DNA from: an uncultured Phycisphaerales bacterium
Lineage (GTDB): Bacteria; Planctomycetota; Phycisphaerae; Tepidisphaerales; Tepidisphaeraceae
DNA: 64,000 nucleotides
NCBI GenBank assembly: GCA_963758525.1
Contig: CAVWVQ010000005.1
Location: 298,471 to 362,470, forward strand
Reading direction: 5' to 3'
Made by a program: the position numbers and the translations under genes. The first letter of the stretch is position 1; every line of letters begins with the position of its first letter. Below are positions 1 to 64,000 of this stretch, piece after piece. The notes below the pieces were generated by a model that saw only the letters and a program-made list of their open reading frames with translations, searched no databases and had not been told where the DNA came from.

Positions 1-592
1 CGCGTTGAATCCAACTCATCCGGCTGTCTGCTTCTCCGCTGCCCGGGTTGCAGCATCTGAAGGGAAATGGGACGAATCGATTCAGGAATTTCAATGCGCC
101 TTGAGTCTGGATCGAGAGCTCTTCCCGCAGATCCTGCCGATCTACATTCAGGCGAAGCGTCCCGATCTTGCCATCAAACTGGCTAAGAATGATCCTCAAC
201 ATCTTCTCGATGCTGCCTATGCGCTGGATGCGACCGGGAAGCGAAGCGAGGACGCCGCGGTTGGAAAAGCGTTCGAGGAAACCATGGTTGAGCTCCGTGC
301 CGACAGTCTGCAAGAAGACGCGCCGGTCTGGCTCCTGCGCGGGATGGTCGATCTCGCCGTGAAGCAGAACGATTTCAGCGGCGCGATCACCTTCATGAAA
401 CGTGCGATTGTCAAGGACTATGGCAAGCCTGACTGGCATCTTCTGCTTGCACAACTTCTGGCGCAGCAGGGACGCACGATGGACGCGGTTCACGAAGCCC
501 GGATCACGCTTCGGCTCAACCCTGCGGCGGAGGATGCGCGTCAGTTGCTGGGAAACCTCAGCACCCGTCGCGATTTCGTCTCTGAAAACTGA
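1..592 (+). CDS. Tetratricopeptide-repeat protein, 5'-truncated by the window edge
   Basis: Helical TPR-like segments (WDESIQEFQCALSLD; AVHEARITLRLNPAAEDARQLL); lies directly upstream of a polysaccharide cluster. Confidence 0.6.
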   Translation, partial: ALNPTHPAVCFSAARVAASEGKWDESIQEFQCALSLDRELFPQILPIYIQAKRPDLAIKLAKNDPQHLLDAAYALDATGKRSEDAAVGKAFEETMVELRADSLQEDAPVWLLRGMVDLAVKQNDFSGAITFMKRAIVKDYGKPDWHLLLAQLLAQQGRTMDAVHEARITLRLNPAAEDARQLLGNLSTRRDFVSEN

Positions 593-749
593 TCTTCGTT
601 GATGGGCAAGGCAGTCCCGTGCGGCAAAATCAGATCCGGCCGCGCGACGGCCCAGTCTGACGGCGCCGCTGGGAATTCGGTTCTGCGTCGGCGTGCCGGC
701 GTATGTATCTATCAGGGGTTAACTTCCTTTAAGTCTGGGGAGCAGATAC

Positions 750-2368
750 ATGAGTGCAATACAAGGTCGTACCGTTTTGCATCAGGAGATCGATCTCACC
801 GATTTGCCTGGTGAGATCGGTTTGGGAACAAGCCTCGCTGAGGTGCTTCCGGCCTCGATGGTTTTGGCGCAGCAGCGCGCCATCGAACAGAACGGGGTCA
901 CAGGGACGGAAGATCTCTTGGCGAGTTCGCCACGGTGCTTCCCCGCTCAAAGGCGTCGCGACGCCATCTTCTTCGGTCCAAACAGATCATCTGCACCGTC
1001 TTCCCCCTCCTGGCAGCTGACGTGCTCGCGGCCTATCTGTCCGGAATCGTCTCGCTTCTGATCCTCAAAGCGATTGCCGTCGCGCCGCTGGCAAGGCTTG
1101 GCTGGGCATCGCCGGTGATTTTGCTGCCGGTCTTGATAGCCTACTGGGCAGGGGGGCTGTATCCCGGAATCGGACTGCATCCGGTCGTAGAGTTTAGAAA
1201 GATCGTCAAGCTCAATACATTTGTCTTTCTTGGAGTGCTGCTGGCGTCGATGATCGAGCTGGCGCCAGCGCGAAGCTCGGCATTTTTCGCGATCAGTTGG
1301 GCGTTCTCAGTGGCAGCGATGCCCCTCGCACGCGGGGCAGCCCGCAACTGGAGCGCCCGTCGTTTATGGTGGGGCTATCCTGCGCTGATCATCGGGTGCA
1401 GCAAGGGCGCCGAAAAGGTTCTGGCCACTCTTCAGGAGACTCCGCGAACCGGGCTTCGTCCTGTAGGCCTGATCGACTTGTCGGAGCGCCGCGATGATGA
1501 TTCGTCGATTACGATCTGTACTCGACGCGCAGCGATGGCCGATGCGCTGATCGAAAAGTTCGCGATTCCCTATGGCATCGTCGCGATGCCCGACTTGTCA
1601 CGCCATGAGATTGTCGAGCTGATCAATCACTGTTCAAGCCAGGTCCCGCATCTGCTGCTGCTGTCCAACTGCGACGATGTTCCAAGCCTGTGGAACGCGC
1701 CGAGACTTTGTGGAAGCATGCCTGGCACCGAAGTGCGCAACGGGCTGATGCTGGCAAGTCTGCGGGGGATCAAGCGGGCCATGGACTTCGGTTTCGCGGC
1801 GTCGGCGACACTGATCGCAAGTCCGCTGATCGCTGCAATTCTGGTACTCGTGAAACTGTCCAGTCCCGGGCCGGTGTTCTACGGACACCGGAGAATTGGG
1901 CTGCAGGGCGGATCCTTCAAAGCCTGGAAGTTTCGCACGATGCACGTCGATGGCGATGAAATTCTGAGAAGGCATCTCTCATCGAACCCCGAAGCGCGCG
2001 AGGAATGGGAGCGCGATCACAAGTTGCGCAACGATCCACGCGTGACATCCGTCGGGCGGCTCTTGCGCAAATTGAGTCTGGATGAATTGCCGCAGCTTTG
2101 GAATGTGCTGAAGGGCGAAATGAGCATGGTTGGACCGCGGCCGATCGTCGACGAGGAGGTCGAAAAATATGGCCGGGTCTATTCCCTCTATACGGGAGTC
2201 GTCCCGGGAATCACCGGGCTTTGGCAGATCTCGGGGCGCAACGATACGACCTACGGGCAGCGTGTTCGATTGGACAGTTATTACGTGCGCAACTGGTCGC
2301 CATGGCTCGACGTCTATATCCTCGCGCGGACGCCGCTGGCCGTACTTTGCGGCAAGGGAGCCTGCTGA
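750..2368 (+). CDS. wbaP: Undecaprenyl-phosphate sugar phosphotransferase (WbaP/WcaJ family); probable start at 750 with an apparent indel near 915, main frame 935-2368
   Basis: N-terminal TM helices, then a Bac_transf domain ([49 protein letters not shown]); GGGGAG precedes the ATG at 750. Confidence 0.85.
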
Positions 2369-2412
2369 ACTTGTGTCGTTTTGATTAGTCGTAACCGTAG
2401 TCGCAGCACCCT

Positions 2413-3735
2413 ATGAATTCATTGTCGCACCGCAGACTTGCAAAGGACACGACTTGGACCACGGTTGCGCTGGGCAGCCGGCTTGGGTTTCAAGCGCTCT
2501 ATTACGTGCTATTGGCGCGGACTCTGGGCGCTCACGGATTAGGGGTGTTCGCAAGTGCCCTCGCCCTGGTCAACATCCTCTCTCCGTTCAGCGGCGTTGG
2601 AGCCGGAAGTCTGATCGTCAAATACGTCGCTCGTGACCGCAATGCGCTGGGCTTTTACTTTTCCCACGCGGTGAAAGCCATGATAGTCAGCGGTGCGCTG
2701 CTGGCGGCGGCATGCGTGGCGCTTCGCGGCCCAAGCCTTGGTCCGAGTGTTGGCTGGAGGGTCGTCATCCTGGTTGCCGTTTCCGAATTGATTGTGGTTC
2801 GCTATGTGGAAACGATCGTCCAGACGCTTCAAGCGATCGACCGACTCGATCTGATGGCTCACGTCCAGTTCGTGACCGGAGCCGTCCGGCTCGTTGCGGT
2901 CTTGGTCTGCCTGGGCATTGACCGCCATCCATCGGTTGTCACTTTCTCCGGCTGCTATCTGGCTGCCGGCATCGTTTCGGCGATCCTCGCTCACGCAATG
3001 CTGGCTCGCGAGGCAGGCTCGCTGTCGGTGACAACGCTTCCCGGATCGTCGCTTGCTAGCCGCCTGCGCGACGGCTTGCCGTTCTCCATCGGTGTCGCTT
3101 CCAAGTCGGTTTACGCTGACATCGATAAGACGATGCTCACCCGGATGGTGTCCGCCGACGTGACCGGAATCTACACTGCCGCCTATCGTCTTGTGACTAC
3201 CGTGTCGATTCCGATTCTGGCTGCTGTCATGTCGGTCAACACGCGGCTTTTCAAGCGGGGGAAGGACGGGCTCGGTTCTGCCGTCGGGCTTGCAAGACAA
3301 ATCATGCCGTATCTGCTCGCCTACGCCGTGCTCACCGGCGGTTTGATTTACCTTTGCGCTCCGATGCTCACGCTGGTCCTTGGGGAGTCGTTCGCGCCCT
3401 CGGTAGCGGTCGTCCGCTGGCTGGCGTTCGTACCGGTCATCCAGGCGGTGCATTATCTTCTCGGTGATACGCTGATGGGGGCGGATTTTCAGGGGTGGCG
3501 CAGCGCGTGCCAATGCATCGTGGCCGCCGTGAACATTGTGCTGAATCTTTGGCTGATTCCGCTGATGTCTTGGAAGGGGGCGGTGATTGCGACGTTCCTG
3601 TCCGAAGGACTGCTGGCGGTGCTGATGGTGTTCATGATTTTCCGATACATCCGCATTGAGTCCGCCGCGCAGGCTGAAACCTCGGTTGACTGCGGCTCCG
3701 ACTCCTTGATGCCTGCGATCGCGGAGGTCGCGTGA
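2413..3735 (+). CDS. wzx: Wzx-type oligosaccharide flippase
   Basis: Polytopic membrane protein with flippase-like segments (LLARTLGAHGLG, DIDKTML, GIYTAAYRL, NLWLIPLMSWKGAVIAT); cluster context. Confidence 0.8.
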   Translation: MNSLSHRRLAKDTTWTTVALGSRLGFQALYYVLLARTLGAHGLGVFASALALVNILSPFSGVGAGSLIVKYVARDRNALGFYFSHAVKAMIVSGALLAAACVALRGPSLGPSVGWRVVILVAVSELIVVRYVETIVQTLQAIDRLDLMAHVQFVTGAVRLVAVLVCLGIDRHPSVVTFSGCYLAAGIVSAILAHAMLAREAGSLSVTTLPGSSLASRLRDGLPFSIGVASKSVYADIDKTMLTRMVSADVTGIYTAAYRLVTTVSIPILAAVMSVNTRLFKRGKDGLGSAVGLARQIMPYLLAYAVLTGGLIYLCAPMLTLVLGESFAPSVAVVRWLAFVPVIQAVHYLLGDTLMGADFQGWRSACQCIVAAVNIVLNLWLIPLMSWKGAVIATFLSEGLLAVLMVFMIFRYIRIESAAQAETSVDCGSDSLMPAIAEVA

Positions 3736-4958
3736 AGCTGCTGATGGTCAGCGCACGCTACGCGCCTCATCTGCACGGCGGGGGCGAAATCAGCACGATG
3801 CACTTTGCCGAGATGCTCATCAATGCGGGCGTCGAGGTCACGGTGGTCACAACGCATCCGCAGGGCGAGGTCGAGAAGGATGAGATCCGGGGCGTCCGCG
3901 TCATCCGGCTGCCCAATCGAAATCTCTACTGGCAGGTCCCCGGAGTTTCGCAACCGAAGTGGAAGAAGGCTGGCTGGCACGTCCTGGACCTGTACAATAT
4001 CCCCATGTATCGGGCATTGCGGAAGGTCATCCGCCAGACGCAGCCCGACCTGATTCAGACTCATGCCTTGGAGGGGTTTTCCTGTTCGGCGTGGTCGGCG
4101 GCACGTGATGAAGGCGTCGCCGTTTGTCACTATATTCATAGCTACTACCTGCTTTGTCCGCGCGCAACGATGCATCGAGGCGGAAACAACTGCTCATCTC
4201 AATGCGGCTCCTGCGCCGTCATCACGCAGCCCCGGCGTCGGGCATCAAAGCTCGTGGACGGAGTCATCGGAAACAGCAGATACGTCCTGGACCTGCATCT
4301 GCGGGCCGACTACTTTCCAAACGCGAAACATCGAACGGTGATCAGCGGGTCGTATGACACAAAGATCTCCGAGAGTGACATCACCGATCGTTCGTCCGGT
4401 CCGCTTCGGCTTGGCTATCTGGGAAGGCTCGATCCCACAAAGGGTCTCGATTGGCTCGTGGAGCAGATTCGCCGCGTGAAGCCCGGCATGGTCGAACTGC
4501 TCGTCGCCGGAAAGGGCAGCGAAGACTACGAAGCGGCGCTTCGCAGCAAATCGGCGGGGCTTCCAATCCGGTTTCTCGGTCACGTGGCGCCCGGCGCTTT
4601 TTTTCCGCTCATCGAACTGCTCGTCGCCCCGTCGATCTGGAACGAGCCTCACGGCCGCATCATTTACGAGGCATACGCCCATGGCATCCCCGTCGCGGCG
4701 CCCGCCCGCGGCGGAATGCCCGAACTGATCGAAGATGGATGCAATGGATTTATCCTTCGCCCTGACTCGGATGACCTTTTATCGGTTATTCAGAAACTGG
4801 CCGGCGATGCCAACTGCCTGAAGGGGATGCGTCATCGCGCCCTCCTGAGTGCCGGTCGATTCTCATCGACGCGGATTTGCGACGAGATGATGCGATTCCT
4901 CGCCGAGATGACGCCGGCTGCAATAGTGTCATCGCCCGTTCAATTGGCTGAAGCTTAA
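3732..4958 (+). CDS. Glycosyltransferase family 4
   Basis: GT-B motifs GGGE, GYLGRLDPTKG, PSIWNEPHGRIIYEAYAHGIPV; start overlaps the flippase stop (GTGA). Confidence 0.88.
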   Translation: MKLLMVSARYAPHLHGGGEISTMHFAEMLINAGVEVTVVTTHPQGEVEKDEIRGVRVIRLPNRNLYWQVPGVSQPKWKKAGWHVLDLYNIPMYRALRKVIRQTQPDLIQTHALEGFSCSAWSAARDEGVAVCHYIHSYYLLCPRATMHRGGNNCSSQCGSCAVITQPRRRASKLVDGVIGNSRYVLDLHLRADYFPNAKHRTVISGSYDTKISESDITDRSSGPLRLGYLGRLDPTKGLDWLVEQIRRVKPGMVELLVAGKGSEDYEAALRSKSAGLPIRFLGHVAPGAFFPLIELLVAPSIWNEPHGRIIYEAYAHGIPVAAPARGGMPELIEDGCNGFILRPDSDDLLSVIQKLAGDANCLKGMRHRALLSAGRFSSTRICDEMMRFLAEMTPAAIVSSPVQLAEA

Positions 4959-4972
4959 TAAGTTGTGATCAG

Positions 4973-6361
4973 ATGAACTCCATCGACGCCAAAATGAATG
5001 ACTCTTTTCAAGCTCCCCGGGCACGTTGGCAATCTGAGCCGGCTCCTCAGGGCGTTGCAAGAATTTCAATTGCCCGGCGAGATCCTCCTGAGAAGGTCCT
5101 GTGGCATTGGAACGGCCGATTCGTTTTCACACCTCATGGGATCGTGCTGACCACCGTGGCGATCTCCGCGTTCTTCTGGCTGGTTCCCCTGGAAGGATTT
5201 GCCGTCACGGCAGTTCATCCGGAGCTGAGCGGCCTGTGTCTCCTGGCTGGGTGGTACCTGACAATCGTTCTCGCCGCCCGAGTCGGTTACGAACTGGGCG
5301 GCAACCTCCCGCTGGCCTCGGGTCTGATGAACAACGAACGCATGGACATCGCTTATCTCGTCATCAGCGCCCTGGCCACCGTGGGCGTGATGGCTACCCT
5401 TCAGGCGGTGTCATCAGTTGGCGTCTCCTCTGTCATCGATGCCTTCACCAACTCGTACGCGAATTCACTCAAGTCATCGCTGTACGAGGATTATTCGGCG
5501 GGAATTTATACCCTTCGCTACGCATCGATACTCGCGTCAGCGATCGCGATCTATCGCCTGATATTCGGGCGTGTCGATACAATTCTCGGGCAGACGCGTT
5601 ACCCGGCCGCTCTGCTGCTCCTGGACATCTGGAACGTTTTGATGCTGCTCTTGAGCGCTGCAATCGCCAGCCGATTGTCGGTGATTTGCTGTATCGCCAT
5701 CGTCGGGTATCTCGCGAGTCTCAGGGGAACCCTCGGGCTGCTGAGAAATCGATATACGCTGCTGATCGCTGTTGTGATTATTGTGGCCATGGTTTTCTTC
5801 AACTACTCGCGCAATTCCCGTTATTACGGGAAGGTTTACGGAGTGGACAATCCGATTACCATGCAGTTGGGCGAAATGAAGCGATACGCGGGCGAGCCGT
5901 TTCGCGCGAGTATTGCCTGCTGCAGCGTGCTGGCGGGGAGTCAGGCCGATCGGATCGATGCGGATCTCACGCCGAAGGAAATTATTCTTCCGGGTTTTTT
6001 GATCGAGAAGGGCCGGGTGCCGCGCGAGTTGGAAATACGCTGGTACCATCGCTATGTGGATGTTGACGATTCTCTGACCACTAACTCAGCGTTTCTCGAT
6101 ATCATGCCTGTTCTTGGGGCCTGGGCGATTCCCTTCATCGGGTTCGTATCGCTGATGATGGGCATTGCGGCGGCGTGGCTTCCGCGGCATGGTTTCCTGC
6201 CCACCCTCTCCGCCGGTGCAATCACATACGGCTTTGCCGAACTGTGGCGCATCTATTTGTTCAACCAGGGCATCCTGATTTTTCTCATTGGTTTGCCCCT
6301 TCTTGTCGTGTTCGCCTCGCGATTCTGGATCTCAGAACGCGGCGCTGGGCGCAGTGGGTAA
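4973..6361 (+). CDS. Putative Wzy-type polysaccharide polymerase
   Basis: About 10 TM segments with a large periplasmic loop; located among GTs and a flippase. Confidence 0.6.
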   Translation: MNSIDAKMNDSFQAPRARWQSEPAPQGVARISIARRDPPEKVLWHWNGRFVFTPHGIVLTTVAISAFFWLVPLEGFAVTAVHPELSGLCLLAGWYLTIVLAARVGYELGGNLPLASGLMNNERMDIAYLVISALATVGVMATLQAVSSVGVSSVIDAFTNSYANSLKSSLYEDYSAGIYTLRYASILASAIAIYRLIFGRVDTILGQTRYPAALLLLDIWNVLMLLLSAAIASRLSVICCIAIVGYLASLRGTLGLLRNRYTLLIAVVIIVAMVFFNYSRNSRYYGKVYGVDNPITMQLGEMKRYAGEPFRASIACCSVLAGSQADRIDADLTPKEIILPGFLIEKGRVPRELEIRWYHRYVDVDDSLTTNSAFLDIMPVLGAWAIPFIGFVSLMMGIAAAWLPRHGFLPTLSAGAITYGFAELWRIYLFNQGILIFLIGLPLLVVFASRFWISERGAGRSG

Positions 6362-6364
6362 TCC

Positions 6365-7381
6365 ATGCAGATCATCGTGGATGCAAGATGGGTCGGGATC
6401 TACGGAATCCAACGGTACGCCGCCGAGGTCCTTCGCAGGGCTCCATCAAATGCGCAGTCCGTCAACTTGGTTGGCGGCCCGTCCCCGAGCAGCCCGCTCA
6501 GCCCCTTCTGGCTGTCGCGGAAGTTGGCCTGCTGCGGGCAAGGCGTCTTCTTTTCGCCGGGATATATGCCTCCCGCTTTCTCGGCTCGCTCCTATGTAGT
6601 CACTCTGCACGACCTGATTCCCTTGCGGAGTGCGACCAAGCTGCTCGCCGCCAAGCGCGCGTTCTTTCAGTTTGTGGTCAGACCGGCTGCAAGACGAGCG
6701 GCCCGGATCCTCACGGTTTCGGAATTCTCCCGAAGGGAAATCATCGACTGGCTCGATGTGCCACCGGAACGCGTGGTGGTAGTCGGCAACGGCGTCGATC
6801 CGAAATACTGCCCGGGAGAAGACCAATCCAAATACACGTTTCCATACGTTCTATATGTTGGCGGCAACAAGCCTCATAAGAACCTCAGGCGTTTGATGGC
6901 AGCATTCGCCTCGCCAGCGATCCCGTCGGAGTTCAAGCTGGTATTAAGTGGTGATTCCAACAGTGAGCTTGCCTCGATCATCTGCGAATTGGGCATCGGT
7001 GAACGCATTGTCTTCGCCGGTCGCCTTTCCGAGGATGAATTGGTAAGGCTCTATCGCGGGGCAGCGGCCCTGGCGCTGGTGTCCTTATACGAAGGTTTTG
7101 GGCTGCCGATTCTCGAGGCGATGGCCTGCGGGACTCCGGTGGTCACATCGAACTCCAGTTCGCTTCCGGAAGTCGCGGGCGAGGCAGCCGTATACGTCGA
7201 TCCAATCTCGATCGACTCGATTGCCGGCGGAATCTCGGTCGTATTGCGCGATGAATCGCTGCGCAGCCGGCTGCGGCAGGCAGGGCTCGAACGAGCGGGG
7301 CGGTTTAGTTGGGACCGAACTGCCGGTCGCGTGTGGGATGTCGTCGAGCAGGTGACGAACGAGAAAGCGGGCGTTGCGTGA
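6365..7381 (+). CDS. Glycosyltransferase family 4 (MtfB/WbpY-like mannosyltransferase)
   Basis: IVDARW, GIQRY, TLHDLIP, TVSEFS, GGNKPHKN, SLYEGFGLPILEAMACGTPVVTSN. Confidence 0.88.
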   Translation: MQIIVDARWVGIYGIQRYAAEVLRRAPSNAQSVNLVGGPSPSSPLSPFWLSRKLACCGQGVFFSPGYMPPAFSARSYVVTLHDLIPLRSATKLLAAKRAFFQFVVRPAARRAARILTVSEFSRREIIDWLDVPPERVVVVGNGVDPKYCPGEDQSKYTFPYVLYVGGNKPHKNLRRLMAAFASPAIPSEFKLVLSGDSNSELASIICELGIGERIVFAGRLSEDELVRLYRGAAALALVSLYEGFGLPILEAMACGTPVVTSNSSSLPEVAGEAAVYVDPISIDSIAGGISVVLRDESLRSRLRQAGLERAGRFSWDRTAGRVWDVVEQVTNEKAGVA

Positions 7382-8546
7382 AGACTGCGATTGTTCACGA
7401 ATGGTTTTCCACCTACGCCGGCTCCGAGCGCGTCGTGGAGCAAATGCTCCAGCTCTATCCGGATGCAGACCTTTACGCATTGGTGGATTTTCTGCCTGAG
7501 AAAGAGCGCGGATTTCTGGAGGGACGGTCCGTCAGCACATCCTTTATTCAGAGATTGCCATTTGCTCGCAGGCGTTTTCGCGGATACCTGCCGCTGATGC
7601 CGCTGGCGATCGAGCAGTTTGATTTGGCAGGGTATGACCTGATTCTGTCCTCCAATCATGCCGTGGCAAAGGGCGTGATTCGCGGACCCGACCAGGTGCA
7701 TATCAGTTATGTGCACACGCCGATGCGGTACGCGTGGGATCTGCAGCACCAATATCTTCGCGAGTCGAACCTGGAGCACGGACTTCGCAGTTGGATCACA
7801 AGAGCCATTCTTCATTATGTTCGCAACTGGGATAGTTCGGCGGCCGGTCGCGTCGATCGCCTGGTCGCGAACAGCCGCTATGTCGTGCGCCGCATCTGGG
7901 CGCATATCGCCGCGAGGCGACGGTGATTCATCCGCCGGTCGACGTGGACGCATTTTCGCTCTGCGAGGAGAAAGAAGACTTTTACGTAGCGGCTTCCCGC
8001 CTCGTTCCGTACAAGCGGATGCCGATGATTGCCGAGGCATTCGCAAAGATGCCGACTCGCAGGCTGGTCATCATTGGTGACGGTCCCGAAATGAACCGCG
8101 TGAGGGCCGCCGCTGCCCCAAACATTCAAGTGCTCGGCTATCAGCCATTCACGGTGCTCCGCGATTACCTGCAGCGTGCCAAAGCGCTGGTGTTCGCGGC
8201 GGAAGAGGATTTTGGAATCCTTCCCGTCGAGGCGATGGCCTGTGGAACTCCCGTCATCGCGTACGCCCGCGGCGGAATTCTGGATATCGTCGTTCCCGGC
8301 CAGACCGGGGTATTCTTTGAAGAGCAATCGGTCGAGGGGATTATCGATGCAGTTGAATCGGCCGACCCCGAATTGCGGCAATTCGACCCCGCGGCAATTC
8401 GTTCTCATGCCGAGCTTTACGGTCCCGAACGTTTTCGCTCGGAGTTTTCCGCTGTGGTCGCCGCTGAAACCGCCAAATGGCGTAACCGCCGGCTCACCGA
8501 ACGATTATTGCCTCCAGAACCCGCCAACCAGTATGCCGCATCCTGA
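7378..8546 (+). CDS. Glycosyltransferase family 4 (WbaZ-like), split by an apparent 1-nt deletion near 7899
   Basis: KTAIVHEW..GSERV, SYVHTPMRYAWD in the first frame; IHPPVD, SRLVPYKR, EEDFGILPVEAMACGTPV in the second; one added base gives RIWRAYRREATVIHPPVD. Confidence 0.85.
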
Positions 8547-8556
8547 GAGGAATGTT

Positions 8557-9282
8557 ATGTGCCGTCCAAATGACAAAGCCGTTAAAATAAATCGTTGTTC
8601 TCACATCCACGCGGCGCTCAATGACTCCATCAACGAACTGCTGGAGCAGCACGGGCCCAAGGGCGGATCGCTCCTGGATATCGGGTGCTGGGACGGAGCG
8701 ACGACGATGTCGTACGCGGCTTCGCTGAAAACCGCCCAGTTAAGTGGAGTGGAGTGCATGCCCGTGCCGGCCGAGTCCGCCAAGGCGAAGGGGATCACCA
8801 TCATCGACGCCAATCTCGAGACTGACATTCTCGCATGCGCCGATGAATCCATAGACATCGCCGTGTGCAATCAGGTATTCGAGCACCTCAAAGACATCTT
8901 CCATCCCATGGACGAGATTGCCCGGGTCTTGAAGACAGGCGGGCTGCTGGTCATCTCTGTCCCCAATCTCGCAAGTTTTCACAATCGCTGCATGCTGGCG
9001 CTAGGGTTGCAGCCGTCCTCGATTCGGATTTGGGGCCCGCACGTGCGAGGGTACAGCCTCAACGAATTTACGAAGTTCTGCACCACTGGAGGGTGCTTTG
9101 AAGTAGTCGACATCAGGGGGGTCGGCTTTTATCCGTTCTCGCCCAAGGGTGGCGGAAATCTTCTCGGGAACGTCTGGAAGACTGCGTGCCATACACCCAT
9201 CTGGGTATTGCGCAGGACTGCTGAACGCGGGACTTCGTTTCGCAATATGTACCAGTCGATGGGTCAGCAGACTTTGATGTAA
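8557..9282 (+). CDS. Class I SAM-dependent methyltransferase
   Basis: LLDIGCWDG motif I; QVFEHL; RVLKTGGLLVISVPN; GAGAGG upstream of the ATG at 8557. Confidence 0.8.
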   Translation: MCRPNDKAVKINRCSHIHAALNDSINELLEQHGPKGGSLLDIGCWDGATTMSYAASLKTAQLSGVECMPVPAESAKAKGITIIDANLETDILACADESIDIAVCNQVFEHLKDIFHPMDEIARVLKTGGLLVISVPNLASFHNRCMLALGLQPSSIRIWGPHVRGYSLNEFTKFCTTGGCFEVVDIRGVGFYPFSPKGGGNLLGNVWKTACHTPIWVLRRTAERGTSFRNMYQSMGQQTLM

Positions 9283-9449
9283 ATACCAAACTATTCGCGG
9301 CTCCGCCCTGGAGAAGGCCGGCCGCTCGAATGTTTCACGCGGAAAATGCCTGCATCGGCGATGGTCGCCGATGCTGAACGGTGGAATTCGCCCCCGATTA
9401 AAATGCTCGGGGACGCAGTTGCAACTTTTGAAGATACGGCAGGGAGATT

Positions 9450-12400
9450 ATGCATCTTAGTAAAATTGATAACGGTCGGGCTCGAGCGCGAAAAACGAAG
9501 CTGTGGGATCGCATCGGCGATGCCTCTGCCGCAGTGGTCGAGGGACTGGAAAAGCGGGTACTGATGTCGGTCAACGTATTGACCTACCGCAATGACCCAA
9601 ACAGTGACGGGGCTAACAGCAACGAAGTCCAGCTCAGCTCCGCCAACGTTAAGGTGGGTTCGTTCGGGAAACTCTCGACGACATCCGTGGACGGAAACGT
9701 CTATGCCCAGCCGCTGATCGACACTGGCGTTACGATCGCTACGGGTGTGAATACCACCGCGGGATCCGCGGGGGTGCATGACGTGGCCTATGTGGCGACG
9801 GAGAACGATTCGCTCTATGCAATCGATGCGTCCGTCGGCGGCAAAGGTAAGATACTCTGGCAGCGCAGCTTCCTCGAACAAACCCCCAATGGCAACGTTA
9901 ATCCGGGCAGCGGCTCGGGTGTGCTCGGCGATCAGGACGAATCACTTGCCAACACGACCGTCGTTGACACGCTGACAACCACCGACGTCGGTGTTGCGGA
10001 CATCAGCCCGACCATCGGAATCACCGGAACACCGGTGATCGATCCAGCGAACAACGCAATCTACCTGGTCGTCAAGACCAAGGAATCGACTGTGGTCAAC
10101 GGCGTGACCACCACCTACTTCGTGCAGCGACTCCACGCCATCAACTTGTCCGATGGCACGGATGTCGTTGCGCCGTATGTGATCGGTACGACAATTGATG
10201 TGAAAAGCGGCAACACGGATACATACACGAACAACTCGCCGATCTACGTGTACGGTACTGGCGACGGATCGGTGACCGACCCTTATAACGGCACGGGCAA
10301 GAAGGTGGTGCAGTTCAACGCCTTACGTGAGGCGGAACGCCAGGCCCTAAGCCTCGTGAACGGGCAACTCTATGTGAGCTGGGCCTCGCATGGCGACAAT
10401 GGGCCGTATCATGGCTTCATCGCCCGCTGGAACGTGTCCGATCTGCAAGGCACTGATTCGGCCGGCGGCTTCCAGCTCAACGGAGTTCTCTGCTCTTCGC
10501 CCAACGACGGCGAATCAGGATTCTGGGGCGGAGGCGGCCGGCTGGTCTTCGAGCCCAATCCCAGTGGTTCAAGCCAGCCCACCAGTGACACCTTCTACGC
10601 GTTGACGGGAAACGGAACCGGCGGGGCGCCGGTCCTGAATGCCCAGGGATTCCCCAGCAACGCCAACTACAACGAAGCTCTCATCAAGGTCCAGCCGGAT
10701 GCAACGACGAGCCCTGCCAACCAGAATTCCAATGGCTGGGGGATGAAAATTACCGACTACTTCATTCCCTACAATGTCACCGCGCTCGATGGCGCTGACT
10801 CCGATTTCGGCTCGGGCGCACCGCGCTATTACCCGATTACGCTGCGGGGACGTCTGAGCCGCAACACCTGATGGTCGTCGGCGGAAAAGAAGGGAAGCTC
10901 TACCTGGTCAACCGCGATAACCTCGGTCATTTCAGCGCCAATGGCGATAACGTGGTGAACGCCGTCCCCAATGGCTCGGGACAAAATACGCCAGCGACGG
11001 TCATCGGCGGCCTGCTGAGCACGCCCACATATTACAACGGGTTTCTCTACGCAGTTCCGGGCTACTCGGGCACCGCTACGCAATACGCGATCAGCTCGAC
11101 AGGGATTATCTCCGCAGTCTCGCAAGCTCCCGAGGCGTCGTTCGCATCACTTGGCGGTTCCCCGTCGATATCCTCCAACGGCACCAGCAACGGGATTGTC
11201 TGGATATCTGATCGCAACAACAGCCAATTGATCGCCTACGATGCGAGCTCGCTGTCCAACGAGTTGTGGAATAGCGGAAAGGCCGCTGGCGGCGCCGATA
11301 CCCTGGGGGCGCCGACGAAGTTTTCCAATCCGACCATCGCCAATGGCGAAGTCTATGTCGGCACGGCAAACAGCTTTGTTGTCTACGGGCTCACACCACC
11401 TGCATCGGCGCCGCCGTTGGCGCCCACGCTCAGCGCCGTGACCGTCTCGGGATCCTCGGTTAATCTCAGTTGGACTGATACGACAGCCGCCCCAAATACG
11501 GCGAGCCTCTACTACATCTACGAGTCGACGAATGGAACCGCCGGTCCATTCAATCAGATCACCACGGCTCCCGCCGGAGCCACATCTATTTCAATCGGAG
11601 GTCTGAGCGGGCAGACGAGTTACACGTTTGAAATCCGAGGCTTCAATGGATTTGGCGGCTCCAGCTATTCGCCCTACTCGAACCCCGCCAGCGCACTGAC
11701 GGGCTCGCAAAATTATACCGTCGACTTCACCGGCGGCTTTGCCAATGCTTCCAACGTCCTGCAGTTGAACGGTTCCACTGCCGTTAATTCCACCTCCCTG
11801 GAGCTCACCGACGGCGGCGGCTTCGAGGCAGGAAGCGCCTTCACGAAGAGCGAGGTTGATGTCTCTTCGTTCAACAGCCAGTTCACCTTTAACACCACCG
11901 CCAACGAATCATCGGCCGACGGCTTTACGTTTACCATTCAGAACAGCGCGCAACGGCCCTGGGGATTTCGGGCGCGGGCTTGGGTTACGGCGAGGGCTCT
12001 CCGGGCGCAGGCGGGGGCATTCCAAATAGCGTTGCCGTGAAATTCGATCTGTACGACAACGGGGGGGAGGGAATCAACTCCACCGGGCTGTACCAGGACG
12101 GCGCCGCCCCGATCAGCGCGGGCTCGATTGACCTGACCCCCAGCGGCATCGATCTGCACAGCGGCGACCCGTTCCAGGTCAACATGAGTTACAGCGACAA
12201 CACGCTCACTGTGCTGATCACGGATGAGACCACCCAGAAAACGGCAACGCAAACTTATACCGTCAACATCCCCCAAGTGATCGGCTCCAATGCCGCGTAT
12301 ATCGGGTTCACCGGCGGAACGGGCGGAATCACTTCAACCAACAACATCACCACCTGGCAGTACAACTCCACTACTCCAGTCTCTCCCAACGCGCCTACCG

Positions 12401-15400
12401 GCCTGGGTTCCGTTCCCGCAACAGCGACTTCGGTAACACTGAATTGGAACGCCAACTCCAGCAATCAGACTGGATACCATTTGGACAGGGCGACTGATCC
12501 CAATTTCACGCAGAGCTTGATCACCGAGAATTTGCCCGCCACGCCCGCTTCGTTTATTGACGGAGCCGCTGGCCTGGCGCCGGGAAGCACTTATTACTAC
12601 CGCTTGCGCACTTTCAACGGCGCGGGCGACTCGGGCAATTCAAACACGGCACAGGTGACGATCCCGCTTGCCCCGGCCAAGCCGACGCTTCAGCAGGTGG
12701 ATGATGTCACAACCAACGAGATCGATATCAGCTGGCAGGACAATGCGGGCAACACCGCCCAGGGTTACCATATCTTCAAGGCGGTCAATCACGGTGCGTT
12801 CAACCTGGCGGCCTCGCTCCCGCCCACCTCGCGGCCGGCGACCAGTGAATACGACTGGAGCGACACGAATCTCAGCCCCGGAAATTACTACGAATACCAT
12901 ATCGTGGCGTACAACACCTCCGGCAACAACGACTTCGCGGGCGTCAACGCAACGACCATCACCACTCCGCCGACAGGGCTCACCGCCGTCAATTCCAACA
13001 CCGGCTCGGTCACGCTCAACTGGACGCCTCCCTCTATCGGAGCGGCGACCTACAACATCTATCGCAGCATGACCAGTGGCGGCGAAGGGGCCACCACACC
13101 AATCAAGACTGGCGTCACCGGGACGGTCCAAAGCAACGGCACTGTCAGCTACTCGGACAGCAGCGGTGTCAACAACACGACTTATTACTACGAAGTGTCG
13201 GCGGTCAACGCCAACACCAATATTACGCCCACGATTTCCTCTGAGAGCCTGGTCTCCAACGAGGCAAACGTACTCTTCGTCACGCCGCCGGCGAACACCC
13301 CGTCAACTCCGACGGCGGTCCCCGGGAATCAGGCCATCAGCGTGATTTGGCCGACCGTCGCCAATGCCACCAGTTACAGCATCTATCGCTCCACCGCCGC
13401 CGGTCAGGAAACGCTGTACCAAAGCAACCTGCCCGCGACAGGTGGGCAATCCGGCGTCTTCACGGATTTCTCCGTAACCGCGGGCACGACCTATTTCTAC
13501 AAGGTGTGCGCCAGCAATGGTGGGGGGCCCAGCGCACTTTCCCCCGAAGCGTCCAGCGTCGCGGTCGGCGCCAGCACGCTGTCGGACTCGGACATCGGAG
13601 AGTCCCAGGCCGGATCGATCAATGTCAAAAATGGCACGTACACAATCACCGCTGGAGGCCTCGACATCTTCGGAACTGCCGATCAGTTTAATTACGACGC
13701 AGGCACGGTTCTTCCAACCAACTCGGTCATCGAAACGGAGGTAACCAACATCCAGAACATCACCGCTTACACCAAGGCCGGTGTGATGTATCGCGCCAAT
13801 AACTCCGATCACAATTACATGGACCCGGGCGCGGCTGAAGTTTCAATGCTCGCCACGCCGGGCGCCGGCGTGCTGTTCGAATATCGCCTGGGGTATCAGG
13901 CATTCACCACGAGCGTGAAGGATATGACGGTCCCCGCTCCCAGCGCATCGGCCCCAGTTTGGCTCGAAGTCGTGCGCACCGGGAATAATTACAGCGGCTT
14001 CTACAGCCTCAATGGCTTGACTTGGGTGCAGGTCGGGACGGCCACCACCGTCAATCTTGGCAATACTCCGGTTGCCGGAATTGGCGTCACCTCGCACAAC
14101 AACACGCTGACGGCCACGGCCAGCTTCACCAACGTCTTGATCCCCTCTGTGGTTAGCCTGCCGGCGGTACCAACAGGCGTAACCGCGATCCCGGGAAGCA
14201 GTTCGGTCAGCGTCGTCTTCCCGAACGTTCCCAAGGCAACCAGCTACAACATCTATCGCTCGACCACCTCCGGCGGAGAAGCGATCTACAAGAGCGGAAT
14301 CCTCGCCAGTGGTGGGACCTCCACGCTCTTCACGGATACGAATGTGACCAACGGCACCACGTACTACTACAAGGTCACCGCTCTCAACGCCGCGGGGGAA
14401 ACCGCCCCGTCAACTGAATCATCGGCGACGCCCGTGGCGGCGGGCGCTCTGCGGGACGCCGATATCGGCGGGCTCGCCCCGTCTGCCGGGTCCGCGGTCG
14501 GCAGCGGAACGATCACGCTCTCCGGTGGTGGCGCCGACATCTTCGGAAATTCAGACCAGTTCAACTTCGATTCATCCGCCGGAGCCACGGGCAATACGGC
14601 CCTGACGACGGAAATCACCAGCCTCTCCAATACCAACCCCTTCACCAAGGCCGGCCTCATGCTCCGAAGTGACGGGAGCCCCGGCTCGGCCCAGGTATCT
14701 GTGCTGGCCACTCCGGGCAATGGCGTGATGTTCGAATGGCGCGCGGTTGCTGGAAATGCGTCGGTCAGCGTCAAGGATTCAACCGTTCCGATTCCCACCG
14801 CATCCAACCCTGTTTGGCTGCAACTCATTAGAATCGGAAACAGCTTCAGTGCCTTCTACAGTCTCAACGGCTCGGCATGGGTGCAGGTCGGGACGGCTCA
14901 AACCGTCAGCCTGAGCCCGACACCATTGGCCGGGCTTGCGATCACGTCACATAACACTGGCAAGCTTGCCACCGCCACCTTCACCAATACCTCGATTCCC
15001 GGATCAACCGCCGCACCGGCGATTCCCACCGGCATTACTGCCGTGGCCGCCGGTACGGCCGTAAGCCTGCTCTTCCCCTCCGTCAGCGGTGCGACCAGCT
15101 ACAACATCTATCGCTCAACCAGCGCAGGTGGGGAGACACTCTACAAGAGCGGCGTCACGCCCGGTGGTGGCGCCTCGACTCTCTTCACCGACACAGCTGT
15201 CACCGCCGGTACGAAGTATTACTACAAGGTGACCGCCCTGGCTGGCGGAGCCGAAAGCGGGCAGTCCAGCGAGGTCGTTGCCACTCCGACCGCGTTGGGG
15301 ACGCTCGCCGATGCGGACATTGGCATCGGATCCGATCCGGCGGGTAACGCCAGCTTGAGCAATGGGACTTACACCGTCTCGGGCAGCGGCGGCGACATCT

Positions 15401-15873
15401 TCAACAAGGCTGACGCCTTCAATTTTGACTCGACAACGACCACCGGTGACACGACGCTTATTACCAAAGTGACGAGTCTCTCCAGTCCGAGCAACACCAG
15501 TTCAGTCGCCAAGGCGGGCGTGATGTTCCGCGCCAGCTCGGATCCAAAGGCCGCGGAAGTCTCTCTCGTCGCCACTCCGGGCGAAGGGGTCTTCTTCCAG
15601 TGGCGATCCACGTACGGCGGAGTGTCCAACAGTGTCAAGGTGCTGGGTATCTCCGGACCGACAGCGGCCAAACCGGTCTGGGTGCAACTGGTGCGGACGG
15701 GCAGCACGTTCACTGCCTTCTACAGCGCCGACGGTGTTTCTTGGATCCAGATCGGCACCCCGCAGACGATCGCGCTCTCCAGCCTGCCCAGCGCGGCGCT
15801 GACCGGATTGGCCGTCACTTCCCACAACGACAGCCAGCTCGCGACCGCCACGTTTACGAACGTCGTCATGTGA
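9450..15873 (+). CDS. Very large secreted multidomain protein (planctomycete extracellular motif, PQQ-like propeller region, FN3 repeats, L-type lectin domain, three FN3 + jelly-roll modules); apparent indels near 10821 and 11948
   Basis: VEGLEKRVLMS motif; VLTYRND/VDGNVYAQPL/GITGTPVID; lectin segment ADGFTFTIQ..AVKFD..AYIGFTGGTG; repeated YNIYRST/TYYYKV FN3 and GGxDIF..ADxFNF modules; single-base additions join the three ORFs. Confidence 0.75.
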
Positions 15874-15924
15874 TCGAGGCAGTCAGCCACAGATCGCGGC
15901 CTTGCGCCGCAATCCCAAACTCAC

Positions 15925-15958
15925 AGACCCCGCCGGATTCCGGCGGGGTCTTTTATTT
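15925..15958 (+). terminator. Rho-independent terminator between convergent genes
   Basis: AGACCCCGCCGG-ATT-CCGGCGGGGTCT perfect 12-bp stem followed by TTTATTT. Confidence 0.85.
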
Positions 15959-17047
15959 CGTGGGTGCAACGAACAGTCCGACCGCTCCCGCCGTGATGCA
16001 GATCTGTTTGCTCCTCGTATTGCGTGCAACAACATTTTTCGCGTACCCGTCAAAGTGCCAGAAAGCGGGATCGCTATTCCCGTCCGCGTTGCCGACATGC
16101 ACGAGAACCGCGTGCTTGCACCCCTCCACCGTCATCCCGTCTACCGCAACACCTCGGCTGGCGGCGATTGTCTGTTTGTATGAGCTGCCGTTGGAAACCG
16201 AGGAACTGATTTCGATCGCGGAGCCGATCGCGTTGGTCACGATCAGATTGGAAACGCTGACGTTCAAACTCCCCGCGATACGGCACCCGTTGGAACGCGA
16301 ATTGGTCGAACGAATGTTGGCGGCAATGGAATCGCTGTTCGACCATGCTCCCAGAGACGGCTCGCTGAATGGCCCCTTCCCGGTAGTCGGTCCGTAGTAC
16401 GTGACGAAGGCGAGTGTGTCGTCCCCTGTGTTGATGCCGGTTATATCGTCAGCGCGCACACGCCGGCAGGCGTTGAAGTGGAGGCCGTCGGCCAACGTGT
16501 TCACAGCCGTGAAATTCCCAACGCTCACGTCGCTGCAGCCCATGAAGACGGCGCCCGCTTGCGGAGCGCCTTCGACGGTCACGTTGCGCACAACGACGTC
16601 CCCAATCTGCTGTGATTCGCTTGGATATCCGCGCAATTCAATTCCGAATCCGAATCCGCGTTGGCTGGGAAACGTCTTCCATTTCACGTGCGCGTTCAGT
16701 ACCGCGATGTTCCGCGCCCGCCCTTGGATCAGAATGCCGTTGCCAGTGCCCAGGCCGTCCCGAAGATTGTCCATCAGAAGCATTGCTCCGGCATCAAACT
16801 GAACGGTGAGGTTGCTGACGTTGTCGAACCTGGCGGCGGTGCCGGGAGTTGCATGCCGATAGATGCCGGCGGGAAAGAGAAGCGTTCCCGATCGGTTGGC
16901 GCTCAGAGCCTTTGCTGCGCTCTGAATCGCCGACCCATCGTCGGCAACTCCGTCACCGACGGCCCCGAATGCGCGGACGTCGAAGACGGCGGCGACTGCC
17001 GTTGCCGGAGAGCATGATTCGGTCTGTCGTGAGTCCGGATCATTCAT
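15953..17047 (-). CDS. Right-handed beta-helix (Pectate_lyase_3-type N-terminus) glycan-active protein, paralog 5
   Basis: DVRAFGAVGDGVADD, LLFPAGIY, ADGLHFNACR, NTGDDTLAFVTY; no signal peptide seen. Confidence 0.75.
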   Translation of the reverse strand: MNDPDSRQTESCSPATAVAAVFDVRAFGAVGDGVADDGSAIQSAAKALSANRSGTLLFPAGIYRHATPGTAARFDNVSNLTVQFDAGAMLLMDNLRDGLGTGNGILIQGRARNIAVLNAHVKWKTFPSQRGFGFGIELRGYPSESQQIGDVVVRNVTVEGAPQAGAVFMGCSDVSVGNFTAVNTLADGLHFNACRRVRADDITGINTGDDTLAFVTYYGPTTGKGPFSEPSLGAWSNSDSIAANIRSTNSRSNGCRIAGSLNVSVSNLIVTNAIGSAIEISSSVSNGSSYKQTIAASRGVAVDGMTVEGCKHAVLVHVGNADGNSDPAFWHFDGYAKNVVARNTRSKQICITAGAVGLFVAPTK

Positions 17048-17057
17048 CGTGCCCAGT

Positions 17058-18656
17058 TTATAAGAGAGCGGCTGTGATGGGAGCGAGAACCGGCTCGTTC
17101 TTCTTTTTCAAGTCTGCTGCCGGCCGTGGTTTTTTTGCTTTCGTTCTGCGCGGGCGAGCGGGCCGCTTCTTCACCTTTCGTTGATGATGAGCTGGCGACG
17201 CCGCGGTTGTCTCTGCCGCGGCGGGAGCGCCAGGCAGCGAAGAGACGGTTGCAACCGTACCCGTGGCGTTCGCGGCCGCAACAGGAGCAACTGAACTTGT
17301 GCTCTGGGTCACGGGAGTAGCGGTCGGGCCGGACGAACTGCCCGTGGAAGTTGTGCCGCTGGCGGGACTGGAGGTTGTGGTCGGGCTGGGCGCTGTAGTG
17401 GTGGAAGTCGCACCCCCGGTGGCGATGGAACCCGCTGGTCCGGAAGAGCTGGGAGCGGAAACCGAGCCAACGGGAGCGATATTGAGTCCCAGGGCCCCCT
17501 GGGTGATCGCTACCGGAATACTTCGAGTATCGCTTGCCGAAATGTTGCTCACCGACGCACCGAATTGCCAGTACGTGGGGTCGTCGCTGTTGCTGGCGTC
17601 GCCGCCAACATTTGCAAGAAACGCATGATAACAGCCGGAAACCTTCAGCCCGTTGACCACGATGCCTCGGCTGGCGGCATAAGTCCACATATAAGAACTG
17701 CCGTTGGCGATCGAGGAGTCGACTTCGAGCCCAGAGCCTATGGCATTTGACACATTCAGATTGGAGATGCTTACGTTCATGCCTCCGCTGATCCGGCAGC
17801 CGTTCGCGTGAGAGTTGGTCGAGTAGATGTCGGTCGCCGTTGAATTCGAGTCGGACCAGGCGCCCAGGGTGTTCTCGCTGAAAGGCCCGGCTCCTGTGGT
17901 CGGACCCTTATAGGTGACGAATGCCAGGGTGTCGTCGCCGGTGTTGATGCCGGTGATCTGGTCGGCAGTGACATGACGGCAGGCGTTGAAGTGCAGCCCG
18001 TCGGCCAACGTGTTCATTGCCGTGAAGTTTTGCACGGTCACGTCACTGCAACCCATGAAGACGGCGCCGGTTTGCGGCGCCCCTTCAACCGTGATATTTT
18101 GAAGGACTGCATCCTCGATCGTTTGCGAGTCGCTCGGGTACCCGAGGAATTCCAGGCCCGATCCGAAGCCCCGCTGCAAGGGAACTGTCGCCCACTTGAT
18201 GTGAGCGCCAATTACCGAAACATTCGTCGCGGGACCTTTGATCAGAATGCCGTGCCCGGTGCCCAGGCCGTCCGCAAGATTATCCATCAGCAGCGTCGAC
18301 CCGCCGTCAAATTCAATCTTCAGATTGCTGATGCCGTCAAAAGTGATGGCAGTGCCCGGCGTGGCGTCGCGATAGGTGCCGGCGGGAAAGAGCAATGTGC
18401 CCGAACCATTCTCCACCAGCGCGTTTACGGCGGCGGTGATCGCCGGCTCGTCATTTGTCTTGCCATCGCCCAGTGCGCCATAAGAACGCACGTCGAAGAC
18501 AGCTGAGGTCGCGGTCCCCGCCACTGCCGAAAAGAGGACTCGGGATTCCATCGTTTCGATGGATACCGGAGCGGCAGGTGTGCCCCCTGGCCTCACATTC
18601 CGCGAAGCACCCAATCGCCATTTCCGCGTTTGCGGATGGGTTACAACATTGTCCAT
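17058..18656 (-). CDS. Beta-helix glycan-active protein, paralog 4, with planctomycete extracellular motif, S/T/A linker and K/R-rich tail
   Basis: IETMESRVLFS; DVRSYGALGDGKTND; ADGLHFNACR; NTGDDTLAFVTY. Confidence 0.78.
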   Translation of the reverse strand: MDNVVTHPQTRKWRLGASRNVRPGGTPAAPVSIETMESRVLFSAVAGTATSAVFDVRSYGALGDGKTNDEPAITAAVNALVENGSGTLLFPAGTYRDATPGTAITFDGISNLKIEFDGGSTLLMDNLADGLGTGHGILIKGPATNVSVIGAHIKWATVPLQRGFGSGLEFLGYPSDSQTIEDAVLQNITVEGAPQTGAVFMGCSDVTVQNFTAMNTLADGLHFNACRHVTADQITGINTGDDTLAFVTYKGPTTGAGPFSENTLGAWSDSNSTATDIYSTNSHANGCRISGGMNVSISNLNVSNAIGSGLEVDSSIANGSSYMWTYAASRGIVVNGLKVSGCYHAFLANVGGDASNSDDPTYWQFGASVSNISASDTRSIPVAITQGALGLNIAPVGSVSAPSSSGPAGSIATGGATSTTTAPSPTTTSSPASGTTSTGSSSGPTATPVTQSTSSVAPVAAANATGTVATVSSLPGAPAAAETTAASPAHHQRKVKKRPARPRRTKAKKPRPAADLKKKNEPVLAPITAALL

Positions 18657-18824
18657 GGCTCTTCAATCGGTTCAACAGAGTCCCCGCTTCTCAGCAACTT
18701 CCCTCAAAAGCTCGACGCTGAAGGTATTGTCGGCAATCCGTACGACTGAAGTCGCATAACCCGGAAACTCGCCAGGAATCAGACTTCATTCACTCCACTC
18801 CCGAGCGGGTGTCATTCGCTGCCC

Positions 18825-20444
18825 CTATTGCAGCAGCGTCCGCTCCTCCACTTCCAGCAGCGTGATGGTTCTCCCATGCATGTGCTGGCCGGTCGCTCGG
18901 ACGCCGGACCGGACCCTTGGGCCGACCTTTGTTCTCGGCCGCGTCGGGGTCGCCTTAATGATCGTGGCTGAGCCTGACGTTCCCTTGCCACTGATGGTGG
19001 CGGCGATCGGCGTTTGGACGACCGACTTCGAGGAAGGTATCGAGCTCGCGCTGGTAGTGACGCTCTCAACGGTGCCGGGTGAACTGGAGCCGGACGCAGC
19101 ACTGCCCGCACCCGTAGCAGCCGCTGCCGTAGAACTGGAGCTGTCATCGGCAACGATAGGAGTGGTCCCGGCACTGGAGCCCGAAGCAGGAGAGCTGGCA
19201 ACTGCAGGCGCTGAAGCGGAGCTGGCGGCGGCGCTTGAGCCAACAGGATCGATCACCAGGCCGGTCGCGCCAGGCGTGATGGTAACGGGGGTGCTTCTCG
19301 TGCCCTGCGCTACCACGTTGCTGACGGTTCCGCCAAATGCCCAGAACGTTGGATCGGTGTTGCCGGCGGCATCGCTGACTTCCAGGAGCACGGCGTGATA
19401 ACAGCCGGTCACGTTCAGCCCATCCACGGTGACGCCCTTACTGCCGCCGATCGTCCACGAGAAGGTCGTGCCGTTGGCAATCGAAGAACCGATTTCCACG
19501 CCGGAGCCGATGGCGTTGATCACCGTGAGGTTCGATACGCTGACGTTGAGCACACCGGAGATTCGGCAGCCATTCGCATGGGAGTTGGTCGAAGTAATGT
19601 TGGTGGCGGTTGAATTGGAGTCTGACCATTCGCCGAGCGATGGCTCGCTATAGGGTGCGGTGGCGGTGGTTGGGCCGTAATACGTCACAAATGCGAGAGT
19701 GTCGTCGCCGGTGTTTACGCCGGTGATGTGATCCGCAGTGACGTGACGGCAGGCATTGAAGTGCAGGCCGTCCGCCAGCGTGTTCATTGCGGTGTAATTC
19801 TCGACGTTGACGTCGCTGCAACCCATGAAGATCGTGCCTGCCTGTGGTGCCCCTTCGATGGTGACGTTCTCCACGGATGCATTTTCGATCGTCTTCGCAT
19901 CGCTGGGATATCCCTTGAATTCTATGCCGAAGCCAAAGCTGCGCACGCTGGGCAGCGTCTTCCATTTGATGTGCGCGCCGATCACCGAGTCATTGCTCGC
20001 GTGTCCTTGAATCAGGATCCCGTTGCCGGTGCCGCTGCCTGATTTGAGATTATCCATCAATAGCGTTGCGCCGCCGTCGAACTCAACGGTCAGATTGCTG
20101 ATACCGTCAAAGCGCACGGCAGAGCCCGGCGTGGCGTCGCGGTAGGTTCCTGCGGGGAAAAGGAGCGTTCCGGACCCGTGCGCCGACAGCGCCTTTGCTG
20201 CCGCGGTGATGGCCGCTTCGTCGTTGGTGACCCCATTGCCAGTAGCGCCGTAACTTTTGACGTTGAAGATGACAGGCGTTGGCAGGGCGGCAACAGTGGA
20301 AAACAGAGCGCGCGATTCCAGCGTTTCGATCGCCGCCCGAAGCAGCGAAATGCTGTGCAACGCGTCAACTTTGCCACGCCTGAGCGACGACGAATTTCGA
20401 TCCGAGTGAACGAGCGTGACGAGTTTGCTTATTGGGGTGAGCAT
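18825..20444 (-). CDS. Beta-helix glycan-active protein, paralog 3, with planctomycete extracellular motif and S/A/T linker
   Basis: IETLESRALFS; NVKSYGATGNGVTND; same core motifs; start placed at the ATG at 20444. Confidence 0.78.
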   Translation of the reverse strand: MLTPISKLVTLVHSDRNSSSLRRGKVDALHSISLLRAAIETLESRALFSTVAALPTPVIFNVKSYGATGNGVTNDEAAITAAAKALSAHGSGTLLFPAGTYRDATPGSAVRFDGISNLTVEFDGGATLLMDNLKSGSGTGNGILIQGHASNDSVIGAHIKWKTLPSVRSFGFGIEFKGYPSDAKTIENASVENVTIEGAPQAGTIFMGCSDVNVENYTAMNTLADGLHFNACRHVTADHITGVNTGDDTLAFVTYYGPTTATAPYSEPSLGEWSDSNSTATNITSTNSHANGCRISGVLNVSVSNLTVINAIGSGVEIGSSIANGTTFSWTIGGSKGVTVDGLNVTGCYHAVLLEVSDAAGNTDPTFWAFGGTVSNVVAQGTRSTPVTITPGATGLVIDPVGSSAAASSASAPAVASSPASGSSAGTTPIVADDSSSSTAAAATGAGSAASGSSSPGTVESVTTSASSIPSSKSVVQTPIAATISGKGTSGSATIIKATPTRPRTKVGPRVRSGVRATGQHMHGRTITLLEVEERTLLQ

Positions 20445-20599
20445 GCTCTCAAATCGGCACGCCCGAGCCGGCGGACTTGAGCCACGCGCGGAGAAAATTG
20501 ATTTGTTAAATCTTTGTCGACGATCAATTCCGCACAAACCGTACAAGGGGCAGGGTCGAGCGGCCGCGGCCGTTGCGCCGGCAAGATCGTGACAGCGAC

Positions 20600-21766
20600 T
20601 TACTTGATCGCACTGACGACCACGCCCAGCGCGCTGGGCGACACTGATACGGCAACGCTTCTGGTCCTGCGCGCCACGACGTTCTTGACAGAACCATCAA
20701 ACTGCCAGAACGCAGGATCGCTCGCGCGACTTCCATTGCCGACATTGACGAGAACCGCGTGTTTGCAGCCTCTGACGGTTACGCCGTTGACGGCAAAGCC
20801 ACGGCTGGCTCCGCTGGTCCAACTGTACGTGCTGCCGTTGGCGATAGTGGAATCAATTTCAATCCCGGCTCCAATCGCGTTGACGACATTCAAGTTCGAA
20901 ATGCTGACATTCAGATCGCCGGTGATTCGACAGCCGTTGGCGTGGGAATCGATGGAACGAACATGCGTGGCCGTCGAATTGGAATCCGACCATTCACCCA
21001 AAGCGGGCTCACTGAACGGTCCAGCACCGCTGGTAGCGCCAGCGTAAGTGACAAAGGCGAGCGTGTCGTCGCCGGTGTTCCTCCCGGTGATGTTGCTTGC
21101 TGTCACGCGCCTGCAGGCGTTGAAGTGCAGACCATCCGCCAGCGTGTTGATCGCCGTGAAATTCTGCACGGTAACATCGCTGCATCCCATGAAGATTGTG
21201 CCCGCCTGAGGTGCGGCTTTGATGATTGCATTTCGGACGACGGCATTTTCGATCGTTTGTGCATCACTGGGGTATCCGCGAAATTCAATGCCGAATCCAA
21301 ACCCCCGTTGTGCTGGTACCTTCTTCCATTTGACGTGCGCGCCGATCACGGCATCGTTGCTTGAGTGGCCCTGGATCAGGATGCCGTCTCCGGTGCCAAG
21401 CCCGGCGGTGAGGTTGTCCATAAGCAACGTGGAGCCGCCCAGAAACCTGATTGTGAGGTTGCTGATGCCATCGAAGCGCACCGCGGTGCCGGGCGTCGCA
21501 TCACGATAGATGCCCGTGGGGAACAGAAGCGTCCCCGATCCGTGCGCAGCCAACGCGTCTGCCGCCCGCGTGATTGCGGCTTCGTCGTTGCTGATTCCGT
21601 TCCCTCTTGCGCCGAATGCTCTCACATTGAAAACCGCTGGCGCAGGGGCTCCCACGGTCGCCGGGATCGCCGAGAGCAAGGTTCGTGATTCCAGCGTTTC
21701 AATTGTTGACCGGGACAAAACGGCGCGACGACGCCTTTTCAATCGACTTCGGTCGTACACGTCCAT
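20600..21766 (-). CDS. Beta-helix glycan-active protein, paralog 2, with planctomycete extracellular motif
   Basis: RRRR..IETLESRTLLS; NVRAFGARGNGISND; same core motifs. Confidence 0.78.
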   Translation of the reverse strand: MDVYDRSRLKRRRRAVLSRSTIETLESRTLLSAIPATVGAPAPAVFNVRAFGARGNGISNDEAAITRAADALAAHGSGTLLFPTGIYRDATPGTAVRFDGISNLTIRFLGGSTLLMDNLTAGLGTGDGILIQGHSSNDAVIGAHVKWKKVPAQRGFGFGIEFRGYPSDAQTIENAVVRNAIIKAAPQAGTIFMGCSDVTVQNFTAINTLADGLHFNACRRVTASNITGRNTGDDTLAFVTYAGATSGAGPFSEPALGEWSDSNSTATHVRSIDSHANGCRITGDLNVSISNLNVVNAIGAGIEIDSTIANGSTYSWTSGASRGFAVNGVTVRGCKHAVLVNVGNGSRASDPAFWQFDGSVKNVVARRTRSVAVSVSPSALGVVVSAIK

Positions 21767-21912
21767 GGGTGATCAGTCGTACGCCGCCGACGATCCACAG
21801 TTCGCCGCCGCGATGTGCTTCAGCGTCAGTGTCGCTCGCCTGCCAGAAGCGTGAAGGGGTTGGGTTGGGGGGATGGAGCCCAGTTGTCTTTGAGCATACG
21901 CCAGCGCGAAAT

Positions 21913-23097
21913 TCACTTGATCGGATCAACTGCGAGCCCGGATGCGCCGGCCGTAATGGAAATCGCTTTGCTGCGTGTTCCATGTGCCACGACATGTTTC
22001 ACGTAACCGTCAAAGTGCCAGTAAGCAGGATCGGTCATATCCGCGGGATTGCCGACATGCACCAAAACGGCGTGTTTGCAGCCGGTGACATTGACACCGT
22101 CGACAGCCACGCCGCGGCTGGAGCAGCTCGTGTATTTATACGTAGTCCCGTTGGCGACCGTCGAATCGATTTCGATGCCGGCGCCAGTCGCGTTCACCAC
22201 GGTCAGGTTCGACACGGTCACATCCATGTCGCCGGTGATCCGACAACCGTTGGAATGCGAGTCGGTCGAGCTGATGTTGGTGGCTTTAGTATCATTGTCG
22301 CACCATTCACCAAGCTTCGGGATCGCGAACGGGCCTTTTCCGACAGTGGGCCCGGTGTACGTAACGATGGCGAGCGTATCGTCACCGGTATTTACGCCGG
22401 TGATGTCTTCGGCATGGATGTGGCGACAGGCATTGAAATGAATGCCGTCGGCCAGCGTGTTCTTTACGGTATAGTTCTTCACGCTGATGTTGCTGCACCC
22501 CATGAACACCGTGCCGGCCTGTGCCGCTCCCTCGACCAGGATGTCCTTCAGGACAATCTTTTCGATCGTCTTGTCATCGCTCGGATATCCGCGGAACTCC
22601 ATGCCAAACCCGAAGCCGCGTTTGCGGGGGATCGTGGCCCATTTGATGTGCGCGCCGAGTACGGAAACGTTGGTCGCGGGGCCCTTGATTAATATGCCGT
22701 TTCCGGTGCCAAGCCCATCCTTCAAATTATCCATGAGCAGCGTTGAGTTGCCTTCGAATTTGAGCGTGAGGTGGCTGATTCCGTCAAACTGTATCGCAGT
22801 GCCGGGCGTACCGTCGCGGTATGTCCCGGCGGGGAACAAAAGCGTGCCCGAGCCGTGCTCAATCAGCGCCGCCACCGCCTTCTTCATCGCCGCCTCGTCG
22901 TCGGTTGTGCCGTCACCGGTGGCGCCGTAATTCCGCACGTTAAAAGTTGCGGACTCCGGATCGGCTGGTGCTGCCGATGGGGCCGCCCATGTAATACGCA
23001 ATCCCGGCAGGATCATTAAGGACAGCGTTATGCCGCTCAGCATTGCCAGTTGAAATCGTTTGCCGTAACGCCAACGTTTCGAATCAGCAGGAAGCAC
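21913..23097 (-). CDS. Beta-helix glycan-active protein, paralog 1, with Sec-type signal peptide
   Basis: Basic n-region, hydrophobic h-region ending TWA-A; NVRNYGATGDGTTDD; ADGIHFNACR; GAGGTG RBS before the GTG start. Confidence 0.78.
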   Translation of the reverse strand: MLPADSKRWRYGKRFQLAMLSGITLSLMILPGLRITWAAPSAAPADPESATFNVRNYGATGDGTTDDEAAMKKAVAALIEHGSGTLLFPAGTYRDGTPGTAIQFDGISHLTLKFEGNSTLLMDNLKDGLGTGNGILIKGPATNVSVLGAHIKWATIPRKRGFGFGMEFRGYPSDDKTIEKIVLKDILVEGAAQAGTVFMGCSNISVKNYTVKNTLADGIHFNACRHIHAEDITGVNTGDDTLAIVTYTGPTVGKGPFAIPKLGEWCDNDTKATNISSTDSHSNGCRITGDMDVTVSNLTVVNATGAGIEIDSTVANGTTYKYTSCSSRGVAVDGVNVTGCKHAVLVHVGNPADMTDPAYWHFDGYVKHVVAHGTRSKAISITAGASGLAVDPIK

Positions 23098-23347
23098 GGT
23101 TCACCTCGTTTGTTGTATCTTTGAGAATCGCCGACGGTAGGCTACCGTGGGATACACCCGCGCACCAATATAATTCTGCATTGTCGAACCCGGCTGCTGT
23201 CTTCGGAACAAACTCGGTAAAGGCTTGCGTGCAGACGATCATGCCCGGGTCAAACACAGCGGTGGGTTACCGATGAGAGGCCGTTGTCGATAGGGAGCAA
23301 CCGGTCGCGGAGCGGCCACTGTCCGAATCCGACAGCCCGCCGATCGC

Positions 23348-24060
23348 TCATCCTTCTTTCCGCGCCGAATCCGGTTGCGGCAGGTCTTTGAGCGTGTTGA
23401 GACCAAAGAGCTCGAGGAATCGCTTCGTCGTCCCGTAGAGAATCGGCCTTCCAGGCTCTTCCGCGCGGCCGGCGATTTTCACCAGGTGCTTTTCCATCAG
23501 GCTGCGGATCGTCTCGCCGCAGGCGACGCCGCGAATCGCCTCCACGTCGGCGCGGAGGATCGGTTGCTTGTAGGCGATGATTGCCAGTGTTTCCAATGCG
23601 GCTTTCGTCAGCTTGGCGTCAATTTCCTTCTGATGGAGCTTTTTGAGAAACTCGCCGAATTCCGGGAGCGTGAGGAGCTGGAATCCCCCGGCTACCTGTT
23701 CGATTCGGAACGACCGCATCGTCGTTTCGTATTGCGCGTTGAGTTCCTTGATTGCCGTGCGCACTGCCTTGGTGCCAGAGACTCCCAGCAACTCCGCGAG
23801 CCGGCCGGCCGTGAGTGGGTGATGCGTGCTCAGCAGCAGGGCCTCGAGGCGCCGGAATTGGCCGGCTCCGCGGCCGGTTCGTCGGCAGGATCCGCCTGCT
23901 CGACGGCTCCGTCGGGCTGCTCGGATGATGACGCCCTCGATTGCTCGGGTTCCAGCAATTCTCCCTCGCTGTCCACTGGCGGTGCGCTCTCTTCCATGAC
24001 TTGCAAACCATCTTCCGGAAATTCATCCCGCACTAATCGCATCGTCGTTTCTCCGATCAT
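23348..24060 (-). CDS. scpB: SMC-Scp complex subunit ScpB with acidic N-terminal extension; apparent indel near 23857
   Basis: RRLEALLL..PLTAGRL; VAGGFQLLT; LTKAALETLAIIAYKQPILRADVEAIRGV; GRPILYGTTKRFLELFGL. Confidence 0.9.
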
Positions 24061-24163
24061 GTCGCATCGACATTATCGGTCCACGACAAGCAGGACGTGC
24101 AGGAATTCACCGACCATGGTGGCGAAAGCGATCCGCGGAGTCAAACGGAACGGGGAAAGGATC

Positions 24164-24433
24164 GGAGGGACGAAGGGACAAAGGGACGGAGGGACAAAGG
24201 GACAAAGGGACGAGGGACAAAGGGACGGAGGGACAAAGGGACAAAGGGACAAAGGGATACAAAGGGACAAAGGGACAAAGGGACAAAGGGGCGGAGGGAC
24301 AAAGGGACGAAGGGACAAAGGGACAAAGGAACAAAGGGACAAAGGGACGAAGGGACGAAGGGACAAAGGGACAAAGGGGTGGAGGGACAAAAGGGACGAA
24401 GGGATTTAGGGACGAAGGGACAAAGGGACGGAG
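24164..24433. repeat. Tandem 8-bp repeat array (GGGACAAA / GGGACGAA / GGGACGGA), roughly 30 units
   Basis: Directly visible, intergenic, upstream of scpB. Confidence 0.95.
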
Positions 24434-24641
24434 CACTAGGGTTTCACGACAGAATCGATCCCGCGCCGAAGGGCGCATGGGGCGAGAATCAGAACGTGAC
24501 GCGGGGCAATACCGTGGGAAGCATTCGGGTAGCCGCCGCCGGGAACTCGCCGCAGGGCCGGGCGTGGCTTGCCCTTCGCGGAGCGAAAAAGCACTACAAC
24601 AGAAGTAGAACGAATGAAGTCCCCACAGCGCACCCGCACGC

Positions 24642-24866
24642 TCACGCCGCAACTGCTTCATCATTCAGCGACGGAAACTTCCGGCACTGCAGGCACAGCG
24701 CCAGAAAGATGTGACGCACGCGGTCCAGCGGCAGCGTTTCCAAAAAGCCCGGCGTGAAATCGACCGGAAAACTCGATGGGAATTCCTCGAAGTGCCGCAT
24801 CAGCGCCGGGCGATCCAACGCCGACACGAGACAGATCAATTCTTCGAGTTGTTCCGCTTGTAACAT
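24642..24866 (-). CDS. Small hypothetical protein
   Basis: MLQAEQLEELICLVSALDR...; GAGAGG RBS 6 nt before the ATG; protein-like composition. Confidence 0.6.
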   Translation of the reverse strand: MLQAEQLEELICLVSALDRPALMRHFEEFPSSFPVDFTPGFLETLPLDRVRHIFLALCLQCRKFPSLNDEAVAA

Positions 24867-24925
24867 CGCGTGCCTCTCGATCTCTGAATATACCATGACG
24901 TGCGGGTCGCGAAACCGGCAGCGCC

Positions 24926-25375
24926 TCAAATAAAGCAGTCCAGCACCGTCCCTTTAGCACAGATATCGGGTCTGTATCGGATGATCTTAATCTTCGCCGG
25001 CGAGCGCGACGGCTGATTCCACGGCAGCGACTTCCACGGCGGAGCCAGCGGAGAACAAAGCTCGTCAGCCACCTTTTGCACGATCACCTCGACCACCACT
25101 GGCATCGAAGCAGCAGCGGGGGAAGCAAGGGCGCACCGGTGATGTGAATACAGCGCGGGCGCCGCGGCGCGTTCAACGGCGTTTCTGATAACGACATCGT
25201 CGCGGTAGACGCGCGCGGGCTCAGCCGGCAGCGCATGCGTGACGATCGGCAGGGGGGACTTCTTATCCTGCCCGCTCTGGATGTCGGCCGTGCGAATCGC
25301 GCCCAGAACCGATTCGACCAGCTTCAGGTCGAGTTCGGCGGCGAGAAATCCGGCTGCTGTTGCGAAACTGCTCAC
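24926..25375 (-). CDS. Hypothetical protein
   Basis: 149-codon ORF filling the gap between the small gene and divergent queA; no recognised motif. Confidence 0.45.
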   Translation of the reverse strand: MSSFATAAGFLAAELDLKLVESVLGAIRTADIQSGQDKKSPLPIVTHALPAEPARVYRDDVVIRNAVERAAAPALYSHHRCALASPAAASMPVVVEVIVQKVADELCSPLAPPWKSLPWNQPSRSPAKIKIIRYRPDICAKGTVLDCFI

Positions 25376-25579
25376 ACCTAATATGGAGCAAACGCAACGC
25401 TCGCCTCAGCAACGCAAACCACCCGCATCCCGACTTAAGCGGGAATCACCGAGCAAAATAAATATCTGTGGCTCGCGCAAGGCCGACATGACATTGTTCT
25501 GTTTATGCCGGATGATGCCTGCACGCCACATCCACGGTTGAGAAAACGAAGAGAGGACGCGAATGTGGCTCCGATCGCC

Positions 25580-26617
25580 ATGCGCACCGATGAACTCGAT
25601 TTTGATCTTCCCGAAGAACTGATCGCGCAGAGTCCGCCGGCCGAGCGTGGCGCATCGCGGCTGATGCACTACCGCCGGACCGACGGACTGCTGGCACATC
25701 AAGTTTTCCCGGACCTGCCTAATCTGCTGCGCCCCGGCGATCTCCTGGTCTTCAACGACGCGAAGGTGCTTCCCGCGCGCTTCGCGTTGCGAAAAAGCAC
25801 CGGCGGCCGCGTCGACGGGCTCTTTCTCCTTGAGCGAGAACCGGGACGCTGGCGGGTACTGCTGCGAAATATGGGGTCTGGCGCAGCCAAAGAGCTATCG
25901 ATGATCGGCGCGCCGCACATCCGGGCCCGGGTGATGCGGACGCTGGCGGCAGGGGAGTTCGAACTGGAGCTTTCTTCAACAGAGAGCGCTGAGGTGATTC
26001 TCCAAAACGTCGGACGGATGCCGCTGCCGCCCTATATTCGCAGAGCCAAAGACAGCGACGAGCGTGATCCATCCGATCGGGAGCGATATCAGACGGTGTT
26101 TGCAAAAAACGCCGGCGCCGTCGCCGCCCCGACGGCCGCCCTGCACTTTTCAGAGGCCTTGCTCATCGCACTGGCGTCGCGGGGAATCGAGCGGACGTTC
26201 GTCACGCTCCACGTCGGAATGGGAACCTTCAAGCCGGTCACGGCCGACACGCTTGAGTCTCACGCGATGCACGTCGAACGATACGAAATCAGCGAGGAAG
26301 CCGCCGCCGCGCTCAACCGCGCCAAAGCCCAGGGCCGCCGAATCGTCGCGGTGGGAACGACGTCGGCCCGCGTGCTGGAGAGTCAGCCCGAAGCGGTCTT
26401 TTCAGCGCGCGAAGATGAGACCCGACTGCTGATCTATCCCCCGTACCAGTGGAAGCACATTTCCGTGCTGCTGACCAATTTTCACCTGCCCCGCAGTACG
26501 CTGATCGCGCTGGTTGCGGCCTTCGTTGGGCTGGAAGTTCAGCGGAAGCTCTATCAAGCCGCGCTGGAGCAGAAGTACAAATTCTTTAGTTACGGTGACG
26601 CCATGCTGCTTGAGTAG
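25580..26617 (+). CDS. queA: S-adenosylmethionine:tRNA ribosyltransferase-isomerase
   Basis: DFDLPEELIAQ, VFNDAKVLPAR, PLPPYI, YQTVFA, AAPTA, TLHVG, VGTTS, TNFHLPRSTL, FFSYGDAM. Confidence 0.96.
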   Translation: MRTDELDFDLPEELIAQSPPAERGASRLMHYRRTDGLLAHQVFPDLPNLLRPGDLLVFNDAKVLPARFALRKSTGGRVDGLFLLEREPGRWRVLLRNMGSGAAKELSMIGAPHIRARVMRTLAAGEFELELSSTESAEVILQNVGRMPLPPYIRRAKDSDERDPSDRERYQTVFAKNAGAVAAPTAALHFSEALLIALASRGIERTFVTLHVGMGTFKPVTADTLESHAMHVERYEISEEAAAALNRAKAQGRRIVAVGTTSARVLESQPEAVFSAREDETRLLIYPPYQWKHISVLLTNFHLPRSTLIALVAAFVGLEVQRKLYQAALEQKYKFFSYGDAMLLE

Positions 26618-26805
26618 CGTGCATTACGCGCGAATTTCGCTTCCGTCGCGGTCGGGCGTATCGGGCTGCGCCTCGGCGCGCGCGTTCCGACGGAGGATCC
26701 GTCGGCTTTGGGACAACTTTGTCTCCCGGCTCCTTGCTCCTGGCTTCTTGCTTCTCCCGGCGATTCCCGCGCACTTTACCGGTCATGTCTTGTTGCGTCG
26801 CAGTC

Positions 26806-27939
26806 CTACCTGGGCACCGGGATTTTCTCCAGCGATTCCTCAACGATCTGCTCGGTGCGCTGGCCGCCGTACTTGGCTTTGGTTTCGAGGACGACGCGAT
26901 GCGACAGGACCGGCGGGGCGATGGCGCGCACGTCGTCTGGGGTGACGAAGTCGCGGCCTTGCAGGAGAGCGCTGGCCTGGGAGGTTCGATACAGCGCCAG
27001 CGATCCGCGGGGAGAGACGCCGAGCCGGAGGCGCGGATCGGTCCGGGTCCAGGAAGTGAGGCGGACGATGTAGTCGGCGATCGCGGGATCGACGCGCACC
27101 TGCTTCACGCGTTCCTGCATTGCAATCACGTCGTCGCACGTGGCGACGGTTTTGAGATCGTCGAAAGGGTGATGCTCCCGCTGGCTGAACAAGACCTGCA
27201 TCTCGCTTTCATGATCGGGGTAGCCGAGCGTGACGCGCAGGGCAAACCGATCGAGCTGTGCTTCAGGGAGCGGATAGGTTCCGTGATATTCGGAAGGGTT
27301 TTGCGTGGCGATGACGAAGAACGGATGCGGGAGGTCACGGCGCTTGCCATCGACGGTCACCTGCGCTTCACTCATGACCTCGAGCAGCGCGGATTGCGTG
27401 CGGGGGCTGGTCCGGTTGATCTCGTCGGCGAGGAGAATGTTGGTGAAGACAGGGCCTTCACGGAATTCGAAGGAGCCGTCCTGGGGCTTGTAGAAGCTGC
27501 TGCCGGTGATGTCGGCGGGGAGCAGATCGGGGGTGAATTGCACGCGGCGGAAGATGCCGCTGATCGAACGCGCCAGCGATTTGGCGAGCGTGGTTTTGCC
27601 GGTCCCGGGAACGTCTTCCAGCAGCGCGTGGCCGCCGGCGAGCATGGCGATCAGCAGCAGGCGAATGCTTTGAGGCTTGCCACGGATCACGCTGGAGAGA
27701 TTCGCTTCAAGCCTTTGCAAATGGGCAAGAACCGTCGCGAGCGGTGTGGTATCGGACCTGAGATCTGAAATTTCAGATTTGGAGTTGAAGATTTCAGATT
27801 TGAGAGGAGCAGAGCCTGGGATTTCAGACTTGAGATGTTGCGGATTTGAGATTGGAGATTTGAGATCCTGAGACTTTGCAATCTCAGATTTGAAATTGGG
27901 AATCTCTGCGGCGGCACCTGCATGTGAGTCGCGATTCAT
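26806..27939 (-). CDS. moxR: MoxR-family AAA+ ATPase with repeat-derived N-terminal extension
   Basis: EDVPGTGKT Walker A, RVQFTPDLLPADITG, LADEINR, ATQNP, YPLPEAQLDRF, SPRG. Confidence 0.92.
   Translation of the reverse strand: MNRDSHAGAAAEIPNFKSEIAKSQDLKSPISNPQHLKSEIPGSAPLKSEIFNSKSEISDLRSDTTPLATVLAHLQRLEANLSSVIRGKPQSIRLLLIAMLAGGHALLEDVPGTGKTTLAKSLARSISGIFRRVQFTPDLLPADITGSSFYKPQDGSFEFREGPVFTNILLADEINRTSPRTQSALLEVMSEAQVTVDGKRRDLPHPFFVIATQNPSEYHGTYPLPEAQLDRFALRVTLGYPDHESEMQVLFSQREHHPFDDLKTVATCDDVIAMQERVKQVRVDPAIADYIVRLTSWTRTDPRLRLGVSPRGSLALYRTSQASALLQGRDFVTPDDVRAIAPPVLSHRVVLETKAKYGGQRTEQIVEESLEKIPVPR
27757..27905. repeat. Degenerate 7-bp tandem repeats (ATTTGAG/ATTTCAG) inside the moxR 5' region
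   Basis: Visible gagatctgaaatttcagatttggag...gatttgagattggagatttgag; encodes repeated LKSEI-like peptides. Confidence 0.8.
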
Positions 27940-29874
27940 GGGTTGGGATTCCTCGGTTCCTGTTCGATCTGGTCGAGTAATTCGTTGAGGCGATGCGGGT
28001 CGCCGGCAGCGCCAAACCTCAGCGTGTTGTAGGTGCTGATGAATTCATGATAGGCTGCGGGGGCCGTCGCCAGCGATTCGCGCCACGTGCGATGGGGCGC
28101 AAGATTGTGGCCGCGCTGCTGCGCGGCTCTCTCGAAGCGGCGCGCCGCGGCGGCGAGCTCCGCCGGGGGAGGCGGATACTGGAGCGCCCGCGGGCGGAGA
28201 AGTTTTGGCCGGTTGCGCAGGTAGCGGATGAGCGAAACGAGCGATGCGATCGCGACCGCGATTGCCGCCGCAAGAATCATCGTGCTGCGATTGGCTCTTG
28301 CGGAGAGTCGTTTGAAGAGCCGGGGCAAATCGGTGATCGAGTCCCAGCACCGTCTCCACGCGGAGGTCCGGGGATACAGTGCGTCGGGAGTGCCGGCCGA
28401 TGGCGTGGCGTCCACGGTCACCCAGCCGGTTCCGTCGATCCAGCATTCGGCCCAGGCGTGGGCGTCGCGGCCGCGCACGATCGTCTGGTTTCCTTCCCGT
28501 TCATGCGCGTAATAGCCGCTGACGAACCGGGCGGGGATGCCGATGGAGCGCGCCATGATGACCATCGCGGAAGCGAAATACTCGCAGTGGGCGGCACGGT
28601 GATTCAGGACGAAATCGCTGATCGGCTCTCCCTGCGGGGTGAACGACAGGCTGTAGCCATGATGCTCGCGCAATTCGTCGGCGAGGCGCGACAACTGTTC
28701 CGCCGGGCTCCCTGTCCCAGATACCTTGCGGGCGAGCTTGCCGACACCCGGGTCCAAATCTGGCGGAATGGCAAGCAGGGTGGCGCGCTCGCTCACATCA
28801 GGCGCGACGCAGAGCGCGCCTTGATAGGCGTTTTGCGGCGCCGAGATGATCTGGTAGGTGAAGTCCGCGACCGGATCGTGCAGTTGGAGTTCGCCCTCGT
28901 CTCCGCGATCCACCGGAGCATCGCAGACGATTCCGGCCGAATTCAGCGGTGCCAATAGCAAGCCGAATGTGTCGGCAAGCACCCTGACATCCAGACGCGG
29001 ACCTGTCTTTCCAGCGCCCACGTCGCCGGGATCGATCGGCGTGAAAACGCGCTCGTGCATCAACGGCCGCCAGAGATGCCCCTCATAGCGATCAAATGCC
29101 ATCGCGCAGATGCGGATCAGAGAGCGACCCGTCGACGACCACCACGCGCTCCAGCGAGGCCTTTGGATTGAAAACCGCGCCCAGGTACGCGGTGTCGGAA
29201 AGACCGATCTCGTCCCGCTGCTGCGTGCGATTGAAGATCCGCATGGCCAATCTCGTGATGCGGTAGTCATATCGATTGATCGTCTCAACCGCGCCGTACC
29301 CGAAGGACAGCGCAAGCAGTCCAAACAATACGCGCAGCATGACCAGCCGGGCGATGTGCCGCGGCGGCTTGGCGGGGTTCCCGAAGCGGCGCAGCGAAAT
29401 CAGCAGCATCGCCGCATAGACGGGAACGAACTGACTGACCTGGCGATGTTTGTATGTGTTGGACCCCGCCGCCACGATCAGTGCGGTGAGCAGAATCGCG
29501 ACGCCCGCGGCCTCGGGCGGCTTCGACCAGTCGCGCCAGCGCCACGCCTGCACCACCATTTCCGCGGCCAGCAGATATCCGGCGAGGCGCGTGTACTCCG
29601 GCTTGAAATACCAGAAATCGGCAGACTCCCGCGGAATGCCGACGATCAGGATGATCGCCCCAAACAGCAGCGTGCGCAGGGCGTAGCCGTAAAATCGCCC
29701 CGCGGGGAGACGCCAATCGGTCGCATAGGTGAACAACAGCAGCGCGGCCAGAATCGGCAGCCCGGGGAAGTGCCCCCCGGTGACGTACAACATCGCAAAA
29801 GCCGTCAGCGCAGCCCCGGTGATGGAAAGGGGGACGGAACGGGCGCGGGGTTGTTCCTCTGGCGCGTCGGTCAC
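27936..29874 (-). CDS. Membrane-anchored transglutaminase-like protein (TgpA/DUF3488 type); apparent 2-nt deletion near 29105
   Basis: N-terminal TM bundle; HCEYFASAM..ARSIGIPARFVSGY, AHAWAE, GWVTVDATP catalytic triad; restoring CG gives HLRAMAFDRYEG. Confidence 0.85.
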
Positions 29875-31178
29875 AGGACGCTGACTCCTCGCTCAAATTG
29901 CTCGCGGTGAATCACGGGAATGTTCCCCAGCGCGTCATCGTCCGCCAGGGGATCCAGCGAGCAGGGTTCGTCGCGGACGACGACCACCTTGATGGCAATT
30001 CCCCCCGCCCGCAATCGCAGCACGAAATCACGGCGCGTGGTGTTCCAATCCAGAAAGACGCAAATCACCGTGGACAGGCGCGCAAGCAACTCCGCGATTC
30101 GCGGCTCGATCGCATCAAAGGGTTCGGCCGGGTTCTCGCCCACGCAGGCGAGGATGTCCAGAATCTGATCGAGATACGCAAGGCTCCGCCCGGCAGTAAG
30201 ATGATATAGATCGGGACCGGCGGCAAACAGATCGACCAGGTAATCCTGGCGGGCCATGTAATCGCTGACGGCGGCGGCAATCGACACCGCTCGCTCGAAA
30301 TCATCGCGCCGGCGCTGCGCTCGCTTGCCGCGCAGCGAGGCTGGAACGTGCGTGTCGAGGATGACTGCTGCCCGGAGCATGTATTCCTCAACCCACTCGC
30401 GCACGATCGGGCGAGTCGCCCGGGCCGTGGCGCGCCAGTCAATGTCACGGGGATTGTCTCCCTCGCGGTAATCCCGATTGCCCAGATATTCAAACGACTC
30501 GCCAAGGTGCGACGTCATGGCAACGCCGCCCGGCTGATAACGCCGCGCCGTCGGCAGCACGAGTCGCGCCAGCGGGTGAAACGCCGGATAGACCAGCAGC
30601 GCGTGGGGCCGCGAGAAACTTTGCCGTGCGCGCAGGAGCCCGAACGGGAAACCGCTTTCCACGCGGAATCCGCGCAGGGTATAGGCGCCACGCTGTGTGC
30701 AGCGCAGCCTTACGCGGATTGGCGCACTCTCTCCGCGGCGCAGATCGGGCAGCGGAACGCCTTCGGGAGGAATCGAATCGATGTCCTGCGGCAGCCGATG
30801 CGGGAGGAGCATCAGGTCAGCGCCGGTGAGAAAGCCGCGCTGCTCGATTCGTACGTCGGCAATGAGCGTCTCGCCGGCACAGACGCGGGCGGGCAGGTGG
30901 CTTGTGAGCCTGGTGCGCGGCCGATAGACCAGCATCGTGGCGGTGGCTGCCATCCAGATGGCGAGGATATAAATTGCGGTCACGTATGCCTGGAGCTGTA
31001 GTGACGCGCCGCCGTAGATGATGAAGACGAAGCTGATGAGGACAAACCATCGCCCGGCGGGCGTGAATCTCTGGGTGTAGATGCGCCACAGCCAGCGCGA
31101 GATTCCGCCGCGAAGCAGGAGGTAGTCGCCGATGTCTTTGGTTGGCGCCAGCGGTGGCCAGCGCGCAGGCCGGGGCAT
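29871..31178 (-). CDS. DUF58 domain protein
   Basis: FPFGL, LLVYP, EYLGNRDYREGD..RDIDWRATAR; canonical partner of MoxR and transglutaminase genes. Confidence 0.88.
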   Translation of the reverse strand: MPRPARWPPLAPTKDIGDYLLLRGGISRWLWRIYTQRFTPAGRWFVLISFVFIIYGGASLQLQAYVTAIYILAIWMAATATMLVYRPRTRLTSHLPARVCAGETLIADVRIEQRGFLTGADLMLLPHRLPQDIDSIPPEGVPLPDLRRGESAPIRVRLRCTQRGAYTLRGFRVESGFPFGLLRARQSFSRPHALLVYPAFHPLARLVLPTARRYQPGGVAMTSHLGESFEYLGNRDYREGDNPRDIDWRATARATRPIVREWVEEYMLRAAVILDTHVPASLRGKRAQRRRDDFERAVSIAAAVSDYMARQDYLVDLFAAGPDLYHLTAGRSLAYLDQILDILACVGENPAEPFDAIEPRIAELLARLSTVICVFLDWNTTRRDFVLRLRAGGIAIKVVVVRDEPCSLDPLADDDALGNIPVIHREQFERGVSVL

Positions 31179-31293
31179 TCAGGGGATTATTCCAGATTTG
31201 CCGGGAAATGCGCCATCGCGGGCTCCGGCCCGAAGCCGCGCGGGCTTGGGTTCGTACGCACCGATCGTTGCCGAAGGTCCCGCCGCCCGCTCG

Positions 31294-31583
31294 GAAACCC
31301 GAATGACGAAACCCGAAACCAGAATCAAACCCGAAGCTCGAATGACGAATGACGAATGAGCGAAACGGTTCGTCTGCGGGGCTCACTTCAACAATGGTGT
31401 CGGCAGGCAGATTCGGGCGCAGCGAGATCGCCTCTACGTCCGGGGATCGCCGGCAGCCCGCCGAGAGCGGTGCACGACGCGCAAAATCGACGCTCAACGA
31501 CCGCGACGCTCATCCGCGGTTTCGTCATTCGGACTTCGTCATTCGGACTTGATTCTGGTTTCTGGTTTCGTCATTCGGATTTC
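31294..31583. repeat. Inverted-repeat element built from CGAATGA heptamers (MITE-like)
   Basis: 31294-31328 matches the reverse complement of 31549-31583 at 33 of 35 positions; ~145-bp unique spacer. Confidence 0.8.
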
Positions 31584-31617
31584 AGCGGCGCGCACCTCGT
31601 TATTCACGACGGACGGC

Positions 31618-33399
31618 TCACTGCCCCACTCCCAGTTCCGTAACGGTTCCCGTGGCAACCGCATTGTCCAGTGTTGCGTTGACCGGATTCGAGAGCGTCA
31701 ACGTGAAATCCAGGATGGTCGTGATCGTGGCATTGCCGAAAATCGGGATGCTGACGAGCTTGTTCGTCTGACCCGGATCGAAGGTGACCGTTCCGGTCTG
31801 GGCCGTGTAATCGATGCCGGCGACCGCGGTGTCGTCGGCGGTCGTGTATTGAACAGAGACCGGAAGCGTTGAGGCCGACTCCAGCGATACTGTGAAGTTG
31901 ATCACGCCATTCTGGGCGCTGTGCACCATCGCGCTCGCATCTTCGACGGTGACCAGCGGCACTCCGACGACCTCGGCGAGATTTTGAATCGTTCCGGTCG
32001 CGGTCGCTCGCGCGATGATTCCATTCACCGGGCTGGAGATGTTGACCGCGAAAATCTGGTCGCCAAAGGCGAACGGGTCCGCAAGCACCGGCACGGTGAA
32101 CGCGAGGCTGGTCTGCCCTGGCTGAAACGTGAGCGTTCCGGAGCTGGCGGTGTAATCCGTGCCGGCGGTGGCGTTCTCAAACACGCCCGAATCGGTGCTG
32201 CCGCCATCGGCAGTGTTGTAGGTAAAGGTGACCGGCAATGACGAGGGCGCGTTCAGCGTTGCGAAAAACGTCACCGGTTTCAGCGGAGCAGCATTGGCCT
32301 CATCCACTACCGCGTCATTGATCGTGATCGAAGGGTAGAAAAGGATGGTACCGATCGCGTTGTTGCCGACGATCTGCGCATTGGCCGGTGCGGAGAGAAC
32401 CAGACGGAATTGCCCGTCCGCATTGACATTGCTATCGACGGCCGTGGGAACCGAAATGGTCGCCGTGGTCTGACCGGCGGGGATTGTCAGAATGCCGTTC
32501 GTCTGCGCGAATTGCGCCTCGCTTGCGGTGCCGGGCGTTGTGAAATAATGGACGGAGACATCATTGGCCGACGGAGCAGAGAGCGTCAGATTGAAGACCG
32601 CGTCGGCGCCGCGAACTGCGGTTGCATTCGAGATCGTCAGGTTGGGACGGACGATCCCGCCGGTCACATCATCCGTAATGACAACCCGGGAAAACGTCCC
32701 CGGGGGGACCTGCCCGTTGGTCGCGCCGGTGATGTTGACGTCGAAGACCTTGTCCGGCGATACCATTGCCGTGCCGACGATTTTAATCTTGATGTTGCCG
32801 CCGGTCCTGAATGGGGGGATCACGACATATCCGTTGCCGGGAAAATAGTTGATACCGGGAACGGCGGTGACGCCTTGCGTCAGGTAGTGAACGGTAACGG
32901 GTGAGGCCGTGCGGTTGGTCAGCCCGACGAAGAAGCTGGCGATCGTGACGCGATGCGCTCCGAGCCCGACTTTTACCGTTGCATCAGAAACCGTCACCGT
33001 CGGCGGCGTGCTGCTTTCGATGATGGTGGCGCTGGTCTTCTTGCTGGCAAGATCATTTCCGGGGCCGGCGCTGAGCCTGACGAAAAACGCGCGATCCGGC
33101 TCGGTCACCGTGCTGGAGAGCACGTTCACCGAAAATGTCGCGCTCGTCGCGCCCGCCGGGATCACAACATGCGAGGCGGTCGCGCGATAGTCGAGCCCCG
33201 CCTTCGCGGAACCGTTCAGCGTCGAATACGACAGCTTGATCGGACTGGCAGCGGGGGCGTCGAGCGTGGCGGTGAAGACCGCCTGCGTCGGCGCGATGCC
33301 GGCCACCACTTCAACCGGTGTGACCGTGATCGTGGAAAAGAGCCTGCGGGATTCGAGCAATTCGATGGTGTCGGTCCGTGCACGCAAGGTGTTGTTCAT
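31618..33399 (-). CDS. Secreted Calx-beta repeat protein with planctomycete extracellular motif
   Basis: IELLESRRLFS; about five repeats of type V.Y.T.DGTA.AG.DY...GTLTF.PGQT. Confidence 0.85.
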   Translation of the reverse strand: MNNTLRARTDTIELLESRRLFSTITVTPVEVVAGIAPTQAVFTATLDAPAASPIKLSYSTLNGSAKAGLDYRATASHVVIPAGATSATFSVNVLSSTVTEPDRAFFVRLSAGPGNDLASKKTSATIIESSTPPTVTVSDATVKVGLGAHRVTIASFFVGLTNRTASPVTVHYLTQGVTAVPGINYFPGNGYVVIPPFRTGGNIKIKIVGTAMVSPDKVFDVNITGATNGQVPPGTFSRVVITDDVTGGIVRPNLTISNATAVRGADAVFNLTLSAPSANDVSVHYFTTPGTASEAQFAQTNGILTIPAGQTTATISVPTAVDSNVNADGQFRLVLSAPANAQIVGNNAIGTILFYPSITINDAVVDEANAAPLKPVTFFATLNAPSSLPVTFTYNTADGGSTDSGVFENATAGTDYTASSGTLTFQPGQTSLAFTVPVLADPFAFGDQIFAVNISSPVNGIIARATATGTIQNLAEVVGVPLVTVEDASAMVHSAQNGVINFTVSLESASTLPVSVQYTTADDTAVAGIDYTAQTGTVTFDPGQTNKLVSIPIFGNATITTILDFTLTLSNPVNATLDNAVATGTVTELGVGQ

Positions 33400-33679
33400 G
33401 GGGCGGCATCTCGATGGAAAGCGGCCTGTGGAGCTTTCAGATTCGACGCACCGGTGGAGGTCCATCCGCGATCATCGTTCGTCTAAAGGGCTCCGCCGGG
33501 ACTGGCGGCAATGGTAACTTGCGCGACAAAAGAATTCCATTTTTACCGATTTTCGGGCAGCAGGGGGGAGCAGGGGGGCAGGGGAGGGCCGTTTGGAAGT
33601 CCAGAATATGCTTCGGTATCAGTGCCTTCTGAGTGCCTACGGAGCTTGCTCCGTAGGTTTTGCCTCACTCGGGCTGCTG

Positions 33680-34314
33680 TCAACTTCTTCCGCCCCGACT
33701 TCGCGCCTCCTCCCACTTTCGATGCCCTCCCCAGTCAATGTAATGCAGATCGGGTCGTTTCTGGGCGTACTCCTTGTACAAGGCGATCGCTTGCGGATCT
33801 TCCAGGATCTGCACCTCGCGGATGTTCCCTTCACGCAAGATTGCCTCGGTGCTGGGGGCATTGGTAATGTCCCCGATCACCACTTTCTGGAAGTTGGCGC
33901 GATGGGTGATCTGGCGCAGCACACGACGCAGGGCGTGAGCGTCGTAAACATCACCGCCTTGCGAAAATCGACCGGCCCATTGCCTTCGAGCATCGCCACT
34001 CGTCCTGCATCGCGCAGCGCCGCGGTTTCCCCGTGCGTCGTGGAGTCGTTTTGCTGACCTAGGGTGTTGTGTCCCTTCCCCATGATTTGCCGGGTGGCGC
34101 TGTCGATGATGACTCCGCCGATGGGGCAACCGCCCTCGTCATGGGATTTCTGCGCTAAGAGAGTGCCGATCCGCATGAAATCCGCGTCCGACAATTGCTG
34201 GAAGAAAACGGGATCGATCAGCTTGGGAAGATATTCGGTGGGAAGATACGCGATGACATTGAGCAGCGCATCGTTCGGGGGCGTATCTTTGGTGATAAAA
34301 AAGTCGGTCTTCAT
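33680..34314 (-). CDS. Zinc-dependent nucleoside/cytosine deaminase; apparent 1-nt deletion near 33913
   Basis: EGGCPIGGV, HGE, TTLTPCVVC zinc motif; adding one base continues into QITHRANFQKVVIGD. Confidence 0.82.
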
Positions 34315-34380
34315 AACGATCGATTCTAGCAAAAGTCTCTGATCGTGTCGGAGCTGTATCGCCGAGGGTTCTAAGTCATC

Positions 34381-34562
34381 AGCGCCGCTGGACGCACCTC
34401 GCAAGCGAGGCGGCTAACGGATGCGGAGTGCTTCGCACGCGGGAAGGATCATCTGACGACGCTGTGCCTTCTTGTTCTGGTGTCTTCTCATTCCGTATTC
34501 TTCAGCCGCCTCACTTGCGGGGCGTGTCCAGCGGCGCATATATTCCACACCCAACGAGTTTC
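34381..34562. repeat. REP doublet (REPIN-like) upstream of the RAYT
   Basis: AGCGCCGCTGGACGCACCTCGCAAGCGAGGCGGCTAA at 34381-34417 and an inverted copy at 34502-34538; internal hairpin CCTCGC-AA-GCGAGG. Confidence 0.85.
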
Positions 34563-34563
34563 G

Positions 34564-35159
34564 ATGCGCCTGCTCGCCGCTCACATTATCTTTACCGCAT
34601 ACGGTTTCTGGCTGCCCAACGACCCGCGCGGTTCATGGAGCGAGTGGGTCGCCTCCTGGGAACTTCTCAAATACGGAAGGGCAACCAAAGTCGATCACGG
34701 CAGGTCCGTCGCTCGCGTGAAGCACGACGCGGATTTACGGAGAGCCGCGAAGCAGTCACTGAAATACAGTCCAGTGCTGTTTACCGGCCTGCAAGCGCGC
34801 AGCATCGCGCGCGGATTCAGTAGAGCGATTGACGAGGGCGACTATCCCGTTCACGCCTGTTCGATTTTGCCCGATCACGTTCATCTGGTAATCGGGGACC
34901 ACGAACGACGGTTCCAGCAGATCACATCGCATTTAAGGGTCATGCATCGCGGGCGTTGCGGGCAGAAGGATTGCATCCATTTGTGAAGCATGAAAGACCT
35001 GATGGGTCGCTGCCATCAATCTGGGCGGAGGGGTTGTGGAAGGTGTACTGCTATGATCGCGATCATGTTCTTGATGCGATCGGATACGTGGAGAGGAATC
35101 CGCTGCGCGAGGGGAAGCGCAGACAGCCCTGGTGGTTTGTCAGGGGCTTCGAGCAGTAG
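34564..35159 (+). mobile_element. REP-associated tyrosine transposase (RAYT, HUH/Y1 family); apparent 1-nt deletion near 34933
   Basis: HIIFTAYGFWLPNDPRGSWS, HUH motif PDHVHLV, catalytic Tyr in IGYVERNP; palindromic repeats on both sides. Confidence 0.82.
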
Positions 35160-35397
35160 CGCCGCTGGACGCACCTCGCAAGCGAGGCGGCTAACTAAAG
35201 GATTCGGAGTGCTTCGCATGCGCGAGGAATCATTCGTGTCCTGTCGCTCAACTTCCTTATCCTTTAGCCGCCCCGCTCGCGGGGCGCGTCCAACGGCGCA
35301 ACTATCGAGCAACCCAACGAGCTTCCTTATCCTTTAGCCGCCCTCGCTCGCGGGGCGGGTCCAACGGCGCAACTATTGAGCAACCCAACGAGCTTCC
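35158..35397. repeat. REP cluster downstream of the RAYT with a 70-bp tandem duplication
   Basis: 35158-35195 identical to 34381-34418; two inverted REP copies within duplicated units 35252-35321 and 35322-35392. Confidence 0.88.
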
Positions 35398-35408
35398 GAA
35401 GCGTGCTG

Positions 35409-36635
35409 TTATCCTGGCAGATCCCGATCCCGCACCCCGATCAGGTACAGAATCGAGTCCAGCCCAAGCTGCGAGATCTTGTGACGGGCGCTTTGTGCAA
35501 CCATGGGCTTGGCGTGGAAGGCGATCCCTAACCCAGCCGCGGCGAGCATCGGCAGATCGTTGGCGCCGTCGCCGACGGCGATCGTCTGCTGCAGCGAGAT
35601 GTTTTCCTGGGTTGCGATCTCCTCCAGAAGCTGCGCTTTGCGCTGGGCGTTGATGATTTCACCTTTCAGCCGGCCGGTGAGGACGCCGTCGGTAATTTCC
35701 AGGTCATTGGTGCGAACATAGTCGATGCCAAAGCGCTGCTGGAGATGGCGGCCGAAATAGGCGAATCCGCCGGAGATGATGGCGGTCTTGTACCCGAAGG
35801 ATTTGAGGGCGGTGATGAGCCGCTCGGCGCCTTCGGTCAGATTCAGCCGGGCGGCGACGCGCGGCAGCGTCGCTTCGGCCAGGCCCTTGAGCAGGGCCAC
35901 GCGGCGGGTAAGGCTCTGCTCGAAGTCCAACTCGCCGCGCATCGCTGATTCGGTGATCGCGCTGACGCGGTCGAAGACGCCGGCTTCGCGAGCCAATTCG
36001 TCGATCACTTCGTGCTGGATCAGCGTGGAATCCATGTCGAACGCGACGAGCCGGCGGATGCGCCGATAGATGTTGTCGCGCTGCCAGGCGAGGTCGATCG
36101 GAGTCCATTGCGTGATCTGCATGAGCGCGGCCCGCAACAGGTCTTCATCGTGCGGCTGGCCGCGAACGGAAAATTCCACGCAGGCGCGTTGCGCCCGGCC
36201 GTCCTCCACGCGCGGGGGTCGGCCTGAAAGGCGGGTGATGATGTCGATGTTCAATCCCTGCGCCGCAAGCACCGAAGAGACCGCCGCCAGGTGCTCGGCG
36301 GCGAGCCTTCGCGCCAGCAGCGTGAGAATAAAGCGCGGCGCGCCCTGCCGCGCCACCCAGGCATCGTATTGCTCATCGTCCACCGGCGAGATCCGCAGCC
36401 GCAGCTCCGCGTGATGCGCGGTAAACAGGAGATCCTTCAGCACCGCCGTCGATTCCACCTCCGGCGGGAGCCGCACGAGCATGCCCAGCAGCAGGGTTTT
36501 GTGAATCACCGTCTGGTTGATGTCGAGGATTTCGATGTTCTGGCGACCCAGAATCTGCGTGAGGGATGCCGTGATCCCCGGATGGTCCTCGCCGGTCACA
36601 TGGAGCAGGAGAATGGATTGAGTTACATCAGCCAA
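35409..36635 (-). CDS. serB: Phosphoserine phosphatase with N-terminal ACT domains
   Basis: VTGEDHPGI ACT motif; HAD motifs FDMDSTL, ISGGF, GDGANDL; start placed at the TTG at 36635. Confidence 0.93.
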   Translation of the reverse strand: MADVTQSILLLHVTGEDHPGITASLTQILGRQNIEILDINQTVIHKTLLLGMLVRLPPEVESTAVLKDLLFTAHHAELRLRISPVDDEQYDAWVARQGAPRFILTLLARRLAAEHLAAVSSVLAAQGLNIDIITRLSGRPPRVEDGRAQRACVEFSVRGQPHDEDLLRAALMQITQWTPIDLAWQRDNIYRRIRRLVAFDMDSTLIQHEVIDELAREAGVFDRVSAITESAMRGELDFEQSLTRRVALLKGLAEATLPRVAARLNLTEGAERLITALKSFGYKTAIISGGFAYFGRHLQQRFGIDYVRTNDLEITDGVLTGRLKGEIINAQRKAQLLEEIATQENISLQQTIAVGDGANDLPMLAAAGLGIAFHAKPMVAQSARHKISQLGLDSILYLIGVRDRDLPG

Positions 36636-36676
36636 CGTCGCGGGATTGTAAGGGGCGACAGGGGGGTGTAAAGCGA

Positions 36677-36797
36677 TCGTGAGGCGGACTCGGGCTGGGA
36701 TACTCGCGCTTCCAGATGATATAAAGATGCGGACGACACGCTGTACGTTATTCACGCGATGCCGCTGACGACACGCAGACGGAAGGTCCATCGGTGA
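36677..36797 (+). pseudogene. Remnant of a BrnT-like toxin gene (3' part only)
   Basis: 36723-36797 reads KDADDTLYVIHAMPLTTRRRKVHR*, resembling the C-terminus of the intact toxin at 53855 (VVFVIHARPLTDPEKRRLRRRRPR); 5' part missing or scrambled. Confidence 0.5.
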
Positions 36798-36839
36798 TGG
36801 CGTGCCCCACGTCGACGTCCGGCGCGATCGGAGAACACT

Positions 36840-37067
36840 ATGGACCAGCGAAAAACTCGTACCAGGGAATTGACCGGGCGTGCATTTGACGCCCTTCCTG
36901 ATGTCGAGAAGCAGCGGATTTTTGACGAACTCGAAAGCGGCACGCCCGAGCGGCGCCGCGCCGAGGCGACGGCGCCGACCGCGGCGGAGAAGGCGCGGTT
37001 GCATCGCGTCCACAAAAAGATGGGACGACCGAAGATCGGCAACCGGGTCAAAGATTCCTTCAAATGA
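36840..37067 (+). pseudogene. Truncated antitoxin-like gene
   Basis: PTAAEKARLHRVHKKMGRPKIGNRVK parallels PTTTADRRMHKQARGRGRPKVGHGAK of 54124 but stops before the RHH domain; GGAG RBS present. Confidence 0.55.
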
Positions 37068-37079
37068 GCTGCGCTCGCA

Positions 37080-38156
37080 TTATTCATTGTATGCGGCACT
37101 GATAGCAGTGCCTTGGGGCGCTGGCCCTTCGACACTCGCCGACCGAGCGCGATTGATCTCCTCCATCGCGGCGGCGGCAATTTCGAACGAGTGAACTCTT
37201 GCGGCATGATCGAAGATATTCGCGGTGAGGATCAGCTCATCCGCGCCTGTAGCGGCAATCAGTTTTTCCAGGTAAAGCCGGACAGTCTCCGCGGAACCGG
37301 CGATGGAGTAATGCGTTTTGCGAAAGACCTCCATTTCCTCGGCCAGGGACCAGCGGCCTTTCATGGTGTCGATGGCCGGCGGAAGCTCGCGCGGCGTCCC
37401 GCGAATGTAGTTGAGAAAGGCCTGCTGCAGCGACGTGAACAGACGTCGCGCTTCCTCATCGCTGTCGGCGGCGATGACGTTGACTCCAACGATGGTCTGA
37501 GGATGAGTCAAGAATTCGGAGGGCTGGAAGTTGCCGCGGTAGAGACGAAGGGCAACGTCGAGATACTCGGGGGCGAAGTGAGAGGCAAAGGCAAAGGGGA
37601 GTCCGAGCTCGGCGGCGAGGCGGGCGCTGAAGTCGCTGGAACCCAGGAGATAAATCGGAACGTGAAGGCCCTGCCCGGGGACCGCTTTGACGAATTGCCC
37701 CGGAGTGGGGACGGCGAAGTAACCCTGCAGCTCGAGCAGATCGCGGGGAAAGGTGTCGCCGTCGCTTCCAAGGCTCCGGCGCAGGGCGCGGGCGGTCCGG
37801 CCGTCGCCCCCGGGAGCGCGGCCGACGCCGAGATCGATGCGGCCGGGGTAGAGAGATTCCAGCGTGCCGAACTGTTCGGCGATGGTAAGGGGCGCGTGGT
37901 TGGGGAGCATGATGCCGCCGGATCCGATGCGCATGCGCGAGGTGCCGCCGGCAATATGGCCGATGAGGACCGCCGTGGCGGCGCTGGCGATGCCGGACAT
38001 GTTGTGGTGCTCGGCAAGCCAGTAGAGGGTGTAGTTCCATCGCTCGGCGTGTTGGGCGAGGTCCAGAGAATTGCGAAAGGAATCGGCAGCGCTGCCGCCG
38101 GCGCAAATCGGGGAGAGGTCGAGGATGGAGTAACGGGTGGGGCTGGTGTGGGGCAT
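37080..38156 (-). CDS. LLM-class flavin-dependent oxidoreductase (luciferase-like)
   Basis: [61 protein letters not shown]. Confidence 0.92.
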
Positions 38157-38274
38157 GCAGGGGTCTTTAACGGAAGGCATTTTCATTCTAGGCGGGAGAA
38201 GCTGAAGCGGGGAAGGTTAAATCGCCGGATCGGGACGGGCGTGAGCATCGATTCGGAAGTCCGTTCATCCAACT

Positions 38275-38514
38275 CTCGCGTGCGCAGCACTCCAAATCCT
38301 TTAGCCGCCTCGCTTGCGAGGCGTGTCCAATGGCGCCGTTTCGCCGCTGAGCGCACAATGTACCAGTTCGCGCTCGCGTTCCCTCCCGCATCTGAAGTTC
38401 GGTGAATTGCTGAACATTTTGCGCCGCTGGACACGCCCCGCAAGCAGGGCGGCTAAAGGATAAGGAAATTGAGCGACAGGAGATGAATGATCCTCCACAG
38501 GCTTCGCACGCGAG
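38275..38514. repeat. Third cluster of the RAYT-associated REP family
   Basis: TTAGCCGCCTCGCTTGCGAGGCGTGTCC (from 38301) and GCGCCGCTGGACACGCCCCGCAAGCAGGGCGGCTAA (from 38421), with flanks matching 35189-35269. Confidence 0.85.
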
Positions 38515-38541
38515 CTGCAAAAAAGCTTGAGAGCGACAGGG

Positions 38542-40386
38542 CTACCGCGCTTCGGCGGTCTCCAGCGGGACTTGTCGGCGATATTCCTTCTCGTTGAAGT
38601 CGACCAGCTTCGGTCTAACGGAGGCAGGCGGCAACTCCAGCTCGGGCGAAGGGGGAACCTGCAGGTAAGTGAGGGCGCGCTGCATCATCTGCGACGCGCC
38701 GGGGGCGGAGACGGTGCCGCCGAAATGGGCGATGGCGGGGTCGGGCTCGTGAATGATGAAGGCGATGACCATCCGGGGATTCTCGGCGGGGGCGGCACAA
38801 ATGAAACTGCTGGTGAAACGGGTGAGGCTGTAGCCGTTTTTCCCTTCGCTGATGTGCGCGGTGCCGGTCTTGCCGAAGAGGTTCCAGTATTCGCTGCGGG
38901 CTTTGGTGGCCGTGCCGCGGACGACCACGTCGCAAAGAATTTGCCGCATCTGCATCTCGGTTTCGGTGCTGATCATGCGCGGGCAGTCGGCAAGCGGTGT
39001 CGCTTTGTGCAGGGGGATGATCTGGCCATTGGGACCAAGCGTTCCTTTGATAATGGTGGGGCGAATCAGGCGTCCGCCGTTGGCGTAGGCGCAGAAGTTT
39101 CGGCAGAGTTGCAGCGGCGTGATGCGCAGCTCATATCCCTGCGCGACGGACTCGGTGCTGTATTTGTTCCACTCGCGCAGCGGATTGAGCCGGCCGGGAT
39201 CTTCGCCGGGAAGTTCGATGCCGGTGGCGTGTCCATACTGCCACATGGCAAGAACCTGATGCAGGCGGGGATTGCCCATGCGTTCGCCCAGCATGGACAT
39301 CACGATATTGCTGGATTTGACCAGCCCGTCCCATGTCGAGAGCGGGCCGTAGGCGTGCACGTCGGTGATGGTGCGGCCATACGGCGTGCGGTAAGTCTTG
39401 CCGGGGACGGGCCAGACTTCGTCGATGCGGGTGATGCCGGCTTCGAGTGCGGGGCCGGCGATGAAGGGCTTGCCCGTGGAACCGGGCTCGTAAGAATCGC
39501 AAACGGCGCGGTCGCGGCGAATTTTTTCATCCGAATCGTTCAGATTCTGCGGATTGAACGTCGGCCAGTTCGCGAGAGCCAGCACTTCGCCCGTGCGGGG
39601 ATCCATCGCGACAACTTCCCCGGATTTGACCTTGAATTTCTCGCAGGTGGCGGAGAGTTCCTGCTCGGCGATCATCTGAATGTTCGTATCAATGGTCAGC
39701 ACCAGATCCTGGCCCTGCTCCGGCGGCTGGTAGTCCTCGCTCGCAACCGAAATCGCGCGATGGTGCGCATCTTTGAGCGTGCGTTCCCACCCGTCGCGGC
39801 CCGTGAGCTGTTTGGCAAATGCCAGCTCAACACCTTCCAGCCCCTTGCCATCCTTACCGACGCCGCCCAGCACATGGGCCGCGAGCGATCCCATCGGGTA
39901 ATAGCGAAAGTTTGTCGGCTGCATGCCGACGCCTGGAAGATCGAGCTTGCGGATTTGCGCGGACGTGGAATCGTCCAGGTTTTCGGCGACTTTGACAAAC
40001 CGCGAGGTCGAGCGGTCGCCGAGCAACTGAGCGAGCTCAAACGAATCCCGATCGAGGATCTTCGCCAGCTTGCTGATCGCGTCATCCATCTCGACGAGGC
40101 TGTGGCCCTCCTGCTGGTAGAAATCAGACAGGAATTTGGGGTCTATAAAGAGAGTCTGCGTTTGAATGGTGCCGGCCATGAGCTGCCCGTTGGCGCTGAA
40201 GATCCCCCCGGGCCGCGCCGGGAGCGGGATTGTCTCATGCTGCTGGCGCTCGGCGCGGGAGATCGTCTGCTGACGACCGATCGTTTCGAGATAGAGCACC
40301 CGGCCGAGCATTCCGACCAGGAGCAAGCAGACCAGAACGAAGACCGCCGCGGCACGATGAAAGGAGAACGTCTTCATGGAGAGCAT
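38542..40386 (-). CDS. ftsI: Class B penicillin-binding protein (FtsI/PBP3-like)
   Basis: N-terminal TM, PBP dimerisation region (RYYPMG, GLEGVE), transpeptidase motifs EPGSTGK (SxxK), KSSN (SxN), KTGT. Confidence 0.85.
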   Translation of the reverse strand: MLSMKTFSFHRAAAVFVLVCLLLVGMLGRVLYLETIGRQQTISRAERQQHETIPLPARPGGIFSANGQLMAGTIQTQTLFIDPKFLSDFYQQEGHSLVEMDDAISKLAKILDRDSFELAQLLGDRSTSRFVKVAENLDDSTSAQIRKLDLPGVGMQPTNFRYYPMGSLAAHVLGGVGKDGKGLEGVELAFAKQLTGRDGWERTLKDAHHRAISVASEDYQPPEQGQDLVLTIDTNIQMIAEQELSATCEKFKVKSGEVVAMDPRTGEVLALANWPTFNPQNLNDSDEKIRRDRAVCDSYEPGSTGKPFIAGPALEAGITRIDEVWPVPGKTYRTPYGRTITDVHAYGPLSTWDGLVKSSNIVMSMLGERMGNPRLHQVLAMWQYGHATGIELPGEDPGRLNPLREWNKYSTESVAQGYELRITPLQLCRNFCAYANGGRLIRPTIIKGTLGPNGQIIPLHKATPLADCPRMISTETEMQMRQILCDVVVRGTATKARSEYWNLFGKTGTAHISEGKNGYSLTRFTSSFICAAPAENPRMVIAFIIHEPDPAIAHFGGTVSAPGASQMMQRALTYLQVPPSPELELPPASVRPKLVDFNEKEYRRQVPLETAEAR

Positions 40387-40446
40387 CTCAAGTCCGATAA
40401 TGTCATCGGACAGGAAGCCCCGCCGGTTGCATTGAAAATTCGCTGA

Positions 40447-41663
40447 TCAGCAGCCGCGGATGTACATCCGCGGCTTGATTGGGTGGGCCGCTGGGCTTTG
40501 AACAACAATGCGCGAATGCGCTGGAGCGGCGCCGGAAGGGAAGAGCAGTTGGGGACCTGTGTCGGCGAGGACTTCGCGATAGAGAGCGATGTGGCGCTGT
40601 GCCGCGGAGCGGGCATCAAAGTTTTCACTCGCGAACGCTTTGGCGCGCCGCGACCAGCGGATCAGTGCATCCGTGGATTTCATCGCCTTGGTCAGCGCCA
40701 TGGCCGCGGCCGCGGAGTCCGTTGGAAGCAGCAGGCCCAGATCGTTGTCGCGAAACGCGGCTGCGAGATGAATCTGATTGGAAATCGCGCAGGGCACACC
40801 CAGATGCATGGCTTCCGCGATCGAGATGCCAAACGATTCAGATCGCGACATCTGAATGTACATCGTCGCGTCGCAGAGAGCCCGAACCTTGTCCTGGCCG
40901 TAGACCGGCGGATGGAAGAAGACATTGGCGGCGCAGCCGCAGCGAATTTGCCGAAGCCATTCGCGCGTCGCGTGGTCCTGCAGGCCATAGAGATGGAACT
41001 CATGGTCGCGCATGAGGCCCGCAACGCCCAGGAGCAGGTCAATTCCCTTGACATGCACGTCAAATCGGCCCAGAAAAACAAGCCGGGGGGGAGTGAAGTT
41101 CTGCTTCCACTGGCTGCCTGCCAACGCATCGGTGTCGACGCCAACGGGCATGTTGCGGATCGGGACAGTCGCGGGGCCAAGAAATGCCCGCAGATCAGCT
41201 TCTTCGCCAGTCGATGCGGTGAGCATTGCCGCGGAGAGGCAGCGGGGACGTTCCAGCACCCTGGCGTAAATGGCTTTCTTTATTCGATTATGACGCAACA
41301 CTTCGGCGGAAAGGCCTCCATGCGGCGTGGTGATATAAGCGATCCCCATCGCGCCAACTGCCGGGCAAGGGATGCCTGGCGGGGGATGAAGACCGAATGC
41401 ATATGAACCAGATCCGGCCGGCGCTCATCGACCGCCTCCGCGAGCTTGCGATGGTTCACACTCCATAACCCGCCGCCCAGAAAGAGCAGGCGGATGCCCG
41501 CCGCCTTGGCCGCACTCAGCGCGGCGGCGCTCGGTACCACCCGCAGGAGAAGCGTCACCTGATGGCCAAGCCGCGCCTGATGCCGGGCGAGGAGCCAGAT
41601 GGTGGCGTTGACACCGTTGACACCCACCGAATTCGCATCGGCCCCGTCGTGCCAAATGCACAT
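40447..41663 (-). CDS. Glycosyltransferase family 4; apparent 1-nt deletion near 41345
   Basis: PDLVHMHS, YITTPHG, FLGRFDVHVKGIDLL, SRSESFGISIAEAMHLGVP; start uncertain. Confidence 0.8.
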
Positions 41664-41937
41664 TGTACGGGCATCGACTTTCCGCGACTGAAGGTAGGAA
41701 CCATCAGTTGAAGGGTGTTCGCGCAGATTGTATGGGCTCGCTTCAACACACATCAGTTGCTCGTCTCCCAACGGGCTGTTGATTCGTGGCGGACCTCAAT
41801 TCTCCGGGTGGAGCGGTACTCCAAACCGAAGAAAATTGGTCAGCGCCCCGGATTCATATTCGGTCATTTCGGATTGCAAGAGAGGTGGTTTTCCAAAAAT
41901 TCCGTAGGGGAATTCCCTGCCGGGCTCCGCCAATCCG

Positions 41938-42225
41938 CTACTCTGCGTCGGGCGTTTGGCTCTGCTGTGTCCAACTGCGGCTCACGGGGGAGTTGGAGAG
42001 GGGAACCATCCTAAAATGATGTGCGCTAAAGGTTTGCATAACCGCGGTGGGGCCGGTCCAAACTGCGATCTGCAGTTGCTGGTTCCACAGGCGGGACTGC
42101 TGATCCTCGATCTGATGATGTAATTCCGTTTGCTGATGCGCCAGTTCGAGGCGTTGCTGACGAAGCTGTACCATCCCAACAGCAAGGATGAGTCCGCTTC
42201 CGAGACATACAAGGAGCTTGATCAT
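41938..42225 (-). CDS. ftsL: FtsL-like bitopic coiled-coil protein
   Basis: Short protein with a TM helix then a Leu/Gln coiled coil; sits between rsmH and ftsI. Symbol assigned from synteny and topology only. Confidence 0.55.
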   Translation of the reverse strand: MIKLLVCLGSGLILAVGMVQLRQQRLELAHQQTELHHQIEDQQSRLWNQQLQIAVWTGPTAVMQTFSAHHFRMVPLSNSPVSRSWTQQSQTPDAE

Positions 42226-42269
42226 GAGGGATGAGACACCGATGGTTTGCGGACGTTTGGAACCGGCGT

Positions 42270-43184
42270 TTACTGCGCGGACGCAAGCGGTTTAGCAGGA
42301 AGACGGAGCTTCATGTTGGGGTGAATGCTGCCGTTTCCCTTTAACACATCAGCATTTAAGTCTTTGATTGCTGTCCAAGCGCTCCCGTTGCCGAGTTGAT
42401 CGGCGGCGATGCTCCAAAGGCTGTCATTCTCCTTAACAGTATACCAGAACTGGGCTTGATCACTCGCTGCGGGGCTCGCAGCGACCGGCGCGGTCGGTGT
42501 CGCTGGGACTTGCGTAATTGGAAGGGGCTGCGCACCCGTCGGCTGGGCGTCAGCCGCGCTCCCGGGAATGATGTATGCCCGGCCGACGATGATTTTGTTC
42601 GGATTGGACTTTAATGACGGATTTGCATTCACGATCAGGTCGCGATTGGCCTTGGTGTTCCCGCCGAGGAATCGTCCCGCGAGCCGGTTGAGCGTATCGC
42701 CAGCCTGTGCCGTATATTTGCGGGCAGTGTTCCCGCCGGCCGGGACGCTGGTGGAATCGGCGCCGGAGGCGCCGATGATCGGCTCGCCGTTGGCGCGAGC
42801 CACTTCCTGAAGCGACCCGGGCTGCCCAACCTGGGAGGCGGGGCTGTCACCATTCTTGCCCGGCTCTGAGGGGACTTGAGTGACGGTAACCTGACGGATC
42901 TGAATCGGCGTGTTGTTGCCGCCAGGACCGACTCGCACGATGCTTTGGCCTGGGTCGCTATGGGTGGAAACGGTATCGCGCGGGGTAATGTTTTGTGTGA
43001 CGACGGTGATCGGCGGGGGGTCTGTCACCGGCGCCGCAACGCTGTCGCGCACGTTGCCGGCCGTGTTGGTCAGCGGAGCCGCGACCGGCTCGGTTGTCGA
43101 AGACATGTGGTCGGAGAGAAGGATTCCGATCACGATGATGAACGCCAGCCCGACTAAGAGCCCGATTTTCGTTTCACGTGTCAT
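42270..43184 (-). CDS. Membrane-anchored protein with two LysM domains
   Basis: TM LLVGLAFIIVIGILL; YTAQAGDTLNRLAGRF and YTVKENDSLWSIAADQLG..LRLP. Confidence 0.88.
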   Translation of the reverse strand: MTRETKIGLLVGLAFIIVIGILLSDHMSSTTEPVAAPLTNTAGNVRDSVAAPVTDPPPITVVTQNITPRDTVSTHSDPGQSIVRVGPGGNNTPIQIRQVTVTQVPSEPGKNGDSPASQVGQPGSLQEVARANGEPIIGASGADSTSVPAGGNTARKYTAQAGDTLNRLAGRFLGGNTKANRDLIVNANPSLKSNPNKIIVGRAYIIPGSAADAQPTGAQPLPITQVPATPTAPVAASPAASDQAQFWYTVKENDSLWSIAADQLGNGSAWTAIKDLNADVLKGNGSIHPNMKLRLPAKPLASAQ

Positions 43185-43247
43185 TGGCTACCTCGACAAC
43201 AACGGCGCTTCGGTCGGCCGATGCAAGACCGGAGCAAAACGGCAGAA

Positions 43248-44201
43248 CTATGCAATCTTCTCGGCAACGCGGAGCTTGGCGGAGCGGGAGCGGGGATTGC
43301 GGTCGGATTCGAGCGGCGAAGGAGTGACGGGCTTTTTGGTAAGCACCTTCATCTGCCCGGTCTGCTCCGCCGACCGAAATGCCTGCTTGACCATCCGATC
43401 CTCCGTCGATTGAAAACTGATCACCGCCGCGCGTCCCCCGGTTCGCAACAGCGATGGTCCTGCCTTCAGCAGGGCCGCGAGGTTCTCACGTTCCCGGTTT
43501 ACTGCCATGCGCAGGGCCAGAAACGTGCGGGTTGCCGGATCAATTCTCTGCGGGGCTCCGCCCCGCGCCGGTATTGCCGAGCGAACCAGCTCGGCTAACC
43601 GATCTGTAGTCGTAATCGGCGAGATGGCGCGGGCCTGTCCAATCTTTCTGGCGATTCTGCGTGAATAACGCTCCTGTGCCAGTTCATATAGGACGTTGGC
43701 CAAATCTGTCTCGGAGAGAAAATTCACCAGATCGGCGGCGGATTTTTCGGTCCGCGAGTCGATGCGCATGTCCAACGGCATGGGCTGGCGGAACGACATC
43801 CCATATTCCGTTTCGAAGAGCTGGTTGGTGCTGATCCCCAAGTCTGCAAGAAATCCATCCAGCGCTTCGACGCCTGCGGCGGAGACGACATCCGGCAGTT
43901 CCGAAAAGTTGGCGTGAAAGAAACGGACCTGGCAGGGGGCGTCGCGGAGCCGGTCGCGGGCAAATTGCAGATTTCGCGCATCGGCGTCGATACAGAGCAG
44001 GGTGCCATTGGGCGCCAGCTGCCGTGCAAGGAGGAGCGAATGCCCGCCTCGGCCGGTGGTGCAGTCGGCGAAAATTTGACCGGGACGCGGGGCGGTCAGT
44101 TCGATCACTTCGCCGGCAAGCACCGGCTCGTGACCGTGCGGCGCCGCTTTGCTTTCAACGGTGAAAGGATTTTCGTTGTAATTATCGTTATCGTCTGCCA
44201 T
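43248..44201 (-). CDS. rsmH: 16S rRNA m4C1402 methyltransferase
   Basis: HEPVL, DCTTGRGGHS, ADLGISTNQL, PLDMR, PATRTFLALRMAVNRE, ISFQSTEDRMVK, NPRSRSAKLR. Confidence 0.96.
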   Translation of the reverse strand: MADDNDNYNENPFTVESKAAPHGHEPVLAGEVIELTAPRPGQIFADCTTGRGGHSLLLARQLAPNGTLLCIDADARNLQFARDRLRDAPCQVRFFHANFSELPDVVSAAGVEALDGFLADLGISTNQLFETEYGMSFRQPMPLDMRIDSRTEKSAADLVNFLSETDLANVLYELAQERYSRRIARKIGQARAISPITTTDRLAELVRSAIPARGGAPQRIDPATRTFLALRMAVNRERENLAALLKAGPSLLRTGGRAAVISFQSTEDRMVKQAFRSAEQTGQMKVLTKKPVTPSPLESDRNPRSRSAKLRVAEKIA

Positions 44202-44396
44202 AATGTGCGGGTTCGGTCGATGTTCGTGAGGCACTACACTCAGAAGACTGGTGGAGCGTTCCCAGACCTCCGCGATGGCAGCATTAGTGTAAGAGTAATC
44301 GACCGACGCTGACGTGAGCGTTTGCAATAGATGCGCCGGAGTGATCCGGCGCAACTGATGCCGCGGCACAATTGCTCGCGGCATAAACGCAGAGCC

Positions 44397-44860
44397 GGGG
44401 CTCCGCCCCCAAGCGATCTCCCAGGATCGAAAGGCCCCATCCGTGGGGCGACTCCACGTGCACAAATGCCGAGGCGCGATCCGTCGCGCTTTAAACCACC
44501 GCAAGCCTGCCTTGGCTTTGCGTGCGCGGTTCCCGCTGGACGAAGCTGCGCGATCCATCGCGCGAGCTTCGTCAGCGGGCGCCAGGCGGTTTCGCGTGTG
44601 ACCAGGGGCGGCTTCACAACCCAAACGCCGCTCCACGCCGCACTTTCCGCATGACCACTGCCGCATCCTTGCGGCATCACCGTTCCCCCAGCCTGCGATC
44701 CGGCATCCATGCCTTTCGCCCGGCGAGGTTGACGGGCGAGGCATCCTGCCAGCGGCCCGTCACCGGTGGATCATTCGGCAGAAACCTTTGCCGACCAATC
44801 CGTTCAATTGTTGAAGCCTGCCTTCCCTGGAAGTGGCTTCGACGGCAATCCTTCGCCGTC
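44397..44860 (-). ncRNA. Candidate structured RNA with multiple GGA-loop hairpins (CsrB/RsmZ-like architecture) in the mraZ-rsmH spacer
   Basis: At least eight stem-loops with GGA in the minus-strand loop, e.g. TGCCGCA-AGGA-TGCGGCA (44659-44676), GCCCCA-CGGA-TGGGGC (44434-44449), GCGCGA-CGGA-TCGCGC (44474-44489); boundaries approximate. Confidence 0.55.
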
Positions 44861-44896
44861 TCCTGAATGTCGTCCCACTGCCGCGGCCACGCCCGG

Positions 44897-45379
44897 TTAC
44901 GAAATGCTTGAATCCGGGTTCGCGGGTCCGCTGCCTTTTCTCTTCTGATCCATTATTTCTTTACGTCTCTCATGCAGGTCGTCCAGGTGCGCGTTCCAGT
45001 CTGCTCGATTCCAAATCTCGCAATGATCTCGCGAGCCAATCACCGTCACCGCACTCTCCGTTCCAGTTCGTTTCCTCAACGTCTCGGGAAGCAAGACCCG
45101 GCACTGTTTGTCAACCGCGACCAAATGAGCCGTCGGAAAATTAAGATGGTCGAAATCGAGCGCGGCATCCGCAGCCAATAGCGCGGGTGTCTCCTGCTTG
45201 ACGAGCTGCTCGTAGTACTTCTCGGGGTAGAGCCAGATTTTGTTATTTTGCCCGAGGATGACAAAGAGGTTGGCCTCCCGCTCCGGCACAATCGAATTGC
45301 GGATGGCAGAGGGAATGAGCATGCGGCTCTTTTCGTCAAGGCTGATGTCATAGGATCCAAAAAGTAAGCCGTAGGTCAC
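44897..45379 (-). CDS. mraZ: Division/cell wall cluster transcriptional regulator MraZ
   Basis: FGSYDISLDEKSRMLIP and VDKQCRVLLP (two DxxxR SpoVT/AbrB repeats), IGSRDHCEIW; upstream of rsmH. Confidence 0.9.
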   Translation of the reverse strand: MTYGLLFGSYDISLDEKSRMLIPSAIRNSIVPEREANLFVILGQNNKIWLYPEKYYEQLVKQETPALLAADAALDFDHLNFPTAHLVAVDKQCRVLLPETLRKRTGTESAVTVIGSRDHCEIWNRADWNAHLDDLHERRKEIMDQKRKGSGPANPDSSIS

Positions 45380-45406
45380 TGGGTTTCCGGTTGCCCTTCA
45401 TCGACC

Positions 45407-45431
45407 AGCACTTTTTACCACAGAGACCCAC
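45407..45431 (-). promoter_or_regulatory. Putative MraZ-binding repeats
   Basis: Minus strand GTGGG-tctct-GTGGT-aaaaa-GTGCT, exact 10-bp period, about 30-50 nt upstream of mraZ. Confidence 0.6.
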
Positions 45432-45518
45432 CGAAGCTAGAAAAAAATCGTGAGCTTCGAGAAAAACTTTAAAATCGGCTGAAACCAGCTGCGATTGAGG
45501 CTGAAGAGGTGGAGAAGC

Positions 45519-45527
45519 TGTGGATAA
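45519..45527. promoter_or_regulatory. Perfect DnaA box upstream of mraZ
   Basis: TGTGGATAA (= TTATCCACA); a two-mismatch copy GGTGGAGAA lies at 45508-45516. Confidence 0.5.
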
Positions 45528-45543
45528 GTTGGCGACAAGCATC

Positions 45544-46188
45544 TCACATCCATCGGGTCGAGTGCCGTCTGGCTCGTGATGCGCGAAATATAGCGAAAAT
45601 AGCGAAGGAAGCAATTGGGGGAAGAAGTGGAGTGAAAAATCTAAAATTCGGCCCATCGGTGGCGATTTGAATCGCGTTCGTCATGGGGCCGGCAACAACT
45701 TGGGGCAGCGGACCGGCGATTTGCAGAAATTCCAATCGCAAATAAACCAGCAAGCCTCCCCCAATGGACCACACGATCGCGATTACCCAGGAAATACTTC
45801 TCGTTGGCCGCGAGCGGAACGCCGACGCCGCCATGGCAACCGCAACGAGCCACAGATCGGCGTCAATTTCTCCGCGCACGGTCGCGCCCAATGGAGCCGA
45901 GCTGAGGGTCCCCGCGATCAGCGCGATTGGCCACCCCGCAAGTACCGCCATGGCCGCCTTTGTCCAGTCCTCCAGAACGGGCAGCACCGCGGCGGCGGTT
46001 GCAATCTGCACCGCGAGCATCAGCGCCAGCGCCAGCGATTCGCCCGCAGGCGGGAATCGCGCCCAAAGTGGAACGCGAAACGCCGCGAGCGCCACCGCCG
46101 CTAGTTGAGGAGCGAGCCATCCCGCCAGAAAAGCGGATCGGGCAGCAATCTGAGAATCGGAATTGCGATCGGGGGAAGCGAGGTCCAT
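45544..46188 (-). CDS. Hypothetical integral membrane protein
   Basis: 214-aa ORF with several hydrophobic segments, co-oriented between ftsQ and mraZ. Confidence 0.55.
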   Translation of the reverse strand: MDLASPDRNSDSQIAARSAFLAGWLAPQLAAVALAAFRVPLWARFPPAGESLALALMLAVQIATAAAVLPVLEDWTKAAMAVLAGWPIALIAGTLSSAPLGATVRGEIDADLWLVAVAMAASAFRSRPTRSISWVIAIVWSIGGGLLVYLRLEFLQIAGPLPQVVAGPMTNAIQIATDGPNFRFFTPLLPPIASFAIFAIFRASRARRHSTRWM

Positions 46189-46252
46189 CGGCGTCGATGA
46201 ATGTTACCGCCGATTGTCCAAGCTGGCGCTGACTGAATCTAACTGGCTGGGT

Positions 46253-47184
46253 CTAACCGCGGGCCGCCAGGGGTGTGGGATATCGTACACCTTCAAACCG
46301 CAGGTCAATCCACGGCTGGCGCATGTCAACGCGCCCGAATTTCTCGTATACCTCTTTCAGCTCCGCAAGCTTTCGCTCCGGCCGAACTTCGATGAATGCG
46401 TCCCGGTCGCTGCGGCGCGCCCCCACAGAATGCTCGTTCCGTAGCGTGTCATCAGTGCGATCTGAGTGGCGTCATGATTCAGCCGGCCGCCAAAGTTCGC
46501 GACGTCGATCTTGACGATGTCCTCCGTGTAAGCGCGATTGAACAACACTGCCGCCATCTCCAGCCCCGCGGCAAGATCAGCTCCGTCCCATTTCTTTCCC
46601 GCCTCAGGCGGCGGCGTGCGCACCCCGTCGATAATCCGCAGGTTGATTCGGCCGTCCGCTCCCACCACTTCTCCCGGCATCTTCGCGGCCGAATATTGCT
46701 CGGGAAGCTTGCAGGCGTCGCGATCAACCAGCCAGTAGTATTGCCCCCACCGCACCCACGCCGCCGGGACCCGGAAATCACAGTCGAGTTCCAGCGTATC
46801 GCCGGGCTGATTCGTATAAGCGCGACGAACTTCGTTGACTTGGGCGATCCACGGATCGGCTTCGAGCGCCTTGCGCGTGTCCTGCAGCATCTGACGATCA
46901 AACGCGGAATGGGCTCCCTTGGGGCGAGCCACGTCCGCTATCTGTTCGACGACGTTGTCGCTCATCCATTGCGGGCGATTCTTGATGACCACAATCATCG
47001 AATCGGAAGTAATCGCGATGTCTCGCTCGACGTGTAGTTTCAAACGATCCAGCCCGAACGCAGCGCCCCCCAGCAGGATGATCGCCAGCAGCATCTGCGC
47101 GAAAACACGCCGCACCTTCGCGGCGGTCTGCGCGGTCTTGGCGTTCCCCTTGGCGGGGGACTTAGGCTTACTATTCTGCGCCAT
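46253..47184 (-). CDS. ftsQ: FtsQ/DivIB-like protein; apparent indel near 46415
   Basis: Basic N-terminus and single TM, POTRA-like LEADPWIAQVNEVRR, then RVPAAWV..YWLVD; shifted frame ends ..WIDLRFEGV..; directly follows ddl. Confidence 0.65.
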
Positions 47185-47523
47185 CAATTTATTTATCGGA
47201 CGGAAGGGGGGAGAACAGTAGGGGAGATCAATTCAGCCAAATCATCTTGGTGTCTGGTCTGGCTTCGGCGAGTGAGCGATGGATCTCAGCGACTCATGAG
47301 CGCGGTATTCAGCACCTCGTTTGTCATTGCAGAGAGCTGCGTTAGACTTTTCCCCGCACAGGCAGCGGCGACATCGCCGAGCGGTGTGCTGGAGTCATGG
47401 AGGCGGCCGCGCATCAGACACAGCCAAGCCAAGTAAAATCGTCCGGAAGATGTGGAGCACCGGGCACGCATTTGCGCGAAATCGGCATGCGATCGCCGGG
47501 GTTTGATGGACTCATGTGGGGTC

Positions 47524-48434
47524 CTATGCCGCCGCGCGTTTCCGCTGATACGCTCTTCGCACCAGCAGATCGACTAGTGCCCCAAACTCAATGCCAGCAT
47601 GCTTGGCTGCTTCGGGCAGCAGACTCTTTGGCGTGAATCCGGGAAGCGTGTTGATCTCCAGCAAAAACGGGTTGTGCTGCTTGTCCAGCATGATGTCGAC
47701 CCGGGCCAGATCGCGTGCGCCGACTACCTCGTTCGCTTGGCGCACCAATTCCTGGCAGCGCTTCACGACAGCGTCCGGCAGACCGGTGTCGAAACGATGC
47801 TCGGTATCGCTGGCCTTGTACTTCGCTTCGAAGTCGAAAAACTCTCGCTTGGGCACAATGCGGATGGGGGCGAGCGGTCGTTCCTCCAGGAGGCCGACGG
47901 TCAGTTCGACGCCATCAATGAACTGTTCGACGAGAACCGCATCATGCTTGGCAAGCAACTGTTTGATCGCCGCTTGCCCTGCGCCGGTTGCTCCGCAGGA
48001 GATTTGCAGAGAATCACGTCGATGCTGCTGCCGCTGCTGATCGCCTTGACGACGCATGACGTGGGCGCGTCGGGGAGAACGTCTCCGCGTTTCACGACAC
48101 GGTAGGCCGGCGTCGGCAAATTTGCAGTTACCCAGGCGCGTTTCGTGTCGACCTTGTTCATTCCCAGCCGCGAGGCTGCACTTCCGCTGCCGACGAAGGG
48201 AATCCCGTGTTGCTCGAGGATCTCCTGCAGTTCCCCGCTCTCGCCAAACTGTCCGTGCAGCACCGGAAACACGACGTCGGCAGGGTGATCGAGTCCAGAA
48301 AGGTCACCTGGGGAGACGTCGCTGCCGAAGACGGTGTGTCCCATCGATCGCAATCCGTCGATGACCGCTTTCCCACTGACGAGGCTGACTTCACGTTCAA
48401 CGCTGGGGCCGCCGTAGAGGACGGTGACGTTCAT
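47524..48434 (-). CDS. ddl: D-alanine--D-alanine ligase; apparent indel near 47975
   Basis: VLYGGPSVEREVSLVSG, FPVLHGQFGESG, GSSIDV, EQFIDG.ELTV, DFEAKY, ARVD, LEINTLPGFT. Confidence 0.93.
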
Positions 48435-48456
48435 TGGCGATTCCTTTCGCTTCAAT

Positions 48457-48572
48457 CTTTCTCCCGGTACTCCGGGAGAGTGCTGGGGTCAGGGTGATTT
48501 CGGATGTCGCGCGCCGCTGAGACCTGGAAATCACCCTTGCCCCAACCTTCTCCCCGACTACGGGAGCGGGGG
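48457..48572. repeat. Composite palindromic REP-like element between murB and ddl
   Basis: CTTTCTCCCGG-TACT-CCGGGAGAG hairpin, inner inverted pair AGGGTGATTTC/GAAATCACCCT, second degenerate CTCCC..GGGAG hairpin. Confidence 0.7.
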
Positions 48573-48593
48573 TGAAGAGGGAACAGACGTACT

Positions 48594-49508
48594 TCACGGC
48601 CAGATGCGCACTTCCGTTTCCAGATGCACCTGCTGCTTGTCGTACACTTTCTCCTGCACGATCTTGATCAGTTTCAGCACGTCATCTGACGTGCAGCCGG
48701 GATGCGCCACGATAAAGTTGGCATGCTTGGCGCTGACTTCCGCGCCGCCCACCCGCAAGCCCTTCAGCGCCGCCTGGTCGATCAGAGCACCGGCGCTGAG
48801 TCCGCGCGGATTCTTGAAGATGCACCCGGCATTTTTCGTGTTGAGCGGCTGGGTGTTGCGCTTGAACATCCAGATCTGCTTGGTCCGCTCCATGATCGTG
48901 CGCGGCTCTTCCTCTTCGAGCTCGAGCGTTGCGCCGAGAATGAACGGCGCGGTGATGTTCGTCGAGCGATAATCGAACACCAGGTCATCCTTCATGCGCT
49001 CGAAAATGACACCGGCCGAGTCCATCACCTGCACGCGGGACACCACCGCGCCCAGGTCGCCGAATTTTCCGCCGGCATTCATGCGCACGCCGCCGCCGAG
49101 CGTTCCGGGAATCCCCGCCAGGCACTCGATTCCCGCCAGTCCCTGCCGCACGGTGCGAAGCAGCAGCTTTTGCATGTCCACGCCGGCGCCTGCCTCGACC
49201 ATGTTTCTGTCGTATCGGACGCGGCGCCAATGTTCCGCGTCGAGCCGGAAGACGGCTCCATCGACGCCGTTGTCGCTCACCAGCAGATTCGCGCCCAGCC
49301 CCAGCACGTAAAAGCGAATCCCTTCCTCGCTGCAGCGCTGCGCCGCCTGCTGCAGTTCTTCAGGAGTGCGCGGCTGCAGGAACCAGCGCGCGGGCCCGCC
49401 GATGCGGTACCAGGTATGGGGAGCCAGCGTCTCGTTTTCCTTGACGATCTCCTCGAGCCCCGCGAACGGGTTGGGTCGTGCCAGGCGCATGCTCATCGTG
49501 GTGCTCAT
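48594..49508 (-). CDS. murB: UDP-N-acetylenolpyruvoylglucosamine reductase
   Basis: TWYRIGGPA, GLGANLLVSD, GIPGTLGG..MNAG, FDYRS, AGCIFKNP, SAKHANFIV, LETEV. Confidence 0.95.
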   Translation of the reverse strand: MSTTMSMRLARPNPFAGLEEIVKENETLAPHTWYRIGGPARWFLQPRTPEELQQAAQRCSEEGIRFYVLGLGANLLVSDNGVDGAVFRLDAEHWRRVRYDRNMVEAGAGVDMQKLLLRTVRQGLAGIECLAGIPGTLGGGVRMNAGGKFGDLGAVVSRVQVMDSAGVIFERMKDDLVFDYRSTNITAPFILGATLELEEEEPRTIMERTKQIWMFKRNTQPLNTKNAGCIFKNPRGLSAGALIDQAALKGLRVGGAEVSAKHANFIVAHPGCTSDDVLKLIKIVQEKVYDKQQVHLETEVRIWP

Positions 49509-49512
49509 CGGA

Positions 49513-50940
49513 TCACGGTTCGTGGATCAGGCTGTGCCCGATTTCCCATACGTTGCCAGCACCCATCGTCACAATCAAGTCGCCCGCCTCGGCGGCCGCT
49601 TTGAGATACGACGTGATCTGATCGAAGTGCGAGAGATACCGCGCTCGCTGCCCATTTTGCACGATTCGATCGACCAGGTCGATGGCGCTGACTCGGCCGC
49701 GCTCCAACTCGCTGTCGCGCACAAAATAAATGTCGGGAACGATCACCTCGTCGGCCTCGGCGAAGCTCGACGCAAAGTCCTCCAGCAGAAACCGCGTCCG
49801 GCTGTGCTGATGCGGCTGAAACACGCAGAACAGGCGTTTGGGCCGGTAGCGCCCGCGCAACGCCGCCAGCGTCGCGCGGATTTCCGTGGGGTGATGACCG
49901 TAATCGTCCACGACGACCGCGCCGTTGCGCCGTCCTACTTCGGTCATGCGCCGATCGACCCCCGCGAAATGCCGCATCGCTTCCGCCGCCGCCGCAGGCT
50001 CAGCCCCGCAGGCAACGCACGCGGCGACGGCCGCCGTCGCGTTAAAGAGATTGTGCAGGCCCGCCACGGAAAGCCGCAGCTCGCAGACGAACTCGCCATT
50101 GTAACGGAGTCGCCCGATATAGCAGCCGTGCTCCTCGCCCGTAACGTCCGTCCGCCAGACGGCATCGGCATCGAGCGCCACGGTTTGCAGCGGAGCCGAA
50201 GCGTCGCGCATTGCCTCGGCAACGTGCTCGTCGGCGCCATTCACAATCAGCACGCCGTCCCTGGGCACAAGTTGGGAGAACCAGCGGAAGGCCTCAATGA
50301 TCTCGTCGATGTCGTGGTAACAGTCGAGATGGTCCTCCTCGATGTTCGTGATGATCGCGACCTGTGGCCGCAGGTGATGGAAGCTGCGGTCAAACTCGCA
50401 CGCCTCGGCCACGAACAGCCGCGACGCGCCAGAATGGCTGCCGCCGCCCAACTGCGGAACGGTTCCGCCCACCACAAAGCTTGGGTCCATCCCCAGCCGC
50501 GTGAGGGCGAAGGCGACCATCGCCGTCGTCGTCGATTTCCCATGTGTGCCCGCGACCGCGACGCCGAACCGCTCCTGCATCACCTGCCCGAGCAGTTCCG
50601 CATACTTGACAGTCGTGAGCTGGAGCGATTGCGCGACCTGAAATTCGGCGTTGGAGTCGCTGATCGCCGCCGTCCGCACGACCAGATCGATCTCGCGCGA
50701 AAGCAGCGTTCCAGTCTGGTCGCGCGAGATGTGAGCGCCGCGTCTGCCCAGTTCCCGGCTGGTGGCGTTGGGGCGCAACTCCGTACCGCTCACCACCGCG
50801 CCGCTGTCGAGCAGCATCTGCGCCAGGCCGCTCATTCCGCTGCCGCCGATCCCGATGAAATGCACGCGCTGCCCCGCAAATCGGCTCAACGACCGCGAAT
50901 CCATTCGCAACCCAGCAGCAGCTTCCATGACGGACGGCAT
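49513..50940 (-). CDS. murC: UDP-N-acetylmuramate--L-alanine ligase
   Basis: HFIGIGGSGMSGLA, GTHGKSTTT, EACE, TNIEEDHLD, DDYGHHPTEI, FQPH..SRT, TMGAG. Confidence 0.95.
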   Translation of the reverse strand: MPSVMEAAAGLRMDSRSLSRFAGQRVHFIGIGGSGMSGLAQMLLDSGAVVSGTELRPNATSRELGRRGAHISRDQTGTLLSREIDLVVRTAAISDSNAEFQVAQSLQLTTVKYAELLGQVMQERFGVAVAGTHGKSTTTAMVAFALTRLGMDPSFVVGGTVPQLGGGSHSGASRLFVAEACEFDRSFHHLRPQVAIITNIEEDHLDCYHDIDEIIEAFRWFSQLVPRDGVLIVNGADEHVAEAMRDASAPLQTVALDADAVWRTDVTGEEHGCYIGRLRYNGEFVCELRLSVAGLHNLFNATAAVAACVACGAEPAAAAEAMRHFAGVDRRMTEVGRRNGAVVVDDYGHHPTEIRATLAALRGRYRPKRLFCVFQPHQHSRTRFLLEDFASSFAEADEVIVPDIYFVRDSELERGRVSAIDLVDRIVQNGQRARYLSHFDQITSYLKAAAEAGDLIVTMGAGNVWEIGHSLIHEP

Positions 50941-50974
50941 CGTACACCTCAGGGGTGAGAGATTAAAGAGAGCA

Positions 50975-51160
50975 GGGTCGGGAGGTCAGGAGTCAGAAGC
51001 CAGAAGCAACAAGCAGGCACGGAGGCACGGAGGCACGAAGGCACGAAGGCACGAAGGGGAGGACGCTGCGCGGCGGAGCATTTCATTTATCGTATACCCT
51101 TCCTTACCCTTCGTGCCTTCGTGCCTCCGTGCCTTTCCCCATCCGTGCCTATGTGCCTTC
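50975..51160. repeat. Inverted octamer-repeat element (AGGCACGA/AGGCACGG versus TCGTGCCT) with adjacent heptamers between murG and murC
   Basis: 51015-51058 is complementary to 51107-51134; the murG stop lies inside the right arm. Confidence 0.8.
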
Positions 51161-52281
51161 ATCCCTTGCCCCAACCATCTCCCCAACTACATCCGCGACG
51201 CGATCCGCGGCATCGGGTTTTCCGATGCGACGGGCGGCATCGGACATTTCACGCCGGCGAGCGCCGTCGTGCAGCAATCGCTCAACAACCGGCCGCAACT
51301 TCGCCGCGTTGCGCGCGGGATCTTTCTCATCTTTCACGCGGATCGCAGCGCCGGCTCCCGAGAGCACGTGGGCATTGAGCCGCTGATGCATGTCCTTATG
51401 AAACGGGTAGGGCATCAGCACCGACGGGATGCCGCACGCGGTCAACTCCGCGCAACTGCTCGCGCCCGCCCGGCTGATGGCCAGATCCGCCACCGCCCAG
51501 ACGTCGGCCATCGCGGGCGTGAAATCGATCACCCGCGCTCCAATTTCCGTCTCGCGATATGCACCGCGCACTGCGGCGGCGTGTTCGCGACCGGCCAGGT
51601 GCAACACCTGCCATCCGTCCAGCGTCATCCCCGAGAGCATCCTCACCGCGGCCTCGTTCACCGTCTGCGCTCCCAGCGAAGCGCCGGTAATCACCAGCGT
51701 CCGCAGCATCGGATCGAGGCTCAGCCGGCCGGCGGCTTCTTCCCGCGCAGGAAGGTGACGCAGTTCTTCGCGAATGGGGCAGCCGGTCATCCTGATCTTT
51801 GCACGATTGGCGGGGCTGATGAACTTGCTCGTCAATTCGAACTGGCAGCAGACCGCGAGCACCTTTGAGGTGAGAAATTGATTGGCCTTGCCGGGAATCA
51901 CGTCAGGGTTCAGCAGGGCACAAGGAATATTCCGAGAGGCCGCCATGCGGATTGCCGCTCCGGCCGCGAAGCCGCCCAGCCCGATCGCCGCGGTCACGCG
52001 CTCGCGCTTGAACATCGCGCGCAGCAGATCTTTCGTCTCGCGCCATGCCCGCCAGAATTTCAACAGACCGCTGACGCTCGTCGAAGGGGGGACAATCGGC
52101 TGCGCAATGTATTCAAATCCCGTCGGTCCGAGAATGACTTTGTCGATCTCGCGCTGTGTGCAGAGAAACAAAATGCGCAGATTCCCCATGCGCCGCGCAG
52201 CGCCTCGGCAACAGCTACGCCCGGGTACAAATGACCGCCGGTGCCTCCGCCGGCAAGCACGATAGTTTGAGATTCGGCCAT
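51149..52281 (-). CDS. murG: Lipid II GlcNAc transferase; apparent 1-nt deletion near 52190
   Basis: AGGGTGGHLYPG, GLGGFA, PGKAN, TGCPIR, GASLGA, DLAISRAGAS..E, PYP..HQ..NA. Confidence 0.93.
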
Positions 52282-52368
52282 TGAACGTCGAGTACAGCGT
52301 ATCCGCCTCTGGCGAATCCGACATCCACCGGGCGACTTTCCCGCTCTTCATCGGCCCCGCCGGTGGAT

Positions 52369-53553
52369 TTACTCGACTGTCGGCGCCGCGCCCAATAACA
52401 CCGCCTCTTCTGCCTTTTCCGGGCCGCGGCGCGCCACGCTGTACAACACCCCCAGGGCTCCGCACGTGATCACCAGTCCGCTTCCCCCAGCGCTAATCAG
52501 CGGCAGCGATAAGCCTTTCGGGGGCACGCTCACTGTGGCAACGGCAATGTTAATCGCCGCCTGCAACCCCAGCATGGTCGTGATCCCAAAGGCGAGCATG
52601 CGTCCGAAATCGTCACGCTTCTGCTTGATGATCTGCCAGCCGACGAACAGCACGCCCAGATAAAGCGCGACCGTCAGCATCGCCCCGAACAATCCCAGTT
52701 CTTCGCAAATCACCGCGAAAACAAAGTCGGTCGTGTCTTCCGGCAGATACCCGAGTTTCTGAATTCCATTTCCCAGTCCGCGTCCCAAAATCCCGCCGCT
52801 GGAAAAGCTCAGCAGGCTCTGAATCATGTGATATCCCTGCCCCTGCGGCGAATCGTACGGATGCAGAAACGAGGTGATGCGGGCCATGCGATATGCCTTG
52901 TGCGTGACAAACCAGGCAGCCACCGCCAGCGCCGGAAACAGAACGATCATCAAGTGACCGACCTTGACCCGCCCGGCCAGCAGCATCATCAACGCGCAGA
53001 GCCCGATCAGCGCCGCGGTTCCAAAATCCTGAATCACCACCAGCAGGCAGAGCATGCCGACCGGAATCAGCGTCGGGAGAAATCCCCGGAAGAAACGTTC
53101 TAAGTTCACCGGATGAATCGTCAGCCAGTATGCGAGAAACAAAACCGCCGCCCACTTGGCCAATTCCGACGGCTGCATCTGAATCGGCCCCAGCTTGATC
53201 CAGCGCCGCGCCCCATTGACCGACATGCCGATCCCCGGCACCAGCACGAGCAGGCAGCTAATTGCCGCGATCACCACCGCCCACATGATCGGCGAGCGCA
53301 TCCACGACCCGCTCTGCATCGACAAGCGCGAATAATCAAACCTGCCCACCGCCATGAACGTCGCAAACGCCGCGACGGCGAATTTGAGCTGCTTGATCCC
53401 CACGACGGACCAGTGCCAACCTCCATGGTTGTCTGTCATCGCTCCCAGCGACGTGGAAGCGGACTGCACCATCACGATTCCCATAGCCAGCAGCGCAAGC
53501 ACGCAAAGGACCAGAATATCCTGCGTCCGCAGACGATAAATCGAAGACTCCAT
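52369..53553 (-). CDS. ftsW: SEDS peptidoglycan polymerase FtsW
   Basis: NGARRWI, QPSELAK, QDFGT, GYHMIQS, GLGNGIQK..YLPEDTTDFVFAVICEELG, LPLISAGGS; immediately upstream of murG. Confidence 0.92.
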   Translation of the reverse strand: MESSIYRLRTQDILVLCVLALLAMGIVMVQSASTSLGAMTDNHGGWHWSVVGIKQLKFAVAAFATFMAVGRFDYSRLSMQSGSWMRSPIMWAVVIAAISCLLVLVPGIGMSVNGARRWIKLGPIQMQPSELAKWAAVLFLAYWLTIHPVNLERFFRGFLPTLIPVGMLCLLVVIQDFGTAALIGLCALMMLLAGRVKVGHLMIVLFPALAVAAWFVTHKAYRMARITSFLHPYDSPQGQGYHMIQSLLSFSSGGILGRGLGNGIQKLGYLPEDTTDFVFAVICEELGLFGAMLTVALYLGVLFVGWQIIKQKRDDFGRMLAFGITTMLGLQAAINIAVATVSVPPKGLSLPLISAGGSGLVITCGALGVLYSVARRGPEKAEEAVLLGAAPTVE

Positions 53554-53817
53554 GCAGTGGTTATCGGACCTGAGGGGACCGAAGCATGAGAAGACGCCGG
53601 GAAAGCGGGGGAGCGACTCAAGTGAATGAGGAATCGAAAGTGCGACGATGATCCTCCTCGAGAACTTGCACAAGTGCTTGGGGCCACGCATCTGAGGGAG
53701 GCATCGAAGTTGCGTCAGCAGGGAGCCGAGCGGCTCTGCCGCCGGGCGGATCGCGAGAATCGAATGCTTTGCAAACCCGCATCTTCCACAAATTACTCGC
53801 GCGAATTTAGAAGCCGG

Positions 53818-53845
53818 TTGCTCCGGGCATTATTTTGTCTATACT
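53818..53845 (+). promoter_or_regulatory. Putative sigma70 promoter of the TA operon (near-leaderless transcript)
   Basis: TTGCTC-16 nt-TATACT ending 9 nt before the GTG start; no Shine-Dalgarno. Confidence 0.5.
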
Positions 53846-53854
53846 TAATTCAAC

Positions 53855-54127
53855 GTGTACGAGTTCCGCTGGAACGAATGGAATATCGAACACATTGCCG
53901 CCCACGGCGTCAGTCCTTGGCAGGCAGAGTACGTCGTGAACCATCCGCCCCGCGGGTATCCGCTCCGGGGCGAGGAAGGAAAGTTTCTCGTCCGGGGATA
54001 TGACATCGTCGGCTCGTACCTGCAGGTGATTTATATCTTCGATCCCCCGGGCGTCGTGTTCGTGATTCACGCCCGGCCCTTAACTGATCCGGAGAAGCGA
54101 CGGCTCCGCCGGAGGAGACCACGATGA
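53855..54127 (+). CDS. BrnT-like (RelE-fold) toxin
   Basis: YEFRWNEWNIEHIAAHGVS..AEYV; YLQVIY; VIHARPLT..EKRR; ATGA overlap with the next gene. Confidence 0.75.
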   Translation: MYEFRWNEWNIEHIAAHGVSPWQAEYVVNHPPRGYPLRGEEGKFLVRGYDIVGSYLQVIYIFDPPGVVFVIHARPLTDPEKRRLRRRRPR

Positions 54128-54429
54128 GCAGTTCACGCAAGCCCTACGGCAAAATGAACGCCGCTGAGTTGGCCGCGGCAACCGCCAAATATGACGAACC
54201 GTTCGGCGGTTGGAACGAATTCAAGCCCACGACGACCGCCGATCGACGGATGCACAAACAAGCCCGTGGGCGGGGAAGGCCCAAGGTCGGTCATGGGGCC
54301 AAACGGGTGATGATCACCGTCGAAAAAGGGCTGCTCAAAGCGGCCGACGATTACGCCAAGCGTATCGGAATGAGCCGCTCGGAACTGGTGGCAAACGGGA
54401 TCCGATCAGTGCTCCCGAAGGCGAGCTGA
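54124..54429 (+). CDS. Antitoxin with GRP motif and C-terminal ribbon-helix-helix domain
   Basis: RGRPKVG then RVMITVEKGLLKAADDYAKRIGMSRSELV; toxin-first arrangement as in BrnT/BrnA. Confidence 0.72.
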   Translation: MSSSRKPYGKMNAAELAAATAKYDEPFGGWNEFKPTTTADRRMHKQARGRGRPKVGHGAKRVMITVEKGLLKAADDYAKRIGMSRSELVANGIRSVLPKAS

Positions 54430-54532
54430 TCGCGGACGGAAAGCTCCATGCCCACGTCTTCACGTCTTCACGTTTCCCCCTCCCCATCACTGCCTGCCCG
54501 CCGTGGCGGGTTCCAATCACCAATCACCAGCC

Positions 54533-55669
54533 TCACCTCAGCTTCACCGTCGCCAGCGCCATCGCCGCCAGCATTGCGCCGATGAGCCAGAAACGCACGA
54601 CCACCTGCGTCTCGGTCCATCCCTTCCGCTGAAAATGATGATGCAACGGCGACATCAAAAATATCCTGCGGCCTTCGCCGAAGCGTTTTCTCGTATATTT
54701 GAAGTAGCCGACCTGCATGATCACGGAGACGGCTTCCATCACGAAGATTCCGCCGACGAGGAAGAGGACCAATTCCTGGCGGATGACGATGGCGATGTAG
54801 CCGATCAAACCGCCCAGGGCGAGCGAGCCGGTGTCGCCCATGAAGACGCTGGCGGGATTGCAGTTGAACCAGAGAAATCCGAGACACGCGCCGACCATGC
54901 AGCCGGCAAGCACTGCCATCTGGTCGGTCGCCTGAACGTAGGGAATCAGCAGTTCGGTCGCCCATGTGCGCGTGCCGACGATGAGAGCGAGTATGCAAAA
55001 CGCGAAGCTCACGATCGCCATGCAGCCCGATGCAAGGCCGTCCAGGCCGTCAGTGAGATTGACCGCATTGCTCGATCCAGTCATCACCACCGTCGCAATC
55101 AGCATGAACGCACCTCGGCCCAGCGGGATCCCGGCGCCCTTCACAAAAGGGTAGTAGAGCGTGTGCGTCGTGTTCCGATCGTAGTTGAACGTGAAGTAGG
55201 CAAGCACAACGCTCAAGCCGATCTGGAAGAGAATTTTCTCCAGCCCGGTCAGTCCCTGCCGGCTTCCGGACCGACGGCCGGCGGTGAGCTTGAGCCAGTC
55301 GTCGGTGGCGCCGACCATCCCCAGCCAGATCAGGCAAAGCAATGCCATCTGCACATAGAAGTCACGAAGGTTCGCCAGAAGCAGCGTCGTGGCCACGATC
55401 GAGAGAATGATCAGGATTCCCCCCATCGTTGGAACGCCCTTTTTCCCGGCCATCAGCTTGTCCATGTCTGCCTGGTCGAAGCTGGGAACATCGCCGATTT
55501 TTTGTCTTCTGAGCCAGGCGATCAGCCCCGGCCCAAGCAATATGCAGAGCAGAAAACTGCTCAGGATCGCGGCCGTTACCTGGAAGGTGGAGAACGTGAA
55601 AACGCGCAGGAAGCCGAGCCGATGGGCGTGAAGCCACTCGTACCAGCGATCGACGAGAAAATAGATCAT
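54533..55669 (-). CDS. mraY: Phospho-N-acetylmuramoyl-pentapeptide transferase
   Basis: KKGVPTMGG, DDWLK, SNAVNLTDGLDGLA, NCNPASVFMGDTGSL, PLHHHF; ATGA overlap with murF. Confidence 0.96.
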   Translation of the reverse strand: MIYFLVDRWYEWLHAHRLGFLRVFTFSTFQVTAAILSSFLLCILLGPGLIAWLRRQKIGDVPSFDQADMDKLMAGKKGVPTMGGILIILSIVATTLLLANLRDFYVQMALLCLIWLGMVGATDDWLKLTAGRRSGSRQGLTGLEKILFQIGLSVVLAYFTFNYDRNTTHTLYYPFVKGAGIPLGRGAFMLIATVVMTGSSNAVNLTDGLDGLASGCMAIVSFAFCILALIVGTRTWATELLIPYVQATDQMAVLAGCMVGACLGFLWFNCNPASVFMGDTGSLALGGLIGYIAIVIRQELVLFLVGGIFVMEAVSVIMQVGYFKYTRKRFGEGRRIFLMSPLHHHFQRKGWTETQVVVRFWLIGAMLAAMALATVKLR

Positions 55670-57060
55670 GGTCGCGCCGTCGCCCGCCCCTCGATCGCTG
55701 TTGCCACCGTTTCCAATCGCACGCCGCGCGAGGCTTTGAGCAGAATCAGATCGCCGGGAAGAAGCAGCTCGTCGATCGCGGCAGCCGCCGCGATGCTGTC
55801 GCGAAATTGCGCTACGGCTTTGGCAGCGAAGCCCGCAGCGATTGCCGCATCGGCGATCCACTCGCCGGCGGGTCCCACGCAGATCAACAGATCGATCTTT
55901 CCGGTTCCCGCCGTAAATGCGCCGATCTCGCGATGATACTGTTCGCTGTGCGCGCCGAGCTCGCGCATCTCGCCGAGCACCGCAACCCGACGCCCATGCG
56001 CCGGCAGCGCCGCCAGCGTCTCGAGCGCGGCTTTCATCGAGCTGGGATTGGCGTTGTATGCGTCGTTGAGCACCGTCACATCGCCCATGTGAGACAGCTC
56101 GAGCCGCATGTCAGGCCCGCGCGCTCGCGACAGGCCGTCGAGGATCACTGCATCCGCCACGGCAAGCGCCCGGGCAACGGCAATCGCCGCCAGCGCGTTG
56201 CAGGCGGTATGCTTTCCCAGCATCGGCACAAAGACGCGCATCTCCCCGCCATTGACGGAGAACTCCGTGCCGCGCTCGCTGCAGACGATGTCGGTTGCGA
56301 ACAGATCGTTGTCGCGGTCAAAGCCGAAGGTGACGCGCCGGCCGGGATATGCTGTGACTGCGTTCAGCAGCTCGCGATCGTCTCCATTCACCACGAGCAA
56401 TCCGTCCGGATTGAGCCCCGCGACGATCATCGCGTTTTCGCGCCGCACGCCGGTGAGATCGCTCAGCCCCTCAAGATGCTCCGCGCCGCAATTGGTGATC
56501 ACCGCGATGTCCGGCGAAGCCATCTCCGCCAGCGGGAGGATCTCGCCATGGTGGTTGGTTCCGATTTCGAGAACGAGGTAATCCTGATGCGGGTCGGCTG
56601 GAAAAATCGTCAGCGGAACGCCGATGTCGTTGTTGTAACTCTTGGGGGAGATTGAGCCGCGCCATCGCCCGTTCAGCGCGGCGTCGATCAGATGCTTCGT
56701 GCTCGTCTTCCCATTGCTTCCCGCGACCGCGACCACTTTCGATCGCATCGTCTTGCGCACGTGCCGCGCCAACCGCCCCAGCGCCTTGCGCGTGTCGGCC
56801 ACCTGGATCAGCACGACGTTTTCCGTCCGCGTTTGCGGCACATGATCGACCAGCGCCGCGATCGCGCCGCCGGCCGCGGCATCGGAAAGAAATCGGTGAG
56901 CGTCGTGATTCTCCCCGCGAATCGGAACAAACAGCGAGCCCTGCTGCATCTGTCGCGAGTCGGTGCAGACCGCGCGAACCATCGGAAGATCCGCCGGAAG
57001 ATCCGCAACGATCGTCCCGTCCACCGCCTGGCGAATCTGTTGAATCGTCAATGGCGTCAT
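55666..57060 (-). CDS. murF: UDP-MurNAc-tripeptide--D-Ala-D-Ala ligase
   Basis: TDSR, GSNGKTSTK, NNDIGVPLT, EIGTNHHGEI, NDAYNANPSSM, LGEMRELG, LLKASRG. Confidence 0.95.
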   Translation of the reverse strand: MTPLTIQQIRQAVDGTIVADLPADLPMVRAVCTDSRQMQQGSLFVPIRGENHDAHRFLSDAAAGGAIAALVDHVPQTRTENVVLIQVADTRKALGRLARHVRKTMRSKVVAVAGSNGKTSTKHLIDAALNGRWRGSISPKSYNNDIGVPLTIFPADPHQDYLVLEIGTNHHGEILPLAEMASPDIAVITNCGAEHLEGLSDLTGVRRENAMIVAGLNPDGLLVVNGDDRELLNAVTAYPGRRVTFGFDRDNDLFATDIVCSERGTEFSVNGGEMRVFVPMLGKHTACNALAAIAVARALAVADAVILDGLSRARGPDMRLELSHMGDVTVLNDAYNANPSSMKAALETLAALPAHGRRVAVLGEMRELGAHSEQYHREIGAFTAGTGKIDLLICVGPAGEWIADAAIAAGFAAKAVAQFRDSIAAAAAIDELLLPGDLILLKASRGVRLETVATAIEGRATARP

Positions 57061-57071
57061 TGCATTCCCGA

Positions 57072-58546
57072 TCAGCGCGCGGTCGAGGCTTGGTAACGTC
57101 CCGAAAGAAATCCGGCGGCCTCCTCGGTGTCGTCGAAGTGGTGCTTCTCCTTGCCGACGATCTGATAATTTTCGTGACCCTTCCCCGCCAGCAGCACCAC
57201 ATCGCCCGCCCGGGCATCGGCAAGAATGTGTTCGATCGCATGCCGCCGGTCCGGCTCAACGATCGTGGCTCGCGCACGGTCAGTCCCGCGGTGATTTCGT
57301 CGATGATGCCTTGCGCGTTTTCCGTGCGCGGGTTGTCGCTGGTGATGTAGAGCACGTCAGCCAGTTTCTCGGCGACGCGGGCCATCCGCGGACGCTTCGT
57401 CCGATCGCGGTCTCCCCCGCAGCCGAACAGAACGCGAAGCTTCCCCTTCGTGAGCGGACGCAAGGCGGACAGCACATTCCGCAGCGCGTCATCGGTGTGC
57501 GCGTAGTCCACCAGAACCGCGAACGGCTGCCCGCTGCGAACCGCCTGCAGACGCCCGGGCGCTCCCTGCGCATCGCGAAGCCCGCTGGCGATTTGATGCA
57601 CCGTGAGACCGAAGACTTCACCGGCCAGCGTCGCGGCGGCCAGCGCGTTCTCGATATTGTGCCGGCCGATCAGTTGCATGCTCACCTCCGTCTGACCGTC
57701 CGGCGCCTTGAGCACGAAGTGAGTGCCATTGGCCGTGAACGCGGGCATCATCGCCCGATAGTCGGCTCCCTCGTCAAACCCAAACCGCATGATCCGGGCA
57801 TGGCAGTCTTCCAGCATCCGCTCCGATGCCGGGTCGTCCGTGTTCACCGCCGCAACCGCCGACGAATCGAGCGACGCAAACAGTTTCGCCTTGGCGGCCG
57901 CGTACGCATGCATCGTCTTGTGATAATCGAGGTGATCGCCCGTGAGATTGGTGAAAGCCGCCCCCGCAAACCGCACGCCCGCCGTGCGGCTTTGATCCAG
58001 AGCATGGCTCGACACTTCGATCGCGCACGCGCCGCACCCGTTGCCCCGCATCTTCGCCAGCAGTCCGGCGATCTGCGTCGCCGAGGGCGTCGTCATCTGC
58101 GCCTCGCAACGGTTCTTCCCGTCATCGATCTCCACGGTGCCGATCATCCCCGATTGCACCGCCACTTTGCCGAGAATGTGCCGCAGGAGGTACGTCGTTG
58201 TCGTTTTGCCGTTGGTTCCGGTCACGCCCAGCACTCGAACGGCCTTGTCGGGCCGATCGTAGAACGCGTTCGCCAGATCCGAGGCGATCCCATTCACGTC
58301 CGGCACGACAATCTGCGGCAGCGGGCAGGTCGCCGCCGGAGCCTGCACAATCGCCGCAGCAGCGCCGCGCTCCCTGGCGTCCTCCAGAAACTCCCCGCCG
58401 TCAATCCTCGTTCCGTGACGGGCGACAAACAGATCGCCAGGCCGAACTTGGCGCGAATCCTCAGCCACGCCCGCGATGACCACATCGGGGACCACGCCAA
58501 GATGCAGATCGAATGAGAGTCTGCCCAGAAGGGTGCGGAGAAGCAT
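57072..58546 (-). CDS. murE: UDP-MurNAc-dipeptide--meso-DAP ligase; apparent indel near 57275
   Basis: GVTGTNGKTTT, TTP, EVSSH, FTNL..DHLDYH, VDYAHTDD, FGCGGDRD, DNPR; shifted frame gives LAGKGHENYQ..FDD. Confidence 0.94.
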
Positions 58547-58706
58547 TGGGACATCCCTTTCCCAGTCGCAAAAAAAGCGCAATCCCCACATTGATCGGCT
58601 TCCTTGCCGCGCGGGCCGCAAATTAGCACAGGGACCGGACGGAATCAACGCAAGGTTCTTCAGAGAGCGCCCAGGCGGGTGTGGCGCAAATGGCGATCGG
58701 CTCCGA

Positions 58707-58729
58707 GTAGGGCGGGATTCATCCCGCCG
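58707..58729 (+). repeat. GTAG-type REP, single copy
   Basis: GTAGGGCGGGATTCATCCCGCCG, identical to the copies at 60966 and (inverted) 61013. Confidence 0.85.
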
Positions 58730-58801
58730 ATTGTTGGCCGACCCAGAAAACGGCGCATTGCAAAGCTCGAAAATCGCCGCATTTGGGCTATCCTGTCGAA
58801 C

Positions 58802-59797
58802 GTGGGAGACGAGTTCAGCATCGACCTGGAGAATGTTTCGAAGAAGTATGGCTCGCGCATCTCGGCGCTGCGCGATCTGAGCCTGCGCGTTCGCCGCGGC
58901 GAAATCTTCGGGCTGCTCGGCCCCAACGGCGCGGGCAAAAGCACGCTCGTGAAGATCATGGTGAGCGTGGTTCGGCCGACCCGCGCGGCCGGCATGATTC
59001 TCGATCATCCCGTGGGGCACAAGCCGACACTCGCGCGCATCGGCTACCTTCCCGAAAGTCATCGTTTTCCCCGCTATCTCACCGGTCGTCAGGCGATCGA
59101 GTTTTTCGCGGCGCTCTCGAGGGTCGATCGCCCGACCCGCAAGCACCGCGCGGCAGAACTGCTCGAAACCGTCGGCATGACGCAATGGGCCGATCAGCGC
59201 GTCGGCAGATACTCCAAGGGCATGATGCAGCGCGTCGGACTCGCGCAGGCGCTGGCGGCGAATCCCGATCTGGTCATTCTCGACGAGCCGACCGATGGCG
59301 TCGATCCGGTCGGCCGCCGCGACATTCGCGACGTGCTCGCGCGGCTCAAAGCACAGGGCAAAACAGTCTTCGTCAACAGCCATCTGCTCAGCGAGCTGGA
59401 GATGATGTGCGATCGCATTGCGATTCTGGTCGGAGGCTCGGTCGCCCGCCAGGGAACGCTCGACGAGCTGACGGCGGGCAGAAGATGCTTCGAAATCGAA
59501 GTGGCTCCCGCGGCGCAAAACGGAGCGCCGGGCGCAATTCAGCGGTTGTTCTCCCAGCTCGCGGTGGATGGCAAAGATGCCGTGCGCCGAGCGCTTCCCG
59601 GCGGTCAGTGGGTGACAGCGGCGGATCACACGTTGCGCATCGGCACACTCGAACCGGAACACATTCAGCCCATCGTCGACGCGCTGTGCGCGGACGGGCA
59701 GACGATCGCTCGCGTGCAGTCGGTGCGGCCGTCGCTGGAGGATCTGTTCCTTGAAGCCGTCGGAAACAAATCGAACGTGGGGGCAGACCGCGCATGA
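58802..59797 (+). CDS. ABC transporter ATP-binding protein
   Basis: GPNGAGKS Walker A, YSKGM signature, ILDEP Walker B, SH switch. Confidence 0.92.
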   Translation: MGDEFSIDLENVSKKYGSRISALRDLSLRVRRGEIFGLLGPNGAGKSTLVKIMVSVVRPTRAAGMILDHPVGHKPTLARIGYLPESHRFPRYLTGRQAIEFFAALSRVDRPTRKHRAAELLETVGMTQWADQRVGRYSKGMMQRVGLAQALAANPDLVILDEPTDGVDPVGRRDIRDVLARLKAQGKTVFVNSHLLSELEMMCDRIAILVGGSVARQGTLDELTAGRRCFEIEVAPAAQNGAPGAIQRLFSQLAVDGKDAVRRALPGGQWVTAADHTLRIGTLEPEHIQPIVDALCADGQTIARVQSVRPSLEDLFLEAVGNKSNVGADRA

Positions 59798-60893
59798 TTC
59801 AGACCTGGGCGCTATTGCTGGATGCCTATCGCGAATTGAACGCGAAAAAGCTCTTCTGGATCACCCTGATTCTGTCAGCGCTGGCCGTCGGCGCATTCGC
59901 CCTGGTCGGCGTCAATCAGCACGGGCTGACGCTCGCCGGCACGCAGTTCGATATCCCCGGCGCACGCGGGTTGTACAAGGCGCTCTACAGCCAGGTAATC
60001 ATCGGCTGGTGGCTCACCTGGGGCGCGATGATCCTGGCCCTCATCTCCACCTCCACGATGATTCCCGATCTCATCGCGGGTGGAACGATCGACCTGTATC
60101 TTTCGCGCCCGATGAGCCGGCTGCGGCTCTTCCTCACCAAATATGTGTGCGGGCTTCTGTTCGTCGCGGCCCAGGTCGGCGTGGTCGCCGTCGGGAGTGT
60201 CGCCATCGTTCGCTGGCGCGACGGAGAATGGATCCCCTCGCTTCTGCTGTCGGTGCCGCTCGTTTTGCTCGTCTTCAGTTACGTCTTTGCGATTGCCGTC
60301 TTCATCGGCGTCTGGACGCGTTCGGCGATCGCCGCGATTCTGCTGAGCATCCTCGCCTGGGGATTCTTCTCCATCACGCAGTGGGCCGAGCAGAGTCTGG
60401 GGATCTGGCAGTCCGCAACACAGACTGCGCCGTGCGCGCGCAGGACAAGGTGCAGGAGGCCAACGCCGACCTGGATCGCTTTGCAAAGCATCCGTTCGAT
60501 GATCTGACCGGCGTGCGTGCCGCGATGGCACGCTCGCGTCTCAAGGATGCGACGGCCGAACTTCCCCAACTTGAGCACGACACGCATCTCCCGAAATTGC
60601 TGCACAAGATCTCGTCGGTGATGTGGCTCATCGTGCCCAAAACGCGCGAGACCAGCGACCTGCTGGACCGATATCTCCTCACCGACGAGGAGGCAACGCG
60701 AAGCCGCGAGCAGCGGGCGGAACGCGATCAGGCGCGCGGCCGCAACGGCCGTGAAGATATGGACAATGCCGCCGTCGAAGAGATCGAAGAACAGCGGCAC
60801 CGCTCGGTTCCCCTCATCCTCGGAAGCTCCCTCGCCGCCGAGGCGCTGTTCGCCGGGCTCGGCGCATGGATCTTCTGCCGGCGCGATTATTGA
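59794..60893 (+). CDS. ABC-2 type permease; apparent 1-nt deletion near 60428
   Basis: TM helices, GTIDLYLSRPMSR..LFLTKY, C-terminal FCRRDY; ATGA overlap with the ATPase gene. Confidence 0.82.
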
Positions 60894-60965
60894 TTATCGA
60901 AGGTGGCCCGAGTCCCCCTCACTCTCAATGTTTCCTGTCGGGGAACGATCGCCGAAAGTGCGGAT

Positions 60966-61035
60966 GTAGGGCGGGATTCATCCCGCCGCTTCCCTTGAAG
61001 CACCTCAAAACACGGCGGGATGAATCCCGCCCTAC
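60966..61035. repeat. Inverted GTAG REP doublet (REPIN)
   Basis: GTAGGGCGGGATTCATCCCGCCG (60966-60988) and its exact reverse complement (61013-61035), 24-bp spacer. Confidence 0.9.
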
Positions 61036-61052
61036 GGAGATCGATTTCCACG

Positions 61053-61514
61053 TCAAGAACCGAGTGCCGCGTGCATTGCAAATCGCAGCACGAAGAACTC
61101 AGCTGTCAGCAGCGCGGTTGTCAGCAGCACGATTCTGGCGATATGTCTCTCTTTTGTGGTGCAGGTTTCCAGTTTGCTATTGGTGCCGTCGCCGCAAGCC
61201 GTCACAAGAAGAGGCTCCCGTTGCACCCGATGCTGCACGGTCGCAATCAACAGATTCGCTTCGAACCTTGCGATCCCCATCCGTTCGGCGTCTCTCAGCA
61301 GCCGAAGGCGGTCGGAATAGTGAAGAAGGCGTCCGTCAAGGGCTTCGCGGACCTGATGCAGGAATAGGCGTGCGCCTGCGCTCGGGGCAATCTGATCGAG
61401 AACGACAGAAGCGGATGCGCTCGGGCGCCGCGACGCGTTGATTGCCGCCTGGCGCGCGCGGATCGACGGTTTGTTTGGGGTGGGAAGCCTTCGTGATCCA
61501 ACTCCGGACGGCAC
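61053..61514 (-). CDS. Hypothetical protein with C-terminal TM segment
   Basis: Helical core LLHYSDRLRLLRDAERMGIARFEANLLIATVQH and a hydrophobic C-terminus; start uncertain. Confidence 0.5.
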   Translation of the reverse strand: MPSGVGSRRLPTPNKPSIRARQAAINASRRPSASASVVLDQIAPSAGARLFLHQVREALDGRLLHYSDRLRLLRDAERMGIARFEANLLIATVQHRVQREPLLVTACGDGTNSKLETCTTKERHIARIVLLTTALLTAEFFVLRFAMHAALGS

Positions 61515-61637
61515 GTGCCGAGTCTACTTCATTACAGTGTGTTCGCAGGCGGGAATCATTTCTGCGCGACAGGCTTCGCCACGCTTGCGGTGGGGTCATG
61601 GCGATTGTGACGAATATTTCGGTACAGTGGATCGCGT

Positions 61638-62447
61638 ATGAAATGGATGCGACGATTGTTTTTTTGTGCAGTAGTCGCGGTCGCTCTGCTTGCGATCGCC
61701 GGAGCGGTCGGATCGCGCATGCTGCATGGCCGGCCCGACTGGTACAAACGCAATGCGATTGATCCCAAACGCCAGGAGCAGGCGGCCAAGCGCGTCGAGG
61801 ACAAGCTCACTGACGCGAGCAATTGGTCTCAATCCGCCTGGCTCGCCAGGCAGCATGCCGCCCAACAGCGAACGACTCCGCTGGAATTCTCGCTGACCGA
61901 AGAGGAGATCAACGCATTTCTGGCCAAGTGGGCGGAGATCTCCGGCGAAGAGGCGCGCATTTCCGGCGTTCTCTCCGATCCGCAGGTTTCATTGGACGAT
62001 GGACAGCTCGTGCTCGCCGCCACCTTGAAAGAACTCCAGACCGTGGTCAGTGTCGACCTGGCTCCCAGGATTGACGAAAAAGGATTAATCCATGCCGACG
62101 TCGAGAAAGTACTAGGCGGGCAGTTGCCCTTGCCGCAGGCGGTCTGGGATGTCTACGCGAAAAAGCTGGCAACGCACATCGAGGCCGAGTTGCCCGAAGC
62201 GCAGCGGAGGGCCAAGTTGAACGCCGATGGATCGGCCAATAATCCGATGGTCGAGGCGGTGCTGGGCACGATGGTGCTCCACTTCCTTCACAACGAGCCG
62301 GCCGATCCCGTCGTCTTCCTGCAGTACGCCGCCAATAACCAACTGCGCAATCTCCCGGTGAAGATCACATCCGTCAAGATTGCAGACAAGACGCTGACAG
62401 TCACCTTCGAGCCCCTGGCGGCGGGGGAGAAGATCGGGGCGAAATAG
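61638..62447 (+). CDS. Hypothetical membrane-anchored/exported protein
   Basis: N-terminal hydrophobic segment; 269-aa ORF with coding-like composition. Confidence 0.65.
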   Translation: MKWMRRLFFCAVVAVALLAIAGAVGSRMLHGRPDWYKRNAIDPKRQEQAAKRVEDKLTDASNWSQSAWLARQHAAQQRTTPLEFSLTEEEINAFLAKWAEISGEEARISGVLSDPQVSLDDGQLVLAATLKELQTVVSVDLAPRIDEKGLIHADVEKVLGGQLPLPQAVWDVYAKKLATHIEAELPEAQRRAKLNADGSANNPMVEAVLGTMVLHFLHNEPADPVVFLQYAANNQLRNLPVKITSVKIADKTLTVTFEPLAAGEKIGAK

Positions 62448-62528
62448 GGTTCAGGGTTCAGGGTTCAGGGTGTTGGGGTTCAGGGTGTCAGGGTATCAGG
62501 GTACCACGGTACCAGGGTTCGGGGTGTC
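62447..62528. repeat. Tandem 7-bp repeats (GGGTTCA and variants)
   Basis: Directly visible between convergent genes, about 11 units. Confidence 0.9.
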
Positions 62529-62603
62529 ACGTTTACTCACCCTTCGCGCGCGTCTTTGTAGCACAGCCGTCCCGGCTGTGGCTTGGCATTCACAGCCGCA
62601 GAT

Positions 62604-63481
62604 CTATCTCACTGCCGGCGGATTGGCCCCCAGTTCGGTCATGGTCTTGTCAAAGAACTCGACGCACTTCGGCACCGCCGAGTGCAACGCGGCGATATCG
62701 CCATGCTCGTATTCGATCGAAACGTACCCCTTGTAGCCCTGATGAATGAGTTCCGCCAGGCAGGCTTTGGGATCGTTCTTGCCGGTGCCCCAAGGCACAT
62801 CGAGCGCGTTCTCCGCATATTCGTTGAGATCTTTGAAATGCAGATGCTCCACGCGCCCGTTCAGAAACTGAAGCTGATTCAACGGAATCCACCCGCGGCG
62901 CATCCAGTGGCCCAGATCCGAGCAGGAGCCGACGAGCTTGGAGTGGTCCTTCACCGCCTTCATCAGATCATCCGGCGGCCAACTGTGGGGATGATTGTGA
63001 AGGGCCATGCGAATGTTGTATTCGTTGCACAGCTTGTCGAGCAGATCGGTCGGCGCGGTTTCCGTCACCAGCACCGCAATGCCCATCTTCTTTGCCCAGT
63101 CGAAGGTCTTCCGCGCCCCGCCTCGTCCGTCGGGATTGCGTCAACGCCGTAGGCGATCAGCTTGATGTCGGAATCGGCCAGCTTCTTCAGCACCTCGTCG
63201 CACTGCGCATCGCTCATCTCGCGACCCACAGTCTCCTTCGAATCCGGCTTCATCGCCTGCCCCGGATACATTTCCACGTATTTGATCCCATACTTTTTGG
63301 CGGTGTCCACCGTGGAGAAGAAACTGATCTGCCGAAAAGTCCAGCATTGGAGCGACAGCTTGATCCCCAGCTTTTCCGAAGCCGAGTCGTCGCGCGCAGC
63401 CCCAGGCGCCTCCTCACCCCGGCACAACTGCATCATTCCAAAGAGAGACGACATCAACACCCCGCAGATCAATCGTTTCAT
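62604..63481 (-). CDS. Exported sugar-phosphate isomerase/epimerase (TIM barrel, AP-endonuclease-2 family); apparent 1-nt deletion near 63117
   Basis: Signal peptide, LSLQCWTF, VEMYPG, ALHNH, DLGHW, HLHFKD, SIEYE; adding one G gives DEAGARKTFDWAK. Confidence 0.85.
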
Positions 63482-64000
63482 GAGCCTCCGTGTGGGTTCG
63501 CTCTGTTGTCAGGCCAGCGCGGCAACGTCGGCATTGAGCTGTGCGACGTCGAAACCTTCCGCCGTCTGTCCAGCCGTCAGGTATTCTTCGGTAAGGTTCG
63601 CTCATGTTTCCCCAAGGAAGATGAATGTCTGTTATGTTCCGAGAATCTTACATTGTGGCCGACGACGGTAAAAATTCAATCGCGCCCGCGTCAGCCGGCG
63701 CTCTCCGCTCTCAAATTGGGGCATCCCGCTGCTACATGAAAATGTAAAACCCATAAGTTCTATCGAGATAATGGATATATAAACTCAAAAAATCGCCGAA
63801 TCGAGGGCCGACTCGGCTCCAACCCGACCCCCGGCTCGCACGCCCAAGCCGCCGCGGCAAGCGCCAGAGCCCAGCCGCCCGCCCGCACCCGCAGCGGCGC
63901 CTTCGATCTGCCAGTCTAACTAATCAGCGGCCAGTGTACCGGACCGTGCCGCCCGCCGCGGGACGCACGCTTCAGGCGGGCCTCGCCTCCCAGCGGTACT

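What the first reader, a model, noticed from the sequence alone, without database searches (positions are those of the whole stretch)
44202..44896. Candidate CsrA-binding RNA: array of GGA-loop hairpins between mraZ and rsmH
Seen: mraZ and rsmH, usually nearly adjacent, are ~695 nt apart. The sense (minus) strand forms consecutive hairpins with unrelated stems but GGA-containing loops: GACGGCGA-AGGA-TTGCCGTC (44841-44860), GGCA-GGA-TGCC (44740-44750), GGCA-TGGA-TGCC (44702-44713), TGCCGCA-AGGA-TGCGGCA (44659-44676), GCGCGA-TGGA-TCGCGC (44548-44563, topping a stem spanning 44532-44579), GCGCGA-CGGA-TCGCGC (44474-44489), GCCCCA-CGGA-TGGGGC (44434-44449), CGATC-CTGGGA-GATCG (44414-44429) and GGGGC-GGA-GCCCC (44397-44409). 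By hand count there are about 19 GGA on this strand versus about 4 on the other in 44390-44880. Known: A(N)GGAU in hairpin loops is the CsrA/RsmA site, and arrays of it define CsrB/RsmY/RsmZ sponge RNAs of Gammaproteobacteria; planctomycete genomes commonly encode CsrA homologues, although none is in this window. Inference: an RNA inside the division operon that titrates CsrA or puts rsmH-lysM-ftsL-ftsI under CsrA control, linking Csr regulation to FtsZ-less division. I know of no description of such an element.
Basis: partly seen in the sequence, partly recalled or inferred. Interest (0 to 1): 0.88.

Follow-up and report, generated by a model that had tools for sequence, protein, structure and literature searches.

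The report
Candidate CsrA sponge RNA behind mraZ
Right after the cell-division regulator gene mraZ, this planctomycete and its whole family carry a conserved, predicted-to-fold, non-coding stretch whose hairpin loops show the binding motif of the translation regulator CsrA, so it is likely a decoy RNA that soaks up CsrA, a strategy so far shown mainly in Gammaproteobacteria, here in cells that also encode the protein antagonist FliW.

Summary
Observation confirmed: all nine hairpins are exact; GGA 19 vs 4; the densest A(N)GGA-hairpin cluster of the genome. The element (about 44380-44896, minus strand) is family-wide (likely Tepidisphaeraceae): GGA sits in 152 of 303 predicted loops vs 2 of 285 antisense, and a covarying four-way-junction core was found in 92 of 121 genomes. 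It follows mraZ, not rsmH, in six genomes where the two are apart, which argues against an rsmH leader. The same loops mark the fliW and csrA leaders (61 of 126 vs 1 of 132), pointing to CsrA as ligand. No Rfam match. A conserved opposite-strand promoter, often with a box shared with lexA and recA promoters, points back into the RNA's 3' end. Best reading: an mraZ 3'-UTR CsrA sponge alongside FliW (0.6). Expression and binding are untested. The scan reported similar RNAs on other DNA five times; the antisense promoter/box was not found in my word look-up.

The parts
44897..45379 (-). mraZ, host gene; the RNA is predicted to be its 3' UTR
   Evidence: ORF; Pfam MraZ 77 bits; element follows mraZ in 23 of 23 + 15 of 16 + 40 of 40 family loci
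44380..44896 (-). Predicted non-coding RNA with an array of GGA-loop hairpins (8 of 13 predicted loops); 5' end unknown, 3' end placed at the core's closing helix
44841..44860 (-). First A(N)GGA hairpin (8 bp)
44813..44840 (-). Conserved 5' anchor hairpin with CAGGGAAGG, followed by an A+U-richer linker
   Evidence: anchor within 260 nt of the mraZ stop in 52 of 86 family loci
44474..44750 (-). Variable middle: five GGA hairpins (44740-50, 44702-13, 44659-76, 44548-63, 44474-89)
   Evidence: GGCAYGGA-type hairpin in 18 of 23 family loci
44606..44633 (-). Hairpin with a conserved non-GGA loop motif GGTTGTG, unexplained
   Evidence: 24 of 86 loci vs 2 antisense
44380..44470 (-). Conserved 3' core: predicted four-way junction. 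P1 44450-57/44389-96, P2 44434-49 (loop ACGGAU), P3 44410-33 (imperfect here), P4 44397-409
   Evidence: model R1 hit 53.3 bits, single copy in the genome (this sequence was in the training set)
44211..44225 (.). Candidate LexA (SOS) box, GAAC-N7-GAAC type, over the predicted start of the antisense promoter
   Evidence: same motif upstream of lexA (14 of 23) and recA (11 of 18) in the family, 9 of 23 after the core, 0 of 23 inside the RNA
44176..44204 (+). Predicted sigma70-type promoter (TTGTAA-17-CATAAT, extended -10) pointing back into the RNA's 3' end
   Evidence: conserved on the opposite strand in 43 of 61 loci vs 8 of 61 on the sense strand
43248..44201 (-). rsmH (downstream gene; not required next to the element)
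   Evidence: Pfam Methyltransf_5 297 bits; detached from mraZ and the RNA in 6 of 23 family genomes

Best explanation
The roughly 520 nt after mraZ are a conserved, non-coding stretch predicted to fold into a multi-hairpin RNA that likely binds several CsrA dimers and would titrate them away from flagellar and other mRNAs (a sponge). It is likely made as the 3' tail of the mraZ transcript (possibly released by processing), so its level would follow the promoter of the division cluster rather than a BarA/UvrY-type system. It would act beside FliW, which these genomes also encode, on a CsrA whose own operon leaders carry the same loops. A predicted opposite-strand promoter just past the 3' end, often overlapped by a candidate LexA box, would end or silence the RNA. 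Shown: sequence, conservation, covariation, linkage to mraZ, csrA/fliW presence. Inferred: transcription, processing, CsrA binding, titration, activity of the antisense promoter, LexA binding.
For: GGA-in-loop: 152 of 303 loops vs 2 of 285 antisense and about 25 in shuffles in 23 genomes; held-out 215 of 581 vs 16 of 573 (40 genomes) and 100 of 327 vs 5 of 309 (23 genomes where the core model failed). Bases around GGA follow (G/C)CA-N-GGA-U-G, close to the SELEX consensus RUACARGGAUGU (PMC7652899, passage). Core: 68 of 78 have all four helices with <=1 mismatch; P3 pairs 0.93 vs 0.63 after arm swapping, 38 both-side changes at one pair; GGA kept in P2 loop 73 of 78 and P4 loop 72 of 78; 23 both-side cells, 0 of 500 shuffles. 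G-U outnumbers A-C on the mraZ strand (P1: 61 vs 9, counted by hand). Travels with mraZ. csrA in 24 of 24 and 28 of 28 family genomes, fliW in 23 of 24. CsrA aligns with solved CsrA structures, best 5dmb_D. fliW leader is the second-ranked A(N)GGA cluster of the genome; 61 of 126 loops vs 1 of 132 in 20 relatives, csrA leaders with GGA loops in 17 of 20. Outside the class, GGA loops behind mraZ are 52 of 300 (antisense 7 of 309) in csrA+ genomes and 26 of 408 (antisense 18 of 409) in csrA- genomes. Precedent: RsmW from a 3' UTR (PMC4950607, abstract).
Against: No expression or binding data. No U-tailed terminator on the minus strand here; only 26 of 55 loci have a U-rich window after the core, so a discrete sRNA is not implied. 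No sense promoter was seen inside the element. csrA co-occurrence is confounded by kinship: all family genomes have csrA, and outside the class only 2 of 35 csrA+ genomes have >=3 strict hairpins vs 2 of 49 csrA-. Six to ten sites on an mraZ tail may be too few copies to titrate CsrA. CsrA homologues differ in target recognition despite GGA loops (PMC13443453, abstract and passages). The conserved core and the GGTTGTG loop are more than a plain sponge needs and are unexplained.
Confidence: 0.6

Rival explanations
1. Cis-acting CsrA element in the mraZ 3' UTR: CsrA binding changes mraZ mRNA stability or termination/read-through into downstream genes; titration of CsrA is incidental.
For: Always attached to mraZ, single copy; no strong terminator; fliW and csrA leaders show that this lineage uses multi-hairpin cis sites; in other families a short GGA leader precedes a small ORF at the same place.
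Against: Downstream genes vary (rsmH, bioA-like, toxin-antitoxin-like, scpA-like), so read-through control has no fixed target; hairpin number and spacing vary freely (254-1038 nt), as in sponges. Not exclusive of the best explanation.
Confidence: 0.22
2. Leader that puts rsmH-lysM-ftsL-ftsI translation under CsrA control.
For: Lies upstream of rsmH on the same strand in 17 of 23 training genomes.
Against: Stays with mraZ and is missing upstream of rsmH in 6 genomes; last GGA loop is about 195 nt from the rsmH start here, median core-to-rsmH gap 250 nt; ANGGA 16.8 per kb in the RNA vs 5.0 in the gap.
Confidence: 0.04
3. A structured RNA bound by another GGA-loop reader or with another job (e.g. 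divergent housekeeping RNA such as 6S), the CsrA likeness being secondary.
For: Conserved four-way core and GGTTGTG loop; no 6S RNA found in this 91%-complete genome; the 3' end superficially recalls RNase P RNA (recalled).
Against: RNase P, tmRNA and SRP RNAs lie elsewhere; no Rfam match at E<=10 or in 12 relatives' loci; multi-branched fold, not a rod; same loops at fliW/csrA.
Confidence: 0.11
4. Chance, a DNA repeat (REP-like), or an N-terminal extension of RsmH / a hidden small protein.
For: A 498-codon frame runs from 44744 into rsmH; GC-rich DNA folds easily.
Against: Shuffle tests; stems are unrelated and the core is single-copy; the long frame exists in 1 of 34 loci; no frame of this spacer has a blastp partner in 22 relatives; G-U-rich covariation.
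Confidence: 0.03

Closest known systems
CsrB/CsrC of E. coli and RsmX/RsmY/RsmZ of Pseudomonas (CsrA/RsmA sponge sRNAs)
   Same: Non-coding, many short hairpins with ANGGA loops (PMC7366521 and PMC7652899, passages); cognate CsrA present.
   Different: No Rfam homology; Planctomycetota; sits behind mraZ; no clear own promoter or U-tailed terminator; conserved four-way-junction core; coexists with FliW, which Zere et al. found anti-correlated with BarA-UvrY (PMC4682653, passages).
RsmW of Pseudomonas aeruginosa
   Same: [quoted passage not shown]
   Different: About 520 nt here vs 120/400-nt bands there; host gene is mraZ; family-wide covarying core; no Rfam match.
flaA mRNA leader of Campylobacter jejuni (mRNA-derived CsrA antagonist in a FliW system)
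   Same: RNA titration of CsrA in a FliW-encoding cell (PMC4894983, passages).
   Different: flaA is a coding CsrA target with two GGA loops in its 5' leader; this is a dedicated non-coding 3' array of 4-12 loops outside the flagellar genes.
mraW RNA motif of Actinobacteria (recalled, not from a call)
   Same: Structured RNA between mraZ and rsmH (mraW).
   Different: Recalled as one hairpin in the rsmH leader; no Rfam hit here; this element follows mraZ.

Membership tests
Csr/Rsm sponge sRNAs (CsrB/C, RsmX/Y/Z) | Multiple A(N)GGA motifs displayed in hairpin loops | tested here: met
Csr/Rsm sponge sRNAs (CsrB/C, RsmX/Y/Z) | Non-coding | tested here: met
   No conserved frame; computational only
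Csr/Rsm sponge sRNAs (CsrB/C, RsmX/Y/Z) | Cognate CsrA encoded in the genome | tested here: met
   Three Pfam matches, one a typical CsrA over the NCBIfam cut-off
Csr/Rsm sponge sRNAs (CsrB/C, RsmX/Y/Z) | Homology to an Rfam CsrB/CsrC/RsmX/Y/Z/W model | tested here: not met
Csr/Rsm sponge sRNAs (CsrB/C, RsmX/Y/Z) | Intrinsic terminator at the 3' end | tested here: inconclusive
   None in the window; U-rich window after the core in 26 of 55 loci
Csr/Rsm sponge sRNAs (CsrB/C, RsmX/Y/Z) | Own promoter activated by BarA/UvrY (GacS/GacA) | not tested
   UvrY box and orthologues not searched; no strong sense sigma70 site inside the element
Csr/Rsm sponge sRNAs (CsrB/C, RsmX/Y/Z) | Discrete stable transcript | not testable with these tools
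   Needs RNA-seq or Northern
Csr/Rsm sponge sRNAs (CsrB/C, RsmX/Y/Z) | Binds and titrates CsrA in a GGA-dependent way | not testable with these tools
   Needs EMSA and a reporter
RsmW-type 3'-UTR-derived decoy | Fixed position at the 3' end of a protein gene | tested here: met
RsmW-type 3'-UTR-derived decoy | Processed from the host mRNA | not testable with these tools
   RNase E/G family gene present and an A+U-richer linker are only compatible with it
Housekeeping RNAs (RNase P, tmRNA, SRP, 6S) | Match to the family model | tested here: not met
   RNase P, tmRNA, SRP found elsewhere; 6S not found anywhere
LexA (SOS) operator, for the box at 44211-44225 | Same motif upstream of lexA and recA in the lineage | tested here: met
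   14 of 23 and 11 of 18 vs shuffle mean 0.4; pattern written after seeing this genome's boxes
LexA (SOS) operator, for the box at 44211-44225 | Bound by LexA and induced by DNA damage | not testable with these tools
   Needs EMSA and mitomycin C RNA-seq

The most novel reading that the evidence does not exclude
Tepidisphaeraceae run a dedicated CsrA sponge and FliW together, and wire the sponge to the cell cycle and DNA damage: it is made from the mraZ (division-cluster) transcript, and a LexA-repressed antisense promoter at its 3' end fires on SOS induction, silencing the sponge and mraZ and blocking read-through into rsmH-ftsL-ftsI, a SulA-free checkpoint linking division and flagellin synthesis. 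The sponge arose independently from the CsrA-site leader of a small ancestral gene behind mraZ that this family lost.
Probability: 0.2. Interest if true: 0.86.

Novelty: new variant of a known kind. Interest (0 to 1): 0.68.

Why it matters
A 2020 review says it 'remains to be determined' whether FliW and sRNAs act together on CsrA in any species (PMC7652899, section 8); another calls the two mechanisms mutually exclusive (PMC7366521, passage), and Zere et al. list Planctomycetes among groups that may use FliW (PMC4682653). This RNA is a concrete, family-wide test case, and in vitro or heterologous assays need only the RNA and an 83-residue protein. If true it shows independent origin of a CsrA sponge outside Gammaproteobacteria, tied to the division cluster of a phylum that divides without FtsZ (PMC12283558, search listing). 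The conserved antisense promoter with a candidate SOS box also offers a LexA motif for this lineage.

Tried and rejected
Rfam scan of the region and of 12 relatives' loci: no relevant hit. Nucleotide BLAST to 40 relatives: 0 of 40; homology needed synteny and a covariance model. No RNA holder listed for the region; not evidence either way. RsmH N-terminal extension and hidden peptides rejected. REP-like repeat rejected; the one denser GGA array is a tandem palindrome. RNase P, tmRNA, SRP rejected. The RNAalifold consensus on the MAFFT alignment mis-paired P2 and missed P3, so model R1 lacks P3 and misses divergent members (29 of 121 negative; arrays are still there). A first unanchored junction parse (37 of 79) was circular and mis-registered; replaced. 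Core pattern absent from viral contigs. The search for related loci gave one irrelevant locus. The protein atlas gave no answer for the small ORF; Pfam gave no family. A recalled name 'GGAM' proved to concern guanidine riboswitches (listing). A weight-matrix scoring of the candidate LexA box trained only on lexA/recA promoters was not obtained, so the box claim rests on fixed patterns. csrA/array co-occurrence across the phylum is weak by the strict count and kin are not independent. No complex or structure prediction was run.

Full report
Observation. The spacer between the mraZ stop (44897) and the first rsmH ATG (44201) is 695 nt. All 9 of 9 quoted hairpins are exact, and GGA is 19 vs 4 by strand in 44390-44880. 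GGA in loops closed by >=5 Watson-Crick pairs: 7 observed, mean 0.69, 0 of 2000 dinucleotide shuffles; GGA count alone is weaker (11 of 2000). Folding z is -4.15. For A(N)GGA hairpins per 500 nt the spacer ranks first in the 6.47-Mb genome. Rfam has no match.

Lineage and regulators. The cluster holding this genome's CsrA has a representative named Tepidisphaeraceae bacterium, so family f1 is likely that family. The genome has fliW-csrA-flagellin on contig C3 and two further CsrA-like matches. csrA was found in 24 of 24 sampled family genomes and fliW in 23 of 24 (tallies include unpublished G004, on which no claim rests alone), and csrA in 28 of 28 further ones. The CsrA aligns over its length with solved CsrA chains, best 5dmb_D.

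Conservation. BLAST finds nothing in 40 relatives, but synteny does. In 23 family genomes with DNA behind mraZ (G015 cut by a contig end, G004 left out), GGA lies in 152 of 303 predicted hairpin loops, against 2 of 285 on the other strand and about 25 in shuffles (8 per genome); the flanks read (G/C)CA-N-GGA-U-G, close to the SELEX consensus RUACARGGAUGU (PMC7652899, passage). A 90-nt 3' core is present in 23 of 23. A model of it finds one copy here, 92 of 121 genomes of the order, all family f1, training genomes included, and 0 of 120 genomes of other families of the class. Of 69 non-training hits (G004 included) I examined 56: 15 of the top 16 lie 403-895 nt behind mraZ, the other being cut by a contig end, and 40 of 40 weaker ones have mraZ in the locus, with GGA in 215 of 581 loops vs 16 of 573. 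Of 29 model-negative genomes I examined 28 (nine handles inferred from numbering gaps): 24 gave an mraZ hit, 23 had DNA behind it, with 100 of 327 loops vs 5 of 309. So the array is family-wide and the core is the conserved part in most members.

Structure of the core. Anchored parsing of 78 cores (one dropped for Ns) gives a four-way junction without unpaired linkers: 68 of 78 have all four helices with at most one mismatch each. P3 changes sequence freely yet pairs (0.93 vs 0.63 after swapping arms, maximum 0.685 in 1000 swaps; 38 both-side changes at its third pair). GGA stays in the P2 loop in 73 and the P4 loop in 72 of 78, in P3 only 34. Registers of P2-P4 were chosen to maximise pairing, and kin are not independent, so this is not an R-scape test. 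On the plain alignment 23 cells change on both sides, 0 of 500 shuffles reach that, and slid partners fall from 84% to 58% or less. G-U outnumbers A-C on the mraZ strand (P1: 61 vs 9, hand count), which fixes the folded strand.

Which gene it belongs to. In G003, G012, G019, G020, G021 and G024, neither mraZ nor the core lies within about 5.5 kb upstream of rsmH; mraZ is on another contig and array plus core follow it, with unrelated genes after. ANGGA density is 16.8 per kb up to the core and 5.0 per kb between core and rsmH; the gap is 76-638 nt (34 loci; a few anchors in this call were set one hairpin early). The 498-codon frame into rsmH is peculiar to this genome (1 of 34) and no frame of this spacer has a partner in relatives. 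The element is therefore a non-coding tail of mraZ, not an rsmH leader.

Evidence that CsrA is the ligand. The second-ranked A(N)GGA cluster of the genome is the leader of fliW, directly upstream of csrA. In 20 of 23 relatives with fliW that I fetched, the 220 nt before fliW have GGA in 61 of 126 loops vs 1 of 132; csrA leaders have GGA loops in 17 of 20, often over the ribosome site (purine-rich ribosome sites contribute). The motif thus concentrates on the CsrA module itself, as autoregulation would predict. Across the phylum the picture is weaker: csrA in 65 of 160 sampled genomes; among those I could fetch, >=3 strict hairpins behind mraZ occur in 28 of 40 csrA+ class members, 0 of 1 csrA- class member, 2 of 35 csrA+ and 2 of 49 csrA- genomes of other classes. 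By folded loops, outside the class: 52 of 300 (antisense 7 of 309) with csrA, 26 of 408 (antisense 18 of 409) without.

Ends, and an opposing promoter. There is no U-tailed terminator on the minus strand here, and 26 of 55 loci have a U-rich window after the core. Instead a sigma70-type site points back at the RNA: TTGTAA-17-CATAAT at 44176-44204 on the plus strand. With a hand-made score applied equally to both strands, 43 of 61 loci reach 22 on the opposite strand, 8 of 61 on the sense strand, and 0 of 60 inside the RNA; 4 of the 6 rsmH-detached genomes keep it; predicted starts lie from about 1 to 337 nt from the core, in some too close for any gene other than an antisense RNA. A GTTY-N7-GTTY repeat lies in this stretch in 21 of 61 vs 1 of 61. 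The same kind of box overlaps this genome's lexA and recA promoters and occurs upstream of lexA in 14 of 23 and recA in 11 of 18 family loci (3 of 21 recA loci left out as cut; shuffle mean 0.4), after the core in 9 of 23 and inside the RNA in 0 of 23. Score and pattern were written after seeing examples. That GAAC-N7-GAAC is a LexA box type in Alphaproteobacteria is recalled. LexA binding and promoter activity are inferred.

Origin. Elsewhere in the phylum the place behind mraZ often holds an unannotated 75-90-residue ORF (38 of 125 loci, with or without csrA; profile seeded from 7 of them), never in family f1 (0 of 23, and none in the further loci). G034 has array plus ORF; G029 and G038 have a short GGA leader with the same CAGGGAAGG hairpin before the ORF. 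This suggests, without a tree test, that the array grew from a CsrA-site leader of that gene.

Mechanism and odds. Most likely (0.6) a trans-acting CsrA sponge made with the mraZ transcript and working beside FliW; next (0.22) a cis CsrA element on the mraZ mRNA, not exclusive of the first; another ligand or job 0.11; rsmH leader 0.04; chance or coding 0.03. Nothing here shows expression or binding.

Prior knowledge. It works like CsrB/RsmZ and sits like RsmW but is not a member of those Rfam families. Papers seen: PMC4682653, PMC7366521, PMC4894983, PMC13443453 (passages, abstract for the last), PMC7652899 (passages and most of section 8), PMC4950607 (abstract and outline), PMC5737381 (main-text word search, no hits; supplements not read). 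Searches of the held library for CsrA with Planctomycetes/Phycisphaer/FliW/sRNA, for mraZ-rsmH intergenic elements, and for motif screens listed no description of this RNA; subscription papers and supplements of motif screens could hold one. The scan's own notes list five similar candidates on other DNA; they are unchecked AI notes and not counted as support. A word look-up for the antisense promoter and LexA box returned nothing.

Noticed in passing
G000:C3:4289700-4289880 (+), L001; relatives L254-L273: The fliW leader carries several GGA-loop hairpins and the fliW, csrA and flagellin ribosome sites lie in GGA motifs: candidate CsrA autoregulation or a second sponge.
   Followed up: partly
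L283 (G000:C3:4270297) and recA promoter near G000:C3:3580300; L284-L325: Candidate LexA box of the family, RAACA-N5-YRAAC, often doubled before lexA; 14 strict matches in this genome.
   Followed up: partly
L044:3726-3944 (+), L048:450-707 (-) and others: Unannotated 75-90-residue protein family between mraZ and rsmH in 38 of 125 Planctomycetota loci; no Pfam family; no homologue found in this genome.
   Followed up: partly
L059, L061, L078, L111, L114 (family f16, another class, 7-17 csrA matches per genome): A different structured element behind mraZ with a shared GCTACCGGGC hairpin, several GGA loops and, in two genomes, a U-tailed terminator.
   Followed up: no
window 44606-44633 (-): Conserved GGTTGTG loop motif in 24 of 86 family RNAs; not a GGA site; unexplained.
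   Followed up: partly
G000:C3:4444750-4445550: Long tandem array of about 35-nt units each holding a palindrome, downstream of a putA-like gene; REP-like.
   Followed up: no
G000 whole genome: No 6S RNA found with the Rfam model in this 91%-complete genome.
   Followed up: no
window 44199-44204: The annotated-style rsmH ATG overlaps the -10 hexamer of the antisense promoter; no ATG/GTG start was found upstream of the RsmH match in two relatives, so the true rsmH start is uncertain.
   Followed up: no
G000:C3:2033062-2033505 (-), L003: A 147-residue protein that starts like CsrA and matches the CsrA profile again near its end, possibly a tandem CsrA-like fold.
   Followed up: no
window 42270-43184 (-): Membrane-anchored LysM protein between rsmH and the small ftsL-like ORF, with a weak match to the SOS division suppressor YneA (E 1e-4, below cut-off).
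   Followed up: no
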